Assembly: GCA_020723305.1 (NCBI GenBank)
Contig: DYJC01000023.1
Span: 2,451-66,450, forward strand
DNA length: 64,000 nt
Source of the DNA: Desulfosudis oleivorans
GTDB lineage: Bacteria > Desulfobacterota > Desulfobacteria > Desulfobacterales > SURF-7
Direction of reading: 5' to 3'
Shown piece by piece: positions 1-64,000 of the stretch. Position 1 is the stretch's first letter. The number at the start of each line of letters is the position of its first letter. Made by a program: the position numbers and the translations under genes. The notes under the pieces are model-generated. The model searched no databases. It worked only from the letters and a program-made list of their open reading frames with translations, and had not been told where the DNA came from.

Positions 1-2043
1 CATCATCTGTTTCAGGAATTCCTGCTGACAAAACTGCATGCGGATATGGATTCGGATGCTATCAAGGCGATCCATCATAAGGCCGCCGAACTTTGGCAGC
101 AAAAGGCCGAACCGGATCAAGCCCTGGCGCATTACCTGAAATCAGAAGATTTCAAGACAGCCACCGCGATGTTAACCCGCATCGGACGCGATTATATCAA
201 AGAGGGCCGCATCCAGCTGCTCATCTCCTTTATCCATCAGATGCCCAAAAAAATTATAGAACACCAGCCCTGGATTCTTTTTTCAAAAGCGGTTTGTCTG
301 GAATTTCAGGGCAAGCGGGAAGAATCCGTTCCAATATATCATAAGGCGCTTCATGTTTTCCGGAAAAAGCTGGATTATAAGGGCGAAGGAAAGGCTCTTT
401 TCGCCCTGGCCACCTGTTATTACACCACCGGGGATTTTTCACAGGCGGAAACCATATTGACAGAACTTCTCGCAAAAACGGAAAAAGATCCTCAGCTCAG
501 CGTGAATACACTGGGAAGCCTCGCTTTCATCGCTTCCCACCAGGGACGGATGCAGGCAGCCGATGGCTATATAGCAAGGGCGGAATCCATTTTTCCCCGC
601 CTTTCGACCCGGGCTGGCTTTGTATGGCTGTATTTTAATCAGGGATTTCGCTATTGCTTTGCAGGCGATTTCACAAAAGGTCTGGGTTATGGAAATGAAA
701 TTGAAAGAATCTGCAGGATATACGGCCTGGAAAATATCCGAGCCTATAACTTTCATCTGATTTCCTGGTCTTACTACCATCTTGGCCTTTTTTCAGAAGG
801 ACTTCAGCATGCGCAATCCGGTCTGGCACTGGTTCAGGCCCGAGGGTATTTTGATCTGTCACGGGCCTGGCTCTTGACCGACGCTGCCTTGAATCTTCTG
901 GGGCTTGAAAAGCAGGTTGAGGCTCAGAAGAAAATCGAAGAGGCCATCACGATTTTCAAGGATCAGGGCAGCCGGTGGGGGGAATCATGGGCTCTTCATG
1001 TGCTGTTTGATATTTATCAGTCCAAAGGAGACATGATTGCGGCCGAGCAGTGTGCCCGCAGCGGAATCGAACGGATTCGAGGAATGAAATTGCCGCTCCA
1101 GGAAGGCAAGCTCAAAAAACGGCTGATGATCTGTCTGCAGAAAAAGGGGCTTTCCGATGAAGTCAGCGCCTTGAGCGGTGATATCCGGAAATTGCTGGAA
1201 AACACCCAATTGTATGTGGACGGCCCCCCTCGCTCCCAGACCGATTCCGTTGTTCCGGAAAGCAGGCCCTCCATACCTAAACCCGGACTGCGCATCTACC
1301 TCCTCGGAGAATTCAAGCTGCTGCGGGGCAATGAGGAAATTCCTATCGAAAAATGGAAGAGCAAAAAAGCCTTGATGCTTTTCAAATACCTGGCCTCGCG
1401 GCGGCATCATGGATACATCCCCAAAGATCTGCTGATGGAGCTGCTCTGGCCTGACCAATCCCCGGATATGACCAACAGCCGGCTGAACGATGCGCTTTCC
1501 GCCCTTCGAAAAGTCCTGGAGCCCGGCCTGATTCGTGGAAAACCATCTTCCTATCTGCTGCGCGAAGGCCATTCCTACAAGCTCGATCTGGGAGAGGACG
1601 GAATGGTGGATGCAGCTCTTTTTGAACAGACCCTTCAGGCAGCCGAGAATGAAATATCGGCTGATCAAGCCCTGAGCATCTATCAGGAAGCCGAAGCCCT
1701 GTACCGGGGCGATTTCCTGGAAGAGGACCCTTACACAGAATGGTGCCTCGCAGAAAGAGACCGGCTGAAAGACATTTATCTCCGTTTGCTGACAAAAATC
1801 ATGGAAGCCTTTGAGCAAAAATCGGATTATCCCAAGGCAGCAGCCTATGGGGAAAAATTTCTTCAGATTGATCCGTATGCGGAAGAGATCTATCAGCATC
1901 TGATGCGACAATACGCCCGGATGGGCAACCGTTCCATGATCAAGCGAACTTTTGAAAAATGCAAAAAGATGCTGACCCAGGATTTGGACGTTCCCCTTTC
2001 TCCGAAAACCAACGCACTCTATCGTGAATTCTTTTTGTTCTAA
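1..2043 (+). CDS. MalT-like TPR protein with C-terminal SARP/BTAD transcriptional activator domain (5'-partial)
   Basis: Frame is open from base 1 (HHLFQEFL, a MalT-family motif). TPR-like helices follow, then LRIYLLGEF...LLMELLWPD (wHTH) and LYRGDFLEED...W...ER...DPYAE (BTAD). Confidence 0.85.
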   Translation, partial: HHLFQEFLLTKLHADMDSDAIKAIHHKAAELWQQKAEPDQALAHYLKSEDFKTATAMLTRIGRDYIKEGRIQLLISFIHQMPKKIIEHQPWILFSKAVCLEFQGKREESVPIYHKALHVFRKKLDYKGEGKALFALATCYYTTGDFSQAETILTELLAKTEKDPQLSVNTLGSLAFIASHQGRMQAADGYIARAESIFPRLSTRAGFVWLYFNQGFRYCFAGDFTKGLGYGNEIERICRIYGLENIRAYNFHLISWSYYHLGLFSEGLQHAQSGLALVQARGYFDLSRAWLLTDAALNLLGLEKQVEAQKKIEEAITIFKDQGSRWGESWALHVLFDIYQSKGDMIAAEQCARSGIERIRGMKLPLQEGKLKKRLMICLQKKGLSDEVSALSGDIRKLLENTQLYVDGPPRSQTDSVVPESRPSIPKPGLRIYLLGEFKLLRGNEEIPIEKWKSKKALMLFKYLASRRHHGYIPKDLLMELLWPDQSPDMTNSRLNDALSALRKVLEPGLIRGKPSSYLLREGHSYKLDLGEDGMVDAALFEQTLQAAENEISADQALSIYQEAEALYRGDFLEEDPYTEWCLAERDRLKDIYLRLLTKIMEAFEQKSDYPKAAAYGEKFLQIDPYAEEIYQHLMRQYARMGNRSMIKRTFEKCKKMLTQDLDVPLSPKTNALYREFFLF

Positions 2044-2049
2044 AAGAAA

Positions 2050-2092
2050 TCGATTCCAGATCGATAGCAATTCGATTCCGGTCTGATAACGA
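2050..2092 (+). promoter_or_regulatory. SARP-type operator: three TCGAT(TC/AG) heptamers at 11-bp spacing plus a putative -10
   Basis: TCGATTC 2050, TCGATAG 2061, TCGATTC 2072, then 8 bp to TAACGA(T). Lies between the BTAD gene and the next operon. Confidence 0.6.
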
Positions 2093-2124
2093 TTGTTCAA
2101 AACAATCTCATGGAGGATTTTGAA

Positions 2125-3201
2125 ATGAACCAACAATTGACGATTGCGCCCAAACGGGTGGGATGGTTCTGCTCCTATGTGCCGGAAGAGATCATTCTGG
2201 CCGCCGGATGCCGGCCTGTCCGTCTGGAGGGCCGGGTTGAAAGATTCCAGGAAATCGACTCATATCTGAATGCCAATCTCTGCTTTACCATCCGCAATAT
2301 TTTTGAGTCCGGTCTTACAAATCAGTATGATGATCTCAATGCCGTCATTTTTGCAAACTCCTGTGACGGAATGCGCAGGCTGTATGAGCTCTGGTCTCAT
2401 TATATCCAAACTCCGACCGCTTATTTTCTGGAAATCCCCAAGAACCGGGATGAAAACAGTGCCGCCTTTTTTTCCAGCAGCCTCCTGAACCTGAAACGTC
2501 AAATGGAGGAGGATTTTGCGATTTCCATCACCGCGGAACGTCTTGTCCAGGCCGGCATTCAGATGAATGAGCGCCGCGGAAAAATGCTGGAACTTTTCGG
2601 ACGCCAGAAGTTAAGTCCGCCGCCATGCAAGGGCAGCGAACTTTACAATCTCGCCATCCAGGAGAGCAGGCTTCCCAAAAGGGACATAGATCGTAAGATT
2701 CAGTTCGCATTGGAAAAGACTTATCCAGTGCAATCTGCCGGCAAGGCTGCGCCGCGATTGCTGGTATCGGGGAACGAAGGCGCCTCTTTCACCCTTTTTC
2801 AATTGATCGAAAAAAGCGGCGCCGACGTGGTTCTGTTCGATACCTGTCGCGGGATGAATCACTACACCGGAATGGTATCCATGGAAAAGGACCCGATCCA
2901 AAGCATCGCCCGCCGCTACCTGTTTAAGCCGACCTGTGCCAGAATGCCCGGAAACGCTGAAAGAATGGAGCGACTGACCGCCCTGATCGATGAATATGCC
3001 ATCGATGGCGTGGTCTACAGCGGGGTTCAATTCTGCGATTATTCCCTTTTTGAATCCGCATTGATCGAACCATTTTTGAAAGAACGCTCCTTGCCGGTGC
3101 TTTTTGTGGAAAACGATTATATCTGGTCCAACAAGGAACAGATTCGAACAAGGATCGAGGCTTTCGTGGAGATGATCCAGAACAAAAGGAGGACAGCATG
3201 A
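2125..3201 (+). CDS. 2-hydroxyacyl-CoA dehydratase subunit (HgdB/FldC-like)
   Basis: VGWFCSYVPEEII, NLC, NSCDGMRR, FCD and QIRTRIEAFVEM motifs. GGAGG RBS precedes ATG 2125. Confidence 0.85.
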   Translation: MNQQLTIAPKRVGWFCSYVPEEIILAAGCRPVRLEGRVERFQEIDSYLNANLCFTIRNIFESGLTNQYDDLNAVIFANSCDGMRRLYELWSHYIQTPTAYFLEIPKNRDENSAAFFSSSLLNLKRQMEEDFAISITAERLVQAGIQMNERRGKMLELFGRQKLSPPPCKGSELYNLAIQESRLPKRDIDRKIQFALEKTYPVQSAGKAAPRLLVSGNEGASFTLFQLIEKSGADVVLFDTCRGMNHYTGMVSMEKDPIQSIARRYLFKPTCARMPGNAERMERLTALIDEYAIDGVVYSGVQFCDYSLFESALIEPFLKERSLPVLFVENDYIWSNKEQIRTRIEAFVEMIQNKRRTA

Positions 3202-4403
3202 TGCAAGAACGCTATCAGATGATGCTTGACATGATCCAGGCAAGACTTTTGGAAAAACAGCGGGGTATGGATTTCTTTATTGATGCCATGTTCCGCAATG
3301 TCCTGCGTGCTTTTGATCCGGAGATCCCTACCGTCTATGTATCCGGTTATGCCTTTCCCATGGAGCTGCTGTGGGCTTTTGATGTGACGCCGTTTGATTT
3401 TGAAATCGCCTGCAACAATCTTCCGGAAGTGATGTCCGGAAACGGGTCCGGTTTTATGCTGGAATCCGAAAAACGCGGGTATTCAAGAAATATCTGCTCT
3501 TTTGACCGGCTGATCATTGGTTGCCTGAACAAGGGTATCCTGCCCAAAGGGGATCTGTTTCTGACATCCAGCTATTACTGCCATGGCAAGGCCAAAACCA
3601 ACGAAATCGTGGCTGCCCATTATGGGATGGAGAGTGTTCTTCTGGATGTGCCCAATGAAATCAACCCGGACGCAATTACCTATGTCGCCGCCCAATTGCG
3701 GAACATCGCCGCCAAGCTCGAGGCTGTTACCGGAACCAAATTGGATCCTGCGCGGCTGAAGGAATCCATCGGCCGATCCAATCAGGCCCGAGCTTCCCTC
3801 CTGACCATCTATGATTGGATGAAAAGGCGGCCTTGCCCCTGGAACGGCGTGGAAGCCTGTTTATTGGGACTGGGCGGCGCTCTCTTTTGGGGATCAACGA
3901 TCCGCATGGAGATCCATCGGCTGCTCCTTGCCCAGATATCGGAACGGGTGAAAAAAGGCAAAATCATCCCCGAGGACTACCGTATCCTATGGTTTCCATG
4001 GGTGCCGGTGCAAAACACCAACATTTTCAATATTCTTACAAAAAATCGAGCCAATGTGGTCATGGCGGAAGCATCTTTTGTCTTTTGGCCGGAGCTGGAT
4101 GAGAATCGTCCTTTTGAATCTCTTGCCATGAAAGCGCTGATGGATCCCCATGTGGGCAAAGTCGAACGGCGCATACAAAACCTGGTGAAAAGCATAGACG
4201 ACTACCGGATCGACGGCGTCATTCATTTCGGCACTACCTCCTGCTATCATGAAAACGCGGCATTCCCCATGATCCGTGATGCAATCAAAAAAAAGGGAGT
4301 CCCGCTCCTCAATCTGAGCGGCGATATGTCGGATGAACGAAATTATTCTGCGTCTGAAACCGATATCCGGATTTCAGCCTTTTTGGAGTTTCTGGCCGGT
4401 TAA
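3198..4403 (+). CDS. 2-hydroxyacyl-CoA dehydratase subunit (HgdA/FldB-like)
   Basis: GYSRNICS, YYCHGKAK, DGVIHF..SC and GDMSDER..RISAFLE motifs. ATGA overlap with the upstream gene. Confidence 0.8.
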   Translation: MMQERYQMMLDMIQARLLEKQRGMDFFIDAMFRNVLRAFDPEIPTVYVSGYAFPMELLWAFDVTPFDFEIACNNLPEVMSGNGSGFMLESEKRGYSRNICSFDRLIIGCLNKGILPKGDLFLTSSYYCHGKAKTNEIVAAHYGMESVLLDVPNEINPDAITYVAAQLRNIAAKLEAVTGTKLDPARLKESIGRSNQARASLLTIYDWMKRRPCPWNGVEACLLGLGGALFWGSTIRMEIHRLLLAQISERVKKGKIIPEDYRILWFPWVPVQNTNIFNILTKNRANVVMAEASFVFWPELDENRPFESLAMKALMDPHVGKVERRIQNLVKSIDDYRIDGVIHFGTTSCYHENAAFPMIRDAIKKKGVPLLNLSGDMSDERNYSASETDIRISAFLEFLAG

Positions 4404-4620
4404 ATCGATTTTTCTCTATGAAATGCCCTGCCATGCGTTTGGGAATTTGAAACAAACAATAGTGTTGACTCAGAAACCGCTTTCAGATATGTTCATCTAA
4501 AAAAGCAAGAGTTTATCAATTTTTAAAACTCTCATCTACATATAAACATGATATCCCTATCTTGAGATCGTTAGCCTGGATCATCCGGATAGACATAACC
4601 TTCTGTGGCTTCGTAGCATC

Positions 4621-6282
4621 ATGACTCTCAAATCCAAAATGATCTTCATTCTGATCAGTGTGTTTCTCCTATATGCGTCAATAGAGTATTTCATACAGCG
4701 TCTCATTATTTTTCCCAATTTCCTTGAGCTTGAAAAATATTCAGCGCAGCAGAACTTACAGAGATCTATTGCTGCCATCAACAGGGAAATCTTTCATCTC
4801 GATTCAAAATGCCAGGACTGGACGGCTTGGGATGACACGTATGAATTTGTAAAGTCGCACTCAAAGGACTACATTACCAGCAATCTGAATAAAGGAACTT
4901 TTACCATAAACAGCTTTAATGCTATTTTCATTTGTGATACCAACGGCCATACTGTCTGGGGAAAAATTTTCGATCTTACAACCAATGAAGAAATCGGGCA
5001 TCAGGAGCTCTTCCAAGGATCATCGGGAGAACAATATCCACTTATTCATCCAAGCACCGTAAAAAAAACTCTCTCAAAAACAAATATTTCAGGAATACTC
5101 ATGACCGGAAAAGGCCCCATGCTGATATCTTCACGCCCTATACTGACAAGCGAGAACAAGGGCCCTTCCAGGGGGCATGCTATCTTCGGACAATTCCTTT
5201 CCGTGAGCCTTAAGAAAAATCTTGTTGAACAAACTCAAGTGAATTTTACCATCTCAACAGATAAAACTCTTATCCAGTCATTTATACGCAACGCCACAAA
5301 TCCTCTTGATGCAAAATATAATTATCTCATAGACCGTGAGGATGAGCATAAACTCCATATCTATACTCTCTATAATGATATCCGGAAAAACCCGGCTTTT
5401 CTGATCAAGACAACCATACCCCGAGACATTGTGAAAAATGGTTTGTCAACTACACGGTTCGCCCTCCTCTCTGTTTTTTTTATTGGGACAGGAGTAATGC
5501 TCATCATCATTCTGGTTATGAAAAAAACCATTATTTCCCCTATCACCAGATTAACAGATCATGTGCTTTCTCTTTCTGAAACAAGAAATTATTCCATGCG
5601 GCTCAAGATCAAAAGAAGAGATGAAATCGGCACTCTTGCCAGAGGGTTCGACCGAATGGTAGAAAAAATCGAGCAACAGACAGAGGAGCTGGCCAGCATC
5701 AATGATGACCTGAAAAAAGATATTGCAATGAGAATGGCGGTGGAGCGCGCACTGCAAGAGGCTAACCGAAACCTAGATATCCTTGCAAAAATAGATGGTC
5801 TCACAAAAATGGCCAACAGGCGACAATTTGACGAAAATCTCACTCTTGAATGGAAACGTATGAGGCGTGAAAAGTTACCGCTTTCTCTTATCATTTGCGA
5901 TGTTGACTGCTTCAAGCTTTACAACGATACATACGGACATATAGCAGGTGATGATTGCCTGAGGGCAATCGCCCAGGTTATTAAGAACAGCATGAAACGT
6001 CCTTCTGATTTTACGGCACGATACGGAGGAGAGGAGTTCGCCATCATACTTTCCAATACGGATTCCGAAGGAGCGGCGAAGATTGCAGAGATTATCCGTG
6101 CTAATATCCAGGCGCTCGGTATCCCGCATCGAACCTCTTTGGCAGCTGATTCTGTTACCTTGAGCCTTGGTATCGCAAGTCTTATTCCAGATGAAACCTC
6201 AACCGTCGAGGATCTGTTAACTCTTGCAGACAAAGCATTATACGAGGCCAAAAGCCAAGGAAGGAACTGCTTCAAAACATGA
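4621..6282 (+). CDS. Membrane diguanylate cyclase (CHASE4-HAMP-GGDEF)
   Basis: DWTAWDDTYEF (CHASE4), two TM helices, HAMP (DEIGTLA), RPSD I-site and RYGGEEF active site. Confidence 0.9.
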   Translation: MTLKSKMIFILISVFLLYASIEYFIQRLIIFPNFLELEKYSAQQNLQRSIAAINREIFHLDSKCQDWTAWDDTYEFVKSHSKDYITSNLNKGTFTINSFNAIFICDTNGHTVWGKIFDLTTNEEIGHQELFQGSSGEQYPLIHPSTVKKTLSKTNISGILMTGKGPMLISSRPILTSENKGPSRGHAIFGQFLSVSLKKNLVEQTQVNFTISTDKTLIQSFIRNATNPLDAKYNYLIDREDEHKLHIYTLYNDIRKNPAFLIKTTIPRDIVKNGLSTTRFALLSVFFIGTGVMLIIILVMKKTIISPITRLTDHVLSLSETRNYSMRLKIKRRDEIGTLARGFDRMVEKIEQQTEELASINDDLKKDIAMRMAVERALQEANRNLDILAKIDGLTKMANRRQFDENLTLEWKRMRREKLPLSLIICDVDCFKLYNDTYGHIAGDDCLRAIAQVIKNSMKRPSDFTARYGGEEFAIILSNTDSEGAAKIAEIIRANIQALGIPHRTSLAADSVTLSLGIASLIPDETSTVEDLLTLADKALYEAKSQGRNCFKT

Positions 6283-6310
6283 TTCCACGAGAACAACGGT
6301 GCCGGTCCGT

Positions 6311-7882
6311 CTATGATCTTCGTAAAAGCCGAGCCTTGACGCGGCTGGCAAAGACGGCGATTTCGGAAATGTTAAAAAATTTTCCCACGGCCATCAAGCA
6401 TATCAGGAACAAAAGGCCGACCACAAGACTGATAATCAGGTTTGCGGCAAACTGATTTGCACTGACCAGCGTGTGGAGAAACCACCTGACGGTTTCAAAA
6501 AGGCCGCCTAGAACCAATGCCCATAACAGCATGCGACCATAGAAACCATATACTATCCGGCTTTCCTTATTCCCGCTTTTCCGGTTCCAGACAATATAGA
6601 GTACGGTCACTTGCAGAATGGCGGACAATGAAATAGCAAAAGCCACACCTGCCACATCCATAAAATGGAGGCCAAGCCAATAGATCGGGAGACTGAAGAG
6701 CACGGCGAGCGTTCCAAAAGCCGCCGGCAGGATTGTATTCTGCATAGCATAAAAGCCCCTAACCACGACGGTTTGAACAGCAAAAGCAAAAGCGCCGGTC
6801 ATCAGGAAGAGCAGGGCCTGGGCCGTAAGGTCGGCTGCGGCAGCATCAAACCGGCCGCGCTGAAAAAGAAGGATTACTACTTCATGACGAAGAACCATGA
6901 GAAGCGCTGAAAAGGGCAGAAGCAGTCCCAGATACCGGATCGTTGTGTTCAGCAGTCGATTCATTTCATCAAACTGCCTGGATGCAGCCAGTTGGGACAG
7001 AAACGGAAAGGAAGCGACTCCAGCTGCCTGACCGAAAAGCCCCACCATCATCAACATGACCCGCAGGCCATAGTTCATGCCGGCGATACTTCCGGAGGGC
7101 AGAAAACTGCCGAAGAATTTGAGAAAAATCTCCGTGGAAAAGGTCATGGTCAGACCGATCATCAAGGGCAGCGTCAGCTTGATATATCGAATCAGGTCCG
7201 GATGGGTTGGATGAAACCGGAAAGCAAACCGCAGACCGACTTTTCGGGCACCATACACCTGAACAGCAAAATTGCCCCAAAAGGCGCCTGCCAGAACCCC
7301 CCAGGAAAATCCTTCCATTCCCAGGCGATGTCCAAGAAGAGCGCCGCCGGCGATAATTCCCCCATTATACAAGAGGGGTGCGAGTGCCGGAATAAAAAAC
7401 TTCTCCCTGGCAAACTGAACCGCCATAAGCAGGCCGCCACAGAAAAAGAAAAACTGGGCTGGGATAATAATACGGGTCATGCGGACAGCGGCAGACAGGC
7501 GGACAGGGTCATCTAGTCCAGGCGCCAGCAGTTTGACCAGCCAGGGGGCCAAGACCATGGCAACGATGATCAGCAGAAGCAGCAGGCTGCCGAAGGTCGT
7601 CAAAATTATGGAAAACACCTTCCATCCTTCCTCTTCCCGGTTTTCCGCAAGGTAATGGGTAAAAATGGGAATAAAGGTGATGGACAGAAATCCGCTCGCA
7701 AGAACATGATTCAGGATTTCAGGGATGATAAAAGCAACCTGATACGCATCCACTCCTCCGCCGATGCCGCCGATATATGCAATGGCCATTTCCCGTACCA
7801 GACCGATTACCCGGCTGAGAAATACGGAAGCCATCATAATGAGCGTGGCAATACCAACTTTGCGATACATGGATTGAGACAT
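6311..7882 (-). CDS. murJ: Lipid II flippase MurJ/MviN
   Basis: SRVIGLVRE, DAYQVAFIIPE, FIPIF and LFQRGRFD motifs; multi-TM, 523 aa. Confidence 0.92.
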   Translation of the reverse strand: MSQSMYRKVGIATLIMMASVFLSRVIGLVREMAIAYIGGIGGGVDAYQVAFIIPEILNHVLASGFLSITFIPIFTHYLAENREEEGWKVFSIILTTFGSLLLLLIIVAMVLAPWLVKLLAPGLDDPVRLSAAVRMTRIIIPAQFFFFCGGLLMAVQFAREKFFIPALAPLLYNGGIIAGGALLGHRLGMEGFSWGVLAGAFWGNFAVQVYGARKVGLRFAFRFHPTHPDLIRYIKLTLPLMIGLTMTFSTEIFLKFFGSFLPSGSIAGMNYGLRVMLMMVGLFGQAAGVASFPFLSQLAASRQFDEMNRLLNTTIRYLGLLLPFSALLMVLRHEVVILLFQRGRFDAAAADLTAQALLFLMTGAFAFAVQTVVVRGFYAMQNTILPAAFGTLAVLFSLPIYWLGLHFMDVAGVAFAISLSAILQVTVLYIVWNRKSGNKESRIVYGFYGRMLLWALVLGGLFETVRWFLHTLVSANQFAANLIISLVVGLLFLICLMAVGKFFNISEIAVFASRVKARLLRRS

Positions 7883-8017
7883 GGAATCCGGCTCCGTCTT
7901 CGTGAATGTTATGGCATTGCACCCGAACCAAACACCGGCACAATGAGCAAACGGAGACTATCCTAAATGATTTTACGGAAAGGGCAAGTCCATTTTTTTT
8001 ACGCTTTTTCCGTCGGC

Positions 8018-8046
8018 TTGACACTTGATAATTTCTTTAATATAAA
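8018..8046 (+). promoter_or_regulatory. Sigma70 promoter for the radical SAM pair
   Basis: TTGACA (8018)-N17-TATAAA (8041). Confidence 0.7.
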
Positions 8047-8094
8047 AAGATACTTGAAAAAGAGATCCTATCGTTTCATATTCTCATTCGGGAA

Positions 8095-8121
8095 GGCCGG
8101 GTTCTCAAAGCCCGGTTTTTT
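8095..8121 (+). terminator. Intrinsic terminator-like hairpin inside the 5' leader (possible attenuator)
   Basis: GGCCGGGTT-ctcaa-AGCCCGG followed by T6, between the promoter and ATG 8175. Confidence 0.55.
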
Positions 8122-8174
8122 GTGCTTTTTGAGTCATAGACACAAGAACGTGAAAGCAGAAAAAAGGGGGCGGT

Positions 8175-9509
8175 ATGAAAATTCAGATCATCCAATCATC
8201 CCAGACAAACGGTATGGGCAAGGTGTTGAAGGCAAAAAAACTCTGGATAACCGGAACCACTCTTCCGTATCTCGCGGCTCTCACGCCAAATGATATCCAT
8301 GTTGATATAAAAAATGAACTGGTGGAAGATGTTGATTTTAATTGCGACCATGATCTGATCGCGATAACAACCATGGGCTGTTCAGTCTCACGCGCATTTG
8401 ATATTGCCGACGAGTTCCGGGAAAGAGGAAAAAAAGTGGTAATGGGGGGAATTCCTGTTACCCTGTCTCCTGAAATCGCACTTGAACATGCTGATGCAGT
8501 CGTTGTCGGTGAAGCGGAGCATGTATGGGAAAACCTGTTGAGGGATTTTGAAAAGGGAAATCTTCAACAGACATATCAATCTGATACCCTGTGCGATTTA
8601 AAAAAAATACCATCACCCCGCTATGAAATGCTCGATAAAAATTTATATGCCCCCATCCGTCCGGTTGAGGCAACCAGGGGATGCCCTCATAAATGCTATT
8701 ACTGCTCCCCGGCCCATGTATACAAGGGAGTTCACAGAGTAAGGGCGATCGACGATGTGATCCGGGATGTCGAAACCATTAAGAAATCAGGAATCAGACG
8801 TATCCTGTTTGTGGATGACAGCATCGACGGCAATCGGAAGTATTTCAAAGAACTTCTCCGTGAGTTAATCCCTCAGAAGATAAAATGGTTCAGCCAGGCA
8901 ACCGTCAATGCGGCCAGAGATAAAGAACTCGTTGACCTCATGGCGCAGAGCGGCTGCGAAATGCTGTCCATTGGTTTTGAAAGCGTTAACCAGAACAGTT
9001 TGCAATCAGTCAGGAAGAATCACAATACCGTAAAAAACTACAAAGACATCATAAATACGCTCCGGAAAAAAGGAATCAGTGTAAACGCATTGATTATGCT
9101 TGGTTTTGATCACGACGACGAATCTGTTTTTGAGGAAACATTTCATATGTTCGAGGAGATGGGTGTATCCCTGCCGGAACTTTTTATACTGGTTCCACCG
9201 TTGGGGACGGATTTATTCAGGGAATTTGAAGAAGGCGGTAGGCTCCTGCACAGAGACTGGTCGCGCTATAAGGTAACCGAAGTTGTTTTTCAGCCGAAGC
9301 AAATGTCGCCGGAAACATTGCAAAATGGCTTCTGGGAAACATACGACCGCTTTTACTCCTTTCCTTCCATATTCAAACGCATGTTTTTAAAGAACACGTC
9401 CTCTCTATTCAGCAGAAGGGTTTTCCGGCAGACGTTGCTGGTACTGTATTTTAACCTGAAATATAGAAAAACAATCACGCAGGACAGGGTACATCCGGGG
9501 GTGATATAA
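8175..9509 (+). CDS. B12-binding radical SAM protein
   Basis: Cobalamin-binding domain (VMGGIP, VVVGEAE), TRGCPHKCYYC CxxxCxxC and IGFES motifs. Confidence 0.9.
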   Translation: MKIQIIQSSQTNGMGKVLKAKKLWITGTTLPYLAALTPNDIHVDIKNELVEDVDFNCDHDLIAITTMGCSVSRAFDIADEFRERGKKVVMGGIPVTLSPEIALEHADAVVVGEAEHVWENLLRDFEKGNLQQTYQSDTLCDLKKIPSPRYEMLDKNLYAPIRPVEATRGCPHKCYYCSPAHVYKGVHRVRAIDDVIRDVETIKKSGIRRILFVDDSIDGNRKYFKELLRELIPQKIKWFSQATVNAARDKELVDLMAQSGCEMLSIGFESVNQNSLQSVRKNHNTVKNYKDIINTLRKKGISVNALIMLGFDHDDESVFEETFHMFEEMGVSLPELFILVPPLGTDLFREFEEGGRLLHRDWSRYKVTEVVFQPKQMSPETLQNGFWETYDRFYSFPSIFKRMFLKNTSSLFSRRVFRQTLLVLYFNLKYRKTITQDRVHPGVI

Positions 9510-10969
9510 TGAGAATATTATTTGTCAAACCTGATCTTCCAAAGTGTGTCATCGGCGGTTCCGAATACAGCCTGTCCGAACCGCTCGAATTTGAATATCT
9601 TGCTGCCACGGTTCCGCATCATGATGTTACTCTTTTTGATATGCGCTTTGGCGGGGATCTCATCAGCAAGCTTTCAGAATATAACCCCGATGCCGTATGC
9701 ACCACTGCAATGACCATCAATGTATATGAGGCGAGAAGAATATTAAAAAAGGCCAAACAGTTTAATCCAAAAATATTGACCATGGTAGGCGGTTATCACC
9801 CAACGGTGGTCCCGGAAGATTTCAATTTAAGTTACGTCGATATTATCGTAATGGGACAAGCTTACTTTATTTTTAATAAAATCATCGACCATGTGGAAGC
9901 CGGGAAAAGTCTGGAGGAGATACCGGCCCTGGCATTCCCGTCTGAAGGCGGATTGAAGTATACCAAACCGAAAATTACCTATCTTGAGGGTCTGGACGAG
10001 TTGCCGCTTCCGGATCGGAACCTGACCCGTGAATATAGAAAGAAGTATTATGTCGAATACTGGCAGCCGGCAGCAATGATGAGGACTTCCTTCGGATGCC
10101 TCGACCGGTGTACATTTTGCGCCATCTGGAAACTGACGCGCGGAAAATTCCTGACGCGTTCCGTGGATCGGATTATCGAAGAACTTGATTCCATAAACGA
10201 AAAATATCTCTACCTGATTGACGACAATACGATTCCTATCGGGCAGCATGAAAGGATTGAAAATCTGATTGATGCCATAAAGACAAACGGTATCAATAAG
10301 GAATACTACACAGCGATGAGAACCGATTCAATCGTAACGTACCCGCACATTATTGAAAAATGGGCCAAGGTAGGATTGAAGAGGATTTTTATCGGGATGG
10401 AAGCACACACGGATGAAAAATTGAATGACTACAACAAGAGAACTACCCATGAGATCAACCGGAAAGCCGTGGATATCATGCACCAGAACGGCATCCGTGT
10501 CACAGCCAGTTTTCTGGTGGATCACAACTATACAAAGGATGACTTCAATCGACTGTTCGACTACGCAAACCAGTTCAATACCGACGGCATTGCTTACCTC
10601 ATCCTGACGCCGCATCCAAATGCAGACATCTGGTACCGGTATCAGAATCAGATCAAGATATTCAATTATGACCTCTATGACCATTTTCATACGGTATTCG
10701 ATACAAAAATGCCGAAAGACCAATTTTACAGGGAGTATTCCAAACTTTGGATGAAAAGCTACACGCCATTAACCATTTCCGGACTGAAACGCATTTCCAA
10801 AATATTCTATCATGCGCCATGGGCACAGGTTTTTCTTATTGGAAGGGTGTTGACAAATATTTTTGATCGGTTCGCCGAAAACTTTAAAACAAAGAATCTC
10901 GGTATGGAGGACGAATTCTGCTATCTTGAAAACAATCGAATGCCGGAAGCAGTTGTGGAGGAGAACTGA
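9509..10969 (+). CDS. B12-binding radical SAM protein (HpnR-like class B methyltransferase family)
   Basis: EPLEFEYLAA, VGGYHPT and SFGCLDRCTFCAIW motifs. TAATG coupling to the upstream gene. Confidence 0.85.
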   Translation: MRILFVKPDLPKCVIGGSEYSLSEPLEFEYLAATVPHHDVTLFDMRFGGDLISKLSEYNPDAVCTTAMTINVYEARRILKKAKQFNPKILTMVGGYHPTVVPEDFNLSYVDIIVMGQAYFIFNKIIDHVEAGKSLEEIPALAFPSEGGLKYTKPKITYLEGLDELPLPDRNLTREYRKKYYVEYWQPAAMMRTSFGCLDRCTFCAIWKLTRGKFLTRSVDRIIEELDSINEKYLYLIDDNTIPIGQHERIENLIDAIKTNGINKEYYTAMRTDSIVTYPHIIEKWAKVGLKRIFIGMEAHTDEKLNDYNKRTTHEINRKAVDIMHQNGIRVTASFLVDHNYTKDDFNRLFDYANQFNTDGIAYLILTPHPNADIWYRYQNQIKIFNYDLYDHFHTVFDTKMPKDQFYREYSKLWMKSYTPLTISGLKRISKIFYHAPWAQVFLIGRVLTNIFDRFAENFKTKNLGMEDEFCYLENNRMPEAVVEEN

Positions 10970-11021
10970 AGCTTCATTTCTTAAGCAAGTACAATGGGAT
11001 GGGAATTATCCGATCGCAAAT

Positions 11022-11813
11022 TCATTCCCTATATTCTGCAATCATTTTTGAAAAGACGGTTCCGGTTTCAAAGGCTTTTTCAAGAAACAGGGCTTCATTT
11101 TGAATTCCGGAATTATAAATAACAACTTCCATATTGACACATCTGTTATAGGAAGAGGCGGCAATCAGTTTTGCCAGGGCTTTCCAATCCAGTGTTCCTG
11201 AAAACAGAAGATTATGCAGATCACGAATTCCATCATTGTCATGGAGATGGATGGAGAGTAAACGTTCCTTGAATCTGTCAAGATTTTCAAGTCCGTTTTC
11301 GTCTAAATTTCCGTGTCCCGCATCATAGCAAAGACCAAGATAGTGAGGAGCATAAAGGCTGAAAAGGCCATTAATTATATTAAAAGACCCGTTTTCAATG
11401 GCAATTCTCACCTGACGCTCCCCGGCATACGTCTCCAGCGAGTCAAGCGATTTTAGAAATGAATCCGTGAGCTTTTCAGGCACATGCATAATGATCACGT
11501 CGCAGTTGAGTTTTTCCGCCATATGAATCCGGTTTTGAACCAGCACTTCTCCTGCTTTCCTCTCTGTTTCATCATCTGATGCCCAGTTTTTCAGTACACC
11601 CGACGAAGCATGCAAATCCAGCAGTTTCAGATTATATTTCTTTAAAATCCGTCCGATTCTTTCCATTTCCGCATCCGGATAAAGATAATCAGTGCTCCAC
11701 TCATGACACCAGTGAATATGAGAAAAACCGGCGTCTGAGATTTGTCTCAAATATGGTTCCGGATCTCCGGTCGCTGTTACATAATCCGTTGTCATGGATA
11801 AGCAGGCTGTCAT
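11022..11813 (-). CDS. Sugar phosphate isomerase/epimerase (xylose isomerase-like TIM barrel)
   Basis: IAIEN, CYDAGH, IHLHDNDG..DLH and G.LDW metal-binding motifs. Confidence 0.85.
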   Translation of the reverse strand: MTACLSMTTDYVTATGDPEPYLRQISDAGFSHIHWCHEWSTDYLYPDAEMERIGRILKKYNLKLLDLHASSGVLKNWASDDETERKAGEVLVQNRIHMAEKLNCDVIIMHVPEKLTDSFLKSLDSLETYAGERQVRIAIENGSFNIINGLFSLYAPHYLGLCYDAGHGNLDENGLENLDRFKERLLSIHLHDNDGIRDLHNLLFSGTLDWKALAKLIAASSYNRCVNMEVVIYNSGIQNEALFLEKAFETGTVFSKMIAEYRE

Positions 11814-11858
11814 GCTGTTTCTATCCTATGCTCCCCTGTTAATAAAAAATGAAACATC

Positions 11859-12001
11859 GAGCCAATTTCAAAAATCTGTTGTTGTAGTTCCGACGAAAAC
11901 TAGACACGCAGTGAAGCGCAGCGCTATCCAGTATTTTCGACTCTTTTCTGGGCTCTGACCTTCGCCGGTGTGACGCTTTTTAATCGTTTTGAAATCGGCT
12001 C
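11859..12001. mobile_element. MITE family A copy 1
   Basis: Terminal inverted repeats GAGCCAATTTCAAAA...TTTTGAAATCGGCTC. Body shared with the copies at 17468, 36849, 39910 and 44579. Confidence 0.8.
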
Positions 12002-12224
12002 ATTTTTTACCTGAAAATATATACTTCATGCAATTGAATTTTTCAATTCATCACTTTTGGAACGAATTATTTAATAAGTTTACTGAAAAGGCTTGCTTTT
12101 TGTATCATTTTTCTGCTTTTCTTGTTGCGGGTTTTGGCTTTCGTTGTTGAAAATAATGAAATTTTCTACAGGGGGGAACCATTACAATTGGTTACATTAT
12201 ATTCCATTCCGGACAACAATAATC

Positions 12225-13319
12225 ATGAATATGCATAACACATTTATCCATATCCGCAACTGGTATCAACGTCTTGAAAGGCCGATATCGACTCTATCTC
12301 TTGTGGGCGGTTTTGTCTTCAGCGCACTGACGGTAAAGCGCGTGGATCTGTTCTGGGGAAATTTCCGGATCATTTTGCAGCTTCTTATCGTCGCCGTATG
12401 CATTGTCTGGATCAATATGATGGAGAATAAGAATGAAAAGAATCCATCTAAAACAAATTTCTGGCTGGTAAACATTTCCCAGTTCATTTCCGGAGGACTC
12501 CTGTCCACCTTCCTTGTTTTTTATTTCCGCAGTTCGGAGTTGTCCGCAAGTTGGCCTTTTATCCTCATCCTCGCGTTCGCTTCCTGGGCCAATGAATGGC
12601 TGAAAAATCTTTATGCCCGCCTGAGTTTTCAGATTTCACTTTTTTACCTGTTGCTTTTCTCTTTTACGATCTTTTTTGTGCCGGTGGTAATGCATGCCAT
12701 TGGTACGAAAATTTTTCTTTTCTCCGGTGGGATCAGCCTCATCACAATGATGATCTTCCTGCTGATTCTCGCCTGTGCTGCGCGGGAGAGATTCCGTCAG
12801 AATATAAAAATCGTGTTCCCTGCCATTGCCGGAATTTTTATTGCAGTCAATATCTTGTATTTTACAAATTTCATTCCGCCGATACCATTGTCAGTGATAG
12901 ACGGAGGAGCATATCATTCCGTCATGAAAAATGAGGATGGAAATTATGTCGTGCAGTATGAAGATATGGGCTGGCGCAAGTATATGACGCTCTATCCTGA
13001 TTTTCATCTTAAGAAAGGCAATCCGGTCTATGTTTACAGTGCGGTTTTTTCACCGCCGTCTCTGGATACGACCATAATTCATGAATGGCAGTATGATGAT
13101 CCGCAAACACGCGAATGGAGTTATCGTGAACGATTTACACTATCGGTAACCGGCGGTCGTGAGGGTGGTTTTCGAACCTATTCAATGAAGACAAACATGA
13201 GTCCCGGACACTGGCGGGTCACTGTGGCGACGCCAAAAGGCAAGGTGATTGGACGGGTGCGTTTCAATGTCGTGGCAATAGACACAGAGCCTTCCTTACA
13301 GAAAAAAATCAAAATTTAA
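12225..13319 (+). CDS. Membrane protein with C-terminal DUF2914-like domain
   Basis: About 7 TM helices, then IPPIPLS, YSAVFSP, HEW, GGREGGFRTYS and PGHWRV motifs. Start codon uncertain. Confidence 0.75.
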   Translation: MNMHNTFIHIRNWYQRLERPISTLSLVGGFVFSALTVKRVDLFWGNFRIILQLLIVAVCIVWINMMENKNEKNPSKTNFWLVNISQFISGGLLSTFLVFYFRSSELSASWPFILILAFASWANEWLKNLYARLSFQISLFYLLLFSFTIFFVPVVMHAIGTKIFLFSGGISLITMMIFLLILACAARERFRQNIKIVFPAIAGIFIAVNILYFTNFIPPIPLSVIDGGAYHSVMKNEDGNYVVQYEDMGWRKYMTLYPDFHLKKGNPVYVYSAVFSPPSLDTTIIHEWQYDDPQTREWSYRERFTLSVTGGREGGFRTYSMKTNMSPGHWRVTVATPKGKVIGRVRFNVVAIDTEPSLQKKIKI

Positions 13320-13347
13320 TATCAGGAAATATGGGTTGCCGGACAAC

Positions 13348-14040
13348 TTATTTTTTCTTTTTCACCAGCGCCATCATGATTTCGCTCTGCGCCTCATCAA
13401 TCTGTTCCCGTGTCACGGATTCAAGATATTGCAGATCATCCGTCACCATTTCCTGAACTCTTATAGACAAATTTTTCATAATCTTGTTTGTAATGACTTC
13501 ATTTGCCCCTTTTAAGGCAATTGCAATTCCCCTGATATCCACTTTTTTCTGTATATTATCTCTCAGCTCTTCATCACGAAATGACAGGATATCTTCAAAA
13601 AAATAAATACGATTTTTTTCTTTATATTCATCAATTTTTTTAATGAGCTTGTTATAAAATGCCTTTTTCTTTTCCTTGATTACATCCAATACAGCAACCC
13701 GATGGGAACTCTTTAACCGGCAAATCAATTCGACGAGCCTCTCCTTGATATCAACTGTATCATGCCGGGTTGAAAGTACGGTTGCGATCTCCTTTTCAAC
13801 CTTGACAAGAACCTGCTGCAATAATCTTTCTTCAGCGCCTTCGAGGTCGATCAGGCACTGCACGATCCGGTCTCTCCTTTTTTGCGGAAGCATGGTCATC
13901 AATCCGAAAGCATCCTCTGAATCTAGATTCATGAAGATTACCGCACTGCTGGTATCAGACAGAAACTCCAATAATGGAAACAATTCCTCAACCGGTATAT
14001 CCCGAATGGCCAGGTAGGTTGTTACATTCAGCTTTTTCAT
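13348..14040 (-). CDS. Orphan FliG middle/C-terminal domain protein
   Basis: YFFEDI (MFxFEDL-like), IAIALKGA, KIMKNLSIR and DDL...EAQSEI match FliG-C. No FliG N-terminal domain. Confidence 0.7.
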   Translation of the reverse strand: MKKLNVTTYLAIRDIPVEELFPLLEFLSDTSSAVIFMNLDSEDAFGLMTMLPQKRRDRIVQCLIDLEGAEERLLQQVLVKVEKEIATVLSTRHDTVDIKERLVELICRLKSSHRVAVLDVIKEKKKAFYNKLIKKIDEYKEKNRIYFFEDILSFRDEELRDNIQKKVDIRGIAIALKGANEVITNKIMKNLSIRVQEMVTDDLQYLESVTREQIDEAQSEIMMALVKKKK

Positions 14041-14058
14041 ATGGTATTGCCCTATCCA

Positions 14059-16038
14059 TTAAAACAATTGAAGCCTTTTCCGGTATACATCCACAACCGT
14101 TTTTGGATTATCCGTAATCACAATATTTTCCTCGATCCAGGCAGGAGCCCGGCCCTCTTTAACCATGGTTTTAATCTGAAGCTCGGCTCCTTTCCAGAAA
14201 TCAAGTCCGCCTTCTGTATCAAAAAGGATGATCGGAACCGGCTCCATGATGGACAGCTTCATATTGCAAAGTGTTATTCCAAGCTCCTCCATTGAGCCCA
14301 GTCCGCCGATATTGAATATGGGGAAAGAGGTTACTTCAAACCATTTTTGCCGGCTATGACGGCAGGTGGCCTGAAAAACCTGACAAAAATCCACTTTCGT
14401 CGTCATGGTCTGATCCGTGATATCCAGAAAATTCGCCCCGGATAAAATTCCCCGGCTTCGGGCCTGTCTATTGGCTTCCTCCATCACACCGCTTCCGCCG
14501 CCGGTCACAATCCCGATATTTTTCCCCCAGAAACCGATCAGGGCATCCATCAGCTCCCCTAAGCGCTGCACTCCTGCCTGCGAAAGCTCAATGGTGGATC
14601 CATAAAATGCAAACAACATGGATTTATGAAAATCCGCCAATCTTCCGGGAACGACAAAATATCCCATTCTATCTCTCATGGTATGAACCATGATTTGATG
14701 ATTCAATCCGCATACCCAGTATACATCGATTCCAAAGTTGTCATATTCCTGCAAACGATTATGATCCTGCTGGGAAAGAAACGGACCATGCTCGCAGGAA
14801 GGCTCATAAAAATAGATGGAATGGACTTTACCCTCACAAGCCAGATTTATAATATCCCGGTGTTCCATCATGTTGGGAAAGTATTTCAGAACAAGCGTAA
14901 CCGGTTTATCGATCTTCGCAAGGTCAAAATATGATGTCCCATAAATATGTTCACAGGAACTTTTGGGTGAAAAATCACGGCGTGCGGATGTGCATTCTGC
15001 TTTTGAAACCCTGCATGGCTTGTCCGGGCCATTTAAAAAAATCCGGGCCTTCTGAAAATCCTTATCCCCTGCCGGAACAATCGCCATGGGCTTTGCCAGA
15101 TAATGACAATGAGATGATTTCTCTTTGTGAAAGCTGGACTCAAAACGTTGCATATCTTTGTATGAAAAATGAAGCGCCTCTCCCGGAACGCTTTTTCTGC
15201 GTTCCTTGGCCCGCAGTTTGGATTTCCCATAAACTCGGGCGGAAATCAAAGGATTGACAATCGGCTGCTTGCTTTGATTCACAATTTCAAGATAGATCCG
15301 GATTCCCCTTGTTTTGATCGGGTCCAAAACCGTTGCCGGTAGATTCCGCCCAAGTGAATATCCACTCTGTAAAACCACATAATGTTCATTCAGATACATG
15401 GAGCATGTGGTAATCACCCCTTTTTCAGGCGGAATGATAACGGTTTTGACAGGCTTCTGTATCTGATATCGGTTCAAAATTTCACGGCCATCTTCTCGCA
15501 GGAGAATCCTTGCCAGCGCATCTTTGTTAATTCCTTTTTTTAAGTCACAGACAACATGGTGCGGTGCAATCACGATACTGCCGTCACTGGAGATGGAAGT
15601 GGATGCCGGAAGTTTGAGCTCCGCCCGCTCAATGGCTGATAGAACTTCCTCTGCTGTCAATAATGCCTGCGGATCACAAAACACCATCCGCCCAACCGGA
15701 AGCCCGATATCAAAAAATTCACTTACCATATCCAGGCCAGGATACCCCGGTATTACCGGTGAGGCGATCTGCAACAGTGTAAGCACGCCATCCTTTACAT
15801 TTTTCATGGATGGTTGTTCACAGGTAATCTGAAATCCAAGCCGGGCGATCCTGGATCGCTCGCTGAACACAATATGTTCCGGTTGATTCTGAAGTTGCTC
15901 AATAAAGTTCTTGGAAAGACCGAACTCTGTTTCAAAGATGATCCTATGTTTCTTCACTTCCGTAATTCTTTTAATAACACCGTCATCAGACTGTAGAACT
16001 CCCCGGTAAGACCGGTTATCACTTCTCTTTCTGGTCAT
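14059..16038 (-). CDS. Large LOG/SLOG-family protein with long uncharacterised N-terminal region
   Basis: C-terminal ~190 aa carry AFYGS, VTGGGSGVMEEAN, RQK and IGGLGSMEEL (PGGxGTxEE variant). Confidence 0.75.
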   Translation of the reverse strand: MTRKRSDNRSYRGVLQSDDGVIKRITEVKKHRIIFETEFGLSKNFIEQLQNQPEHIVFSERSRIARLGFQITCEQPSMKNVKDGVLTLLQIASPVIPGYPGLDMVSEFFDIGLPVGRMVFCDPQALLTAEEVLSAIERAELKLPASTSISSDGSIVIAPHHVVCDLKKGINKDALARILLREDGREILNRYQIQKPVKTVIIPPEKGVITTCSMYLNEHYVVLQSGYSLGRNLPATVLDPIKTRGIRIYLEIVNQSKQPIVNPLISARVYGKSKLRAKERRKSVPGEALHFSYKDMQRFESSFHKEKSSHCHYLAKPMAIVPAGDKDFQKARIFLNGPDKPCRVSKAECTSARRDFSPKSSCEHIYGTSYFDLAKIDKPVTLVLKYFPNMMEHRDIINLACEGKVHSIYFYEPSCEHGPFLSQQDHNRLQEYDNFGIDVYWVCGLNHQIMVHTMRDRMGYFVVPGRLADFHKSMLFAFYGSTIELSQAGVQRLGELMDALIGFWGKNIGIVTGGGSGVMEEANRQARSRGILSGANFLDITDQTMTTKVDFCQVFQATCRHSRQKWFEVTSFPIFNIGGLGSMEELGITLCNMKLSIMEPVPIILFDTEGGLDFWKGAELQIKTMVKEGRAPAWIEENIVITDNPKTVVDVYRKRLQLF

Positions 16039-17384
16039 ATGACTCCCTCTTCTTGAAATGTATCTGTTCCGGATGGTATTTGTTTTTCCGATGTTGAAAG
16101 TTTTTTTTGAATCAGCCGCAGATTGGCTTCCACCAGCTGAACGGTTTTATTCATATAAAATTCCCGTAAAAATTTAACTTGAACCTGTGGACTTGCCTGA
16201 TTGAGCAGATTGGCATTGATGGACATGACAACACAATCTTTTTCAGCCCGGAGTTTCGCCTTTCGAGGCATGCTGTGAAGAATGGCTGACTCTCCGAAGC
16301 AATCCCCTGGTTTCAAAACCTTAACATCCTGATGGATATGCAAACTTGCTTTTCCCAAAGCAAGTATATAGATGTTTCGATCGTTTTCACTTTCCTCAAT
16401 AATCCACGATTTCTCCGGATGAAAACTCCAGGATGAGATATTCAGTACCTCTTCGATATCGGAATCCTGGAAGTGCCTGAATAAAAAAAGACGTTTGACA
16501 TAGGATATTTTCTTTTTCTGATTTTTATGGATCACTTTCGAATCCGACCCTTTGATAATGGGCAAAAGCGCATCCGCAAACTCTTTTGCAGTCTGAAAGC
16601 GATCATTCTTTTTTTTGCTCATGGCTTTACTGACCACGGCCTGAAAATCCAGTGCAATATCGGGAACAATCGATTGTATCGGTTCCGGTTCTTTATGGAG
16701 AATCTGATAAAAAACCTGATAGGGGTCTTCTCCTTGAAAAGGCCTTGTTCCGGTTAACAGCTGGTAAGCAACAACTCCCAATGAAAAAATATCCGACTTC
16801 CGATCCAGAGAATTCTTCGGATCGGTCTGCTCAGGAGACATATAATATAATGACCCTGTTGCACTTGAATCCTTCTCAACGCTTTCCTTCAGCAGCCGGG
16901 AGACACCAAAATCCATGAGTTTAACCTCACCGTTTTGCGTAAGCATAATGTTCGCAGGCTTGACATCCAGGTGAACGTATCCTTTATTATGAATATATTC
17001 AAGCGCATAACAAATGTTATACAGAATCTCCGCAATTTGGATTGGAGGCAGCAGCTCCGGGGGTTTGCAATGCTTTTCAAGCCCATTGCCGTCAATATAT
17101 TCAAGGGCCATAAAAAAAAGACCATTTTCAAACCCGGCATCATAGGTTATGGCGATGTTTGGATGGATAAACTGTGCCGCAAGTCTCGCTTCCTTCAAAT
17201 ATTGCCCATGACTTTTCTCATCCCACTCCAATAATCCGATGTCCGATGGATTCCCCACCTTCAAAGCCACATCGCGTCCCAGAAATGGATCAATTGCCTT
17301 ATAAACCCTTCCCATTCCGCCCTTTCCGAGAACAGATACGATTTTATAACGGCTCAATTTTTGGATATCTTCCGTCGATGACAT
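16035..17384 (-). CDS. Hanks-type Ser/Thr kinase with C-terminal cyclic-nucleotide-binding domain
   Basis: GKGGMG, VALK, HLDVKPAN, DFG, YMSPEQ and SDIFSLG; C-terminal GDCFGE..PR phosphate-binding cassette. Confidence 0.9.
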   Translation of the reverse strand: MSSTEDIQKLSRYKIVSVLGKGGMGRVYKAIDPFLGRDVALKVGNPSDIGLLEWDEKSHGQYLKEARLAAQFIHPNIAITYDAGFENGLFFMALEYIDGNGLEKHCKPPELLPPIQIAEILYNICYALEYIHNKGYVHLDVKPANIMLTQNGEVKLMDFGVSRLLKESVEKDSSATGSLYYMSPEQTDPKNSLDRKSDIFSLGVVAYQLLTGTRPFQGEDPYQVFYQILHKEPEPIQSIVPDIALDFQAVVSKAMSKKKNDRFQTAKEFADALLPIIKGSDSKVIHKNQKKKISYVKRLFLFRHFQDSDIEEVLNISSWSFHPEKSWIIEESENDRNIYILALGKASLHIHQDVKVLKPGDCFGESAILHSMPRKAKLRAEKDCVVMSINANLLNQASPQVQVKFLREFYMNKTVQLVEANLRLIQKKLSTSEKQIPSGTDTFQEEGVI

Positions 17385-17467
17385 CGGAACAACCTGCTTT
17401 CAAGCATTGCTGTTTTTGAGCTGCAAAAATCCACATGCCCGTAGTACTTTTTTCAGTTATCATAGAA

Positions 17468-17589
17468 GAGCCAATTTCAAAAGTCTCTTGTTGTAGTTCC
17501 GGCGAAAACTAAAATCCAGTATTTTCGGCTCTTTTCTGAGCACTGACTTTCGCCGGTGTGACGCTTTATAATAATTTTGAAATTGGCTC
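17468..17589. mobile_element. MITE family A copy 2 (internally deleted)
   Basis: Same TIRs; flanked by the 4-bp direct repeat AGAA. Confidence 0.8.
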
Positions 17590-17711
17590 AGAAGTAAAAA
17601 AAGAGATGAAAATAAGTGGTTCAAGATGAAATTCTAATTAAAAATTTCCCTGGTCGTATCCGGAAACCACATCCTTAAAATCATCCTTCGGTATCCGGAG
17701 AATGTAACGTA

Positions 17712-17740
17712 AATATGCACAAAAGTAACAAAAGTGTCAA
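17712..17740 (-). promoter_or_regulatory. Putative sigma70 promoter for the kinase-LOG operon or a leader RNA
   Basis: Minus strand TTGACA-N17-CATATT. Confidence 0.5.
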
Positions 17741-18263
17741 GAGGCTGGAATTTCCAATATCGTATTTTATCTTGACTTAGGAGGCAATTTGAATTACGAT
17801 ATGACTAAAAGTAATTGTGGGGTATGAAGTCTATTCAGCACAAATTTCACGTTTTATTCAGGCATACCAAAAACGGCAGTCAATACTCATAAGATGTTTG
17901 AATCAAAATCAACGCAGGCTGAAGACTTTCGACAGACAAATCGTCTTCCAAAATCAGGATAACGGGATCTCTAATCCATCTGTACTCATAATAGACGATC
18001 CTGCCGATTTACTATAATCCCCCATTATCTTACACGAAAACAAAAAACGAATACACGTATCATGCTTCAAATTGATTCAGAATACAGCCGGATTCAAAAG
18101 GCAACAGATAACATCAAATCCCATATTCTTTCTTTCGTAAAGTACCGTCGGCTTTTTTTTGTACAATCGCTTTCCCCTATTATGGGGATTCAACACAAAT
18201 GTTTCCAACCATGGTAACATTTAATATTAAAAACAGTTAATTTTGAAGGAGGAGGTCAGCGTT

Positions 18264-18467
18264 ATGGCAGAAGGGATCGTAAAATGGTTTAATGACAAAA
18301 AAGGGTTTGGTTTTATTGAACAGAATACCGGAGGAGATGTATTCGTACATCACTCCTCCATCAATATGACCGGTTTCAGAACACTGGCAGAGGGTGAAAA
18401 GGTTCTTTTTGATATTGAATTCGGGAACAAAGGACCGGCGGCAAAAAACGTCGTGCGTTCAGAATAG
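18264..18467 (+). CDS. Cold-shock protein (CspA family)
   Basis: [15 protein letters not shown] and DVFVHHS RNP motifs; strong GGAGGAGG RBS. Confidence 0.95.
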
Positions 18468-18478
18468 TGACCATCTGC

Positions 18479-18518
18479 TTGACGGGGGCACCTTGCGATT
18501 AAAAGGCCCCCCTGTCAA
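18479..18518 (+). terminator. Hairpin after the csp gene
   Basis: TTGACGGGGG...CCCCCTGTCAA inverted repeat; no clear U-tract. Confidence 0.45.
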
Positions 18519-18630
18519 CTTCCTGATAATAATGATTCTGATACGTATCCTGATCGGATAGGGAGTTCATATCAATCCATGGATTCATAAAAACCCTGCA
18601 TTGTATAAAGACCCGGAAGCCGGCTGTTCC

Positions 18631-20211
18631 ATGTCATACAGAAGGAGACTTGCGACTTACCTAAACCACGGGTTCTGTTTTATCTTTTTGTCCATATGGG
18701 TTTTATCTTCCATTTTAATATCCTGCGGAACAGACAACCCGAATACGGAGAACCCGATTCCCCAGCAATCCGGGGTAGAAAGATCCATCGGTCCGGAAGG
18801 CGGTATTGTGGAAATAACCGATCCGGATCATTCTGCGTTTGGAGCAAAAATCAGCGTTCCTTCCAAGGCTCTTGCAAAAAAAACACTTCTCTCGATTCAA
18901 AAATCAAATAATACCGACTCGCCCCCTTCTGAGACTTTTCCTGCAGGAGAGGTGATCAGCTTCCTTCCGGAAGGTACGGTTTTCAAAGAAGCCGTAACCA
19001 TTTCCCTGCCATACTTTGATAAAAATCACGATGGATTTATTGACGGCACATCCATTTCCGAAGAAAACATCCGCGCCATGGTTTTCAACAAACTGAGCAA
19101 CCTGTGGCAGGATATACCGTTGACCGGACTGGACACGGAAAATAATCTTCTTCAAATACAGACAACCCATTTTACGGATTATGAAGCCATACTGTATTTA
19201 ACCGAAAAATGTGAATCAACCGATACATTGATTCAAGCCGGTCCTTTTTATTTTACGCTCTATTTTGATTTCAGATCCGAGCCGAAAATCTATAAAACAT
19301 CCGTATCGGATGTGGGTGCGGATTTGAATGTAGGAAATGCAACACTGATCGATAACAGCACTTCTGTGTTAGAAGAAGAAAATTTTCAAGATATGTTTAA
19401 ACAGGTCGTTGATGCAACCAAATGGTCCTGGTCATGGGAGGTCGTTACAGAACTGACCTTATTGGAAAACAAGGTCGGTCTTACAGATGAAGAAGTCGTG
19501 GCAACGATCCTTGCTGTATCCTCTAAAAGTCTTCAATTTGAATGGAATTTTGATTATCAACAAATGGCACCTTCTGAAATGCTGGTACTAAAATTTATCG
19601 GCACAACGGATACAGTCTGCACATTGCTGGACAGAACACCGATTTCACCCCAAAACCTGACGATAGACCAGGTAACAGACTCCAGTATTCAACTCTCCTG
19701 GGATGAGGTGACCAATATTTTCGGAACCGTTCAATACAATCTTTATATGAGTGAAGACAACGGCTCAACATACCGACGGATATCCACAAATAACACAAAC
19801 ACCGGCACGGCAAGTCGCCTTTCCCCTCTGACAGGTTACCAGTTCCAGGTAACAACGCTATATGACAATCGATTGGAATCCGATTTCAGCAGTGCGGTTA
19901 CTGGAACAACGATCGCCGAAAACATTTTGCCGACAGCGCCGTCCAACCTTGTGTCATCGACCATAACAAACAATATGGCTTTTTTAACCTGGGATGCCTC
20001 AACAGATGAAGATGGAAATATTGTGAATTATATCGTTTATATCAGCAGTGATGATGAGAATTACTCCGTTTACTCAACCGTAACAACCACTTTTGCAAAC
20101 ATCACTGGGCTATCATCGAATACCACTTATTTTTTTAAAATTTCTGCGGTTGACAACCGGAACGATACTTCAGAACAGAGTGAAGCGCTTTCCATCACCA
20201 CATTGCAATAG
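18631..20211 (+). CDS. Lipoprotein with ZU5-like domain and two fibronectin type III domains
   Basis: LISC lipobox; IGPEGG..VP..AL and P.GTVF..VTI..TTHFT (ZU5-like); two P.NL..W..Y..Y FN3 repeats. Start uncertain. Confidence 0.7.
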   Translation: MSYRRRLATYLNHGFCFIFLSIWVLSSILISCGTDNPNTENPIPQQSGVERSIGPEGGIVEITDPDHSAFGAKISVPSKALAKKTLLSIQKSNNTDSPPSETFPAGEVISFLPEGTVFKEAVTISLPYFDKNHDGFIDGTSISEENIRAMVFNKLSNLWQDIPLTGLDTENNLLQIQTTHFTDYEAILYLTEKCESTDTLIQAGPFYFTLYFDFRSEPKIYKTSVSDVGADLNVGNATLIDNSTSVLEEENFQDMFKQVVDATKWSWSWEVVTELTLLENKVGLTDEEVVATILAVSSKSLQFEWNFDYQQMAPSEMLVLKFIGTTDTVCTLLDRTPISPQNLTIDQVTDSSIQLSWDEVTNIFGTVQYNLYMSEDNGSTYRRISTNNTNTGTASRLSPLTGYQFQVTTLYDNRLESDFSSAVTGTTIAENILPTAPSNLVSSTITNNMAFLTWDASTDEDGNIVNYIVYISSDDENYSVYSTVTTTFANITGLSSNTTYFFKISAVDNRNDTSEQSEALSITTLQ

Positions 20212-20335
20212 TCCGGGCTGAACATAAAAGTCATCGCAATGAATATCGGATGATTTGACATCCTTTTCTCTGTTCATTATACTCACCTCATGATGGTTTC
20301 ATTTGAATAATTCATTTTCCAATAGAGAGATATTT

Positions 20336-21682
20336 ATGTCAAAATCCAAACGCATGTTTACCAAAAATAGTTACACACGCAGAGAATTCCTTCATGTCGC
20401 ATCCATTGCAACTGCCGGTTTTGTAGCTGGATGCGCAGTGAATCCCGTAACCGGAAAATCTCAACTGATTTTGGTTTCAGAAGATAAAGAGATCCAGATG
20501 GACAAACAAGGCTCTCCTTACCAGTTTTCAGCAGATTACGGCAGGATTCAGGATTCCTCTTTAAATGACTATCTCAACCGAACGGGAAAGGCGATGGCAG
20601 CCAAAACCCATCGGCCCGGCATGCCGTATACATTCCAGGGGGTGAATGCGACCTACATCAATGCATATGCCTTTCCGGGGGGGACGATCGCCGCAACCAG
20701 GGGCATTTTGCTGAGTCTTGAAAATGAAGCAGAACTGGCCGCTCTTTTCGGGCATGAGTTGGGTCATGTAAATGCAAGACATACAGCCCAACAGATGTCA
20801 AAATCCATGCTGACACAAGCCGTTGTCGGGGGAATTGCCGTTTATGCAGGAACCAAAAATTCCGCCTACTCACAGGTGGCATCCTCACTCGGCATGATGG
20901 GCGCCGGTGCGCTGCTGGCCTCCTATAGCAGGGATAATGAACGGGAGGCCGACTCTCTGGCTTTGGAATACATGACCAAATCCGGTTATAATCCGGATGG
21001 ATGCACAAAACTAATGGACATGTTGAGAAGCATGTCCAAACATAAACCCGGCACACTGGAACTGATGTTCGCAACCCACCCTATGAGCGATGAAAGATAT
21101 CGGAAAACCGTGGAAGAGATACAGGCCAAATACCGTGCAGACCAGGATAAGCCGGACTTTCGTGAACGGTATATGGATCATACGGCTGGACTGCGGAAAA
21201 TAAAAAAAGCCATTGAGCTGCTGCAAAATGGTGAAAAACTGATGGCGAGCCAGAAATACAGCTCAGCAGAAGAATCCTTTGCCGCAGCCCTTTCCATTGC
21301 ACCGGATGATTATGCCGGATTGCTGATGATGACCCAGTGCCAGATCATGATGAACAATCATACCCGTGCGGAACAGTTTGCAGAAAAAGCTGGTCATGTT
21401 TTCCCGCAGGAACCCGGTTCCCTGCACCTGAACGGGCTTGCAAAAATGAACCAGAAAAAATTCAGCACAGCCTATGATCAATTTGAAAAATACGATAAGA
21501 TACTGCCCGGAAACCCAAACACGACCTTTTATCAGGGGTATTGCCTGGAAAATATGAAACAGACAAAATCAGCCGCGGATCATTATAAAACCTATCTTCA
21601 GGCTGTCAACCAGGGAGATAAGGCAAAACATGCATATCAGAAACTGGTTGAGTGGGGATATATCCGGCAGCCGGCGAAATAA
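20336..21682 (+). CDS. M48 (BepA-like) metalloprotease lipoprotein with TPRs
   Basis: TRREFL Tat motif, AGC lipobox, NAYAFPGG, HELGH, YSRDNEREAD and THP motifs. Confidence 0.9.
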   Translation: MSKSKRMFTKNSYTRREFLHVASIATAGFVAGCAVNPVTGKSQLILVSEDKEIQMDKQGSPYQFSADYGRIQDSSLNDYLNRTGKAMAAKTHRPGMPYTFQGVNATYINAYAFPGGTIAATRGILLSLENEAELAALFGHELGHVNARHTAQQMSKSMLTQAVVGGIAVYAGTKNSAYSQVASSLGMMGAGALLASYSRDNEREADSLALEYMTKSGYNPDGCTKLMDMLRSMSKHKPGTLELMFATHPMSDERYRKTVEEIQAKYRADQDKPDFRERYMDHTAGLRKIKKAIELLQNGEKLMASQKYSSAEESFAAALSIAPDDYAGLLMMTQCQIMMNNHTRAEQFAEKAGHVFPQEPGSLHLNGLAKMNQKKFSTAYDQFEKYDKILPGNPNTTFYQGYCLENMKQTKSAADHYKTYLQAVNQGDKAKHAYQKLVEWGYIRQPAK

Positions 21683-21721
21683 ATGAGGATATCGAAAAAG
21701 CTGAACTTTTCCTTTTTTCAA

Positions 21722-22138
21722 TCAATCTTGTGGCTTGATCAGCCAATTTTCAAGTTTAAGGGATGGGATACGAGAGAAGTGTTTTGTATTTCCGGTTATC
21801 AGTGTGAGATTGTTTGCCATCGTAATGGCTGCAATCTGGATATCCGCCCATGATAATCGCATGCCTTCTTTTTCAAGTTTCGCACGGATTTTACCTGCAA
21901 TGTAGGCTGCACCCACATCAAATTCAAGAACCGCGATCTCAGTAAGAAGAACCTCTTCCAGTTTCTTCATGTGATATTCGGGTCGTTGGCTTTTATAGGC
22001 GCCGTAAACAATTTCTGCTACCGTAATGACGGAAATAAACTGCTCATCCGGTGAAATCCGCCCCAGATGATGGACAAGATATTGTGAAGGCTTTTTTTTC
22101 AGAATATTTGTGATAACATCCGTATCAAAGAGATACAT
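21722..22138 (-). CDS. vapC: VapC PIN-domain toxin
   Basis: MYLFDTDVI, AEI, DIQIAA and LITGNTKHF motifs. Confidence 0.9.
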   Translation of the reverse strand: MYLFDTDVITNILKKKPSQYLVHHLGRISPDEQFISVITVAEIVYGAYKSQRPEYHMKKLEEVLLTEIAVLEFDVGAAYIAGKIRAKLEKEGMRLSWADIQIAAITMANNLTLITGNTKHFSRIPSLKLENWLIKPQD

Positions 22139-22409
22139 CTCGACCGGCCCCCTCACTGCGTCTCGTTTTGATTGCTTCATCCAATGTGTCTTGTATTTCT
22201 TCGAAGTTTTTCCATTTATGGATTACAGATAAAAGGCCCTTTCTTTTTTCTGCTTGTTCAAGTTCCTGTAAGTCTTTCATACTGATTATTGCAGCAACCG
22301 GGCGATTGCGTTTTGTAATGATTATGCGATACTTTGAAAAAGCACTTCGATTTATAAATTCAGAAAATTGTTTTTTTGCATCCACTACTGAAACGGTAAT
22401 TTTTTCCAT
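22125..22409 (-). CDS. Phd/YefM-family antitoxin
   Basis: VVDAKKQFSEFI...IIITKRNRPVAAII; overlaps the vapC start. Confidence 0.88.
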   Translation of the reverse strand: MEKITVSVVDAKKQFSEFINRSAFSKYRIIITKRNRPVAAIISMKDLQELEQAEKRKGLLSVIHKWKNFEEIQDTLDEAIKTRRSEGAGRDVSL

Positions 22410-22687
22410 TTGTCATTCTCCATTCCGAACAAGTCATTATACCCTTAAAGACTATTTATTAAAACTCATTTTGTCAATCAAAAATAACCCGCCAAAAATT
22501 AGAATGCTTCAATCTGTTGACATAAAATACAATTTTTGAGATACTATAAATATAGAAACTGAACAATCATCGGCAAAAAAGCCGTTGGGTTCAATCTTAT
22601 TTCAGACGGATAACTCATACAATTAAAACCTCAAAAGAAGATAGTTCCGATTTGCTTTCATATTGACACTATATTTGGTCACACAAA

Positions 22688-22713
22688 GGGCAGACACAGG
22701 GGCCTGCCCTTAC
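22688..22713 (-). repeat. GTAG-type REP-like palindrome
   Basis: Minus strand GTAA-GGGCAGGCCCCTGTGTCTGCCC. Confidence 0.5.
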
Positions 22714-22840
22714 GAATTATGACATCTTGATCGCAAAACGGAATAAAATCATCTGAGATTCACAATTTTGACAATTCGTTATCATCAATTTCTGTTAAAA
22801 TGCATGATACAGGACAAGCGCAGTTTACACAGGAGGAAAT

Positions 22841-24901
22841 ATGGCCACCAAAGTGAATCCTACTTTCCAGAACCATCTTGCTTCAGTGAAAGAAGGAACC
22901 CGAAAATTTGAAAATGCCTTTCAAGGCGTATCCAGGATGATTCTGGAAAAGAAGATCGACAAGGTAGTGGTAAACGGAAAGACGACCTATGATTTTGAAA
23001 TTTTCCGCAAAGGGAAAAAGCATATCATCGGCATGTATGACGAGCTGAACAGTTTTGTCTCCTATGTAAAAGACGCTGCGGAAGGTGGTTCATCCAAAGA
23101 GATGGCCTATGTTTTAGTAGGAGAACCCGGGAATGGGAAAACCTTTTTTGTGGATTATCTCTGTGCAAAATACAGGGAATTTCTATCCATTCCCGTGAAT
23201 AAAAAATACACTTTCAAGTTTACAAATCTGGACAAACTGGGGACCTATGGCAGAATCACGGCTATTGAATCCCAGACCTACGAAGACCCCATGATACTGG
23301 GCATGAACCTGTTTGAGGATCTGGATGAAAATAAAAAATTTCTTTCCCAGAAAGCCGGTTTCACGGATTCCGAGATCGAAACCCTGTTTGAAAACTACCG
23401 TCCGCTGGGCGCATGCAGCGGATACATCTGGAATGACATCCGCAATTTAACAGACGGGAAAATCGCACAGATGATCAATTTTATCGAAATTGTGCCTGTT
23501 CCACTTACGGAAAGTTTAGGTACGATAACCGGAAAATATCCGGCAAAAGATAAGATCACCTCTTCCGCCGTCGATCTTCTGGGAGAAGAATCCATTCAGC
23601 GGCTGCTGCATATCACGGATACCAACAATCCATACCGGTTTGATTTACGGCGGGGCGCACTGGCCCGCGTAGCCGGTGGAGGCATCCATTTCAGCGATGA
23701 GATCTATAAAAACAAAAAAGATCTGGTTCAGGTATATCTTGGTGTTATCCAGAACCGGAACATTGAGATGGACGGATTCAAATGGCCCATTGACACCCTG
23801 ATTATTGCAACCAGCAACAATTCGGAATTCAATCGATTCCTGGAGGAAAAAGAAGAAGCCCCGATTGTGGACAGATGCCGCATCTGCTATGTTTCCCACA
23901 ATACAAATTATAAACTTCAGAAAGAGTTAACTGAATACTCTATCGGCAGCGATGCCAAAACAACACTGAATATGGAAGCTCTTCACCAGGATCCAAACCT
24001 CAATTATGCTTCCTCCGTGGCCATTGTCCTGTCCAGACTTCCACGATCCGAAAAAATCACACCGATTGAAGCCATGAAACTCGCTGCAGGCGAAGTTGCC
24101 GGAGAGAAAAGCATCAAAACACTGGCGGAAGTTATTGACACGCTGAACCAGGAACCCGACATCACCAAACGGTTCGGACAAAAAGGATTGGGACAGCGAA
24201 ACCTGGGCAGAGCCATTCAACTGATGATTGAAAGCTCGGAAACCAATGAAGGCAAATGCATGTTTGCCTATGATATTTTTAAAACCATTGAACGTGTCAT
24301 CCTGGACTATGTCAACGATGTCGCGGACCGGAACAAATATCTGGAAGACCTGAAAACCGCAAAAGGGCTTTACCGGGAACGCATCATGACGGAAATGTTC
24401 AACGCCTATATGGATGAACCACTAGCCATCACAAAAGACGTAATGAGCTATGTCAACATGATTATCGGGATTGATGCGGAAAATCTCGGCCCGGATAAAA
24501 TGTGGAAATTCAAGGATCCTCAGACCGGAGAGCTGAAAGCGATCAAGATCGACAAACGCTACATCAACAGCATTGAAGAAAGATTGGGACTGAAAACCGA
24601 TGAGCAGCGGGAAACCTTCCGGACATCCATCCGGAAAATATATGGCCAGAAAATATCATTGGATCCCAATTACAACTTTATGGACAATCTTGAACTGGTA
24701 AAAGCAGTCACCGATGTTCGCCTGAAATCCGATATTGCCGGAGCCGGAAGCCTGATCGGTGCCCTTGCAAACCGGACGAATGAAGAGAACAAGCAATTAT
24801 ATGACCGCATGATCAAAACCATGCTGAACAAGCTGGGTTACTGTAAAACCTGTGCACAAAAAACAATTGAATATTTCTGCACCCAGGAAGATGAGAAGTA
24901 G
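22841..24901 (+). CDS. prkA: PrkA/YeaG-family AAA+ ATPase (paralog 1)
   Basis: Walker A GEPGNGKT, DLLG..SI, IIATSNNSEF and IVDRC motifs; adjacent to YeaH and SpoVR genes. Confidence 0.85.
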   Translation: MATKVNPTFQNHLASVKEGTRKFENAFQGVSRMILEKKIDKVVVNGKTTYDFEIFRKGKKHIIGMYDELNSFVSYVKDAAEGGSSKEMAYVLVGEPGNGKTFFVDYLCAKYREFLSIPVNKKYTFKFTNLDKLGTYGRITAIESQTYEDPMILGMNLFEDLDENKKFLSQKAGFTDSEIETLFENYRPLGACSGYIWNDIRNLTDGKIAQMINFIEIVPVPLTESLGTITGKYPAKDKITSSAVDLLGEESIQRLLHITDTNNPYRFDLRRGALARVAGGGIHFSDEIYKNKKDLVQVYLGVIQNRNIEMDGFKWPIDTLIIATSNNSEFNRFLEEKEEAPIVDRCRICYVSHNTNYKLQKELTEYSIGSDAKTTLNMEALHQDPNLNYASSVAIVLSRLPRSEKITPIEAMKLAAGEVAGEKSIKTLAEVIDTLNQEPDITKRFGQKGLGQRNLGRAIQLMIESSETNEGKCMFAYDIFKTIERVILDYVNDVADRNKYLEDLKTAKGLYRERIMTEMFNAYMDEPLAITKDVMSYVNMIIGIDAENLGPDKMWKFKDPQTGELKAIKIDKRYINSIEERLGLKTDEQRETFRTSIRKIYGQKISLDPNYNFMDNLELVKAVTDVRLKSDIAGAGSLIGALANRTNEENKQLYDRMIKTMLNKLGYCKTCAQKTIEYFCTQEDEK

Positions 24902-24908
24902 TTGAGAT

Positions 24909-26303
24909 ATGGATCCAAAACTTTATCTATATTATCAGGAGCTCAAGGAAAGAGGGCTGTCCGCTGAACAGGAAAATCTCATCCAGACCGAGATGAATTT
25001 TCCGGGAACCCACCTTCCCGAACCGGATCATGCTGATTCAAATCTGAACGGCATGGAAAATTCAGCGCTGAACCCTGTTGACCTGTACTCGTGGAATGAC
25101 CTGAATGCACTTCACCGGAATCCTCCTCCGGTCTACTCCTATGTTACCGCCCTTCGCTCGCTTGACGAACTTCTTCAACGGGATAAACAGCGGGAAGAGG
25201 ACAACTTTCCCCGGAAGGTAAGGGTCGGAAGACTGGTCAAACCGGGGAAAGGCGGAAAAAACAATGTCATCATCGTGCCCACAACTGTTGAAGAAAAATT
25301 CATCCATGATTCTTCTTTTGGAAAAGAGGAAGAAGAAACCATGGGGGGCGCCGGTGAGGGAGAAGAAGGAGACATCCTCGGCGAGCAGCCCATCCGGCCT
25401 GAGGATGGCCAGGATTCAAGCGGCCCTGGTGAAGGAGAGGGGGGCGCCCATGAGATTGAATCCAGCGCTTATGACCTCGGCAAAATCCTGAGTGAGCAGT
25501 TTCAACTGCCCTATATCAAAGACAAGGGGAAAAAAAGATCCCTGACACGTTACACCTATGACATGACCGATAAAAACAGGGGCTTTGGCCAGATTCTGGA
25601 CAAAAAGGCGACCCTCCGTAAGGTACTGGAAACCAACATTGCTCTTGGAAATGTCCCGGACAACAGCAACATTGATCCGACACGCTTTCTGATTGCGCCC
25701 AGCGACAAAGTATACCGCATTCTTTCGCGGGAAAAAGATTATGAATCCCAAGCCGTTGTCTTTTTTCTGAGAGATTACTCAGGGTCCATGTCCGGAAAAC
25801 CGACCAGCCTCATTGTGGCCCAGCATGTTTTGATTTACAGTTGGCTTGTATATCAATACTCCATGCAGATAGAATCACGATTTATCCTTCATGATACGGA
25901 AGCCAAAGAAGTTCCTGATTTTTACACCTATTACAACTCAAAGGTAGCCGGAGGTACAAAAGTGTCTTCGGCCTATAAACTGGTGAACGAAATCGTTGAG
26001 AAAGACAATCTTGCACGGAATTATAACATTTACGTTTTTCATGGCACAGACGGTGACGACTGGGATACCGACGGAAAGGAAGCTGTTCCGCTTCTGGATA
26101 AAATGACAACTTATGCCAATCGAATCGGAATCACCATTGCCGAACGTGCATACGGCTCCAAAAAAGAGAGTGAAGTTGAAAAATATATCAAAAAATCAAA
26201 CCTTCTTACACAAAAACCAAAACTGATCCGGATGGACATCCTGCAGGAGAATGCAGACGAGCCCAGGCTGATTGAAGGAATCAAACATCTATTATCCGAG
26301 TGA
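24909..26303 (+). CDS. yeaH: YeaH/YhbH (DUF444) vWA-domain protein
   Basis: Gly/Glu-rich linker, AVVFFLRDYSGSM (MIDAS), GGTKVSSAY and YNIYVFHGTDGDDW. Confidence 0.88.
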   Translation: MDPKLYLYYQELKERGLSAEQENLIQTEMNFPGTHLPEPDHADSNLNGMENSALNPVDLYSWNDLNALHRNPPPVYSYVTALRSLDELLQRDKQREEDNFPRKVRVGRLVKPGKGGKNNVIIVPTTVEEKFIHDSSFGKEEEETMGGAGEGEEGDILGEQPIRPEDGQDSSGPGEGEGGAHEIESSAYDLGKILSEQFQLPYIKDKGKKRSLTRYTYDMTDKNRGFGQILDKKATLRKVLETNIALGNVPDNSNIDPTRFLIAPSDKVYRILSREKDYESQAVVFFLRDYSGSMSGKPTSLIVAQHVLIYSWLVYQYSMQIESRFILHDTEAKEVPDFYTYYNSKVAGGTKVSSAYKLVNEIVEKDNLARNYNIYVFHGTDGDDWDTDGKEAVPLLDKMTTYANRIGITIAERAYGSKKESEVEKYIKKSNLLTQKPKLIRMDILQENADEPRLIEGIKHLLSE

Positions 26304-26306
26304 TGA

Positions 26307-27962
26307 ATGGAACTGATTAATCAACATACCAAAAAAATCATGGAAGGCTGCAAGGAGCGGGCAAGGGATGCAGGACTTTCCTTTGATAACGAAACGCTTG
26401 AATACATCGTAACCAACCGGGATCTTCTGGAGCTTTCCCCCAAAATCATGATACCGACCCTTTATGATTACTGGGTGCATGATGTAGAGGTTCTCAAGGA
26501 ACAGGGCCGATATGAATTATACCCCAGCAACCCCTACGAAACCGTTATCAACACAAGGCCGGCCATCTCCTTTTATAATGACAACAATCCGGACTGGCTG
26601 AACGTCATGATTTTTTATCATGTACTGGCGCACATCGATTTTTTTCAGAACAACCTCTATTACCGTCATACCTGGGACTTTGATTTTACAGGCCAGGCCC
26701 TTGCGGATAAACGCCTGATTGCAAGACTTCGATCTGAAAAAGGAAGATGGGTGGATTACATAATTGAATTCGCCCGCGGCATTGATAATATTGTCGGGTA
26801 TTTCAAGGAACTGTCTCAATACAATGGGGCATCTAAGCCTTTGAAAACCAGCCGGCTGGATTTTTATTTTGATCTGTTTCTTCAAACAGAAAAAAAGATA
26901 CCCATACACGAGTTTATCCAGGAACTCGAAAGATACAATCAATGTATTCGAGAGCTGGGCGAGTCCGGTGAAAAAACGTTTTTCTCCGCAGTCACAACAA
27001 AATATCCCGAGTTTGAAGCCATTTATGAAAGGTTTTGCGAGGAAAAAACAAAACCATATATTGACCTGCTCCAGTTCCTGATCGAACACTCGCCGTTTTT
27101 AAACCAGAATGAAAACCAGTGGATGAAATCCATTCTGCATGTGGTCCGGAAAACATCCCTGTTTTTTCAGCCTCAGATCCGGACAAAAATCATGAATGAA
27201 GGCTGGGCCAGTTACTGGCATGAGGTATTATTTTTAAAGGATGACCGTATCAAAGGTCATGAAGTGGAGTTTGCCCGCGTAAATGCCGGGGTTACAGCCC
27301 TGCCCCGTGTCGGACTGAATCCATATGCACTGGGGATGCGTCTTTTTTATCAACTGGAAGAGATCGCTGACAAGGGCAAATATTCCATGAAATTCCGCCG
27401 GCTCCTTGACTCCGTAGCACGGGATAAATTTGACTTGCAGACCGGAAAAGGAAGGGAATTCATATTTTCCATCCGGAAAAATCTGGCTGACTTTCTGTTT
27501 GTGAACACCTTTATTGATCAGGACTTTGTTGATAAAAACAGGTTGTTTGTTGCCGGCAAAAGATTGAATCAAACCAAAACAGCCTGGCAGTACTATGTAA
27601 AAAGTAAAAAAGCGGAAGATTACCGGAAAATGATCACGGATGCATTGTACCATCCCCCTCATATTGAAATTGACCAGACAAAAAGCCGTAATGGTTCGTT
27701 ATATCTTGTGCACCTTTTTGAAGAAAAACCGCTTGTAAAAGATTATATCCGAAATACAATGCTCGGAATCGAATACTTATGGGGTGCACCTGTTCACCTT
27801 GAAACAACGGAACCAGCCGCTGATACTCCCCCAAAATGGAGTCTCTCCATGCCCTTTATGGGAGGTACACCTCAAGAAGAAACAAATCGAGGATTAGGGA
27901 TGAAACTTTCAAAAGTACTATACACAATGGAAAAACGAAAACTGACCCGAAAAGTTTTATAA
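26307..27962 (+). CDS. spoVR: SpoVR/YcgB-family protein
   Basis: YETVINTRP, HVLAHIDFF, PQIRTKIMNEGWASYWH and NPYALG motifs. Confidence 0.92.
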   Translation: MELINQHTKKIMEGCKERARDAGLSFDNETLEYIVTNRDLLELSPKIMIPTLYDYWVHDVEVLKEQGRYELYPSNPYETVINTRPAISFYNDNNPDWLNVMIFYHVLAHIDFFQNNLYYRHTWDFDFTGQALADKRLIARLRSEKGRWVDYIIEFARGIDNIVGYFKELSQYNGASKPLKTSRLDFYFDLFLQTEKKIPIHEFIQELERYNQCIRELGESGEKTFFSAVTTKYPEFEAIYERFCEEKTKPYIDLLQFLIEHSPFLNQNENQWMKSILHVVRKTSLFFQPQIRTKIMNEGWASYWHEVLFLKDDRIKGHEVEFARVNAGVTALPRVGLNPYALGMRLFYQLEEIADKGKYSMKFRRLLDSVARDKFDLQTGKGREFIFSIRKNLADFLFVNTFIDQDFVDKNRLFVAGKRLNQTKTAWQYYVKSKKAEDYRKMITDALYHPPHIEIDQTKSRNGSLYLVHLFEEKPLVKDYIRNTMLGIEYLWGAPVHLETTEPAADTPPKWSLSMPFMGGTPQEETNRGLGMKLSKVLYTMEKRKLTRKVL

Positions 27963-27987
27963 TCATTATTTGGATTATTTATAAATT

Positions 27988-30285
27988 ATGAACAACTTTG
28001 AAAAAGCATTTTCCAATTTAAATATAAGTATGGGGGAACGGGATCAGAGGGCTGCTATCCCCTTCAAAGACTTTTTAAAGCTCCTGTCGGAAAAACCCGG
28101 ATTGATCATGCGAAACATTTTCCGGACGTTTCACGATATGATCATATCCTATGTGGACACAGGGGAAGATGAGTATCCCGATGATCCGGAATCGATTCAT
28201 TATGTCGGATATGACTGTTCCAGACTCTTTATTGAGAATGTCGATAATCCGTTTTTTGCAGACCGGCTCTTTTCAAACCGTCTCATCAATCTTGCAGAAG
28301 CTCTTCGCCATGGCGCCCAGCAGAATAAAATTTACATTTTTGAAGGGCCGCCCGGATGCGGCAAAAGTACTTTTTTAAACAATATCCTCCGAAAATTTGA
28401 AGAATATTCCCATTCTGAAGAAGGACTCCGCTACGAGACCATCTGGAGGATCAACCGGAAACTTTTTGGTACTTCCATTGATGCTGAAATCGCACCTTCA
28501 GCAGAGAAGCTGATCCAGCTTCTGTTGAAGACAGCAGGCGGAAACCCGGGAAAAAATTACAAACCGTCTCATGCCCCCGGCAGCACAGACGAATTCATTG
28601 AAATCCCATGCCCAAGCCATGACAACCCCATTATGATCATCCCCAAGCATTTTCGCAGAGCCTTTTTCGATGACCTGTTTAAAAATGACGAGTTCAAGTT
28701 CATACTTTCTTCTGAAAAGGATTATGCGTGGGTTTTCCGCGATACATCCTGTACCGTTTGCAGCTCTTTATATAGTGCCCTTCTGGAGAATCTGAAAGAA
28801 CCGGAAAAAGTATTTGAGATGATTTATGCCCAGCCCTATAAGTTCAACCGGCGTCTGGGACAGGGGATTTCCGTTTTTAATCCAGGTGACAAACCCTTGA
28901 GCAGGCCGGTGCTCACAAATGAAATTTTGCAACAGAAAATCAACGCCATTCTGCGGGACAGCAATCAGGTGGAATATATCTACTCCCGGTATGCAAAGAC
29001 CAATAACGGTATTTATGCACTTATGGATATTAAATCCAACAATACGGAAAGACTGATTGAACTTCATAATGTCATCAGTGAAGGTGTTCACAAGGTTGAA
29101 GACGTCGAGGAAAACGTCAATACACTTTTTCTTGCGGTAATGAATCCGGAAGATAAAGCCAATCTGAAAGATTCACGATCGTTTCTGGACCGCATCGAAT
29201 ATATCAATATCCCCTATGTCATGGATCTGAACACAGAGGTCAAAATTTATCAAAGCACATTCGGGAAACATATTGAAGGCAATTTCCTCCCGCAGGTGAT
29301 AGCCAATTTCGCAAGAATGATCATCTCCACAAGGCTTAACCCCGAATCCAAAGCCCTTCTTGAGTGGATCGGAACCCCTGAAAAATACCGTCTCTATTGT
29401 GATAAAAATCTTCTGCTTCTGAAAATGGAAATCTTTCGCGGGGTAATCCCGACATGGCTCACCGGAGAAGACCGGAAACGGTTTACCGCCAAACGGAGAC
29501 GAACCATCATTGAAGAGTCGAATAAAGAAGGTTCAAAAGGGATTTCCGGAAGAGATTCCATTAACCTGTTTAATGAATTTTATTCCATATATGCCAAAGA
29601 AGATAAACTCATCAATATGTCCATGCTCTGTAAATTTTTTGAACATTATCAACAGGAAAAGAACAACATAATCCCTGAAGGCTTTCTGGATTCATTGGTT
29701 TGCATGTATGATTACAACATCCTTCAGGAAGTCAAAGAAGCCCTTTACCTGTATAATGAAGAACAGATTTCAACCCATATCCAGAATTATATTTTTGCCA
29801 TTAACTTTGAATCCGGTTCCGTCGCACGATGTCATTATACAGGTGAGAAACTGGAAATCACCGAAGAGTATTTCCGTCGTATTGAAAATTTTCTGCTGGA
29901 GAAAAAAATTGATGACAAGTCACGAATCGCTTTTCGTAAAGATGCGCAGAAAGAATATACCTCAAAAACCCTGACCCAGGAAATCATGACGGAAGAAAAG
30001 CCGATTCAGGAAACAGAGCTTTACCAGAAATTAATGGAACGATATGTGTATAATCTGAAAGAGAAAGTATTGGATCCTTTCCTGGAAAATGAAAATTTCA
30101 GACGAGCGATCAAAGATTTTGACGAAGAAGATTTCAAAACATATGATAAAAAAATCCGGGAGGATGTTACATTTTTAATGAACAATCTATATTCCCGATA
30201 TAACTACTCCAAAAAAGGCGCCAAAGAAATCTGTATCTATGTCATCGACAAAGATCTCACGCGAAAATATGCATCCGCTTCCTGA
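27988..30285 (+). CDS. PrkA/YeaG-family AAA+ ATPase (paralog 2)
   Basis: Walker A GPPGCGKST, CPSHDNP, SFLDRI..INIPY and EGSKGISGR motifs. Confidence 0.8.
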   Translation: MNNFEKAFSNLNISMGERDQRAAIPFKDFLKLLSEKPGLIMRNIFRTFHDMIISYVDTGEDEYPDDPESIHYVGYDCSRLFIENVDNPFFADRLFSNRLINLAEALRHGAQQNKIYIFEGPPGCGKSTFLNNILRKFEEYSHSEEGLRYETIWRINRKLFGTSIDAEIAPSAEKLIQLLLKTAGGNPGKNYKPSHAPGSTDEFIEIPCPSHDNPIMIIPKHFRRAFFDDLFKNDEFKFILSSEKDYAWVFRDTSCTVCSSLYSALLENLKEPEKVFEMIYAQPYKFNRRLGQGISVFNPGDKPLSRPVLTNEILQQKINAILRDSNQVEYIYSRYAKTNNGIYALMDIKSNNTERLIELHNVISEGVHKVEDVEENVNTLFLAVMNPEDKANLKDSRSFLDRIEYINIPYVMDLNTEVKIYQSTFGKHIEGNFLPQVIANFARMIISTRLNPESKALLEWIGTPEKYRLYCDKNLLLLKMEIFRGVIPTWLTGEDRKRFTAKRRRTIIEESNKEGSKGISGRDSINLFNEFYSIYAKEDKLINMSMLCKFFEHYQQEKNNIIPEGFLDSLVCMYDYNILQEVKEALYLYNEEQISTHIQNYIFAINFESGSVARCHYTGEKLEITEEYFRRIENFLLEKKIDDKSRIAFRKDAQKEYTSKTLTQEIMTEEKPIQETELYQKLMERYVYNLKEKVLDPFLENENFRRAIKDFDEEDFKTYDKKIREDVTFLMNNLYSRYNYSKKGAKEICIYVIDKDLTRKYASAS

Positions 30286-30468
30286 CCGTTCCCTTGCCGT
30301 GACAAACACCCATCCTGCTCTTTTCCTTTGACACCCACCCCTGTGTGATAGTATAGGACACCCAATAAATATATCCCACTGCCGCCGGCTGAATTGATCA
30401 TCCGGCCGAAAACCATATGAGCCATTAAAAAATCTGAAATACCCATTTCAGCACATCAAGGAGGGAAA

Positions 30469-31287
30469 ATGATGTTCATATTCAGCAGGCTTTCTTCTAT
30501 ACGATGGATTGTTCTGTTTTTTCTTTTTTCAAGTTCCATGGTACAAGCCCAGGATGTTTTACGGGCAAGCGTCTCTTCTCAGATTGCAGAAGCCTATGGA
30601 AAAAGAATTCTGCCCATGTTTGAAAAAAAAACCGGGATCACGGTTCAGCTTTATGTCGGGCCTTCTGAAACCGCAATTCAGAGGATGGCAAACGACTTCA
30701 GCGATATTGCGATTACAGCCGTCAGTCTGCCTAATGAGTTAAAAGAAAGCGGCTTTGTTGAAATTCCATTTTGCCGGGACTCCCTTGCGGTGATCACCAA
30801 CACACAATGTACACTCACACAGCCCTGCAATATCGATAACCTGACCCTTTCTCAGCTCCGGGATATCTTCAGTGGCCGGATTTCCAATTGGAAAGATCTG
30901 GGCGGACCAGACCAACGTATCATTACAATTGTTCCCGGCCCGGAAACCGGAGAGTTTAAAAATTTCAAACAGCTTGTCATGAGACTGAAAGAGATAAAAT
31001 ATGATTTTATAACATACCAGTCGACCATGGTAATCGAAGGGGTAAAGAGTATCCCCGGTGCGATATCCATTATTGCTCAGGGAGCGATTCCCAGGGATCA
31101 AACCGTAAAAACAATAAAAATAGATGGATTGGCACCGACGGATAAAGAGTATCCGATTTACCTGATCTTTTCTTTTGCTACAAAAGGAACTCCCGGACCC
31201 CTTGCTCAGGCGACCATCAATTTCGCTCTCTCTGAAGATGGAATCCAGTTCATGAAGGAAAGAGGGATGTTCCCAATTATTGAATAA
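30469..31287 (+). CDS. PstS-like (PBP_like_2) periplasmic substrate-binding protein
   Basis: Signal peptide; D.LAVITN and LTLSQLRDIFSGRISNWKDLGGPD motifs. Confidence 0.8.
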   Translation: MMFIFSRLSSIRWIVLFFLFSSSMVQAQDVLRASVSSQIAEAYGKRILPMFEKKTGITVQLYVGPSETAIQRMANDFSDIAITAVSLPNELKESGFVEIPFCRDSLAVITNTQCTLTQPCNIDNLTLSQLRDIFSGRISNWKDLGGPDQRIITIVPGPETGEFKNFKQLVMRLKEIKYDFITYQSTMVIEGVKSIPGAISIIAQGAIPRDQTVKTIKIDGLAPTDKEYPIYLIFSFATKGTPGPLAQATINFALSEDGIQFMKERGMFPIIE

Positions 31288-31325
31288 TCTATTACAATTC
31301 AGTCTGTTTTGAAAAAGGATCAGAA

Positions 31326-32015
31326 ATGAAAAGAGCCTATATTTTTTCACTGTTTGTTTTTGTTATCGCTCTGCAATATCTCACAGGATGTGCAACAGCA
31401 CCCAATACGCAAACAACTGATACAAATACGCCCCGTTTAGAAAAGGTAAAAGAAAAACTGGATGCGGCCGCAGATCAATATTTCCCTCAGGTTCCGGAAA
31501 AAAGCCTGGGAAAAAGCATTCCTGGTGAACCGATCGGTTATGCATATGATTTCAGCAGGCCGTCTGATAAAAACGGTGACATGGTGTTGTTAAAAATTCC
31601 CATGTGCATGGAAAAAAGAGATCAATTCATCTCGTATACCGATCGGGCGAGTAATGCAGCTGGCGCGGCAGCAGTTCTGGCTACCCCCCTGATACTCTCT
31701 GCGCCTGTTCTGGTGGACCCGGTTTTTTTTATTGAAAGAGGTCTGAAAAAAAGCCGGAAAAAAACCGTTGAAAGAACAGGTACCTTATCAACAGGCAGGG
31801 CGCTCCTCTGCGGCAAAAAAGAGCCGGCTCCCGGGGAAACACTGATCATTCAATCCACCGGAGACATGCCGATTACTTACATCAAAACAGACAATCAGGG
31901 ACGATTTTCCATGGATGATATTTTTGCCAAAGCAGGAGACTCTCCATCCCTGAACATTTTCATCAAACAGGAAAATTCGGCGTACTACCTTACAACGATA
32001 TTCAATTCGGAGTGA
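31326..32015 (+). CDS. Hypothetical lipoprotein
   Basis: LTGC lipobox; AAGGA RBS. Confidence 0.7.
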   Translation: MKRAYIFSLFVFVIALQYLTGCATAPNTQTTDTNTPRLEKVKEKLDAAADQYFPQVPEKSLGKSIPGEPIGYAYDFSRPSDKNGDMVLLKIPMCMEKRDQFISYTDRASNAAGAAAVLATPLILSAPVLVDPVFFIERGLKKSRKKTVERTGTLSTGRALLCGKKEPAPGETLIIQSTGDMPITYIKTDNQGRFSMDDIFAKAGDSPSLNIFIKQENSAYYLTTIFNSE

Positions 32016-32088
32016 TGATCAGCACCTGTTCGGCATGGCCATTGAGTGACGATATCAGTAAAATTATCGCAATGAAAAGAGTCTTCAT
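32002..32088 (-). pseudogene. Truncated last cassette (signal peptide only)
   Basis: After a degenerate attC, AAAGG RBS and MKTLFIAIILLISSLNGHAEQV, which runs into the end of the convergent gene. Confidence 0.45.
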
Positions 32089-32105
32089 ATTACCTTTTCC
32101 CTGCT

Positions 32106-32162
32106 GCCCAATCGGCAGATCACCGGCGGCTTTAAGTCATCCACTGGATTTGCTGGTTGTGC
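32106..32162 (-). mobile_element. Degenerate attC site
   Basis: Minus strand GCACAAC ...cagcaaatccagtgg/ccgccggtgatctg... ATTGGGC. The R' GTT is mutated to ATT. Confidence 0.55.
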
Positions 32163-32187
32163 CGTTCCATCTTCACCGGCATTGTTG

Positions 32188-32835
32188 TTAGATCTGTATG
32201 CGTTTATGCGGGTACTTCACTATTCTGGATAAAGGTATCACATCTTCCTTCACGGTAAGCTCTGCCTCGATCATCTCCCAATAGGACGAAGACCCTGGCG
32301 CCGCATCTTCCACCCGTGAGTTAATCTGCAATAAAATACGATATGACCCGGCCTGCCTGGGCAAAAATTCGAGAAGGGCGAACACCCCTTCCTGGGATCC
32401 CCTGCCTCGATCGCTGAACAGGGTTTCCGTGTTGCCTCCTCTGCCCCCAATAAAAGCCAAGAAGCGGGACAAATTGCCTTCTTCTCGATAAAGCGCACGG
32501 CACGAAGAATCTGAGATGGTGAGGGAATAGGGAGTCCCTATCACCAAGGCGACCCGTTTAAGGAAGAACTTCCACCGCATGTTAATCTCATAGGCTGTTT
32601 CAGACTTGATTTTAAGTAATAAACGGCACCATTCCCCTCCGGTGGTGATCGTAATCAGGTGGTCAAATACCAACACCCCGTCTTTCTTTTGGGGGACAAA
32701 ACGCCCGATTTCTCTGCCTGATGACAGTTGCCGACGCTGAATTACAAATCGGTATCCTCCCGCTGACAGGAGAATGCCGATGAAACCGAACAACAGTATG
32801 ATTCCAATCGATGTGTTGATATTCCACCCCTGCAT
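32188..32835 (-). CDS. Integron cassette: hypothetical membrane-anchored protein
   Basis: One N-terminal TM helix; lies between two attC sites. Confidence 0.7.
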   Translation of the reverse strand: MQGWNINTSIGIILLFGFIGILLSAGGYRFVIQRRQLSSGREIGRFVPQKKDGVLVFDHLITITTGGEWCRLLLKIKSETAYEINMRWKFFLKRVALVIGTPYSLTISDSSCRALYREEGNLSRFLAFIGGRGGNTETLFSDRGRGSQEGVFALLEFLPRQAGSYRILLQINSRVEDAAPGSSSYWEMIEAELTVKEDVIPLSRIVKYPHKRIQI

Positions 32836-32893
32836 TCAGAGCTTTTATTTCGAATAGTTATTGTAACTCTTTCGATTTTGTATCGTCTGGTTC

Positions 32894-32957
32894 GCCCAAC
32901 GTATGCGTTACCGGGTGGCTGTTTTGTAGCCAGACCAAGTATACGCATTTGTTGTGT
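32894..32957 (-). mobile_element. attC site of the HicAB cassette
   Basis: Minus strand ACACAAC-aaatgcgtatac..tggctacaaaacagcca..gtaacgcatac-GTTGGGC. R'' is complementary to the cassette's 5' GTTGTGT. Confidence 0.85.
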
Positions 32958-33004
32958 TGTCTAAATCTGTTTTTATTAAAAAGACTTAATCGATATGTCA
33001 ATCT

Positions 33005-33361
33005 TTATCGATGGGCTTCTTTTTTACCCAATGATTCAGCAATAATAGATGTCACTAGAGCATTCATACTTACTCCTTCTTGCTTTGCTCTTGTAGCTAG
33101 CCGAACATGCAAACTTTTAGGTAGTCGCTGTACAAAACGACCACTAGCTTGACTGCTACCAGGTTCCGGAATAGCGTCATTGAATTCCTTTGCTGTTCCA
33201 ATCCACGAATTCATAGCATCAATACCGTTTTTTATTGTCTCTTCAATTGTATCGCCATCAGATATGCAACCGGGTAAATCGGGAAAGGATATTAAATAAC
33301 CTCCTCCTTCTTCCTCTGAAAGGTGTCGGACTTCAAATGGGTATTTGAGTTGGTCGTCCAT
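33005..33361 (-). CDS. hicB: HicB antitoxin (cassette)
   Basis: EEGGGYLISFPDLPGCISDGDTIEE plus RHH domain SGRFVQRLPKSLH..GVSMN. Confidence 0.92.
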   Translation of the reverse strand: MDDQLKYPFEVRHLSEEEGGGYLISFPDLPGCISDGDTIEETIKNGIDAMNSWIGTAKEFNDAIPEPGSSQASGRFVQRLPKSLHVRLATRAKQEGVSMNALVTSIIAESLGKKEAHR

Positions 33362-33365
33362 GGTT

Positions 33366-33602
33366 TTATTCCCCTTCTCCTTCATCGATAAAGCGAACAA
33401 ATTTATTAATATAGATTGGTTTAATAGGGCGGCGTGCCGGAACTGTGAGTTTTGTTCCGTTCGGATGTCGAAAAGTAACATGACTTGTCCCAGGTTGCCG
33501 CCATTCTATATCAAAACGTTTCGCAATATCTTTAAGCGTTTCAATTTGCCAATCATGGGGATTGTTTCGTAATTTGATCAATAATTTTTCAATTTTTGTC
33601 AT
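33366..33602 (-). CDS. hicA: HicA toxin (cassette)
   Basis: GTSHVTFRHP..LTVP..PIKPIYI; directly upstream of hicB. Confidence 0.88.
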   Translation of the reverse strand: MTKIEKLLIKLRNNPHDWQIETLKDIAKRFDIEWRQPGTSHVTFRHPNGTKLTVPARRPIKPIYINKFVRFIDEGEGE

Positions 33603-33607
33603 GGCAG

Positions 33608-33636
33608 ATGATACTGCATATGATATCAAATGTCAA
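33608..33636 (-). promoter_or_regulatory. hicAB promoter with TGATA..TATCA inverted repeat
   Basis: Minus strand TTGACA-N17-TATCAT. Confidence 0.7.
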
Positions 33637-33652
33637 GTTCGCAGTATGCCTC

Positions 33653-33786
33653 GGGTGCAATTAAAAGTGTTGGGTTTAAACCTGAATATGGATTCCGGCT
33701 TTCGCCGGAATGACGGACAGTGCTACTACCGTCATTCCGGACTTGATCCGGAATCCAGCATTTATCCAACAGTTTTGATTACACCC
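33653..33786. mobile_element. MITE family B inserted in the HicAB cassette
   Basis: TIRs GGGTGCAATTAAAAGTGTTGG / CCAACAGTTTTGATTACACCC. Perfect 9-bp TSD GTATGCCTC at 33644-52 and 33787-95. Inverted REP pair inside. Confidence 0.88.
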
Positions 33787-33812
33787 GTATGCCTCTTTTT
33801 ATCGGATTAGCC

Positions 33813-33872
33813 ACACAACAGATTGCTCACGGGGAATGGCTTTTTGTGCTTCCGTGGAGCAAATTGTTCTGT
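33813..33872 (-). mobile_element. attC site of the HigBA cassette
   Basis: Minus strand ACAGAAC-aatttgctccacgg..ccgtgagcaatct-GTTGTGT. R'' is complementary to the cassette's 5' GTTCTGT (34507-13). Confidence 0.85.
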
Positions 33873-33887
33873 TAATTCACAATATAA

Positions 33888-34178
33888 TTAAGCAGATACT
33901 TGGATGGGGTCGATCTCAGAAAGATCTACATTTTGTTTTGCTTGCCAAAGGTTATAACTATCCTGCATATGGAGCCAACTTTCAGGGCTCCGGCCTAAAC
34001 ACTTGGATAAACGGAGAGCCATTGCCGGGCTTATTGAACTTTGCCCCTTCAATATTCTTATAAATGTTGAAGGGGAGACTTTAAGCCGCAGTGCAATACT
34101 CCGAGGCGAAATACCCAACGGTTCCAAATAAACTTCTTGAATAAATTCCCCTGGATGGGGAGGGTTATACATAGCCAT
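33888..34178 (-). CDS. higA: HigA antitoxin (cassette)
   Basis: MYNPPHPGEFI and ISPAMALRLS..GRSPESWL motifs. Confidence 0.93.
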   Translation of the reverse strand: MAMYNPPHPGEFIQEVYLEPLGISPRSIALRLKVSPSTFIRILKGQSSISPAMALRLSKCLGRSPESWLHMQDSYNLWQAKQNVDLSEIDPIQVSA

Positions 34179-34456
34179 TAGTGATAATCCTCATAGTCTA
34201 CAACATAGGCGTTACCATCTTTAAATTCAAAAACGATTCGCCAATTACGGTTAACATCGATCGCCCACAAGCCTTGACGATCACCTTTTAAACTGTGGAG
34301 CCGCCAGCCTGGAGTATTCATATCTTCAATACATGTCGCTGTATCAAGTGCGATTAGGCGTATTCTCAGCTTCTGTTTATGGCCTGGCTGAATCCCGGAC
34401 ATACTACCCGTCTCAAAAAATTTCCGCAGCCCTTTATGTTTAAATGTTTTTATCAC
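34178..34456 (-). CDS. higB: HigB (RelE/ParE-family) toxin (cassette)
   Basis: GTG start; IKTFKHKGL, PGWRLHSLKGDR, NWRIVFEF and DYEDYH motifs. Upstream TATAAT and palindrome TATTGCGCAATA (34475-86). Confidence 0.92.
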   Translation of the reverse strand: MIKTFKHKGLRKFFETGSMSGIQPGHKQKLRIRLIALDTATCIEDMNTPGWRLHSLKGDRQGLWAIDVNRNWRIVFEFKDGNAYVVDYEDYH

Positions 34457-34528
34457 AGATGATATTATATAGCATATTGCGCAATACGCAACACTTTTTT
34501 TCAAGAACAGAACGCCGGGCATCAGTGG

Positions 34529-34601
34529 GCGCAACGGCCATGCTTACCGGCTTGTGTGAAGCGGAGCGTAACACAAGTCCGCGTAAAGCATGAGGTTATG
34601 T
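34529..34601 (-). mobile_element. attC site
   Basis: Minus strand ACATAAC-ctcatgctttacgcggacttgtgt..acacaagccggtaagcatggcc-GTTGCGC. R'' is complementary to the cassette's 5' GTTATGT. Confidence 0.88.
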
Positions 34602-34635
34602 GCAACTATTAAAATTTATTCAGCTTATAAACAAT

Positions 34636-35415
34636 CTAATTAATTTTCATTATAACATATGTAACTATTTGAATTGGGCTTGTTACGATATCCAAAGGAA
34701 CTGTCCATAAATAATTAAAATGTTTCAATATATATCTAACCCTATCTCTTTTCACCCACTTAATATCTTCTTCACATATTACATGAAAGCGCCTATCCTC
34801 ATCGATTATATTTGTTACAATATCAAGATTTCGTTTGGGGTAAAGAGCTTTCCTTCCTGCCTCTATTTGAAAACGTATGAACTTCGATTTCTCTCCTGAC
34901 TTTCCCAATATAGTATATTTATCAAATTTGATTGTTACTTTTTCTTCATTTAATGTATCTGACAATTCAGTAATTTCTGACAAAATTATAGGTTCTTTTT
35001 CAGATGGAAGAATTTCTTCCTCCAATTTTCTATAATGCATCGTTCTTTGCATTTTGTCTTTTTTAATGATTTTTTTTATTTCATGAAGATCTTCATTTAT
35101 TACCGGAGGATCTTTATAGTAGATTGTCTCAGTGTTATTTAGTGGATTTACCTTTTTGGGGATAAGTATGCTAACAAATCTCTTTCCTTGTTCTTCAAAT
35201 AGGATGCCTCCTACTTTTACCTCTATGTACTCTTCATGGTTTTTAGAGAATGTATTAATAATCCATCCATTAATTTCTCGCGGTGTACTATCTATTTCCC
35301 GAACAGATTGATAATTATTTTTCAAATCTGAGGTCAATATAAGACTAGCACATCCAAAAAAGAAGTTTGCAGATGAGAAGATAAAAAATAGTATAAGTTG
35401 GTTTCTTTTAATCAT
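34636..35415 (-). CDS. Integron cassette: hypothetical lipoprotein
   Basis: FFGC lipobox; very AT-rich; bounded by attC sites. Confidence 0.75.
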   Translation of the reverse strand: MIKRNQLILFFIFSSANFFFGCASLILTSDLKNNYQSVREIDSTPREINGWIINTFSKNHEEYIEVKVGGILFEEQGKRFVSILIPKKVNPLNNTETIYYKDPPVINEDLHEIKKIIKKDKMQRTMHYRKLEEEILPSEKEPIILSEITELSDTLNEEKVTIKFDKYTILGKSGEKSKFIRFQIEAGRKALYPKRNLDIVTNIIDEDRRFHVICEEDIKWVKRDRVRYILKHFNYLWTVPLDIVTSPIQIVTYVIMKIN

Positions 35416-35430
35416 TTATTTTTTACATGC

Positions 35431-35493
35431 ACATAACGGTGCGCCTTACCGGTGCGCGGCTTTTGCGCTTCCGCGTATAGGCGCTGGTTATGA
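35431..35493 (-). mobile_element. attC site
   Basis: Minus strand TCATAAC-cagcgcctatacgcgg..ccggtaaggcgcacc-GTTATGT, starting 2 bp after the stop codon. Confidence 0.88.
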
Positions 35494-35495
35494 AA

Positions 35496-35855
35496 TTATT
35501 CATTTAGTGGATTTGGTAGCCACTTTTGAGTTTTTCTGTCATAAACCTCGCCAGTGTATCCATTCACCTTAATCCCATTTTTCATCGCACCATATGCAGT
35601 AGATCCAAAAAAGCTATCTACTACATAATAATACTGATCATCTTTATAATATCCATCTACTGTTTTTTTTATAACTTTTAGGTGTTTCATTCTATAGATC
35701 ATTACAATCTGACTACATTCATCTGGTGTAATTTTGAAACCATATAGGCAGACTTGATTTGAATCGCCTATATATTTGAGCTTATAGCTGGAACATGCAA
35801 AGAATATCAAAACTACAAACATTAAAAAAAATATTTTAAGCATTGTTTTGATCAT
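35496..35855 (-). CDS. First integron cassette: small hypothetical lipoprotein
   Basis: FFAC lipobox; AT-rich; between the attI-like site and an attC. Confidence 0.75.
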   Translation of the reverse strand: MIKTMLKIFFLMFVVLIFFACSSYKLKYIGDSNQVCLYGFKITPDECSQIVMIYRMKHLKVIKKTVDGYYKDDQYYYVVDSFFGSTAYGAMKNGIKVNGYTGEVYDRKTQKWLPNPLNE

Positions 35856-35873
35856 ATTCGATCTCGTTTCATT

Positions 35874-35990
35874 TATTAACAGGTCAAAATTTGACCTGAT
35901 ATTGACTGCTTTTCGGGCACTTTTGCCCTGATAATAGCCAAATCAGGGGGTTTTCGGGCACTTTTGCCCTGATAATTGTACCTGATATTT
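35874..35990 (-). mobile_element. Putative attI site with accessory repeats
   Basis: Minus strand GTTAATA core at 35874-80; IR CAGGTCAAA-A-TTTGACCTG; 26-bp direct repeats at 35910-35 and 35951-76. Confidence 0.6.
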
Positions 35991-36024
35991 TCGCAATAAA
36001 TCGTCTAAAAATTGGGAGCTGTTT

Positions 36025-36053
36025 TTTATATAACAGAACCCAACCCCTGCCAA
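36025..36053 (-). promoter_or_regulatory. Pc-like cassette promoter
   Basis: Minus strand TTGGCA-N17-TATAAA pointing into the array. Confidence 0.55.
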
Positions 36054-36089
36054 ATAAAAGATTCACAACAGAATCATTTTATGGATAGT

Positions 36090-36183
36090 ATGTCAACATA
36101 AAATGACCGGAAACTCCTGGATGAAGTCTGCGAAATCATGCGGTTACATCGTTATTCCATATTCCATCTATACACGAAATTGG
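36090..36183 (+). pseudogene. intI: Integron integrase N-terminal remnant
   Basis: Translates MST*NDRKLLDEVCEIMRLHRYSI, resembling the IntI N-terminus KLLD.VR..IR..HYS..T. Has an in-frame stop and a 7-bp ATTCCAT duplication; the rest is missing. Divergent from the cassettes. Confidence 0.7.
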
Positions 36184-36262
36184 ACATCTTACTCATCTTT
36201 CCTCTTTAGCCCAGGATTTTTTGAGATTTCAGTTCGCAGTCTATATGTTGTTCCATAACAGG

Positions 36263-36682
36263 TCATACAGACCCAATGGCGTCTCGCACAGCCGCCTTGA
36301 GTTCTGCCATGGTTGCCGGTTTTGTTAACAGTCCGGTAATTCCCCCAGGCAGATTTTCTTTATCCAATATATTTTCCGAATACCCGGAAGAAAGAATAAT
36401 CGGAATATCCTTACGGATATCCAAAATTTTTTTGGACAGTTCAAGTCCGGTCATATCCGGCATCATCAGATCCGTAATAATGAGATCAAATCCATCCGGC
36501 ATCTTATGAAATAATTGAAAGGCTTCTGTTGCATTGCTCTGGACAGTCACCTGATATCCGAGATTTTCCAATATCCGTTTGCTGACATGAGAAATATCCT
36601 GGTCATCATCTACAAAAAGAATTCTCTTGTTATTCGAAGAGTTGTGTTCGTCTTTCCGATTTTTTCGAAAACGTGTAAACAT
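36263..36682 (-). CDS. Single-domain response regulator (receiver)
   Basis: ILFVDDD, DLIITDLMMP, SG and KP motifs. Confidence 0.88.
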   Translation of the reverse strand: MFTRFRKNRKDEHNSSNNKRILFVDDDQDISHVSKRILENLGYQVTVQSNATEAFQLFHKMPDGFDLIITDLMMPDMTGLELSKKILDIRKDIPIILSSGYSENILDKENLPGGITGLLTKPATMAELKAAVRDAIGSV

Positions 36683-36848
36683 GTGGTTTCCTCATCAGCA
36701 TCTATACAGTTCTCCAACACATTGTCCGTTTTCTTATATCATCAATAAATTCCAAATCTGTCAAACCCATTTCCATATCCGGAACAAAAAGACCTCTCTT
36801 TCTCGTGCATACACCCTCTTGAGTCAAATCGGGGGAAAATAACCATAT

Positions 36849-36991
36849 GAGCCAATTTCAAAAGTCTCTTGTTGTAGTTCCGGCGAAAACTAGACACGCA
36901 GTGAAGCTTAGCGCTATCCAGTATTTTCGGCTCTTTTCTGGGCACTGACTTTCGCCGGTGTGACACTTTATAATAGTTTTTAAATTGGCTA
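36849..36991. mobile_element. MITE family A copy 3
   Basis: Same TIRs and body; 4-bp direct repeat ATAT. Confidence 0.8.
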
Positions 36992-37044
36992 ATATGATTT
37001 TGTTTTTGCGCCGTGGAATTCATTTGACAAAAAATTGTTTATTA

Positions 37045-37061
37045 AGTAAGTGTTACTCACT
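37045..37061. promoter_or_regulatory. Putative TetR operator
   Basis: AGTAAGT-GTT-ACTCACT near-palindrome just downstream of TTGACA (37024). Confidence 0.5.
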
Positions 37062-37084
37062 CTTTCCGGGTGTCACATCAGGAT

Positions 37085-37248
37085 GGGTGTAATCAAAACT
37101 TTTGAATAATTAAATTATGTGGGGCTTCCAGCCGCGATATGGGTTTTTTCAAGATTTCAGTAAAAAAAGTGTTGTCGCGGCAAGATGCCACAATGGGAAT
37201 AATCAAAACAATTGGGTAATCGAAATCCAACAGTTTTGATTACACACC
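37085..37248. mobile_element. MITE family B copy 2
   Basis: GGGTGTAATCAAAACT...AGTTTTGATTACACACC; flanks CATCAGGAT/CATCAGGAG (8/9 TSD match). Confidence 0.75.
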
Positions 37249-37303
37249 CATCAGGAGCTGTGTATTGCTCTTGGTGAAAAGGATTGTAAGGCATACGAAA
37301 TAT

Positions 37304-37903
37304 ATGGCCAAAACAAGTACCAAAAAGCTTCCGCCGGGACGACTGAAAATAGTCCGGGCACTGAAAACCCTGTTGGGTAAAAAGGATTTTAATTCCATCA
37401 CCACCGCAGAAATCGCAAAAACCGCCGGAGTTACGGAAGGTCTGATATACAAGTACTTTAACGATAAACGGGATCTTCTGTTCAAGGTACTTCTGGAACT
37501 TTTTGAACAGTTTCTGTTGCAGATGGAAAAAGATCTCAAGGGTGTCGAAGGGTCTCTGAACAAGCTTCGTTCGATTATCCAGTCCACCCTTTTCTGGTAT
37601 GATCAGCAAAGGGTTTTTACCAGAATCCTGCTGGTTGAAGTCCGCAATTCTCCTGATTTTTTCAAGAGTGAAGCATACCAGCAATGTGTTCGTGATTACA
37701 GCAAGATCATCATGGATATCATTCATGAGGGAATCGGTCTTGATGAAATCCGGAAGGATATAAAGCCTTCCGTTATCCGGCAGGTTATACAGGGATCTGT
37801 TGAGCATGTCTGCCTCCCGGCCATTATTTTCAATCGGGAAATCGCAGTAGAACCGGCTACAGAGGACCTCTGTCGAACAATATTTTTTGGGATTAAACAA
37901 TAG
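37304..37903 (+). CDS. TetR/AcrR-family regulator
   Basis: ITTAEIAKTAGVTEGLIYKYFNDKRDL HTH. Confidence 0.9.
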   Translation: MAKTSTKKLPPGRLKIVRALKTLLGKKDFNSITTAEIAKTAGVTEGLIYKYFNDKRDLLFKVLLELFEQFLLQMEKDLKGVEGSLNKLRSIIQSTLFWYDQQRVFTRILLVEVRNSPDFFKSEAYQQCVRDYSKIIMDIIHEGIGLDEIRKDIKPSVIRQVIQGSVEHVCLPAIIFNREIAVEPATEDLCRTIFFGIKQ

Positions 37904-37925
37904 CGAAAAATAAGGAGGAAAAACC

Positions 37926-39779
37926 ATGGCACAATCCATTGCAGACCGAAGAGATGTTGATTTTGTTCTTTATGAACAACTGGAGGCTGAAAACCTGGTC
38001 AAGCTGGACAGGTATAAAGAGCTGAACAAAAAAATGTTTGATATGGTGGTTACGGAAGCCAGAAACTTTGCAATCAAGGAGATCCTCCCCTTAAATGAAG
38101 AAGGGGACAAGATCGGCCTTATATTTGAAAACAATCAGGTTATCGTGCCGGAATGTTTTCATCGACCGTTCAAGCTCTTCCGGGAAGGTGAATGGATTGC
38201 AATGAACGAAGATCCTGAAGTCGGCGGACAGGGATTCCCCCACCTGATCACCCAGGCCTGCATGGAATATATCATGGGCGCTGACTTTTCCTTTTCCGCT
38301 TTTGGAATGGTATGTCATGGCGCTGCAAAAATGATCGAACTTTTTGGTACGGAAAAGCAGAAAGAGATTTTCATGAAGAAAGTATACTCCGGCGAATGGG
38401 GCGGTTCCATGGTGCTCACCGAACCCGGTGCCGGATCGGATGTCGGATCGCTAATCACATCAGCCGTGAAAAACAGTGACGGCACCTATTCGATTTCAGG
38501 CAACAAGATCTTTATCACCTGCGGCGAACACAACATGCAGGAAAATATCATCCACCCGGTTCTTGCCCGGATTGAAGGAGCGCCTGCCGGTACCAAAGGC
38601 ATATCCATCTTTATCGTTCCCAAGATCTGGGTCAATGAGGATGGAAGCCTGGGTGAACCAAACGATATTGTCTGCACCGCAATTGAAGAAAAAATGGGTC
38701 TCCATGCCAGCCCGACAACGCAGTTGACCTTTGGCGGAAAAGGGAAATGCCGCGGTTTTCTCCTGGGAGAAGAAAACAAAGGGATGAAGGTGATGTTCCA
38801 CATGATGAATGAAGCACGGCTCGGTGTGGGAGCCCTGGGTTTGTTCAATTCCTCCTGTGCCTATCTCTATGCCATCAATTATGCCAAGGAACGCGTTCAG
38901 GGAAGAGATCTGGCCGATTTTCTGAACAAGGATGCACAGCCTGTCACCATTCTGCGCCATCCGGATGTGCGGAGAATGCTTCTGGGGATGAAGGCATATA
39001 TGGAAGGGATGCGGAGCCTGGTCTATTACACGGCCTATCTCTTTGATAAGGAGGCCAATGAAAAAAATGCAGAACAGAAAGAAACCATTACCGGACTCAT
39101 TGAGCTGCTGACCCCGATCATCAAATCCTATTGCACGGACCGCGGTTTTGAATGCACGGTTCAGGCCATGCAGGTTTACGGCGGATACGGGTATACCGCA
39201 GATTACCCGGTAGAACGCCTGATGAGAGACTCAAAAATCAACTCCATTTATGAAGGAACCAACGGGATCCAGGCCATGGACCTTCTGGCCCGCAAACTCG
39301 GCATGAAAAAAGGCATGGTTTTCATGAACTTTCTGGGTGAGATTCAAAAAATCATTGCCAAGGCCAAAGAAACCAAAGAGCTGGAAAGCCTCGCCAAAAA
39401 ACTGGAAGAAACCATAGGTCACCTGGGCCAGGTTGCAATGCACATCGGCAAAACCGCCATGTCACCGGATATGAAAGTTGCATTTTCCTTTGCTTCCCCT
39501 TTCCTGGATGTAATGGGCGACGTGATCATGGCATGGATGCTGTTGTGGAGAGCTACGGTAGCCGCGCCCAAACTGAATACGCTGATCGGTGACGCAACCG
39601 GTGAAGATCGTCTGGATAAAATCAATAAGAATAAAAATGCAGCCTTTTATGAAGGACAGATCCAGTCTGCCAGACATTTCATTGAAACCGTTCTCCCGGT
39701 TACCGTAGGCAGAATGAATTCCATTCAAAGCAACAGTTCTGCAGCGGTGGATATACCGGAAGCCGCATTTGGAGGATAA
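37926..39779 (+). CDS. Acyl-CoA dehydrogenase
   Basis: LTEPGAGSD, GNKIFIT, EEKMG, YGGYGY and IYEGTNGIQA motifs. Confidence 0.95.
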   Translation: MAQSIADRRDVDFVLYEQLEAENLVKLDRYKELNKKMFDMVVTEARNFAIKEILPLNEEGDKIGLIFENNQVIVPECFHRPFKLFREGEWIAMNEDPEVGGQGFPHLITQACMEYIMGADFSFSAFGMVCHGAAKMIELFGTEKQKEIFMKKVYSGEWGGSMVLTEPGAGSDVGSLITSAVKNSDGTYSISGNKIFITCGEHNMQENIIHPVLARIEGAPAGTKGISIFIVPKIWVNEDGSLGEPNDIVCTAIEEKMGLHASPTTQLTFGGKGKCRGFLLGEENKGMKVMFHMMNEARLGVGALGLFNSSCAYLYAINYAKERVQGRDLADFLNKDAQPVTILRHPDVRRMLLGMKAYMEGMRSLVYYTAYLFDKEANEKNAEQKETITGLIELLTPIIKSYCTDRGFECTVQAMQVYGGYGYTADYPVERLMRDSKINSIYEGTNGIQAMDLLARKLGMKKGMVFMNFLGEIQKIIAKAKETKELESLAKKLEETIGHLGQVAMHIGKTAMSPDMKVAFSFASPFLDVMGDVIMAWMLLWRATVAAPKLNTLIGDATGEDRLDKINKNKNAAFYEGQIQSARHFIETVLPVTVGRMNSIQSNSSAAVDIPEAAFGG

Positions 39780-39790
39780 ACCGTTTTTTA

Positions 39791-39836
39791 AAAACAGCTG
39801 CGCGTTCCCGCTTAAACAGGAACGTGCAGCTGTTTT
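39791..39836. terminator. Intrinsic terminator (bidirectional type)
   Basis: AAAACAGCTGCGCGTTCC...GGAACGTGCAGCTGTTTT. Confidence 0.75.
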
Positions 39837-39909
39837 GACTTCATGTCCAAGCTATCTCAAAAAAGTCTTTTGGCCCAAACTCTGCGTTGGATTCATATTT
39901 CAAATCCTG

Positions 39910-40051
39910 GAGCCAATTTCAAAAGTCCCTTGTTGTCATTCCGGCGAAGGCCGGAATCCAGAGAAGTGAAGTGATATCCTGTATTTTTGCTTCGTTTCTG
40001 GACACCGGCCTTCGCCGGTGTGAAGGTTTTTTATCGTTTTGAAATTAGCTC
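39910..40051. mobile_element. MITE family A copy 4 (intact REP pair)
   Basis: TIRs; internal GTCATTCCGGCGAAGGCCGGAATCC and GGACACCGGCCTTCGCCGGTGTGA; flanks CCTG/CCTC. Confidence 0.8.
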
Positions 40052-40128
40052 CCTCGACATACTTTGATTACACCCAATCCCAAATTTTTACTTGACGCAG
40101 ACCCATCCATATTCTACTTATCGGCGCT

Positions 40129-40920
40129 ATGATTTCTCTGATTCAAAAATATACTCGGATATGGATAGTGATCATCCTGTTGCTCACCTGCGAAACCGCA
40201 AGGGCAGAGGACGACTGGTTTATCAGCCTTTATGGTGGGAAAGCATCCAACAACAATCTGGCTGACATTTTCCTGGGAGAAACCGAATTTGTCTATGCCC
40301 AGATCCTGGTGCTGGCCACCGGGAAAAAACTCTGGGAATATGAGGATTATCTGACCCTGGAGGCGGAAGGTCAGGTTGCCTGGAAATGGGGGTATGAAAT
40401 CTACGCGGATGCAGAACAGTACCGGAATACATCCAGCTCCAATCCAGGATGGGGCTGGGCAGAAGGATATTCCTATGAATCCCAGAACACCGGTTTTAAC
40501 AAGCATAATGAATTCAACCTGCTGCTTACATTACGCTGGCAAAAATTCCCCTGGAACAACCATGTCAAGACATCCTTTGGATTCGGCGAAGGCTTGTCCT
40601 ATGCAACGGAAGAACCGCCTCTTGAGAAAGATCCTCATGATGTCCTTCATCCGGCTTTATACGAAAATTCACCAAATGACAGACCCTACAAGACCTCCCG
40701 GTTATTGAACTATCTCATGTTCGATCTGACGTTTGCCCTGCCGGACTACCCGGAGTACCAGACCTTCGTCCGGCTTCATCACCGGTCAGGCATCTTCCGG
40801 CTGATGAACGGCCATACCTGCGGTTCTAACTATCTGACCGCAGGGTTCCGGTATCAGTTCTCATGGCCAAAATTTGATATTGCAACATTCCGGGAGTTTG
40901 ATCGAACCACAAAATGGTAA
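40129..40920 (+). CDS. Exported hypothetical protein, probable outer-membrane beta-barrel
   Basis: Signal peptide; GEGLSYA, LLNYL, RLHHRSG and GFRYQF amphipathic strands. Confidence 0.6.
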   Translation: MISLIQKYTRIWIVIILLLTCETARAEDDWFISLYGGKASNNNLADIFLGETEFVYAQILVLATGKKLWEYEDYLTLEAEGQVAWKWGYEIYADAEQYRNTSSSNPGWGWAEGYSYESQNTGFNKHNEFNLLLTLRWQKFPWNNHVKTSFGFGEGLSYATEEPPLEKDPHDVLHPALYENSPNDRPYKTSRLLNYLMFDLTFALPDYPEYQTFVRLHHRSGIFRLMNGHTCGSNYLTAGFRYQFSWPKFDIATFREFDRTTKW

Positions 40921-41098
40921 TGCCGGATAGAGCCTCATCACCTCCTTCTGCTTTCAAAACAAACAACAGCCGGATAAAGTAAAATTATTGTAATACCAAA
41001 ATTATCACTGGCGATTCAGAGTGAATCATATTAAACAACGGCCAACTGTTTTTTTGCAGGACGGACTGTTTCAACCAACTCAAATGAAAGAAAAAACC

Positions 41099-41749
41099 AT
41101 GCCCGAACAAACGAATACACCATCAAATCAATATACGGCCGGTGAAGAACTGGCCAATGGCATCACCCATGGAATCGGTATTCTTTTCAGTATTGCCGGG
41201 CTCGTGATTCTGATCATCACAGCCTCACTTCATGGTGATGTATGGCAGATCGTCAGTTTTTCCATCTTTGGCAGCACCATGATCCTGCTGTATTCCGCTT
41301 CGACACTGTATCACAGCATCTCAAACCCTTTGCTCAAGGCCGGTTTGAAAAAACTGGATCATTCCGCCATTTTTCTTCTGATTGCGGGAACCTATACCCC
41401 TTTTTTAATTGTTCATCTGAGAAGCATGCTGGGCTGGAGCCTTTTGGCAGTGATATGGATAATTGCCGCAGTCGGCATTGTGATCAAGGTGTTTTACATC
41501 CAGAAAATAAAAAATCTATCCACCGGACTCTACCTTATGATGGGATGGCTGTGCGTGATTGCCATCCAGGGATTATTTCAAATCCTTCCGATAACAAGCT
41601 TCTCGCTTCTGATTGCCGGAGGCGTCTTCTACACAGCCGGCGTCATATTTTATGCATGGAAAAAACTGCCGTACCATCACGCTGTCTGGCATCTGTTTGT
41701 GTTAGGCGGCAGCACGTCTCATTTCTTTTCGGTGCTGAAAAGCGTATAA
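41099..41749 (+). CDS. Hemolysin III/PAQR-family membrane protein
   Basis: EELANGITHG, STLYH, DHSAIFLLIAGTYTP and HAVWHLFV motifs. Confidence 0.93.
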   Translation: MPEQTNTPSNQYTAGEELANGITHGIGILFSIAGLVILIITASLHGDVWQIVSFSIFGSTMILLYSASTLYHSISNPLLKAGLKKLDHSAIFLLIAGTYTPFLIVHLRSMLGWSLLAVIWIIAAVGIVIKVFYIQKIKNLSTGLYLMMGWLCVIAIQGLFQILPITSFSLLIAGGVFYTAGVIFYAWKKLPYHHAVWHLFVLGGSTSHFFSVLKSV

Positions 41750-41808
41750 GCCATATAACGGACACTCAAACATAGGCGCAATCCCTCTTGATCTTGACCA
41801 AACTGAAA

Positions 41809-41825
41809 CGTTTTGAAATTGGCTC
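41809..41825. repeat. Solo MITE-A terminal repeat
   Basis: CGTTTTGAAATTGGCTC. Confidence 0.5.
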
Positions 41826-41963
41826 TTTTAATTATATTTGCTATAGATCAAATAGTTTGGTAAAAAGAAAACATAATCGCAATTATATCATGCCGTGACA
41901 TAATTTTTCTTCTGCCTTTTTCATATTCAGCTTAAAAAAAAATACCATAATCATGGTTATAAG

Positions 41964-44573
41964 ATGCCGATAAAAATGGTCAAGAAGCAAACTGCAAATG
42001 AAACAAGTGTCGCCAGATTTCATGTCCGCAATATTTTTGCAATTTGTCTGATCCTTGCAGTACTGATTTCCAGTTTCCTGATTTTGCTGGCCATGCAATA
42101 CAAAAAAAGTGAAAAGCTGGCGGATGAAATCCTTCTTCATAGTTTTAAAGATCAGGTCAATCATCTGGACAGCCTGTTGACAAAAATCCTTGCCCATTTA
42201 AATGACATGCAGAGCTTGGCCCAGGCGGATTTGCTGGAAACACGTCAAAAAACCTCCCTTGAATTTCCAGCCGCTTATCACTGTCTTGAAAATAGCGCCG
42301 CCGGTTATTTCCACATGGATCATCCTTTGTCGCCTGAAATAAAAAAAATGATGGGAAACCTTACCGGCCAAGGGTCATTTCATACACAGGACTTGAATTT
42401 TCAACGCGAAATACGGATGGCCTTGAACTTGAACCCGCTTTTTCATTCCGCACGGGAATCCATCAAGACTTCGGCCTGGGTGTATTATATCTCCTCGAAA
42501 AAATTTATCAATCTGTACCCTTGGGTTCCATCCGACGAATGGAAATTCACGTTGGAGTCTTATGGAAAGGAATTTTATACCCTGGGACTTCCGGAAAACA
42601 ACCCTTCCAGAAAATTCTTTTGGACTCAATTATATATGGATGAAGCCGGCATTGGTTTGATGACGACCTGCGGTATTCCCGTCTATGATGGAGAAAAATT
42701 CCTGGGAACCATTGCCATTGATTTGACGGTAGATTTTTTAAATACCATCGTAACCGACTTTCGATCTCATCGCGGTGAACTGTTTCTGATCAACACTGAA
42801 AAACAGCTCCTGGCACACCCCAAGCTAACCACCTCATGCAGCCGCACCATTAAAACACTATCGGATGCAACTCCAACGCCAATTCAGGAATTGTATAAAA
42901 TCCTCAGTCAAATGTCTTCTTTTTCCATCCGTCAACAGGACGGATATCGTCTTATTCAGGCTAACCTTCAAAACGCTCCCTGGAAAGTGATTTATTTGGA
43001 GCCGATTCCACCCCTCGTCAATGCTTTGGGGGATCACATTGGATTGGGCGTAATTGCAATAATGAGCTTGCTGCTGGTTTTAGTGGTAATCATACTTTTC
43101 ATTACACATTTGTTCTACATTCTTCCATCGGAAAAACTGGTGAACTTCATCCTGGGTCGAAGCAGGGGAGAATTGTCCGGTCTTACAATTTCCCTCCCGC
43201 AGATGTGGAAGTCCTGGTTTGCCGCAGTGGATGAAACATTTCAAAAAAACGAACTGTTGACCCAGGAAATCAGGCATCACAATGAGTATTTGGAGGAAAG
43301 GGTCAAAGAAAGAACCCTTGAGCTCGAAAAACTGAATGAACAACTCCGTTTGGAAATCATAGAACGAAAAGACGCTGAAACGGAAAAAGAAAAGACCGAA
43401 CGAAAAACACAGAAACTGGAAATGCAGCTTCGCCAGGTACAGAAAATGGAAGCTATTGGAACTCTGGCAGGGGGCATCGCTCATGATTTCAACAATATCC
43501 TTGGAGCCATTATTGGTTATACTGAACTGGCCTGGATGGATGCTGCTGATGATCCTGCACAACAAAAAAAACTGAAAGAAGTTCTGAAAGCAGCGGATCG
43601 GGCAAAAGATCTTATCAAGCAAATACTGACCTTCAGCCGGCGAACAGCACCTGAATTCAAACCGGTTCAGGTGAAGGCCATCATTCAGGAAACATTGGAA
43701 CTGATCAGAGCATCTTTGCCCACCACCATCCGGATTGATTCTGATTTGCAGAGCGATGATGTCATTCAGGGAGACCCCACTCAGATTCATCAAATGCTGA
43801 TGAATCTTTGCACCAATGCCGGCCAGGCCATGGAAAAAAAAGGCGGTGTGCTCTCCGTTGATCTGAAGAATATTGAAATCGATAAGACTCTTGCAATGAC
43901 CTATCCGGAACTGATTCCAGGTGCCTATCTGAAATTGATCATAAAAGATACGGGTGAGGGTATATCGCCCGAGACCATGGAAAGAATCTTTGAACCCTTC
44001 TTTACCACCAAGGCACAAGGAGAAGGCACCGGTATGGGGCTCGCAGTTGTTCACGGAATCATCCAGAGCCACAAAGGAACCATCAGCGTTCAGAGCAAAC
44101 TGGGGGAAGGCTCTATATTCAGCGTTTTTCTGCCGAGAATCGTCCAGCAGCCGGATATAATTGATGTTGACGAAAAATTTGCCTTACCCATGGGAAGCGA
44201 GCGTATTCTTTTTGTGGATGATGAAGACGCCTTAATCGACATCGGCAAGGCTATTCTCGAATCACTGGGCTACACAGTGACCACCACATCCAGCAGTGAA
44301 AAGGCTTTGACCCTTTTTAAATTTAACCCGAATGCATTCGATCTGGTGATCACCGATATGACCATGCCTCAGATGACCGGAGATAAACTGACGGAGGAAT
44401 TACTCCGGATCAGGCCGGATCTTCCGGTCATCATCTGCACCGGATACAGCCGGAGAATGTCGGAAGAAAAAGCGCGCCAAATCGGTGCGAAAGGTTTTCT
44501 GATGAAACCCTTGTCTTTACAGAATATGGCCATCATGATCAGAACCCTGCTGGACGATTCATCTGCTTTATAA
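41964..44573 (+). CDS. Hybrid sensor histidine kinase (Cache sensor, HisKA, HATPase, receiver)
   Basis: WTQLYMD (Cache), [28 protein letters not shown] and a C-terminal receiver. Confidence 0.92.
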
Positions 44574-44578
44574 CAGCT

Positions 44579-44719
44579 GTGCCAATTTCAAAAGTCTGTT
44601 GTTGTCATTCCGGCGAAGGCCGGAATCCAGAGAAATGAAGTGCTATCCAGTATTTTCAATTCTTTTCTGGACACCGGCCTTCGCCGGTGTGACGGCTTTT
44701 ATCATTTTGAAATTAGCTC
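44579..44719. mobile_element. MITE family A copy 5 (intact REP pair)
   Basis: GTGCCAATTTCAAAA...TTTTGAAATTAGCTC with the same internal REP pair as copy 4. Confidence 0.8.
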
Positions 44720-44929
44720 AATTAATGTAAGTTAGCGTTTATGCCCATTACCCCTACCCCGGTTTTGTTGTCCTATCCATATGCCACCAAGGAGGGATGC
44801 ATCAATAATTCATCAAAGAATTCCGGTTGTTCTGGCCCAGTATTTCAGTTGACAGATATGCATTTTACCGATAAAAAACAGGGTATCATTTTTCACCTTT
44901 TTTCCATATCCAATCAAAGGAATTTACCC

Positions 44930-46087
44930 ATGCGAACTCCTTATTATCTGGTGATAACCCTCTTTTTAATCTGCTTGCCGTTTATGGGTTGCGGTGACAA
45001 AATCGAACCGGGCAATACCGTTCCTCCAAAAGGCCCGGCTGTTTCCGCACCCGCCATGACAGTGAAATCCAACTCCTATCCGATCCTGTATGAGGCGGTC
45101 GGAAGCGTAAAAGCCCAGGTTTCGGCAACCATTTCCAGCAAGCTCATGGGAACGGTTACTGCGGTTAAGGTGAAGGAAGGCGACAGGGTCCAGCAGGGCG
45201 ACACCCTGATTCTCCTGGATGCACGTCAGGTGGGCGCCCAGTTGAACCAGGCCGAAGCTGCGATGGATGAATCCAGAAAAGCGGAAGCTGCGGCCGTATC
45301 TGCCTTACGGGCTGCCGAAGCCGAAGCGGAACAAGCGCTATCCGCATATAAACGCGGAAAAAAAATGCTGGAAGGAGAAGCCATTACCAAGCAGGATTTT
45401 GAGCAGATCGAGGCCCAGTACAAGAAGGCTCAGGCAGCCCTGGCTCAGGCGAAATCCATGCTGGAAGCTTCCGGACTCCGGGTAAAACAGGCAGTTGCAC
45501 TGGTGGAAAACGCCAAGGTATCCGAGAAAGATGCACGGGTGGATGCCCCCTTTGATGGCAAGGTAACCGCAAAACATGTGGATGTGGGGGATCTGGCCTC
45601 TCCCGGATCACCACTCGTTACTATCGAGCGAACCGGAGCTTACCGGATCGATCTGGTGGTTCCGGAAACCTATATTCAGTCCATCCGTCTGGAACAGAAA
45701 GTGGAAGTCCGGATCCCGGCCCTTGGGGATATGCCCATCGAAGGTTCTGTTTTTGTCATCGTCCCTGCCGCCGATCAGATCAGCCGTTCCTTCATCATAC
45801 AGATCCTGATTGCCCAGACCGAAGGAATCCGGTCGGGAATGTTTGCCCGTGTTTCCCTCCCTGTGGGTGAGAAAAATATGATCCGAATCCCCCAATCCTC
45901 TATCATCCGGCATGGGCAGCTTACCGGTGTTTACATCATCGATGCGGAAAAAATAGCCCGATTCCGACTGATTCGAACCGGCAACCCGATCGGCGACCAG
46001 ATTGAAGTAATATCCGGGATTTCGGATGGAACCCGGATCATTGTTTCCCCGCCGTCTCAACTGACAAACGGATCTCCGGTGGAGTAA
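44930..46087 (+). CDS. RND efflux periplasmic adaptor (MFP) lipoprotein
   Basis: MGC lipobox; V.VKEGDRV, APFDG and SGMFARV motifs. Confidence 0.9.
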
Positions 46088-46092
46088 AAAAT

Positions 46093-49000
46093 ATGAGTAA
46101 AAATTTCGGCCCTGCCGGTAAAATCGCCCAATTTTTCATCGACTCCAAGCTTACCCCGCTTATCATCATCGCTTCGGTTCTGCTTGGTCTGGCTGCGGTC
46201 ATCGCCCTGCCCCGTGAAGAGGAGCCCCAGATTATCGTCCCTATGATCGATATCTTTGTTCAGATGCCTGGATCGGATGCAACAGAGGTGGAACAGCGGG
46301 TCACCCGCCCTATGGAAAAACTGCTCTGGGAAATCCCGGGTGTAGAATATGTCTATTCAACCTCAGCACCTGGAATGTCCATGGCAGTAGTGCGCTTTCT
46401 GGTCGGACAGAATGAAGAAGAATCGATTGTCCGGCTCCAGTCCAAACTCATGGCCAACATGGACCGGATTCCCTGCTGCATCACCCCGCCGCTGATCAAG
46501 CCCCGTTATATCGATGATGTCCCCATCCTGGCGCTGACCTTCTGGAGTGAAGAAGTGGAACCCTATCTGTTGCGCCGGGTGGCAGCAGAAGCAGAAGAAA
46601 GACTCAAGCAGGAACCCAATGCCTCCATCAGCACACTGATCGGCGGAGAAAGCCGCCGCGTGGAAGTTCAACTCGATCCTACACGGCTGGCAGCCTATGG
46701 CCTGGATGCGGAAAGCGTCAGCCGGATTGTATTTGCCGCCAATCAGGCAACCGATGCCGGAACTTACCCTTCCTCCCAGGGGCAGATCGTGGTTCATACC
46801 GGGTCGTTTCTGGAAACCATAGAAGATGTCGGCAATATCGTGGTTGCGGCGCATCAGGGGCGTCCTGTTTATCTGGCGGATGTGGCCGATATCCATGACG
46901 GTCCGCCGGCACCGGAACAATATGTCTATTTCGGCACGGGCCCTGCGTCCGAAGAAACCATCAAACCCGGAAATTCCCGGCTCGGAGAGCCCTGCCCGGC
47001 TGTAACCCTGACACTTGCCAAACGCAAAGGCACCAATGCCATCAGTGTGGCGAACAAGGTGCTGGAACGGGTGGAAGGGTTAAAAGGAACACTGATCCCG
47101 GACAACATTCATGTCACCATCACCCGCCACTACGGTGAAACCGCCAAGGAAAAAAGCGATGAACTCCTGTTTCACATGCTGATCGCCATTGTATCGGTCA
47201 CGATCCTGATCTGGTTCACCCTGGGACACCGGGAATCCGGAGTCGTTGCCTTTGCCATCCCCGTAACCCTGGCACTCACCATGGCGACGTTCTATCTTTA
47301 CGGCTATACTCTCAACCGGATTACGCTTTTTGCCCTTATCTTTTCCATTGGTATCCTGGTGGATGACGCCATCGTGGTGGTGGAAAACATTGTCCGTCAT
47401 TACCGGCTGCCGGAGAATAAAGACCGGCCCAAGTCCCTGGTAGCCATCGAGGCAGTAGATGAAGTAGGCAACCCCACTATCCTGGCGACCCTTGCGGTCA
47501 TTGCCGCCATCCTGCCCATGGCGTTTGTCGGCGGTCTGATGGGCCCTTACATGCGCCCGATTCCCGTGGGTGCTTCAGCCGCCATGATTTTTTCCCTGAT
47601 CGTCGCATTTATCGTAACTCCCTGGGCCTCCTGGCGTCTTCTGCAACATTCTGCTGCTTCATCCTGCGGTCATCATGACCATGAGGCCGAAGGACGGGCC
47701 ACCCAGTTCTATCGCTGGATCATGGGCCACCTCATCCACCATCCGGTATGGCGCTGGTCATTTCTGTCTGCGACGGCCTTCCTGCTGCTCCTGGCATGCG
47801 GACTCGTGGCCGTTGGCTGGGTAGGCGTCAAAATGCTGCCCTTTGACAACAAAAGCGAATTTCAGGTGATCCTGGACATGCCGGAACATGCAACCCTGGA
47901 AGATACCTCTGCGGTTGCATTTGAAATGGGCGAATATCTCAAAACCGTCAATGAAGTGGAAAACTACCAGATTCATGTAGGCGTTTCCGGTCCCTTTAAT
48001 TTCAATGGACTGGTTCGCCACTATTATCTGCGGCAATCACCGAATATGGCGGATATCCAGGTCAATCTTGCCGGAAAGGATCGAAGGCAGCAGCAGAGCC
48101 ACGCCATTGCCAAACGCGTGCGTCCGCCGCTCCAGGCCATTGCCGAACGATATGGCGCCCGGGTCAAAATCGCTGAAGTACCTCCCGGCCCTCCGGTCTT
48201 GTCCACACTGGTAGCGGAAATTTATGGCCCGGATTACAAACGCCAGAGGGAAATCGCTCTCGAGATCCGGCGTATTTTCGAGGAAACCGAAGGCGTGGTG
48301 GATGTGGACTGGATCATGGAAGAAGATCAGATCCGCTATCAGATCGATGTGGATCAGGAAAAGGCCGCTCTACACGGTATCAGCGTAGCCAACGTCACCC
48401 AGACCATCCAGACCGCCCTGTCCGGAAAACCCGCTGGGCTGTTGCACCTGCCCCTTGAAAAAGAGGATGTCGATATTGTCCTGCAACCGCCGCTTGCCCT
48501 GCGTGCGGATTTGGATCGCATCCGGGCAATGAAGATCAGCACGGCAAACGGAAATCTGGTATCACTCTCCACACTCATCAGCGTGAAGCAGACCCCCATG
48601 GATCGAAGCATCTATCATAAAAATCTCATGCCGGTGGTGTATGTCATCGGCGATGTTGCCGGAGCAAAAGAAAGTCCCGTATATGCCATCCTGGAAATGC
48701 GAAAAAAAATTGAAGCCCTGCAACTGCCGGAAGGATACCGCATCGAACAGCACACAGCCGCCCTGCCGGAAAGCGACCAGCGTTTTTCCATGAAATGGGA
48801 TGGCGAATGGCACATCACCTACGAAGTCTTCCGGGATCTGGGGCTTGCTTTTGCCGTGGTGCTGGTATTGATCTTTGTGCTTGTCGTCGGCTGGTTCCAA
48901 TCCTTCTCCACACCGCTTGTGATCATGACAGCCATTCCATTTTCCCTGATCGGCATACTGCCGGCCCATTTTGCCATGAATGCCTTTTTTACCGCCACAT

Positions 49001-49341
49001 CCATGATCGGCTTCATTGCCGGTGCCGGCATCGTTGTGAGAAACTCCATCATCCTGGTGGATTTCATTGAACTGCGTCTGAAAGAAGGCGCACCCCTGGA
49101 TCAGGCAGTCATCGACGCCGGAGCGGTCCGGTTCCGGCCCATGATGCTTACGGCTGCGGCAGTGGTGGTGGGTGCCTCGGTCATCCTTTTTGACCCGATC
49201 TTTCAGGGACTGGCTATATCCCTGATGGCAGGAGAAATCGCCTCCTTGCTGTTCTCACGCATGACGGTTCCCATTCTCTATTTTCTGGACAAACGCTGGG
49301 AATCCGCCCATGCAAAGGACAAAGAAAACCCATCTGCCTGA
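46093..49341 (+). CDS. RND efflux permease (AcrB/CusA family)
   Basis: [13 protein letters not shown] and RFRPMMLT motifs; 1082 aa. Confidence 0.95.
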
Positions 49342-49531
49342 TCCATCAAATCGTTGAATGGTCAGCCCGTTATTGGATCTTGACTATCCATACAATCGGA
49401 TATAAATTCCATGCCCAGGTAAGGCGGGTGAATTGTAGTGCATTGTTCTGAAAACCCCAAAAGGTCAATACAGGATGGTTGAATTCCGGACAATGCTAAG
49501 AAAGTAACAGAAATCAAGATCGGAACCGGAT

Positions 49532-50152
49532 TTGGAATATCTGAATTTTCTTGGAACATATTTTGCCGCATATCCATATATATTAATGCTGCTGGCATTT
49601 TTTCTGCTCCTGTTTTTATTCCCCATCCCGGAAGAACTGATCCTGTTTACCGGCGGACTCCTCTCCGCAGGTCATGGACAAATGGTCTGGCTCCCAACCC
49701 TTATTTGCGGCATATTTGGTGTTTTTTATACGGACTACTGGTTCTTCATATTAGCAAAACTGTTTGGACAGAATTTTCTGAAAAACAGGATCGTCCGGAA
49801 ATTCTTTTCCGAAAAAAAACAGGAAGAAGCCTTGCACCTGGTCTTCAAATACGGCGTATGGGCTGTATTTATCGTCCGGTTCATTCCCGGCGGCATCCGC
49901 AACCCTGTTTTTTTTATCTGCGGGCTTTCAAAAATCAAGTCCAGAAATTTTATCATCGCATCCTTGTCCGGAGCGACAATCGTCGCCCAGTTCAGCTTCT
50001 GGCTCGGCTATTTTCTGCATGACACCATCCAATCACCGGAAATTTTATTCGATAATATCAAACAAAATTTCCAGTTGGGATTGGGCATTATCGTGCTGTT
50101 GTTTCTTTTGTTCCTGCTCGTCAAAAAAATATTCCAAAAACTCCGGGAGTAA
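49532..50152 (+). CDS. DedA-family membrane protein
   Basis: PIPEELILFTGG and RFIPGGIR motifs. Confidence 0.85.
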   Translation: MEYLNFLGTYFAAYPYILMLLAFFLLLFLFPIPEELILFTGGLLSAGHGQMVWLPTLICGIFGVFYTDYWFFILAKLFGQNFLKNRIVRKFFSEKKQEEALHLVFKYGVWAVFIVRFIPGGIRNPVFFICGLSKIKSRNFIIASLSGATIVAQFSFWLGYFLHDTIQSPEILFDNIKQNFQLGLGIIVLLFLLFLLVKKIFQKLRE

Positions 50153-50297
50153 CCATCTGTTTGTCCGGGCATCACAGAAACAAGAATAACTGGACAATCG
50201 ACAAACTCATTCACTATAAAATAATCTAATGAAGCCGTTCAGATTATAGAAAGCATATTCTTGCCGCACTGTCGCAACAATCGAGCCGGTCACATTA

Positions 50298-50317
50298 CAG
50301 ACTTTTGAAATTGGCTC
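50298..50317 (-). repeat. Partial MITE-A end (reverse orientation)
   Basis: Reverse complement reads GAGCCAATTTCAAAAGTCTG. Confidence 0.5.
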
Positions 50318-50364
50318 AATGGTTCTGATAAAATCCTTTGCATTCACAAAAGACGTTGACTGAA

Positions 50365-51432
50365 TCAAAGCAATCCCCTTTTCTGAGCCATCCGCATCAT
50401 CTGTTCCACCATGCTTGCCGGCGGTGTGCGAATCTCCGGCCCGGACTTGGAAACCAGTTTCAGTGCTTCCGTTGGGCAGGTTGTAACACAGAGCCCGCAT
50501 CCAATGCACCGTTCTCCATCGACAAACGCCAGACCATCATCGTTCATGCGGAGTGCATTCATCTGACAGCGTTCCAGACATGTTTCACAACCCGTGCAGT
50601 CTTCTGTTTCCACCACGGCAAAATGATTGGAAAAGACCATTTCCGACGGTCTGGGATGCTTGTTAAGCGCCCGCAGTACACCACAGCAATCACCGCAGCA
50701 GTTGCACATGCCTGCCGGATTCTGTGAGGTGGCCGGCTGGGTTACAAGCCCTGCTTCCCGGCATTTTGTCAGGATGTCAATCGCCTCATCCAGTGAAATT
50801 GCTCTTCCCATATTCCGATCCAGATAATACTGCCCCATGGAACCGAACATGAAACAGGCTTCCATGGGTTTGCCGCAATCATGGTCGATCAAACCGGCTG
50901 TTTTACGGCAGATGCAATCCGTGATCACGATAAAGGATTTGCTCCGCAGGATTTCAACTGCATCGTCATAACTAGCTACGTTGTGGGTTATATCAATCGA
51001 TTGATGCACCGGTATGATTCTGAGAAAAAAATCCGCACTAGCCTGCATGGCACGGTCAAAAGCCTCATCAAAATACTGCCTCGCCATTTCGGCAAAATCG
51101 GATTTGAGATTTTTTACCTGAAACTCAAACAGCCCATGAACAAAAGGAATGGCGCCATACCGCGACTCGGTGTTTTTTTTCAATCGGAACAGCAATCCTC
51201 TCTCCGCCATGTTGTCCAATTGAGCGGCAACTTCCGCTGCAGGACGATTCAGCCGGGAAGCCACGGTTTCCGTATTTTCCAGCATCGGGGTCAATGCGGT
51301 AAACATCGTGGCATCCGCTTCTGAAAAAAGGTATCGAAGGATCTTCAGCTCGATTCCGGACTGGGTTGCCGGAAATCCCATGGAGTATTGATCCAGTTGT
51401 TTTTGCAATTGTCGATAGATATCTGTCTGCAT
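50365..51432 (-). CDS. 4Fe-4S dicluster ferredoxin-domain protein
   Basis: CICR, CNCCGDCC, CTGCETCLERC and CIGCGLCVTTCP motifs. Confidence 0.88.
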   Translation of the reverse strand: MQTDIYRQLQKQLDQYSMGFPATQSGIELKILRYLFSEADATMFTALTPMLENTETVASRLNRPAAEVAAQLDNMAERGLLFRLKKNTESRYGAIPFVHGLFEFQVKNLKSDFAEMARQYFDEAFDRAMQASADFFLRIIPVHQSIDITHNVASYDDAVEILRSKSFIVITDCICRKTAGLIDHDCGKPMEACFMFGSMGQYYLDRNMGRAISLDEAIDILTKCREAGLVTQPATSQNPAGMCNCCGDCCGVLRALNKHPRPSEMVFSNHFAVVETEDCTGCETCLERCQMNALRMNDDGLAFVDGERCIGCGLCVTTCPTEALKLVSKSGPEIRTPPASMVEQMMRMAQKRGLL

Positions 51433-51742
51433 TATTTTTCCTTCCTTTTATATAACGCCATCTCAGGAAAATGTACTTTAACGATCGTTAAAGCACATAC
51501 CCCCCCATCCTGCTTTTGTCAAGATTTTGTTACCGGCCGATAAAGGGCTTGATATGGTTGATACCGCACCTGATCCTTTATCCATGAAGAAAACTTACGT
51601 GATGATATCCGGATTATTATTATAATATGATTGAGATTTCCCGTAACTAAGATTATGATGATCTCATATCTTTGTGACCTTTTTTTGCCCGTTTGTTTGG
51701 ACATCTGTTATAAAACAACAGATAGAGAGGAAAAACTATAAG

Positions 51743-52501
51743 ATGTTTATCATACATAAAAAAATACTGCCTATTGTTGCCAGCCTCCTAATTGGAATCA
51801 ATACGGTTTTTGCAGGAGAGTCTATAACATTAAATACATTGGATTGGGAGCCATACATTGGCGAAAAATTAAAAAATCAAGGATATGTTGCAGAAGTAGT
51901 CAAAGAAGCTTTTAAAAGGGGTGGATATGATCTGAAAATAAAATTCAGACCTTGGAAAAGGGCTGTAATGGAATCTCAAAGAGGTGCTGTTGATGGATAT
52001 TTCCCAGAATATTATTCAGAGGAAATAACGACTCATGCTATATTTTCTGAACCTTTTCCAGGAGGTCCTGTTGGATTTTTTGCGGTAAAAGGCACAACCG
52101 TGAATTATGATGGGAATCTCGAAACTTTAAAACCCTATAAAATCGGAGTGGTAAGAGGGTATGTAAATTCAGCGAAATTCGATGCCGTGACATTTTTACA
52201 AAAAGAAGAAGTAGTCGATGATATTACAAATATAAAAAAACTGATTATGGAAAGAATTACCTTGTGTGTGACAGATAAATTCGTAGGTTATTATTTGTAC
52301 GAACAGTTAGATGAAGACCTGAAAAGCAAACATCAAATCGTGTTTCTGGATCCGCCGCTTGATAATAAAGATTTATATGTTTGTATATCAAAAGCAACAA
52401 AGCATAACCCTGAAAGTGTAAAAGATGCTTTCAATAAGGGCCTGATTTCAATGAAAGCAGATGGTAGTTTAGAAAAAATACTGAAAAGTCATGGTTTCTA
52501 A
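51743..52501 (+). CDS. Periplasmic substrate-binding protein (family 3-like)
   Basis: Signal peptide; DWEPY, PWKRA, IGVVRGY and FNKGL..MKADG motifs. Confidence 0.85.
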   Translation: MFIIHKKILPIVASLLIGINTVFAGESITLNTLDWEPYIGEKLKNQGYVAEVVKEAFKRGGYDLKIKFRPWKRAVMESQRGAVDGYFPEYYSEEITTHAIFSEPFPGGPVGFFAVKGTTVNYDGNLETLKPYKIGVVRGYVNSAKFDAVTFLQKEEVVDDITNIKKLIMERITLCVTDKFVGYYLYEQLDEDLKSKHQIVFLDPPLDNKDLYVCISKATKHNPESVKDAFNKGLISMKADGSLEKILKSHGF

Positions 52502-52582
52502 ACAAATATCCATTATTTAAAAAAGATAGGGGTTGTCCTTTTGATGCACCACTGGATTTCTATCGAATAAAGACTCACTGAC

Positions 52583-54211
52583 ATGATACATCTGACAAAC
52601 ATCAGCAAACAACATGGCTCGCAGATCCTTTTCCAGAATGCGAGCCTGCAGATCCTTTCCGGCAATCGAATCGGCCTGGTTGGGCCAAACGGTGTCGGCA
52701 AAACCACCGTATTCCGCCTGATTACCGGCGAGGAAAACCCCGATAACGGTGAAATCACCTGCGCTGCCAGAACCCGGATCGGTTATTTTTCCCAGAATGT
52801 CGGTGAAATGTCCGGCCGGTCCGCCCTTGCGGAGGTAATGTCAGCGGTAAAAGACCTGGTTACCATCGGCGAGCAGATCCGTGAGATGGAAATCGCCATG
52901 GGACAACCCATGTCCGACAATGCTATGGAATCCTTGCTGAAGCGATACGGTGATGCAGTGGAACAGTTTGAGCATGGCGGAGGCTATGAGCTGGAGTCCA
53001 GAGCCCAGGCAGTATTAACCGGACTGGGCATTCCTCCTGCCGATCATGACCGGCCGGTGGAATCCTTCAGCGGCGGATGGAAAATGCGTATCGCCCTTGC
53101 CAAGATCCTGACACAGAATCCGGATGTATTGCTGCTGGACGAGCCCACCAACCATCTGGACATGGAATCCATCCTCTGGATTGAAGACTGGCTGGCCAAG
53201 GAATTCAAAGGCGCGCTTCTCATGACCTGCCATGACCATGATTTCATGAACCGCATTGTCACAAGAATCATTGAGGTAGGCAACCGGACGTTTACCACGT
53301 ACAGCGGCAATTATGATTTTTACTTGCGGGAGCGGGAAATAAGGAGGGAGCAACTGCTGGCCAGCTATCGAAGGCAGCAGGAGATGCTGGCCAAGGAACA
53401 GGAATTCATTGCCAGGTTCGCAGCCAGGGCTTCCCATGCCTCCCAGGTGCAATCCAGGATTAAAAAAATTGAAAAAATCGAACGTATCGAAGTTCCGCCC
53501 GAACACCGCACCATCCGGTTTGCCTTCCCGGATCCTCCCCGCTCCGGTGATGACGTGATCATGATGAAAGAGCTTTCCAAATCCTGGCCCCGGCCCTCGG
53601 GAGACTCAAAATCCGTTTTCGGCGGAGTATCCGGAATGATCCAGCGCCGGGATAAAATCGCGGTCGTCGGCGTAAACGGAGCTGGAAAATCAACATTTCT
53701 CAAGGTGCTGTCCGGCCAAACCCAACCAACGAATGGTGAGGTTGTGATCGGAGCCAATATTCATACGGGCTATTTCAGCCAGATTTCCATGGACATTCTC
53801 GACCCTGCCAAAACCGTTTTCACAACCATTCAGGATGCCATGCCGTACGCCAACATCGGCGTTGTCCGTAACCTTTGTGCAGCCTTCCTTTTCCAGGGAG
53901 ACGACATTTATAAGAGAATCGACAAACTCTCCGGCGGTGAAAAAAGCCGCGTCGTTCTGGCAATACTTTTGACCCAGCCTGTCAATCTGCTGATCCTGGA
54001 CGAGCCCACCAACCATCTGGATATCATTTCCCGCGAAATACTGCTGGAAGCCTTACAGAATTTTTCCGGAACCTTAGTACTCGTCAGTCATGACCGCCAT
54101 TTTTTGCGTTCCCTGGTGAATCGCGTTTTTGAAATCGATCACGGCCAAATGCTGATTTATGAAGGGGGATATGATTATTATCTGGAAAAGACCCAGCGAA
54201 TTACCCGGTAA
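52583..54211 (+). CDS. ABC-F family ATPase
   Basis: Two NBDs (GPNGVGKT/FSGGW/LDEPTNHLD and GVNGAGKS/LSGGE/LDEPTNHLD); no TM segments. Confidence 0.93.
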   Translation: MIHLTNISKQHGSQILFQNASLQILSGNRIGLVGPNGVGKTTVFRLITGEENPDNGEITCAARTRIGYFSQNVGEMSGRSALAEVMSAVKDLVTIGEQIREMEIAMGQPMSDNAMESLLKRYGDAVEQFEHGGGYELESRAQAVLTGLGIPPADHDRPVESFSGGWKMRIALAKILTQNPDVLLLDEPTNHLDMESILWIEDWLAKEFKGALLMTCHDHDFMNRIVTRIIEVGNRTFTTYSGNYDFYLREREIRREQLLASYRRQQEMLAKEQEFIARFAARASHASQVQSRIKKIEKIERIEVPPEHRTIRFAFPDPPRSGDDVIMMKELSKSWPRPSGDSKSVFGGVSGMIQRRDKIAVVGVNGAGKSTFLKVLSGQTQPTNGEVVIGANIHTGYFSQISMDILDPAKTVFTTIQDAMPYANIGVVRNLCAAFLFQGDDIYKRIDKLSGGEKSRVVLAILLTQPVNLLILDEPTNHLDIISREILLEALQNFSGTLVLVSHDRHFLRSLVNRVFEIDHGQMLIYEGGYDYYLEKTQRITR

Positions 54212-54276
54212 ACCGGATCAACCCTTTTGGATGTCATGTCCATCCAAAAAATCCAATCAGAGGAATCGCTGTTGAA

Positions 54277-55503
54277 TCAATTCTGCAAGGCCGTGTTGGA
54301 AACAAAAATACTATCCGAAAGTTTCCGGCCGGTGCCTGGAAGATGAACCGTTCTTTTGAGAACGAAATCGAACAGCAGCGGATTGTAGTCGTAGATCTCA
54401 TTCAGTAAGCTGCGTTCTTCGGGGCTGATGAATCCTTCCTTGACCAGGTCCCGGGTACGAAGGAGAATATTGACTCCCGGCATGGGATAGTCACTGCCGT
54501 TCACCAGACGATGATGCAGATCATCGCGTTTCAGAATGGTCGAAATGGGCACAGACAGCCGATTGAACTGGAACTGCGCGGAAATCTCCCCAAAAAGCAG
54601 CCCTTCATATTTTTTTTCATCCATCAGCCGGAGAAACAGGGAGAAGCAGGAACGCTTTTCCCGATTCGGACTGTCCAGATCCACGCACTCTCCCAGACTG
54701 GCACAGTGGGCCATGATAACGCGGATGCCGTGGCTCAGCGGTTTTCGAAGCAGGAGCGGATTTCCCCACTGCTGATCCGCTTCCGCTTCCACAGCCTGTT
54801 CCTCGCCCGTATGGGTCAACAGAATCATCTCATGGGATTTCATTGCGGCATAAAAGGGATCGAGCTTCGGGTCGGCCGGGTTGATCCCCATGGCATTGGG
54901 CAGCCATTTAACATACTTCGCACCTTTTTCAGCCCACTTCTCCAATTCCAGCAGAGCATCCTTGCGGTAGGGATTCACGGATATCACCGGCAGAAACACA
55001 TCCGGATACTCCCGGCAAAGCTTGAAAACATATTCATTGGGCACATAGAATTCCGTTTTCGCCGGATTCGGGGTGCCGTCCGGATTGTAGTAGCGGTCGA
55101 ACGCCAGAATCCGATATTTTCCATGCTTCTCCATGGATCGGATCAGCCGGACCAGGCGCCCCACATACTCCTCATCAGCATTGGCGACATCTCGAATTCC
55201 GGCTGCGCTGACATATATATTGAATTTAAGACGTTTGACGGGATGCCGCCATTTGCGCATTTCCGGATTGACAAAGGTTCCGTTGTTCCCGGTTCCCAAT
55301 CCCACGATATGGGTATGGTAGTCCAGCAACTGCCGGGCATCGATGCCTTCAAAAGCCTTGGCCACAATTGCTTTGGCTCCGGGAGACGCCTTGACGGCAA
55401 AATCTTCCGGCTCGTGTGTAAAGGCCCCGCCCATCTTATCGGTCAGACAACCGGATAAAAAGAAAAGCAGCGCTATTCCCATAATAATATACATACATCT
55501 CAT
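54277..55503 (-). CDS. Amidohydrolase-family (Amidohydro_2) lipoprotein
   Basis: DYHTH, LTHTG, MAH and NGSDYP motifs; LSGC lipobox. Start uncertain. Confidence 0.85.
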   Translation of the reverse strand: MRCMYIIMGIALLFFLSGCLTDKMGGAFTHEPEDFAVKASPGAKAIVAKAFEGIDARQLLDYHTHIVGLGTGNNGTFVNPEMRKWRHPVKRLKFNIYVSAAGIRDVANADEEYVGRLVRLIRSMEKHGKYRILAFDRYYNPDGTPNPAKTEFYVPNEYVFKLCREYPDVFLPVISVNPYRKDALLELEKWAEKGAKYVKWLPNAMGINPADPKLDPFYAAMKSHEMILLTHTGEEQAVEAEADQQWGNPLLLRKPLSHGIRVIMAHCASLGECVDLDSPNREKRSCFSLFLRLMDEKKYEGLLFGEISAQFQFNRLSVPISTILKRDDLHHRLVNGSDYPMPGVNILLRTRDLVKEGFISPEERSLLNEIYDYNPLLFDFVLKRTVHLPGTGRKLSDSIFVSNTALQN

Positions 55504-55570
55504 TGCAGTCTCGCATTTCCAGGGCCACCGCATCAGTATTTTCGTTTAAGGTTTGACCCTCGGAAACTAC

Positions 55571-55594
55571 GGGCGTATTGCAATACGCCCCTAC
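55571..55594 (-). repeat. GTAG-type REP palindrome
   Basis: Minus strand GTAG-GGGCGTATTGCAATACGCCC, a perfect 20-bp palindrome. Confidence 0.65.
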
Positions 55595-57523
55595 TCATAT
55601 CATAATTTCGCCGGTTTTTTTTGTGCTGTAACCACCTAAAGACTCAACACGTTTTTTAAAATCCGCTGTTTTTATGGTTTCAAGCAGAATTTTTATGTTT
55701 TCGGTTTCAAAAAAGATTTCCGGAATTACAAGGTCATACTGTTCCGTAACAACAGGTATAAAATCAAGATGAAGGGCGTTTGCAGCGGCAAAGATGCCGA
55801 GCCCCGCATCAGCTGAGCCGCTCAGAACAGCTACAGCAACCGACATGTGGGTAAACTCTTCGTTGTCATATCCCTTTATCTGTTTCGAGTCGATTCCAAG
55901 CTGATTTAATTTGTAATCCAGCAGTATCCTGGTTCCAGAACCGCCCTGCCGGTTGATAAAGGTGATATCCTGACGGGCAAGATCTTCGATCCCCTTGATG
56001 TTTTTTGGATTTCCTCTTGCAACAAGCAGCCCCTGATCCCGGAATACCAGGTTGACAAGTTTTATTCTCATATCCGGAAGATATTTTTGGATGTAGGAGA
56101 CATTATAGGAACCGTCCGTTGTATCCAGAAGATGAGAACCTGCAAGGTGGCACACCCCGTTTTTTACTGCCATAAGACCGCCCATGCTGCCGACATGACT
56201 TGAAGAGAGCGTAAGGTTGCTGCGCCCCGCCTTTATGATATCAGATAGAACATCGAGCGTATTGTCATGGCTTCCGACCACAACGATCGTATTGTTTATT
56301 GAGGAAAGCGGCCGCAGGAGTTCAGCCTGAACAGGCTCCTGGGCATTGATTCCTTCCACATGATTCGGAATGCGTATAATGCCGTCTGCCTCGGTAATCG
56401 ATGTGATGCATCCTGCACCCCTTGGAAGGGATGTTGCGATTACCTTGTTGCCGACTTTCCCGAGCTTTACCCGCAGAAACTCCTCCACTCCCAGTTTGGA
56501 TGCAATCTTCTTTGCAGGCATGACTTCCGTCTTTGGTCTTTCTTTCTCCGGCTGTCCCAGCATTTTGCAAAGCACCGGATAGACAAACTGCTCAAAAGCA
56601 ATAATGGCCGACACCGGATATCCGGGAATCCCAAAAACCGGTTTATTACCAACAGCACCGATCACAACCGGTTTTCCAGGCATGATGGTGACACCGTGAA
56701 CCAGCACTTCACCAGCTTCAGATATAATGCTTTTTGCATAATCTTCTGACCCGGCGGATGATCCGCCTATGATCAGGACAATATCATATTCTCCCTGGAT
56801 GCCTTTCAGGAGGGCCTCTTTTATTTTCCCTGCGTCATCCTTTATTTTCTCGTGCCTTTCGTAGACTCCTCCTGAAGACTCAACCAGTTTGCCAAGGACA
56901 AAGGAATTGGTTTCGAGAACCTGCCCTGGAATAAGCTGGTCAATGTCCGCTTCATTCCAGTCAACAAGTTCCGATCCGGTCGGAATGATCAGCACCCGGG
57001 GCTTTTTCCTCACGGAAACCGAGAAAATGCCGCCGGAAAGAAGCGCGCCGACACAGTAAGGGGTAATAACATGATTCCGGGGAAACAGAAGTTCGGTTGC
57101 AACAATATCTTCTCCCATTTTTCTCACATGCTGCCAGGGTACGGCAGGTGCCTCAATTTCTATCCGGTTTTCATCCAGGATATTCACATGTTCAATCATG
57201 ATGACGGAATTTGTCTCTTTGGGAAGAACATGGCCGGTGTTCAGAAAAAAAATATCCTTGTTTATAATAAGCTGTTTCGGCTGTGTCTCGCTTGCTCCAA
57301 ACGTATTTTCCGCTTTTACGGCAATGCCGTCCATGGCTGCGGAATGAAAATTCGGGGATGAAAGCCTTGCACTGACGGCTTCCGCCGTCACCCTGTTGAT
57401 TGCATCCAAAACCGGAACAGTTTCGCCCGGAAGGTTTTGAATATGAGAAAATCCGGTAAATAGAATCTCTCTGGCTTCTTCAAGGGTCTTCATTTTCAAA
57501 TAGACATTGCGTGTATTCATCAT
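55595..57523 (-). CDS. moeA: Molybdopterin biosynthesis MoeA fused to a PBP domain
   Basis: SAAMDG, TGSEL, GGSSAG and PGYPVS; C-terminal GSHD, FINRQGGSGTR. Confidence 0.92.
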   Translation of the reverse strand: MMNTRNVYLKMKTLEEAREILFTGFSHIQNLPGETVPVLDAINRVTAEAVSARLSSPNFHSAAMDGIAVKAENTFGASETQPKQLIINKDIFFLNTGHVLPKETNSVIMIEHVNILDENRIEIEAPAVPWQHVRKMGEDIVATELLFPRNHVITPYCVGALLSGGIFSVSVRKKPRVLIIPTGSELVDWNEADIDQLIPGQVLETNSFVLGKLVESSGGVYERHEKIKDDAGKIKEALLKGIQGEYDIVLIIGGSSAGSEDYAKSIISEAGEVLVHGVTIMPGKPVVIGAVGNKPVFGIPGYPVSAIIAFEQFVYPVLCKMLGQPEKERPKTEVMPAKKIASKLGVEEFLRVKLGKVGNKVIATSLPRGAGCITSITEADGIIRIPNHVEGINAQEPVQAELLRPLSSINNTIVVVGSHDNTLDVLSDIIKAGRSNLTLSSSHVGSMGGLMAVKNGVCHLAGSHLLDTTDGSYNVSYIQKYLPDMRIKLVNLVFRDQGLLVARGNPKNIKGIEDLARQDITFINRQGGSGTRILLDYKLNQLGIDSKQIKGYDNEEFTHMSVAVAVLSGSADAGLGIFAAANALHLDFIPVVTEQYDLVIPEIFFETENIKILLETIKTADFKKRVESLGGYSTKKTGEIMI

Positions 57524-57554
57524 GAACTCCTCAACAATTGCAATCCGTCATATT

Positions 57555-58784
57555 TCACATCAGAAAAACTTTTACTTCAGTTCCCTTTTCAAGGCCTTCT
57601 ACATTCTTGCCGATCTCTATCAATCCGTCTGCCTTGATCATGGTGTTGATCAGCCCGGATTTGCCCAGGATGGGTTCTGCCCATAGAACACCCTCTTTTT
57701 CATTCAGCCTGACCCGGATGTATTCTGTTCTTCCCTGAGCTGAAGAGACATTTCGCAGGAGCCTTGCGGGAAAGGTAACCTGGTTTTTCCGCTCCGGCAG
57801 AAAACCGCTTATTTTTTCAATAAAAGGTTTTACCACCACGGAAAAAACAATCATGGCTGAAACAACATGACCGGGAAGTCCCCAAATCTGCTTTTGGCCT
57901 GACCTGGCCAGAATCGTTGGTTTTCCGGGGCTGATGGAGATTCCATGAACCATGATTTCAGAATCCGGTAAAGCGGATAAAACTTCAATTGTAAAGTCGC
58001 GGGTACCGACAGAGCTTCCTCCGGATATCAAAACCATATCGCAACCCTGCAAGGCTTCCCGGCATTTTTCCAGAAGATTCTGATAATCATCTTTAATGAT
58101 ACCAAAAGTAAAAGGTATGCCGCCTGCCTCGATTACCTGTCCGGAAAGAGTGTAGGTGTTGATATCCCGGATCTGTCCCGGATTAGGAGTTTCCGTAAGA
58201 GGTACCACTTCATCGCCTGTTGAAATGATTCCGATTACCGGTTTTGTAAAGACCTTTACTTTTTCTTTTCCAAAAGCAGCCAGCAGGCCTGTTTCCTGCG
58301 GCCGTATTTTTTGTCCAATATTCAGAACAACACTCCCTTTGGAAAAATCCTCCCCCTTTTCAATCACGTTATGCCCGGGTGCAATGCCCTTGTATACTTC
58401 GATTGTTTTTTCATCAAGAACTTCAGTGTGTTCGATCATGGTCACGCTGTCGGTTCCCTTGGGAAGCATTCCTCCGGTTGATATTCTGACAGCTTCTCCC
58501 GGTCCGACGGATAAACAAGGGGTTTCACCCATTGCAATCGATCCGACAACATGGATAAATGCAGGGTTTTCTTCCGACGCGCCAAATGTCGACGAGGCGC
58601 GCAAGGCATATCCATCCATGGTTGAGCGGGAAAATCCGGGAAGATCAATATCGGCAGTGATCTCTTCTGCCAGAATCCGGCCCAATGTTTTTTCAATCAC
58701 AACCTGCTCTGTTTCAACTGCTGGAAAAAAAGAGGTGTATTCAAAAACTTTATCTATGTCTGTAACTTTGAAAAAATCCTTCAT
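57555..58784 (-). CDS. moeA: Molybdopterin molybdotransferase MoeA/Glp
   Basis: STMDGYA, STGDEV, SGGSSVG, PGKPT and GLPG motifs. Confidence 0.93.
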   Translation of the reverse strand: MKDFFKVTDIDKVFEYTSFFPAVETEQVVIEKTLGRILAEEITADIDLPGFSRSTMDGYALRASSTFGASEENPAFIHVVGSIAMGETPCLSVGPGEAVRISTGGMLPKGTDSVTMIEHTEVLDEKTIEVYKGIAPGHNVIEKGEDFSKGSVVLNIGQKIRPQETGLLAAFGKEKVKVFTKPVIGIISTGDEVVPLTETPNPGQIRDINTYTLSGQVIEAGGIPFTFGIIKDDYQNLLEKCREALQGCDMVLISGGSSVGTRDFTIEVLSALPDSEIMVHGISISPGKPTILARSGQKQIWGLPGHVVSAMIVFSVVVKPFIEKISGFLPERKNQVTFPARLLRNVSSAQGRTEYIRVRLNEKEGVLWAEPILGKSGLINTMIKADGLIEIGKNVEGLEKGTEVKVFLM

Positions 58785-58800
58785 CTTGATTCCTGACCTC

Positions 58801-59637
58801 TTACGATATTTTGAGCCGTTGTCCGCCACAAAAAAGGTATAAGCCGGACGCGCCATCCGAACAAGCAAGCGTCATGTTCAGACTGTCCGCCAGGGTAACG
58901 GCCAGAGAGGTGGGACGGGAGTAGGCCAGAATGACGGGAATTCTTGCCCTGGCCGCTTTCTGAACCAGTTCATAACTGATCCTGGAAGAAAGAACCAGAA
59001 GTTTTGCCGAAGATAAACGGCCATCCAGAAAGAGCTTGCCGACCGCTTTGTCCAGTGCGTTATGGCGGCCCACATCCTCTGCAATGGAAAGGCAAGTCAA
59101 ATCCGCATTGTAAATGGCTGCCGCATGTGCGGCACGGGTTTTCTGCCGGAGCGGCTGCTGTTCAGGAAGAGCATTCAGGCAGGCAATGGCTTCCTGTATA
59201 TCAAAAACGGTTTCATCCAAAAGGGGTCGAAGTGACTGGTATAATTCCGAGACGACTTCCTTTCCGCAAATACCGCAACTGGTCTGGCTGATGTACTCCC
59301 GGCGATCCAGTTTGTCAGGAATAAGCTTTCGTCTCTCAGGTGTCAGGGTGATTGTGACGACATTGGTGTTATCCGCCTCGCAAACCCCCAGCGAAGCAAT
59401 ATCCGATGGCCTGTCCACCAGACCTTCAGCCAGACACAGCCCGGCGGCCTGTGCAACCTCATCACCCGGTGTCCGCATGACCACCACATAGGGTTTTCCT
59501 TCCACCCGGATGGCCAGAGGTTCTTCGGCAATCAGCCTGCCGGCGGTTTTTTTTCCGTTCACCGGCGGCCCCCAATGGGAAGCCGAAAAGTCAACACTGT
59601 TTTCCAAAATACCCTCCAAACGAAAAACAGATTTCAA
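58801..59637 (-). CDS. fdhD: Formate dehydrogenase accessory sulfurtransferase
   Basis: EEPL, MRTPG, SCGICG and EDVGRHNALDKAVG motifs. Confidence 0.93.
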   Translation of the reverse strand: MKSVFRLEGILENSVDFSASHWGPPVNGKKTAGRLIAEEPLAIRVEGKPYVVVMRTPGDEVAQAAGLCLAEGLVDRPSDIASLGVCEADNTNVVTITLTPERRKLIPDKLDRREYISQTSCGICGKEVVSELYQSLRPLLDETVFDIQEAIACLNALPEQQPLRQKTRAAHAAAIYNADLTCLSIAEDVGRHNALDKAVGKLFLDGRLSSAKLLVLSSRISYELVQKAARARIPVILAYSRPTSLAVTLADSLNMTLACSDGASGLYLFCGGQRLKIS

Positions 59638-60080
59638 TCCGTTTCCTGTTTGCCCAAAATTTCCACCGGATCATCGATCCGGATCTCACCGCCGCATAAT
59701 ACCTTGGCAAATACGCCTTCTCTGGGCATGATACAGTCGCCTGCCTGGTAATAAATAGCGCATTTTTTAATGCACTCCTTGCCGATCTGCGTGATTTCCA
59801 ACAAAGCGGTTTCTCCCAACCGAACTTGGGTTCCAACAGGAAGGTTTTTCCAATCAATACCAATAGTCGCAATATTTTCGGCAAAATCACCAAAAGTCAC
59901 GGTCAAACCCTGCTGCCTGGCCTTTTCAATACTCTCCCCAGCCAGAAAACTCACCTGACGGTGCCAATCTCCGGCATGAGCGTCTCCTTCTATGCCGAAA
60001 TTTTCAATCAAACGCGCAGCAGGAATGCAGGTTTTCCGCGTTCCCTTTTTCTTGCTCATAGCAATACTGATAATTTTCAT
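59634..60080 (-). CDS. MOSC-domain protein
   Basis: GIEGDAHAG.WHRQVS, GDFAENI, QIGKEC...C and MPREGVF motifs. Confidence 0.9.
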   Translation of the reverse strand: MKIISIAMSKKKGTRKTCIPAARLIENFGIEGDAHAGDWHRQVSFLAGESIEKARQQGLTVTFGDFAENIATIGIDWKNLPVGTQVRLGETALLEITQIGKECIKKCAIYYQAGDCIMPREGVFAKVLCGGEIRIDDPVEILGKQETD

Positions 60081-60335
60081 GATCTCCACCAGGCTACACT
60101 ATTTGTTCTCAGGGAGGATGCATCACCCATACTCTCTTTATTATACCGAATTGCGGATACATTCAATAGTCAGCGTGATTATTTTGAGTCTTGACCGGAA
60201 AAAATCCCGATTTCCCTATTTCTCCAAAAAAGTTGTTGACATGCGAAATTATTTCGAACAGTAATGACGTAGACTCGAGAGAGGCGGTATACACGGACAG
60301 AGGATTTTTTTTAAAGATAAAAAAAAGGAGAAATT

Positions 60336-61127
60336 ATGACCCGGAAAGCGCTGCTGGTTGGAATCAATGATTACAAGGAAATCAACGATCTTAACGGATG
60401 CGTCAATGATGTTACCAACATCCGGGATGTTCTGTTAAGATATTATGACTTTACCGTCCCGGATATCAGGGTGCTGGTGGAAAAAGAAAATATCCTGAGC
60501 CGACTGAAATGGCTGGTCACCGGCGCCAAAAAAGGCGACATTCTGGTGTTCCAATACTCGGGACACGGAACACAGATCCGGGACCGCAATGGCGATGAAT
60601 TGAAAGACCATATGGATGAAGCCATCTGCCCCTGGGGTACAAACTGGGACGGCGGCCTCATACTGGATGATGATCTGTGCGAGATTTTTCAGGGAATCAA
60701 AACCGGAGTTACGCTTGAAGTCATCCTGGATTCCTGTTTTTCCGGAACCGGCACACGGGAGATTGCATTGGAAAAGAAAATGAAAATCCGGTTTCTGGCT
60801 CCTCCCATTGATATTGAATGCAGAAACGAGGAAGGCCTGAAAGTCAGAAATATCGGCAGGAAGGAAACCAACCGGAAACATAATCATGTTCTCTGGTCAG
60901 GCTGCAAGGAATCCCAGACTTCGGCGGACGCTCTAATCGGTAATACCTATAACGGGGCATTCACCTATTTTTTCTGCAAACATATCCGGAAAACGCAAGG
61001 AAGGATAAGCCGGAGTGAACTGATTAAGCGTGTCAAAGCATCCCTGAAATATGAAAAATTTTCTCAGGTTCCACAACTGGAGACATCTGATGCCGCAAAA
61101 AAGCAGAAAAATATTTTTGAAGCGTAA
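60336..61127 (+). CDS. Caspase-family (C14, metacaspase-like) peptidase
   Basis: ALLVGINDY, LNGCVND, YSGHG (His), DSCFSG (Cys), GAFT and QVPQL motifs. Confidence 0.9.
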   Translation: MTRKALLVGINDYKEINDLNGCVNDVTNIRDVLLRYYDFTVPDIRVLVEKENILSRLKWLVTGAKKGDILVFQYSGHGTQIRDRNGDELKDHMDEAICPWGTNWDGGLILDDDLCEIFQGIKTGVTLEVILDSCFSGTGTREIALEKKMKIRFLAPPIDIECRNEEGLKVRNIGRKETNRKHNHVLWSGCKESQTSADALIGNTYNGAFTYFFCKHIRKTQGRISRSELIKRVKASLKYEKFSQVPQLETSDAAKKQKNIFEA

Positions 61128-61138
61128 GTAGAGTACGG

Positions 61139-61744
61139 TTAAAGTTTTTTCCCGGAAAAAACGCCTGCAATCATTTTCGCCAGACGAAGTGTGTGCCGGC
61201 GGATCTCTTCATCGGTTTTTCCGGGATATCTTGCATAACTAATCATGATGCCGTTTAAAGCGGAAAACAGGGCATGGGCTGTAATCCGGGAGTTTGTTTT
61301 ACAGCCAACGGAAAGAAGCGCCGTCTCTATGCGGTTCATCAATTCCCTCATGATTTCATCCAGCTTTTGTGTGGCGTCCGGAGACAGTTCTCCCCCCAGC
61401 ATGAAATGGCTCATCATCTGATAAAAGGTCATGTTGTCATTCAAATAGGAAATGTAGAATTCACAAAGCTGTTCCAGGGTTGGTGTCTTTTTGGAGGAGA
61501 TGTTATCAAACATCTGCGTGATTTCCGCTGCGCTGTCTAAAAAAACATCCAGGAACAGCTCCGTGAGATTCGGGTAGTAGTTGTAAATGGTTCCGATGCT
61601 GACACCCGCTTGCCTGGAAATCTCCCGGACCGTAACGCTCCGGAAATCCTTGACCGCAAAAAGTTCCAGTGCCGCATCCAGAATGATTTTCCGGCGGGAG
61701 TCCCGCTCCATCTGCTTTAACTCTTCAAGTTTTTTTTTCGTCAA
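61139..61744 (-). CDS. TetR/AcrR-family regulator
   Basis: VTVREISRQAGVSIGTIYNYY HTH. Confidence 0.9.
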   Translation of the reverse strand: MTKKKLEELKQMERDSRRKIILDAALELFAVKDFRSVTVREISRQAGVSIGTIYNYYPNLTELFLDVFLDSAAEITQMFDNISSKKTPTLEQLCEFYISYLNDNMTFYQMMSHFMLGGELSPDATQKLDEIMRELMNRIETALLSVGCKTNSRITAHALFSALNGIMISYARYPGKTDEEIRRHTLRLAKMIAGVFSGKKL

Positions 61745-61776
61745 AAGATTCCCTCTGATTCATGGGTATTCTGATT

Positions 61777-63054
61777 TCAGGCTTTCTGAATTTTTCCGGT
61801 AAACACATCCATCATATCATCATCGGTAAAGCATCGTTCGGTGACATCCGGATTGCCGGCATCATCTTCCATGACCCTCCGGTCATAGGAGCTATCCAGT
61901 ACCTGGTTATAGTACTCATGCTGAATCATGAGGTTCATGATCTGGGTGGTGCCGGTCCATATCATGCCGAGACGGGTATCCCGGAGCGCCCGTTCAATCG
62001 GGTAGACATCCGTATATCCGATGCCGCCCATGATCTGCATGGCATTATTCACAATGTCCCATGCCGCTTCCGTGGCAAACCGCTTGGCTTCGCTGACCAG
62101 ACGCCGGACATTGGCATATTGGCTGTCCACTGCACGGGCCGCCATATAGGTGATCGCCCGGGCTGCATCCAACTGGGTAATGGAATCCGCCACCTTGAAG
62201 CTGACAGCCTGATATTTCCGGATTTCCTTTCCAAAAGCCCTACGCCGGTTGGAATAGCGGACAGCCAGATCCAGCGCGCCCCAGGTTCCCAGGCAACCGG
62301 CTGCGGATGTCAGCCGCTCGGGAATCATCATCTGATGAAAGCACAACGCGCCGCCATGAAGTTCGCCCACCAGATTTTCTTTCGGAACCTTGACATCCCG
62401 GAAAACCAGACGGCCGGTTCCCCCGCCTCGGCATCCCATCAGCCCGTACATGTATTCGGTTTCCACTCCCGGACCCTTGTCAACGATCAAAAGGCTGAGC
62501 CGGCTGTATTTGTGGGCGGATTCATCAAAGTTGGTCCGGCAGTATACCAGAAAAAAATCCGCTCCTTCCGCACCGACCACAAACCGTTTCATGCCGTTTA
62601 CAATAAAATGATCCCCATGCACCTCGGCTTTGGTCATGGCGCCAAAAAAATCCGATCCCCCCCTGGGTTCGGTCAGTGCCTCGGCAGCCACCAGTTTCCC
62701 CTGGATATACGGTCTTAAATATTTTTCTTTCTGCGCTTCTGTTCCAAAGAGATTGAGGGCTTCTCCGACAATGGACGGCATGACAAACGCGCATCCAAGC
62801 GCCATACCCAGACATCCGATTTCTTCGGTAGCCGCAACCTCTGCCACCCAGCTCATCCCTCGTCCGCCGTATTTTTTGGGGAACCGGATTCCCCTCAAAT
62901 TTCTGGCAGCCAGTTTTTCGACAAATTCACGCGGGTAGGTTATTTCATCCTTGTCCATTTTTCTCAAAAAATCACCGGTGATCTCCTCCCGGACAAAAGC
63001 ACGGACTTCTCTTTTTAATTCCTGTTCTTCAGGGGTCAGCAGAAAATCATACAT
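61777..63054 (-). CDS. Acyl-CoA dehydrogenase
   Basis: LTEPRGGSD, NGMKRF, RRAFG, QIMGGIGY and IWTGT motifs. Confidence 0.93.
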   Translation of the reverse strand: MYDFLLTPEEQELKREVRAFVREEITGDFLRKMDKDEITYPREFVEKLAARNLRGIRFPKKYGGRGMSWVAEVAATEEIGCLGMALGCAFVMPSIVGEALNLFGTEAQKEKYLRPYIQGKLVAAEALTEPRGGSDFFGAMTKAEVHGDHFIVNGMKRFVVGAEGADFFLVYCRTNFDESAHKYSRLSLLIVDKGPGVETEYMYGLMGCRGGGTGRLVFRDVKVPKENLVGELHGGALCFHQMMIPERLTSAAGCLGTWGALDLAVRYSNRRRAFGKEIRKYQAVSFKVADSITQLDAARAITYMAARAVDSQYANVRRLVSEAKRFATEAAWDIVNNAMQIMGGIGYTDVYPIERALRDTRLGMIWTGTTQIMNLMIQHEYYNQVLDSSYDRRVMEDDAGNPDVTERCFTDDDMMDVFTGKIQKA

Positions 63055-63116
63055 GGGGCCTCCTTTTTCATTGAATGAAACGTATATGCAAAATTCAGAC
63101 TTGCTCTGCCAATGTT

Positions 63117-63158
63117 TTGAACATAGCTCAATTTATTGAACGTCGCTCATAATGTCAA
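63117..63158 (-). promoter_or_regulatory. Sigma70 promoter overlapped by two tandem imperfect palindromes (putative TetR operators)
   Basis: Minus strand TTGACA-N17-TAAATT; TTGAAC-N3-GCTCAA (63117-31) and TTGAAC-N3-GCTCAT (63136-50). Confidence 0.65.
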
Positions 63159-63479
63159 CAAAAATTTTTCACATTGTATTCAATCCCACAAAATACCAGA
63201 TTGTTATCGAAATGACTCGGCTATCGGAAAAGGATGAATTCCGGGCTATATAAAAAAGAGAGTTGAGTTGAGGATGTAAATCTGGTAGAAAACAGAAACA
63301 GTGCATTCTAATGGTCAGTATTTATTCCATATCGTGAACCATTGCCCATAAATCTAGCCTCTCATCATAATCTGACTTGAATAAAGTATCAAACCGATAT
63401 AAAGGCTATGGCTCTGTTTACCATGCGATGTGCATCAAAAACAGAGTAATAACGTATCAACCCGTAAAGGAGAAACATC

Positions 63480-64000
63480 ATGACCCGTTCAGATCAATTT
63501 ACATTTTACAGTGGCGGACATCGCGGTGCAGAAGCCGAATTTGGCCGGCAGGCAGAACAGTTTTCCATCCGTGAAGTGAACTACTCATTCGAAGGACACC
63601 AGCCCGCAAGAAAAAAAGGACTGATTGTTCTCACACCCGAAGAATTGAAAAAGGGTGATATCAGCATGGAGATCGTTGCCCTTCGGATGAACCGGAGATA
63701 TTCCCAGGGCAATCAGATCCGCAAAGTCTTTCAATCCATTTTCCATATGGTCAACAGCGGCATACAAATCTTTGCCATAGGTTGGATTCAGCCGGACAAT
63801 ACAGTCAAGGGAGGTACAGGCTGGGCGGTTGAGCTGGGCAAACTGTTCAACCGGCCATTGAGCGTTTTTGACCAGGAAAAAAACCAGTGGTTAACCTGGA
63901 AAAACAATAGCTGGACGGAAGACCTGCCCAAGGTCGAACACAAAACATTCGTGGGTACCGGCACCTGCAACCTGACCGATGCCGGCAGACAGGCAATCAA
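63480..64000 (+). CDS. Hypothetical protein with SLOG-like motifs (3'-partial; absent from the ORF track)
   Basis: AAGGAG RBS; MTRSDQFTFYSGGHRGAEAEFG...VKGGTGWAVELGK..RP..VFDQ, open to the window end. Confidence 0.75.
   Translation, partial: MTRSDQFTFYSGGHRGAEAEFGRQAEQFSIREVNYSFEGHQPARKKGLIVLTPEELKKGDISMEIVALRMNRRYSQGNQIRKVFQSIFHMVNSGIQIFAIGWIQPDNTVKGGTGWAVELGKLFNRPLSVFDQEKNQWLTWKNNSWTEDLPKVEHKTFVGTGTCNLTDAGRQAI

Follow-up and report, generated by a model that had tools for sequence, protein, structure and literature searches.

The locus raises the question of what kind of element separates a lipoprotein gene (31326-32015, + strand) from a response-regulator gene (36263-36682, - strand), both of which turn their 3′ ends towards it, in the sulfate-reducer-type chromosome of Desulfosudis oleivorans, and whether it is still active. 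Coordinates refer to the window, the whole stretch of 64,000 nucleotides that was analysed. The two flanking genes are only about 80 bp apart in L029 and in G001:C3, and homology to relatives breaks off on the left at 32002-32024 and is found again on the right from 36251-36269. Since the flanks adjoin in this way in a congener, positions 32025-36250 constitute a 4.2-kb island, with an imprecise left edge (32025-32045).

It is very likely that this island is a chromosomal integron whose integrase gene was lost by deletion. In IntegronFinder terminology it is a CALIN, and in older usage a pseudo-integron. An integron without its integrase is an already known kind of decay; the unexpected aspect is that the genome has around 19 attI/intI-start loci with a single full-length intI. 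The integron reading rests on homology of the platform, attC structure with covariation, cassette-precise boundaries elsewhere and the empty site in a congener.

Table 1. Features of the island in window coordinates, from the distal end of the array to the integrase stub.
Feature	Position	Strand	Remarks
Whole island	32025..36250	-	Cassette array, attI-like region, intI stub and short unique tail
Truncated ORF	32027..32089	-	20 codons, signal-peptide-like, distal end
attC5, degenerate	32106..32162	-	ATT for expected GTT, broken L stem; z = -0.38; covariance model 11.6 bits, E 1.6
Cassette 5 gene	32188..32835	-	215 aa, one N-terminal hydrophobic helix
attC4	32894..32957	-	z = -2.79; orthologue in G004:C314 recovered by covariance model R2
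hicB antitoxin gene	33005..33361	-	PF15919 8.3e-11 (42.5 bits), PF05534 3.4e-9 (36.9 bits), both above cut-offs
hicA-like toxin gene	33366..33602	-	PF07927, E 4e-4, 20.9 bits, under cut-off 27
Promoter-like site before hicA	33608..33636	-	TTGACA, 17 nt, TATCAT; consensus match only
MITE	33653..33786		134 bp within HicAB cassette, 9-bp target duplication
attC3	33813..33872	-	z = -2.65; weak in window-free profile (E 1.3)
higA-type HTH antitoxin gene	33888..34178	-	PF01381, 5.3e-7, 30 bits (cut-off 23)
higB toxin gene	34178..34456	-	PF05015, 9.4e-24, 84.1 bits (cut-off 27); GTG start at 34456 read from sequence
Scar	34507..34528	-	22 nt, ending in core GTTCTGT
attC2	34529..34601	-	z = -2.87
Cassette 2 gene	34636..35415	-	259-aa lipobox protein
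attC1	35431..35493	-	z = -3.73; 20.4 bits, E 5.4e-6 in window-free profile; covariance model match as training site
Cassette 1 gene	35496..35855	-	119 aa, lipobox-type signal peptide (read from sequence)
attI-like site	35870..35989		Inverted pair and four direct CCTGATAWT-type motif copies
intI-attI intergenic region	35990..36089		Conserved blocks; weak promoter-like site facing intI (36062-36091, +)
intI stub	36090..36161	+	24 codons, stop at codon 4; similarity to full gene stops after codon 24
Unique tail	36162..36250		89 nt between stub and flank

Cassettes and attC sites

The array runs in one direction. Four of its cassettes have intact attC bounds and the attC of the fifth has decayed; a scar and, at the distal end, a truncated remnant complete it. 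Read from the attI side, the order is two lipobox proteins, the scar, HigB/HigA, HicA/HicB, a membrane protein and the truncated ORF. This is the order given by the first-pass annotation, and ORFs together with family searches confirmed it, HicA alone scoring below its Pfam cut-off; the position of that gene beside hicB supports its assignment. The first toxin-antitoxin pair has the HigB/HigA arrangement, in which a HigB-like toxin of RelE fold precedes an HTH antitoxin. No family match was found in the family search for the proteins of cassettes 1, 2 and 5. The scar probably consists of the final bases of an attC that remained after its cassette had been lost by deletion, and no further copy with four or fewer mismatches was present in the genome or in the compared loci of relatives. 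The MITE, which has many copies across the genus, is missing from an approximately 97%-identical HicAB cassette in G004:C314, and the corresponding joint without it (33643 to 33787, with 9 letters fitting both sides) was seen in X2, X3 and X4.

Five attC hairpins on the minus strand, the last of them degenerate, had been proposed to lie directly after stop codons. Folding of the bottom-strand DNA (the window + strand), with 200 shuffles per site, gave the expected hairpins with bulged bases and bore out this description: z ranged from -2.65 to -3.73 for four sites, and at 32106-62 it stood near zero, with 68 of the 200 shuffles folding as well. Every site lies 2 to 47 nt downstream of a stop codon. 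The four good sites share an AAC/GTT R helix followed by an unpaired spacer and then the L stem. The canonical extrahelical bases of attC are T and G. In the folded bottom strands of attC1, attC2 and attC3, single bulged bases occur mainly along the 3′ arm, and in attC1 they are T and C; attC4 passed the hairpin filter solely in the opposite orientation, where its bulges are on the 5′ arm. The orthologue of attC5 in G003 retains a clean hairpin and a GTT core.

The R″ boxes had also been said to match the 5′ core of their own cassette, and the sequence bears this out in three exact pairs (GTTATGT of attC1 R′ with ACATAAC of attC2, GTTCTGT at 34513-34507 with ACAGAAC of attC3, and GTTGTGT of attC3 with ACACAAC of attC4) and in one pair with a single mismatch (GTTGGGC and GCACAAC). 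The probability of three exact matches by chance is about (1/16)^3, assuming just two bases at each of four variable positions. In four of the five R′ cores the R/Y positions do not fit GTTRRRY, in agreement with the first-pass annotation. The dissimilarity that it ascribed to the attCs themselves did not hold up, as they share an L-box pattern with 62% mean column identity.

Covariation was assessed in 16 attC sites, in an alignment fitted to the model: 90.1% of cells were paired versus 71.3% in shuffled and 27-41% in slid alignments, and 8 of the 16 pairs showed a compensatory change. The covariance models were trained on sites of this genome. R2, built from four window sites and three further sites of the same genome, returned 11 matches in 9 loci; nine of these matches fall in the intact-intI loci G001:C8, G019:C34 and G017:C1, where all nine are upstream of intI and on the opposite strand. 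Similarly, R3 gave ten non-window matches in loci of this genome, every one of them on the side and strand predicted for cassettes. In a sequence profile made without the window sites, the four good attCs were the top four matches in 64 kb. A hairpin scan of the genome found 271 AAC...GTT sites in 5.4 Mb, corresponding to approximately 0.2 expected per 4.2 kb, and only two clusters of four sites, namely the window array and one adjoining an intI fragment on contig C39.

The integrase stub, the attI-like region and related platforms

The array is headed by a remnant of intI. Its translation reads MST, a stop codon and NDRKLLDEVCEIMRLHRYSI, and aligns with the N-terminus of the IntI encoded on contig C1 of the same genome, MSTQNNRKLLDEVQEVMRLHHYSI, with 19 of 24 residues identical. 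Window positions 35870-36161 are homologous to the upstream region and first 24 codons of that gene (blastn, 35926-36160 versus C1:3-255, 73.5% over 253 nt), and around 93% of intI is missing. A TIGR02249 search of the window's contig, C13, gave no match. The only match above cut-off in the genome is C1:185-1182, which a run of 13 N splits into parts scoring 296.7 and 126.7 bits; the halves are in different frames across this run, hence we call the gene full-length rather than intact. None of 14 control genomes had a match above the cut-off of this model. A search for intI elsewhere in the genome had been suggested, and it thus yielded a full-length copy of which 35870-36161 is the paralogue. 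Hairpins, core matches and the homology of the stub to the C1 gene together bear out the proposal of an attC array with an almost wholly deleted integrase.

A CALIN is recognised by at least two attC sites at a spacing below 4 kb and by the lack of an integron integrase within cluster distance. Here there are four sites spaced 0.7-0.9 kb apart (by folding, by our own covariance models and by the window-free profile), and the sole intI above cut-off is on contig C1. A complete integron has an adjacent intI with the integron-specific additional domain; at this locus there remain 24 codons interrupted at the fourth. The genome as a whole carries approximately 19 attI/intI-start modules, comprising that of the window, the full-length one and 17 other stub or partial platforms. 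Four congeners likewise hold several such loci.

No second genomic copy of the sequence past window position 36160 was found in this genome. The unique tail is covered by contigs from two other studies, X2 record 15 (36096-36222) and X4 record 30. The stub junction recurs at 88% or more in contigs from two other studies, hence the loss of the integrase is old.

Between the stub and cassette 1 lies the attI-like region. Its inverted pair (35870-35888 and 35890-35908) includes a GTT at 35880-35878 on the cassette strand, and its motif copies include a perfect 26-nt direct repeat (35910-35935 and 35951-35976). Across the 19 modules these motifs belong to the most conserved columns, and some blocks of the adjoining 35990-36089 reach a column conservation of at least 0.9 in the same alignment. 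In G001:C8 and in G004:C245 an equivalent region separates an intact intI from the first cassette. From these sequence features we infer that 35870-35989 may act as attI, the putative crossover point included.

The attI, Pc and cassette array had all been thought to survive. The array did, and so, by homology, did an attI-like region; for Pc there was no sign above chance, the promoter scan giving six promoter-like sites against 4.4 ± 1.7 expected, with none convincing on the cassette strand. The promoter-like site before hicA agrees with the consensus at 11 of 12 positions and is the best within 32000-35500.

Possible mobility of the cassettes and alternative readings

Cassettes 2 and 4 recur elsewhere in other contexts. 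The HicAB cassette (cassette 4) has a counterpart in another species (G004:C314) with 96.5% identity across 751 nt; there it lies behind a different attC, and the homology begins at the crossover between G and TTGTGT and ends at attC4 R′. Cassette 2 alone (34534-35438) occurs in a different context inside X2 record 13 (3370 nt). In G001:C8, which has an intact intI, the first attC next to that gene shares 96% identity with attC2, and the cassette 5 gene has 87% nucleotide identity to G003:C285. At the distal end, X2 record 9 has 1911 nt where the window has 182 nt. Fixed synteny in relatives would have spoken against an integron; the comparison of loci across genomes instead gave an empty site and cassette-precise boundaries. 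No excision joints were found in contigs of the likely source sample, X1, though contigs cannot show rare forms.

We propose that the array would be unable to rearrange itself, and that any excision or insertion would require an integron integrase in trans, for which the C1 copy is the obvious candidate. The two toxin-antitoxin cassettes probably use their own promoters and may penalise loss of the array. The lipoprotein genes beside attI appear promoterless and would need read-through from the attI side. It is a tentative suggestion, to which we give somewhat less than even weight, that movement of the cassettes in trans continues in populations of the present day.

The strongest alternative concerns the same element and is about as probable as its negation, namely that the island is fully inert and its genes are ordinary chromosomal ones, frozen in place by two toxin-antitoxin pairs, with differences from relatives due to plain deletions and a MITE insertion. 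Signs of inactivity are the degenerate attC5, the scar, the MITE within a cassette and the old stub junction, whose presence in contigs of two other studies places the loss before those lineages. The stub itself contains a stop codon and has diverged by around 25% from the full gene, and a simple deletion could explain the distal difference from X2. Against inertness, four attCs keep their full structure, the attI-like motifs are as well conserved as described above, and the genome contains an integrase of the same lineage. Furthermore, cassettes 2 and 4 are found elsewhere with other neighbours and cassette-precise ends, although those copies may lie outside the stubbed locus. Of the "fossil" integron originally described, the loss of the integrase stands, but "fossil" is perhaps too strong, given four attCs and an attI-like site that look intact and the same-lineage integrase in trans.

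It is unlikely, and markedly so, that the array was instead split from a complete integron by rearrangement or arose from cassettes inserted at a secondary site in the chromosome. Both routes are listed for CALINs in the relevant passages of Cury et al. 2016 (PMC4889954), and the present assembly does break at several attI-like regions (contigs C1, C41 and C35 begin inside them), but by neither route would an array come to start with an attI-like site, the promoter region of intI and 24 of its codons, all correctly ordered and oriented. Even less probable is an artefact of assembly or binning in which an integron fragment of another organism was joined to the chromosome. The genome is a draft of 47 contigs with 3.65% estimated contamination, and the attI-like region is a 19-copy repeat of the kind that breaks assemblies. 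Both junctions are nevertheless bridged in a separate assembly of the likely source run, at an even depth of around 52 (31800-33236 in record 1, 35977-36500 in record 8), and again in contigs of other studies, from flank to array in X2 record 9 and from stub to response regulator in X4 record 30. Finally, we rejected, as the least credible reading, that the hairpins are generic intergenic palindromes (terminators or REP-like repeats): they do sit terminator-like after stop codons, and one terminator-like match overlaps attC3 on the + strand, but they have AAC/GTT R boxes, an unpaired spacer and, in three of the four sites, one-sided bulges, their complementarity runs to the upstream core and not to their own downstream core, the same model recovers arrays beside intact intI in other families, and homology breaks cassette-precisely between G and TT.

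Comparison with known systems

An integron that has lost its integrase by deletion, as we read the island, is closest to the CALINs. In the passages of Cury et al. 2016 (PMC4889954) that treat them, these are clusters of attC sites lacking an integron integrase, typically with about 5 sites; half are in genomes that encode IntI elsewhere, and excision by an integrase acting in trans is already raised. The window array is likewise small, with about five sites, and IntI is encoded elsewhere in the genome. It differs in that its origin is visible, from the attI-like site and 24-codon stub at its head. In that paper a pseudogene had to cover more than 50% of the profile to be counted, and just 15 of the 279 CALINs had one nearby; such a test would miss a stub as short as ours.

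Dead integrases with persisting arrays are also described as pseudo-integrons, for example in Xanthomonas (PMC2426708, PMC8618304). Around one third of known intI genes are given as pseudogenes in the part of Nemergut et al. 2008 (PMC2426708) concerned, and genomes commonly have more than one intI, according to the corresponding parts of that paper and of Ghaly et al. 2021 (PMC8618304). The cases treated in these parts mostly involve frameshifts, stops or partial deletions in one or two genes per genome, whereas the window copy has lost about 93% of the gene, and the genome has 17 further stub or partial platforms besides it and the full-length one.

Sedentary chromosomal integrons of the Vibrio cholerae type, as presented in sections of Richard et al. 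2024 (PMC13108822), resemble the window in having toxin-antitoxin cassettes within the array, at least one of them with its own promoter-like site, and attCs that share a common pattern. They differ from the window array, which is tiny, lacks an integrase in cis and is hosted by Desulfobacteraceae. The nearest complete counterparts are the integrons of G001:C8 and G004:C245, which share 76-79% nucleotide identity in the attI-like region and the same divergent layout, but retain a full-length intI (441 and 448 bits, cut-off 265).

Structure of the integrase-less platform

The element at this locus is an integron platform minus its integrase. The first-pass annotation had described the integrase as almost entirely deleted and had suggested looking for an intact intI elsewhere in the genome. 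The integron integrase profile (NCBIfam TIGR02249) gave no match on the window's contig and exceeded its cut-off once in the genome, on contig C1, in two pieces scoring 296.7 and 126.7 bits; none of the 14 control genomes reached the cut-off. DNA in the window is 73.5% identical over 253 nt to the C1 intI upstream DNA and first codons. Read in frame, the window gives MST*NDRKLLDEVCEIMRLHRYSI followed by unrelated residues, whereas the C1 gene has MSTQNNRKLLDEVQEVMRLHHYSI at this place and goes on as IntI. Hence 24 intI codons survive, with a stop at codon 4, and the near-complete deletion is borne out. The C1 gene, which is the sole full-length integron integrase gene of the genome, contains a run of 13 N across which its two halves lie in different frames, and it may not be intact. 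Contig C1 starts inside its own attI-like region, so the cassette array of this integron lies on some other contig.

Between the stub and the first cassette there is an inverted pair, with a GTT on the cassette strand, and a CCTGATAWT-type motif occurs there in four direct copies, among them a perfect 26-nt repeat. The same region also lies between an intact intI and the first cassette in two congeners (G001:C8 and G004:C245). We refer to it as attI-like; its function as an attI site and the exact crossover point are putative.

Contigs assembled from public sequencing runs can attest presence and bridging but do not capture rare forms. Those of the likely source run (X1) cover the whole stretch at an even depth of about 52 and bridge both flank junctions. 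A short contig of a run from another study (X2) crosses the truncation point of the stub, and a 1508-nt contig of a further run (X4) has the stub adjoining the response-regulator gene. In one X2 contig the left flank is joined to cassette 5, with 1911 nt in a place where the window has 182.

Coordinates of features at the locus and elsewhere in the genome (window positions unless a contig is named)
Feature	Position	Remark
Island	32025-36250 (approximate)	from the empty site in a relative
Row of small genes	32000-36260	minus strand
attC1	35431-35493	fold z = -3.73
attC2	34529-34601	fold z = -2.87
attC3	33813-33872	fold z = -2.65
attC4	32894-32957	fold z = -2.79
attC5	32106-32162	fold z = -0.38
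Inverted pair	35870-35888 / 35890-35908	attI-like region
GTT of the attI-like region	35880-35878	cassette strand
Match to C1 intI start	35926-36160	upstream DNA and first codons
X2 contig over stub end	36096-36222	truncation point
Match to X2 contig	34534-35438	
Candidate operator and promoter of HigBA cassette	34457-34500	palindrome
hicA promoter match	33636-33608	
MITE	33653-33786	
Second element with such terminal repeats	37086-37247	
Run of 13 N	G000:C1:574-586	locus L001
3' integrase fragment and attC-like cluster	G000:C39:24420-27287	locus L026
Contig-end attC-like sites	G000:C5:43-1161	includes 1082-1161
Contig-end attC-like sites	G000:C4:96800-97386	
PIN/VapC-like gene of a congener	G002:C303 (L122, ~1300-1500)	same intergenic spot
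Homologue of PIN/VapC-like gene	G000:C12:308615-309242	

attC sites and cassette genes

Folded as single-stranded DNA, the plus strand, which is the bottom strand of the cassettes, forms good hairpins at attC1 to attC4, each built on the attC plan of a short AAC/GTT helix, an unpaired spacer and an imperfect stem. The fifth site had been called degenerate and proved so, since 68 of 200 shuffles fold equally well. The expected extrahelical bases were seen as single bulges on the 3' arm of attC1, attC2 and attC3, but attC4 passed the filter only in the opposite orientation. Such bulges have a role in strand choice. The proposed core signature is also present: the R'' box of a cassette's own attC complements the core at the 5' end of that cassette, exactly in three cases and with a single mismatch in one. 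The complemented core belongs to the preceding site, and R'' does not complement the core downstream of itself.

Rfam holds no attC family and gave just three sub-threshold chance matches in 30000-39000; the covariance models used here all derive from sites of this genome. The first (R1), with the four window sites as its basis, proved too narrow: it yielded one new strong site, C2:30240, adjoining another attI-like module (150 of 1037 candidates scored). A second model (R2), trained on these four and three other sites of the genome, gave 11 matches in nine loci of other genomes. Nine of these matches fall in loci that have an intact intI, every one upstream of the integrase and opposite to it in strand (four in G001:C8, three in G019:C34 and two in G017:C1), and the remaining two flank a copy of the HicAB cassette in the congener contig G004:C314. 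An alignment of 16 sites has 90.1% of its cells paired, compared with 71.3% ± 1.7 after shuffling and 27-41% after sliding the partner, with both-sided changes in 8 of 16 pairs, although this alignment was fitted to the model and so favours structure. A sequence-only profile of 12 non-window sites ranked the four window sites top in the 64-kb window (E = 1.5e-16, 5.4e-6, 5.6e-4 and 1.3); two of the 12 profile sites are close relatives of attC2 and attC4, so that the result is fully independent for attC1 alone.

A structural scan for AAC...GTT, a spacer and a stem of at least 10 pairs found 271 sites in the 5.4-Mb genome, or about one per 20 kb, and against this background lone matches far from an attI module carry no weight. 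Without the structural filters the scan was swamped by unrelated folds; the filtered census is a lower bound, since it missed known sites such as the one on C2. Clusters of four sites occur twice genome-wide in the filtered scan, in the window array and at the end of C39 beside a 3' integrase-gene fragment. This fragment, which covers model positions 198-315 with one TAA inside, matches the C1 gene at 99% over 115 nt; the cluster follows directly and reaches the contig end, and neither the 5' half of the gene nor an attI is present there. Further attC-like sites, at the ends of C5 and C4, are distant from all attI modules; a third model, R3, gives C5:1082-1161 a score of 63.2 bits. These sites may derive from the main integron, whose array would then have been fragmented in assembly.

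The array genes form a one-directional row, of which Pfam assigns four: a HigB-like toxin (84.1 bits), an HTH antitoxin, HicB (42.5 and 36.9 bits) and HicA, the last weakly at 20.9 bits, under the cut-off of 27. It has no family for the two lipobox proteins nearest the row head or for a 215-aa protein with a single hydrophobic N-terminal helix, and PADLOC found no defence-family match among the cassette proteins except the HTH antitoxin (E 0.0079). The cargo is modest for the organism, consisting of two toxin-antitoxin pairs and three small envelope proteins without family. A homologue search with the 22-nt scar gave no match.

The promoter scan found an 11/12 consensus match for hicA. Upstream of higB, a palindrome overlaps a TATAAT hexamer that was read from the sequence and is absent from the promoter-scan list; the terminator scan flagged the palindrome on the plus strand, and it is likely, by its sequence, to be the operator and promoter of the HigBA cassette. 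The toxin-antitoxin cassettes would run from their own promoters and would tend to keep the array from loss. The lipoprotein genes next to attI would need transcription coming from the attI side, and on that side of them the promoter scan gave nothing above chance.

Between the HicAB cassette start and the hicA promoter lies a MITE of 134 bp whose terminal inverted repeats measure about 21 nt. It is absent in G004:C314, which reveals a 9-bp target duplication in the window, and one X2 contig likewise carries HicAB without it. The MITE has many copies in the genome and its congeners; in the likely source run its summed depth is about 1190, whereas the flanks have about 52. A second element of about 160 bp with terminal repeats of the same kind sits between the response-regulator upstream region and a TetR gene; relatives (L027 and L028) show alignment gaps and overlaps there, and the element contains a weak, chance-level match of the first attC model.

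Island boundaries and cassette copies in other genomes

The neighbouring acyl-CoA dehydrogenase has its nearest named records in Desulfobacteraceae MAGs (96% and 94% amino acid identity). Comparison of the locus across genomes, which the first-pass annotation had proposed, revealed both an empty site and cassette-precise ends. In L029 / G001:C3, counted once since their coordinates suggest that they are probably the same contig, the flanking lipoprotein and response-regulator genes are about 80 bp apart, versus 4.2 kb in the window, and this sets the extent of the island. Insertion by the integrase at a CCTGTTAT motif just past the response-regulator stop is ruled out, because the motif is also in the island-free genome and the island starts 8 nt beyond the motif's GTT. 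At this intergenic position the contig of the nearest named relative (L028) and G002:C303 both have unrelated genes, and an attC search there found none in either. In G002:C303 the lipoprotein gene is adjoined by a PIN/VapC-like gene. Small accessory genes seem to have a hot spot here.

The HicAB cassette is 96.5% identical over 751 nt in G004:C314, and the homology starts exactly at G|TTGTGT and ends at R' of attC4; the copy sits behind an attC2-like site instead of attC3. A joint 33815>34532 in contigs of two runs (X3 and X4) corresponds to an array lacking the HigBA cassette; its shorter side spans just 29 letters, which makes it weak alone, but G004:C314 has the same arrangement. A 3370-nt X2 contig matches exactly cassette 2 of the window and nothing else of it. 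The membrane-protein cassette (cassette 5) is 87% identical in G003:C285, where the attC forms an intact hairpin and has a GTT core; hence attC5 of the window is a decayed copy. Finally, attC2 shares 96% identity with the attC that comes first in the complete G001:C8 integron.

Replicate platforms, activity and relation to known integrons

The genome has 19 loci at which an attI-like region is joined to an intI start, including those of the window and of the full C1 gene. The copies are 67-89% identical, and their intI remnants end variously between about C1 coordinates 198 and 351 with unrelated DNA beyond each, so that they look like independent decays rather than copies of one truncated unit; a discrete mobile attI-stub module with a common boundary is ruled out by the differing stub ends in the alignment. 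An attC on the expected side and strand was found at 7 of the 14 loci with an assembled cassette side (C13, C2, C43, C44 at 114153, C1 at 127197 and two on C34), and the C45 locus has a weak match alone (E 0.27), not among the seven. All four other species of the genus have several module matches (14, 10, 6 and 4); intI is full-length in two of them and partial at a contig start in a third. Among 26 related genomes the module was matched in 9 and intI passed its cut-off in 12. In two other families of the order, complete integrons (L131 in G019:C34 and L132 in G017:C1) have attCs that the model of this genome finds, and in G017 three or more intI genes score above the cut-off; genomes with several integrons seem to be common in the order.

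Movement of the cassettes would need integrase in trans. The chances that the array is frozen are about even. That its cassettes are still moved by an integrase in trans is possible, but we lean slightly against it; X1 contigs have no cassette-excision joints and are uninformative on excision, since contigs drop rare forms. We think it unlikely that the genus carries a distributed integron, in which one working integrase would serve many dispersed pads (an attI, the promoter region of intI and the start of a dead intI) selected as extra insertion and expression points, so that arrays such as this one would be live satellites, not fossils. The 19 loci beside one full intI and the repeated matches in other species argue for it, as do the attCs on the right side and strand at half of the assessable loci. 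So does conservation across the 19 copies, which reaches at least 0.9 per column in the proximal direct repeat and three intergenic blocks, versus about 0.6-0.7 in the dead coding stub, and which hints at function in these blocks. However, the copies differ by 20-30%, their stubs end differently, and the other half of the assessable pads have no attC.

As a platform that has lost its integrase, the locus belongs to the well-described attC clusters lacking an integron integrase (CALINs), or pseudo-integrons. Cury et al. (2016, PMC4889954) count 164 complete integrons and 279 CALINs, of which 15 have pseudogenes nearby; as recognisable intI pseudogenes thus lie near only about 5% of CALINs, their origin is largely unexplained. 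In the survey of Nemergut et al. (2008, PMC2426708) roughly one intI in three is a pseudogene and a fifth of the bacteria have more than one intI, and Ghaly et al. (2021, PMC8618304) mention inactivated integrases in Xanthomonas. A narrow literature search, with supplementary tables outside it, found no published genome described as having attI/intI-start platforms in such numbers. Because the genus has replicate platforms in plenty, at different stages of decay beside one full integrase, servicing of integrase-less arrays in trans becomes testable. The locus is a clean worked example of one origin of CALINs, local loss of the integrase, and it is DNA-level comparison with a resident integron platform that exposes the 24-codon stub and the attI-like site, which protein-profile screens would miss.
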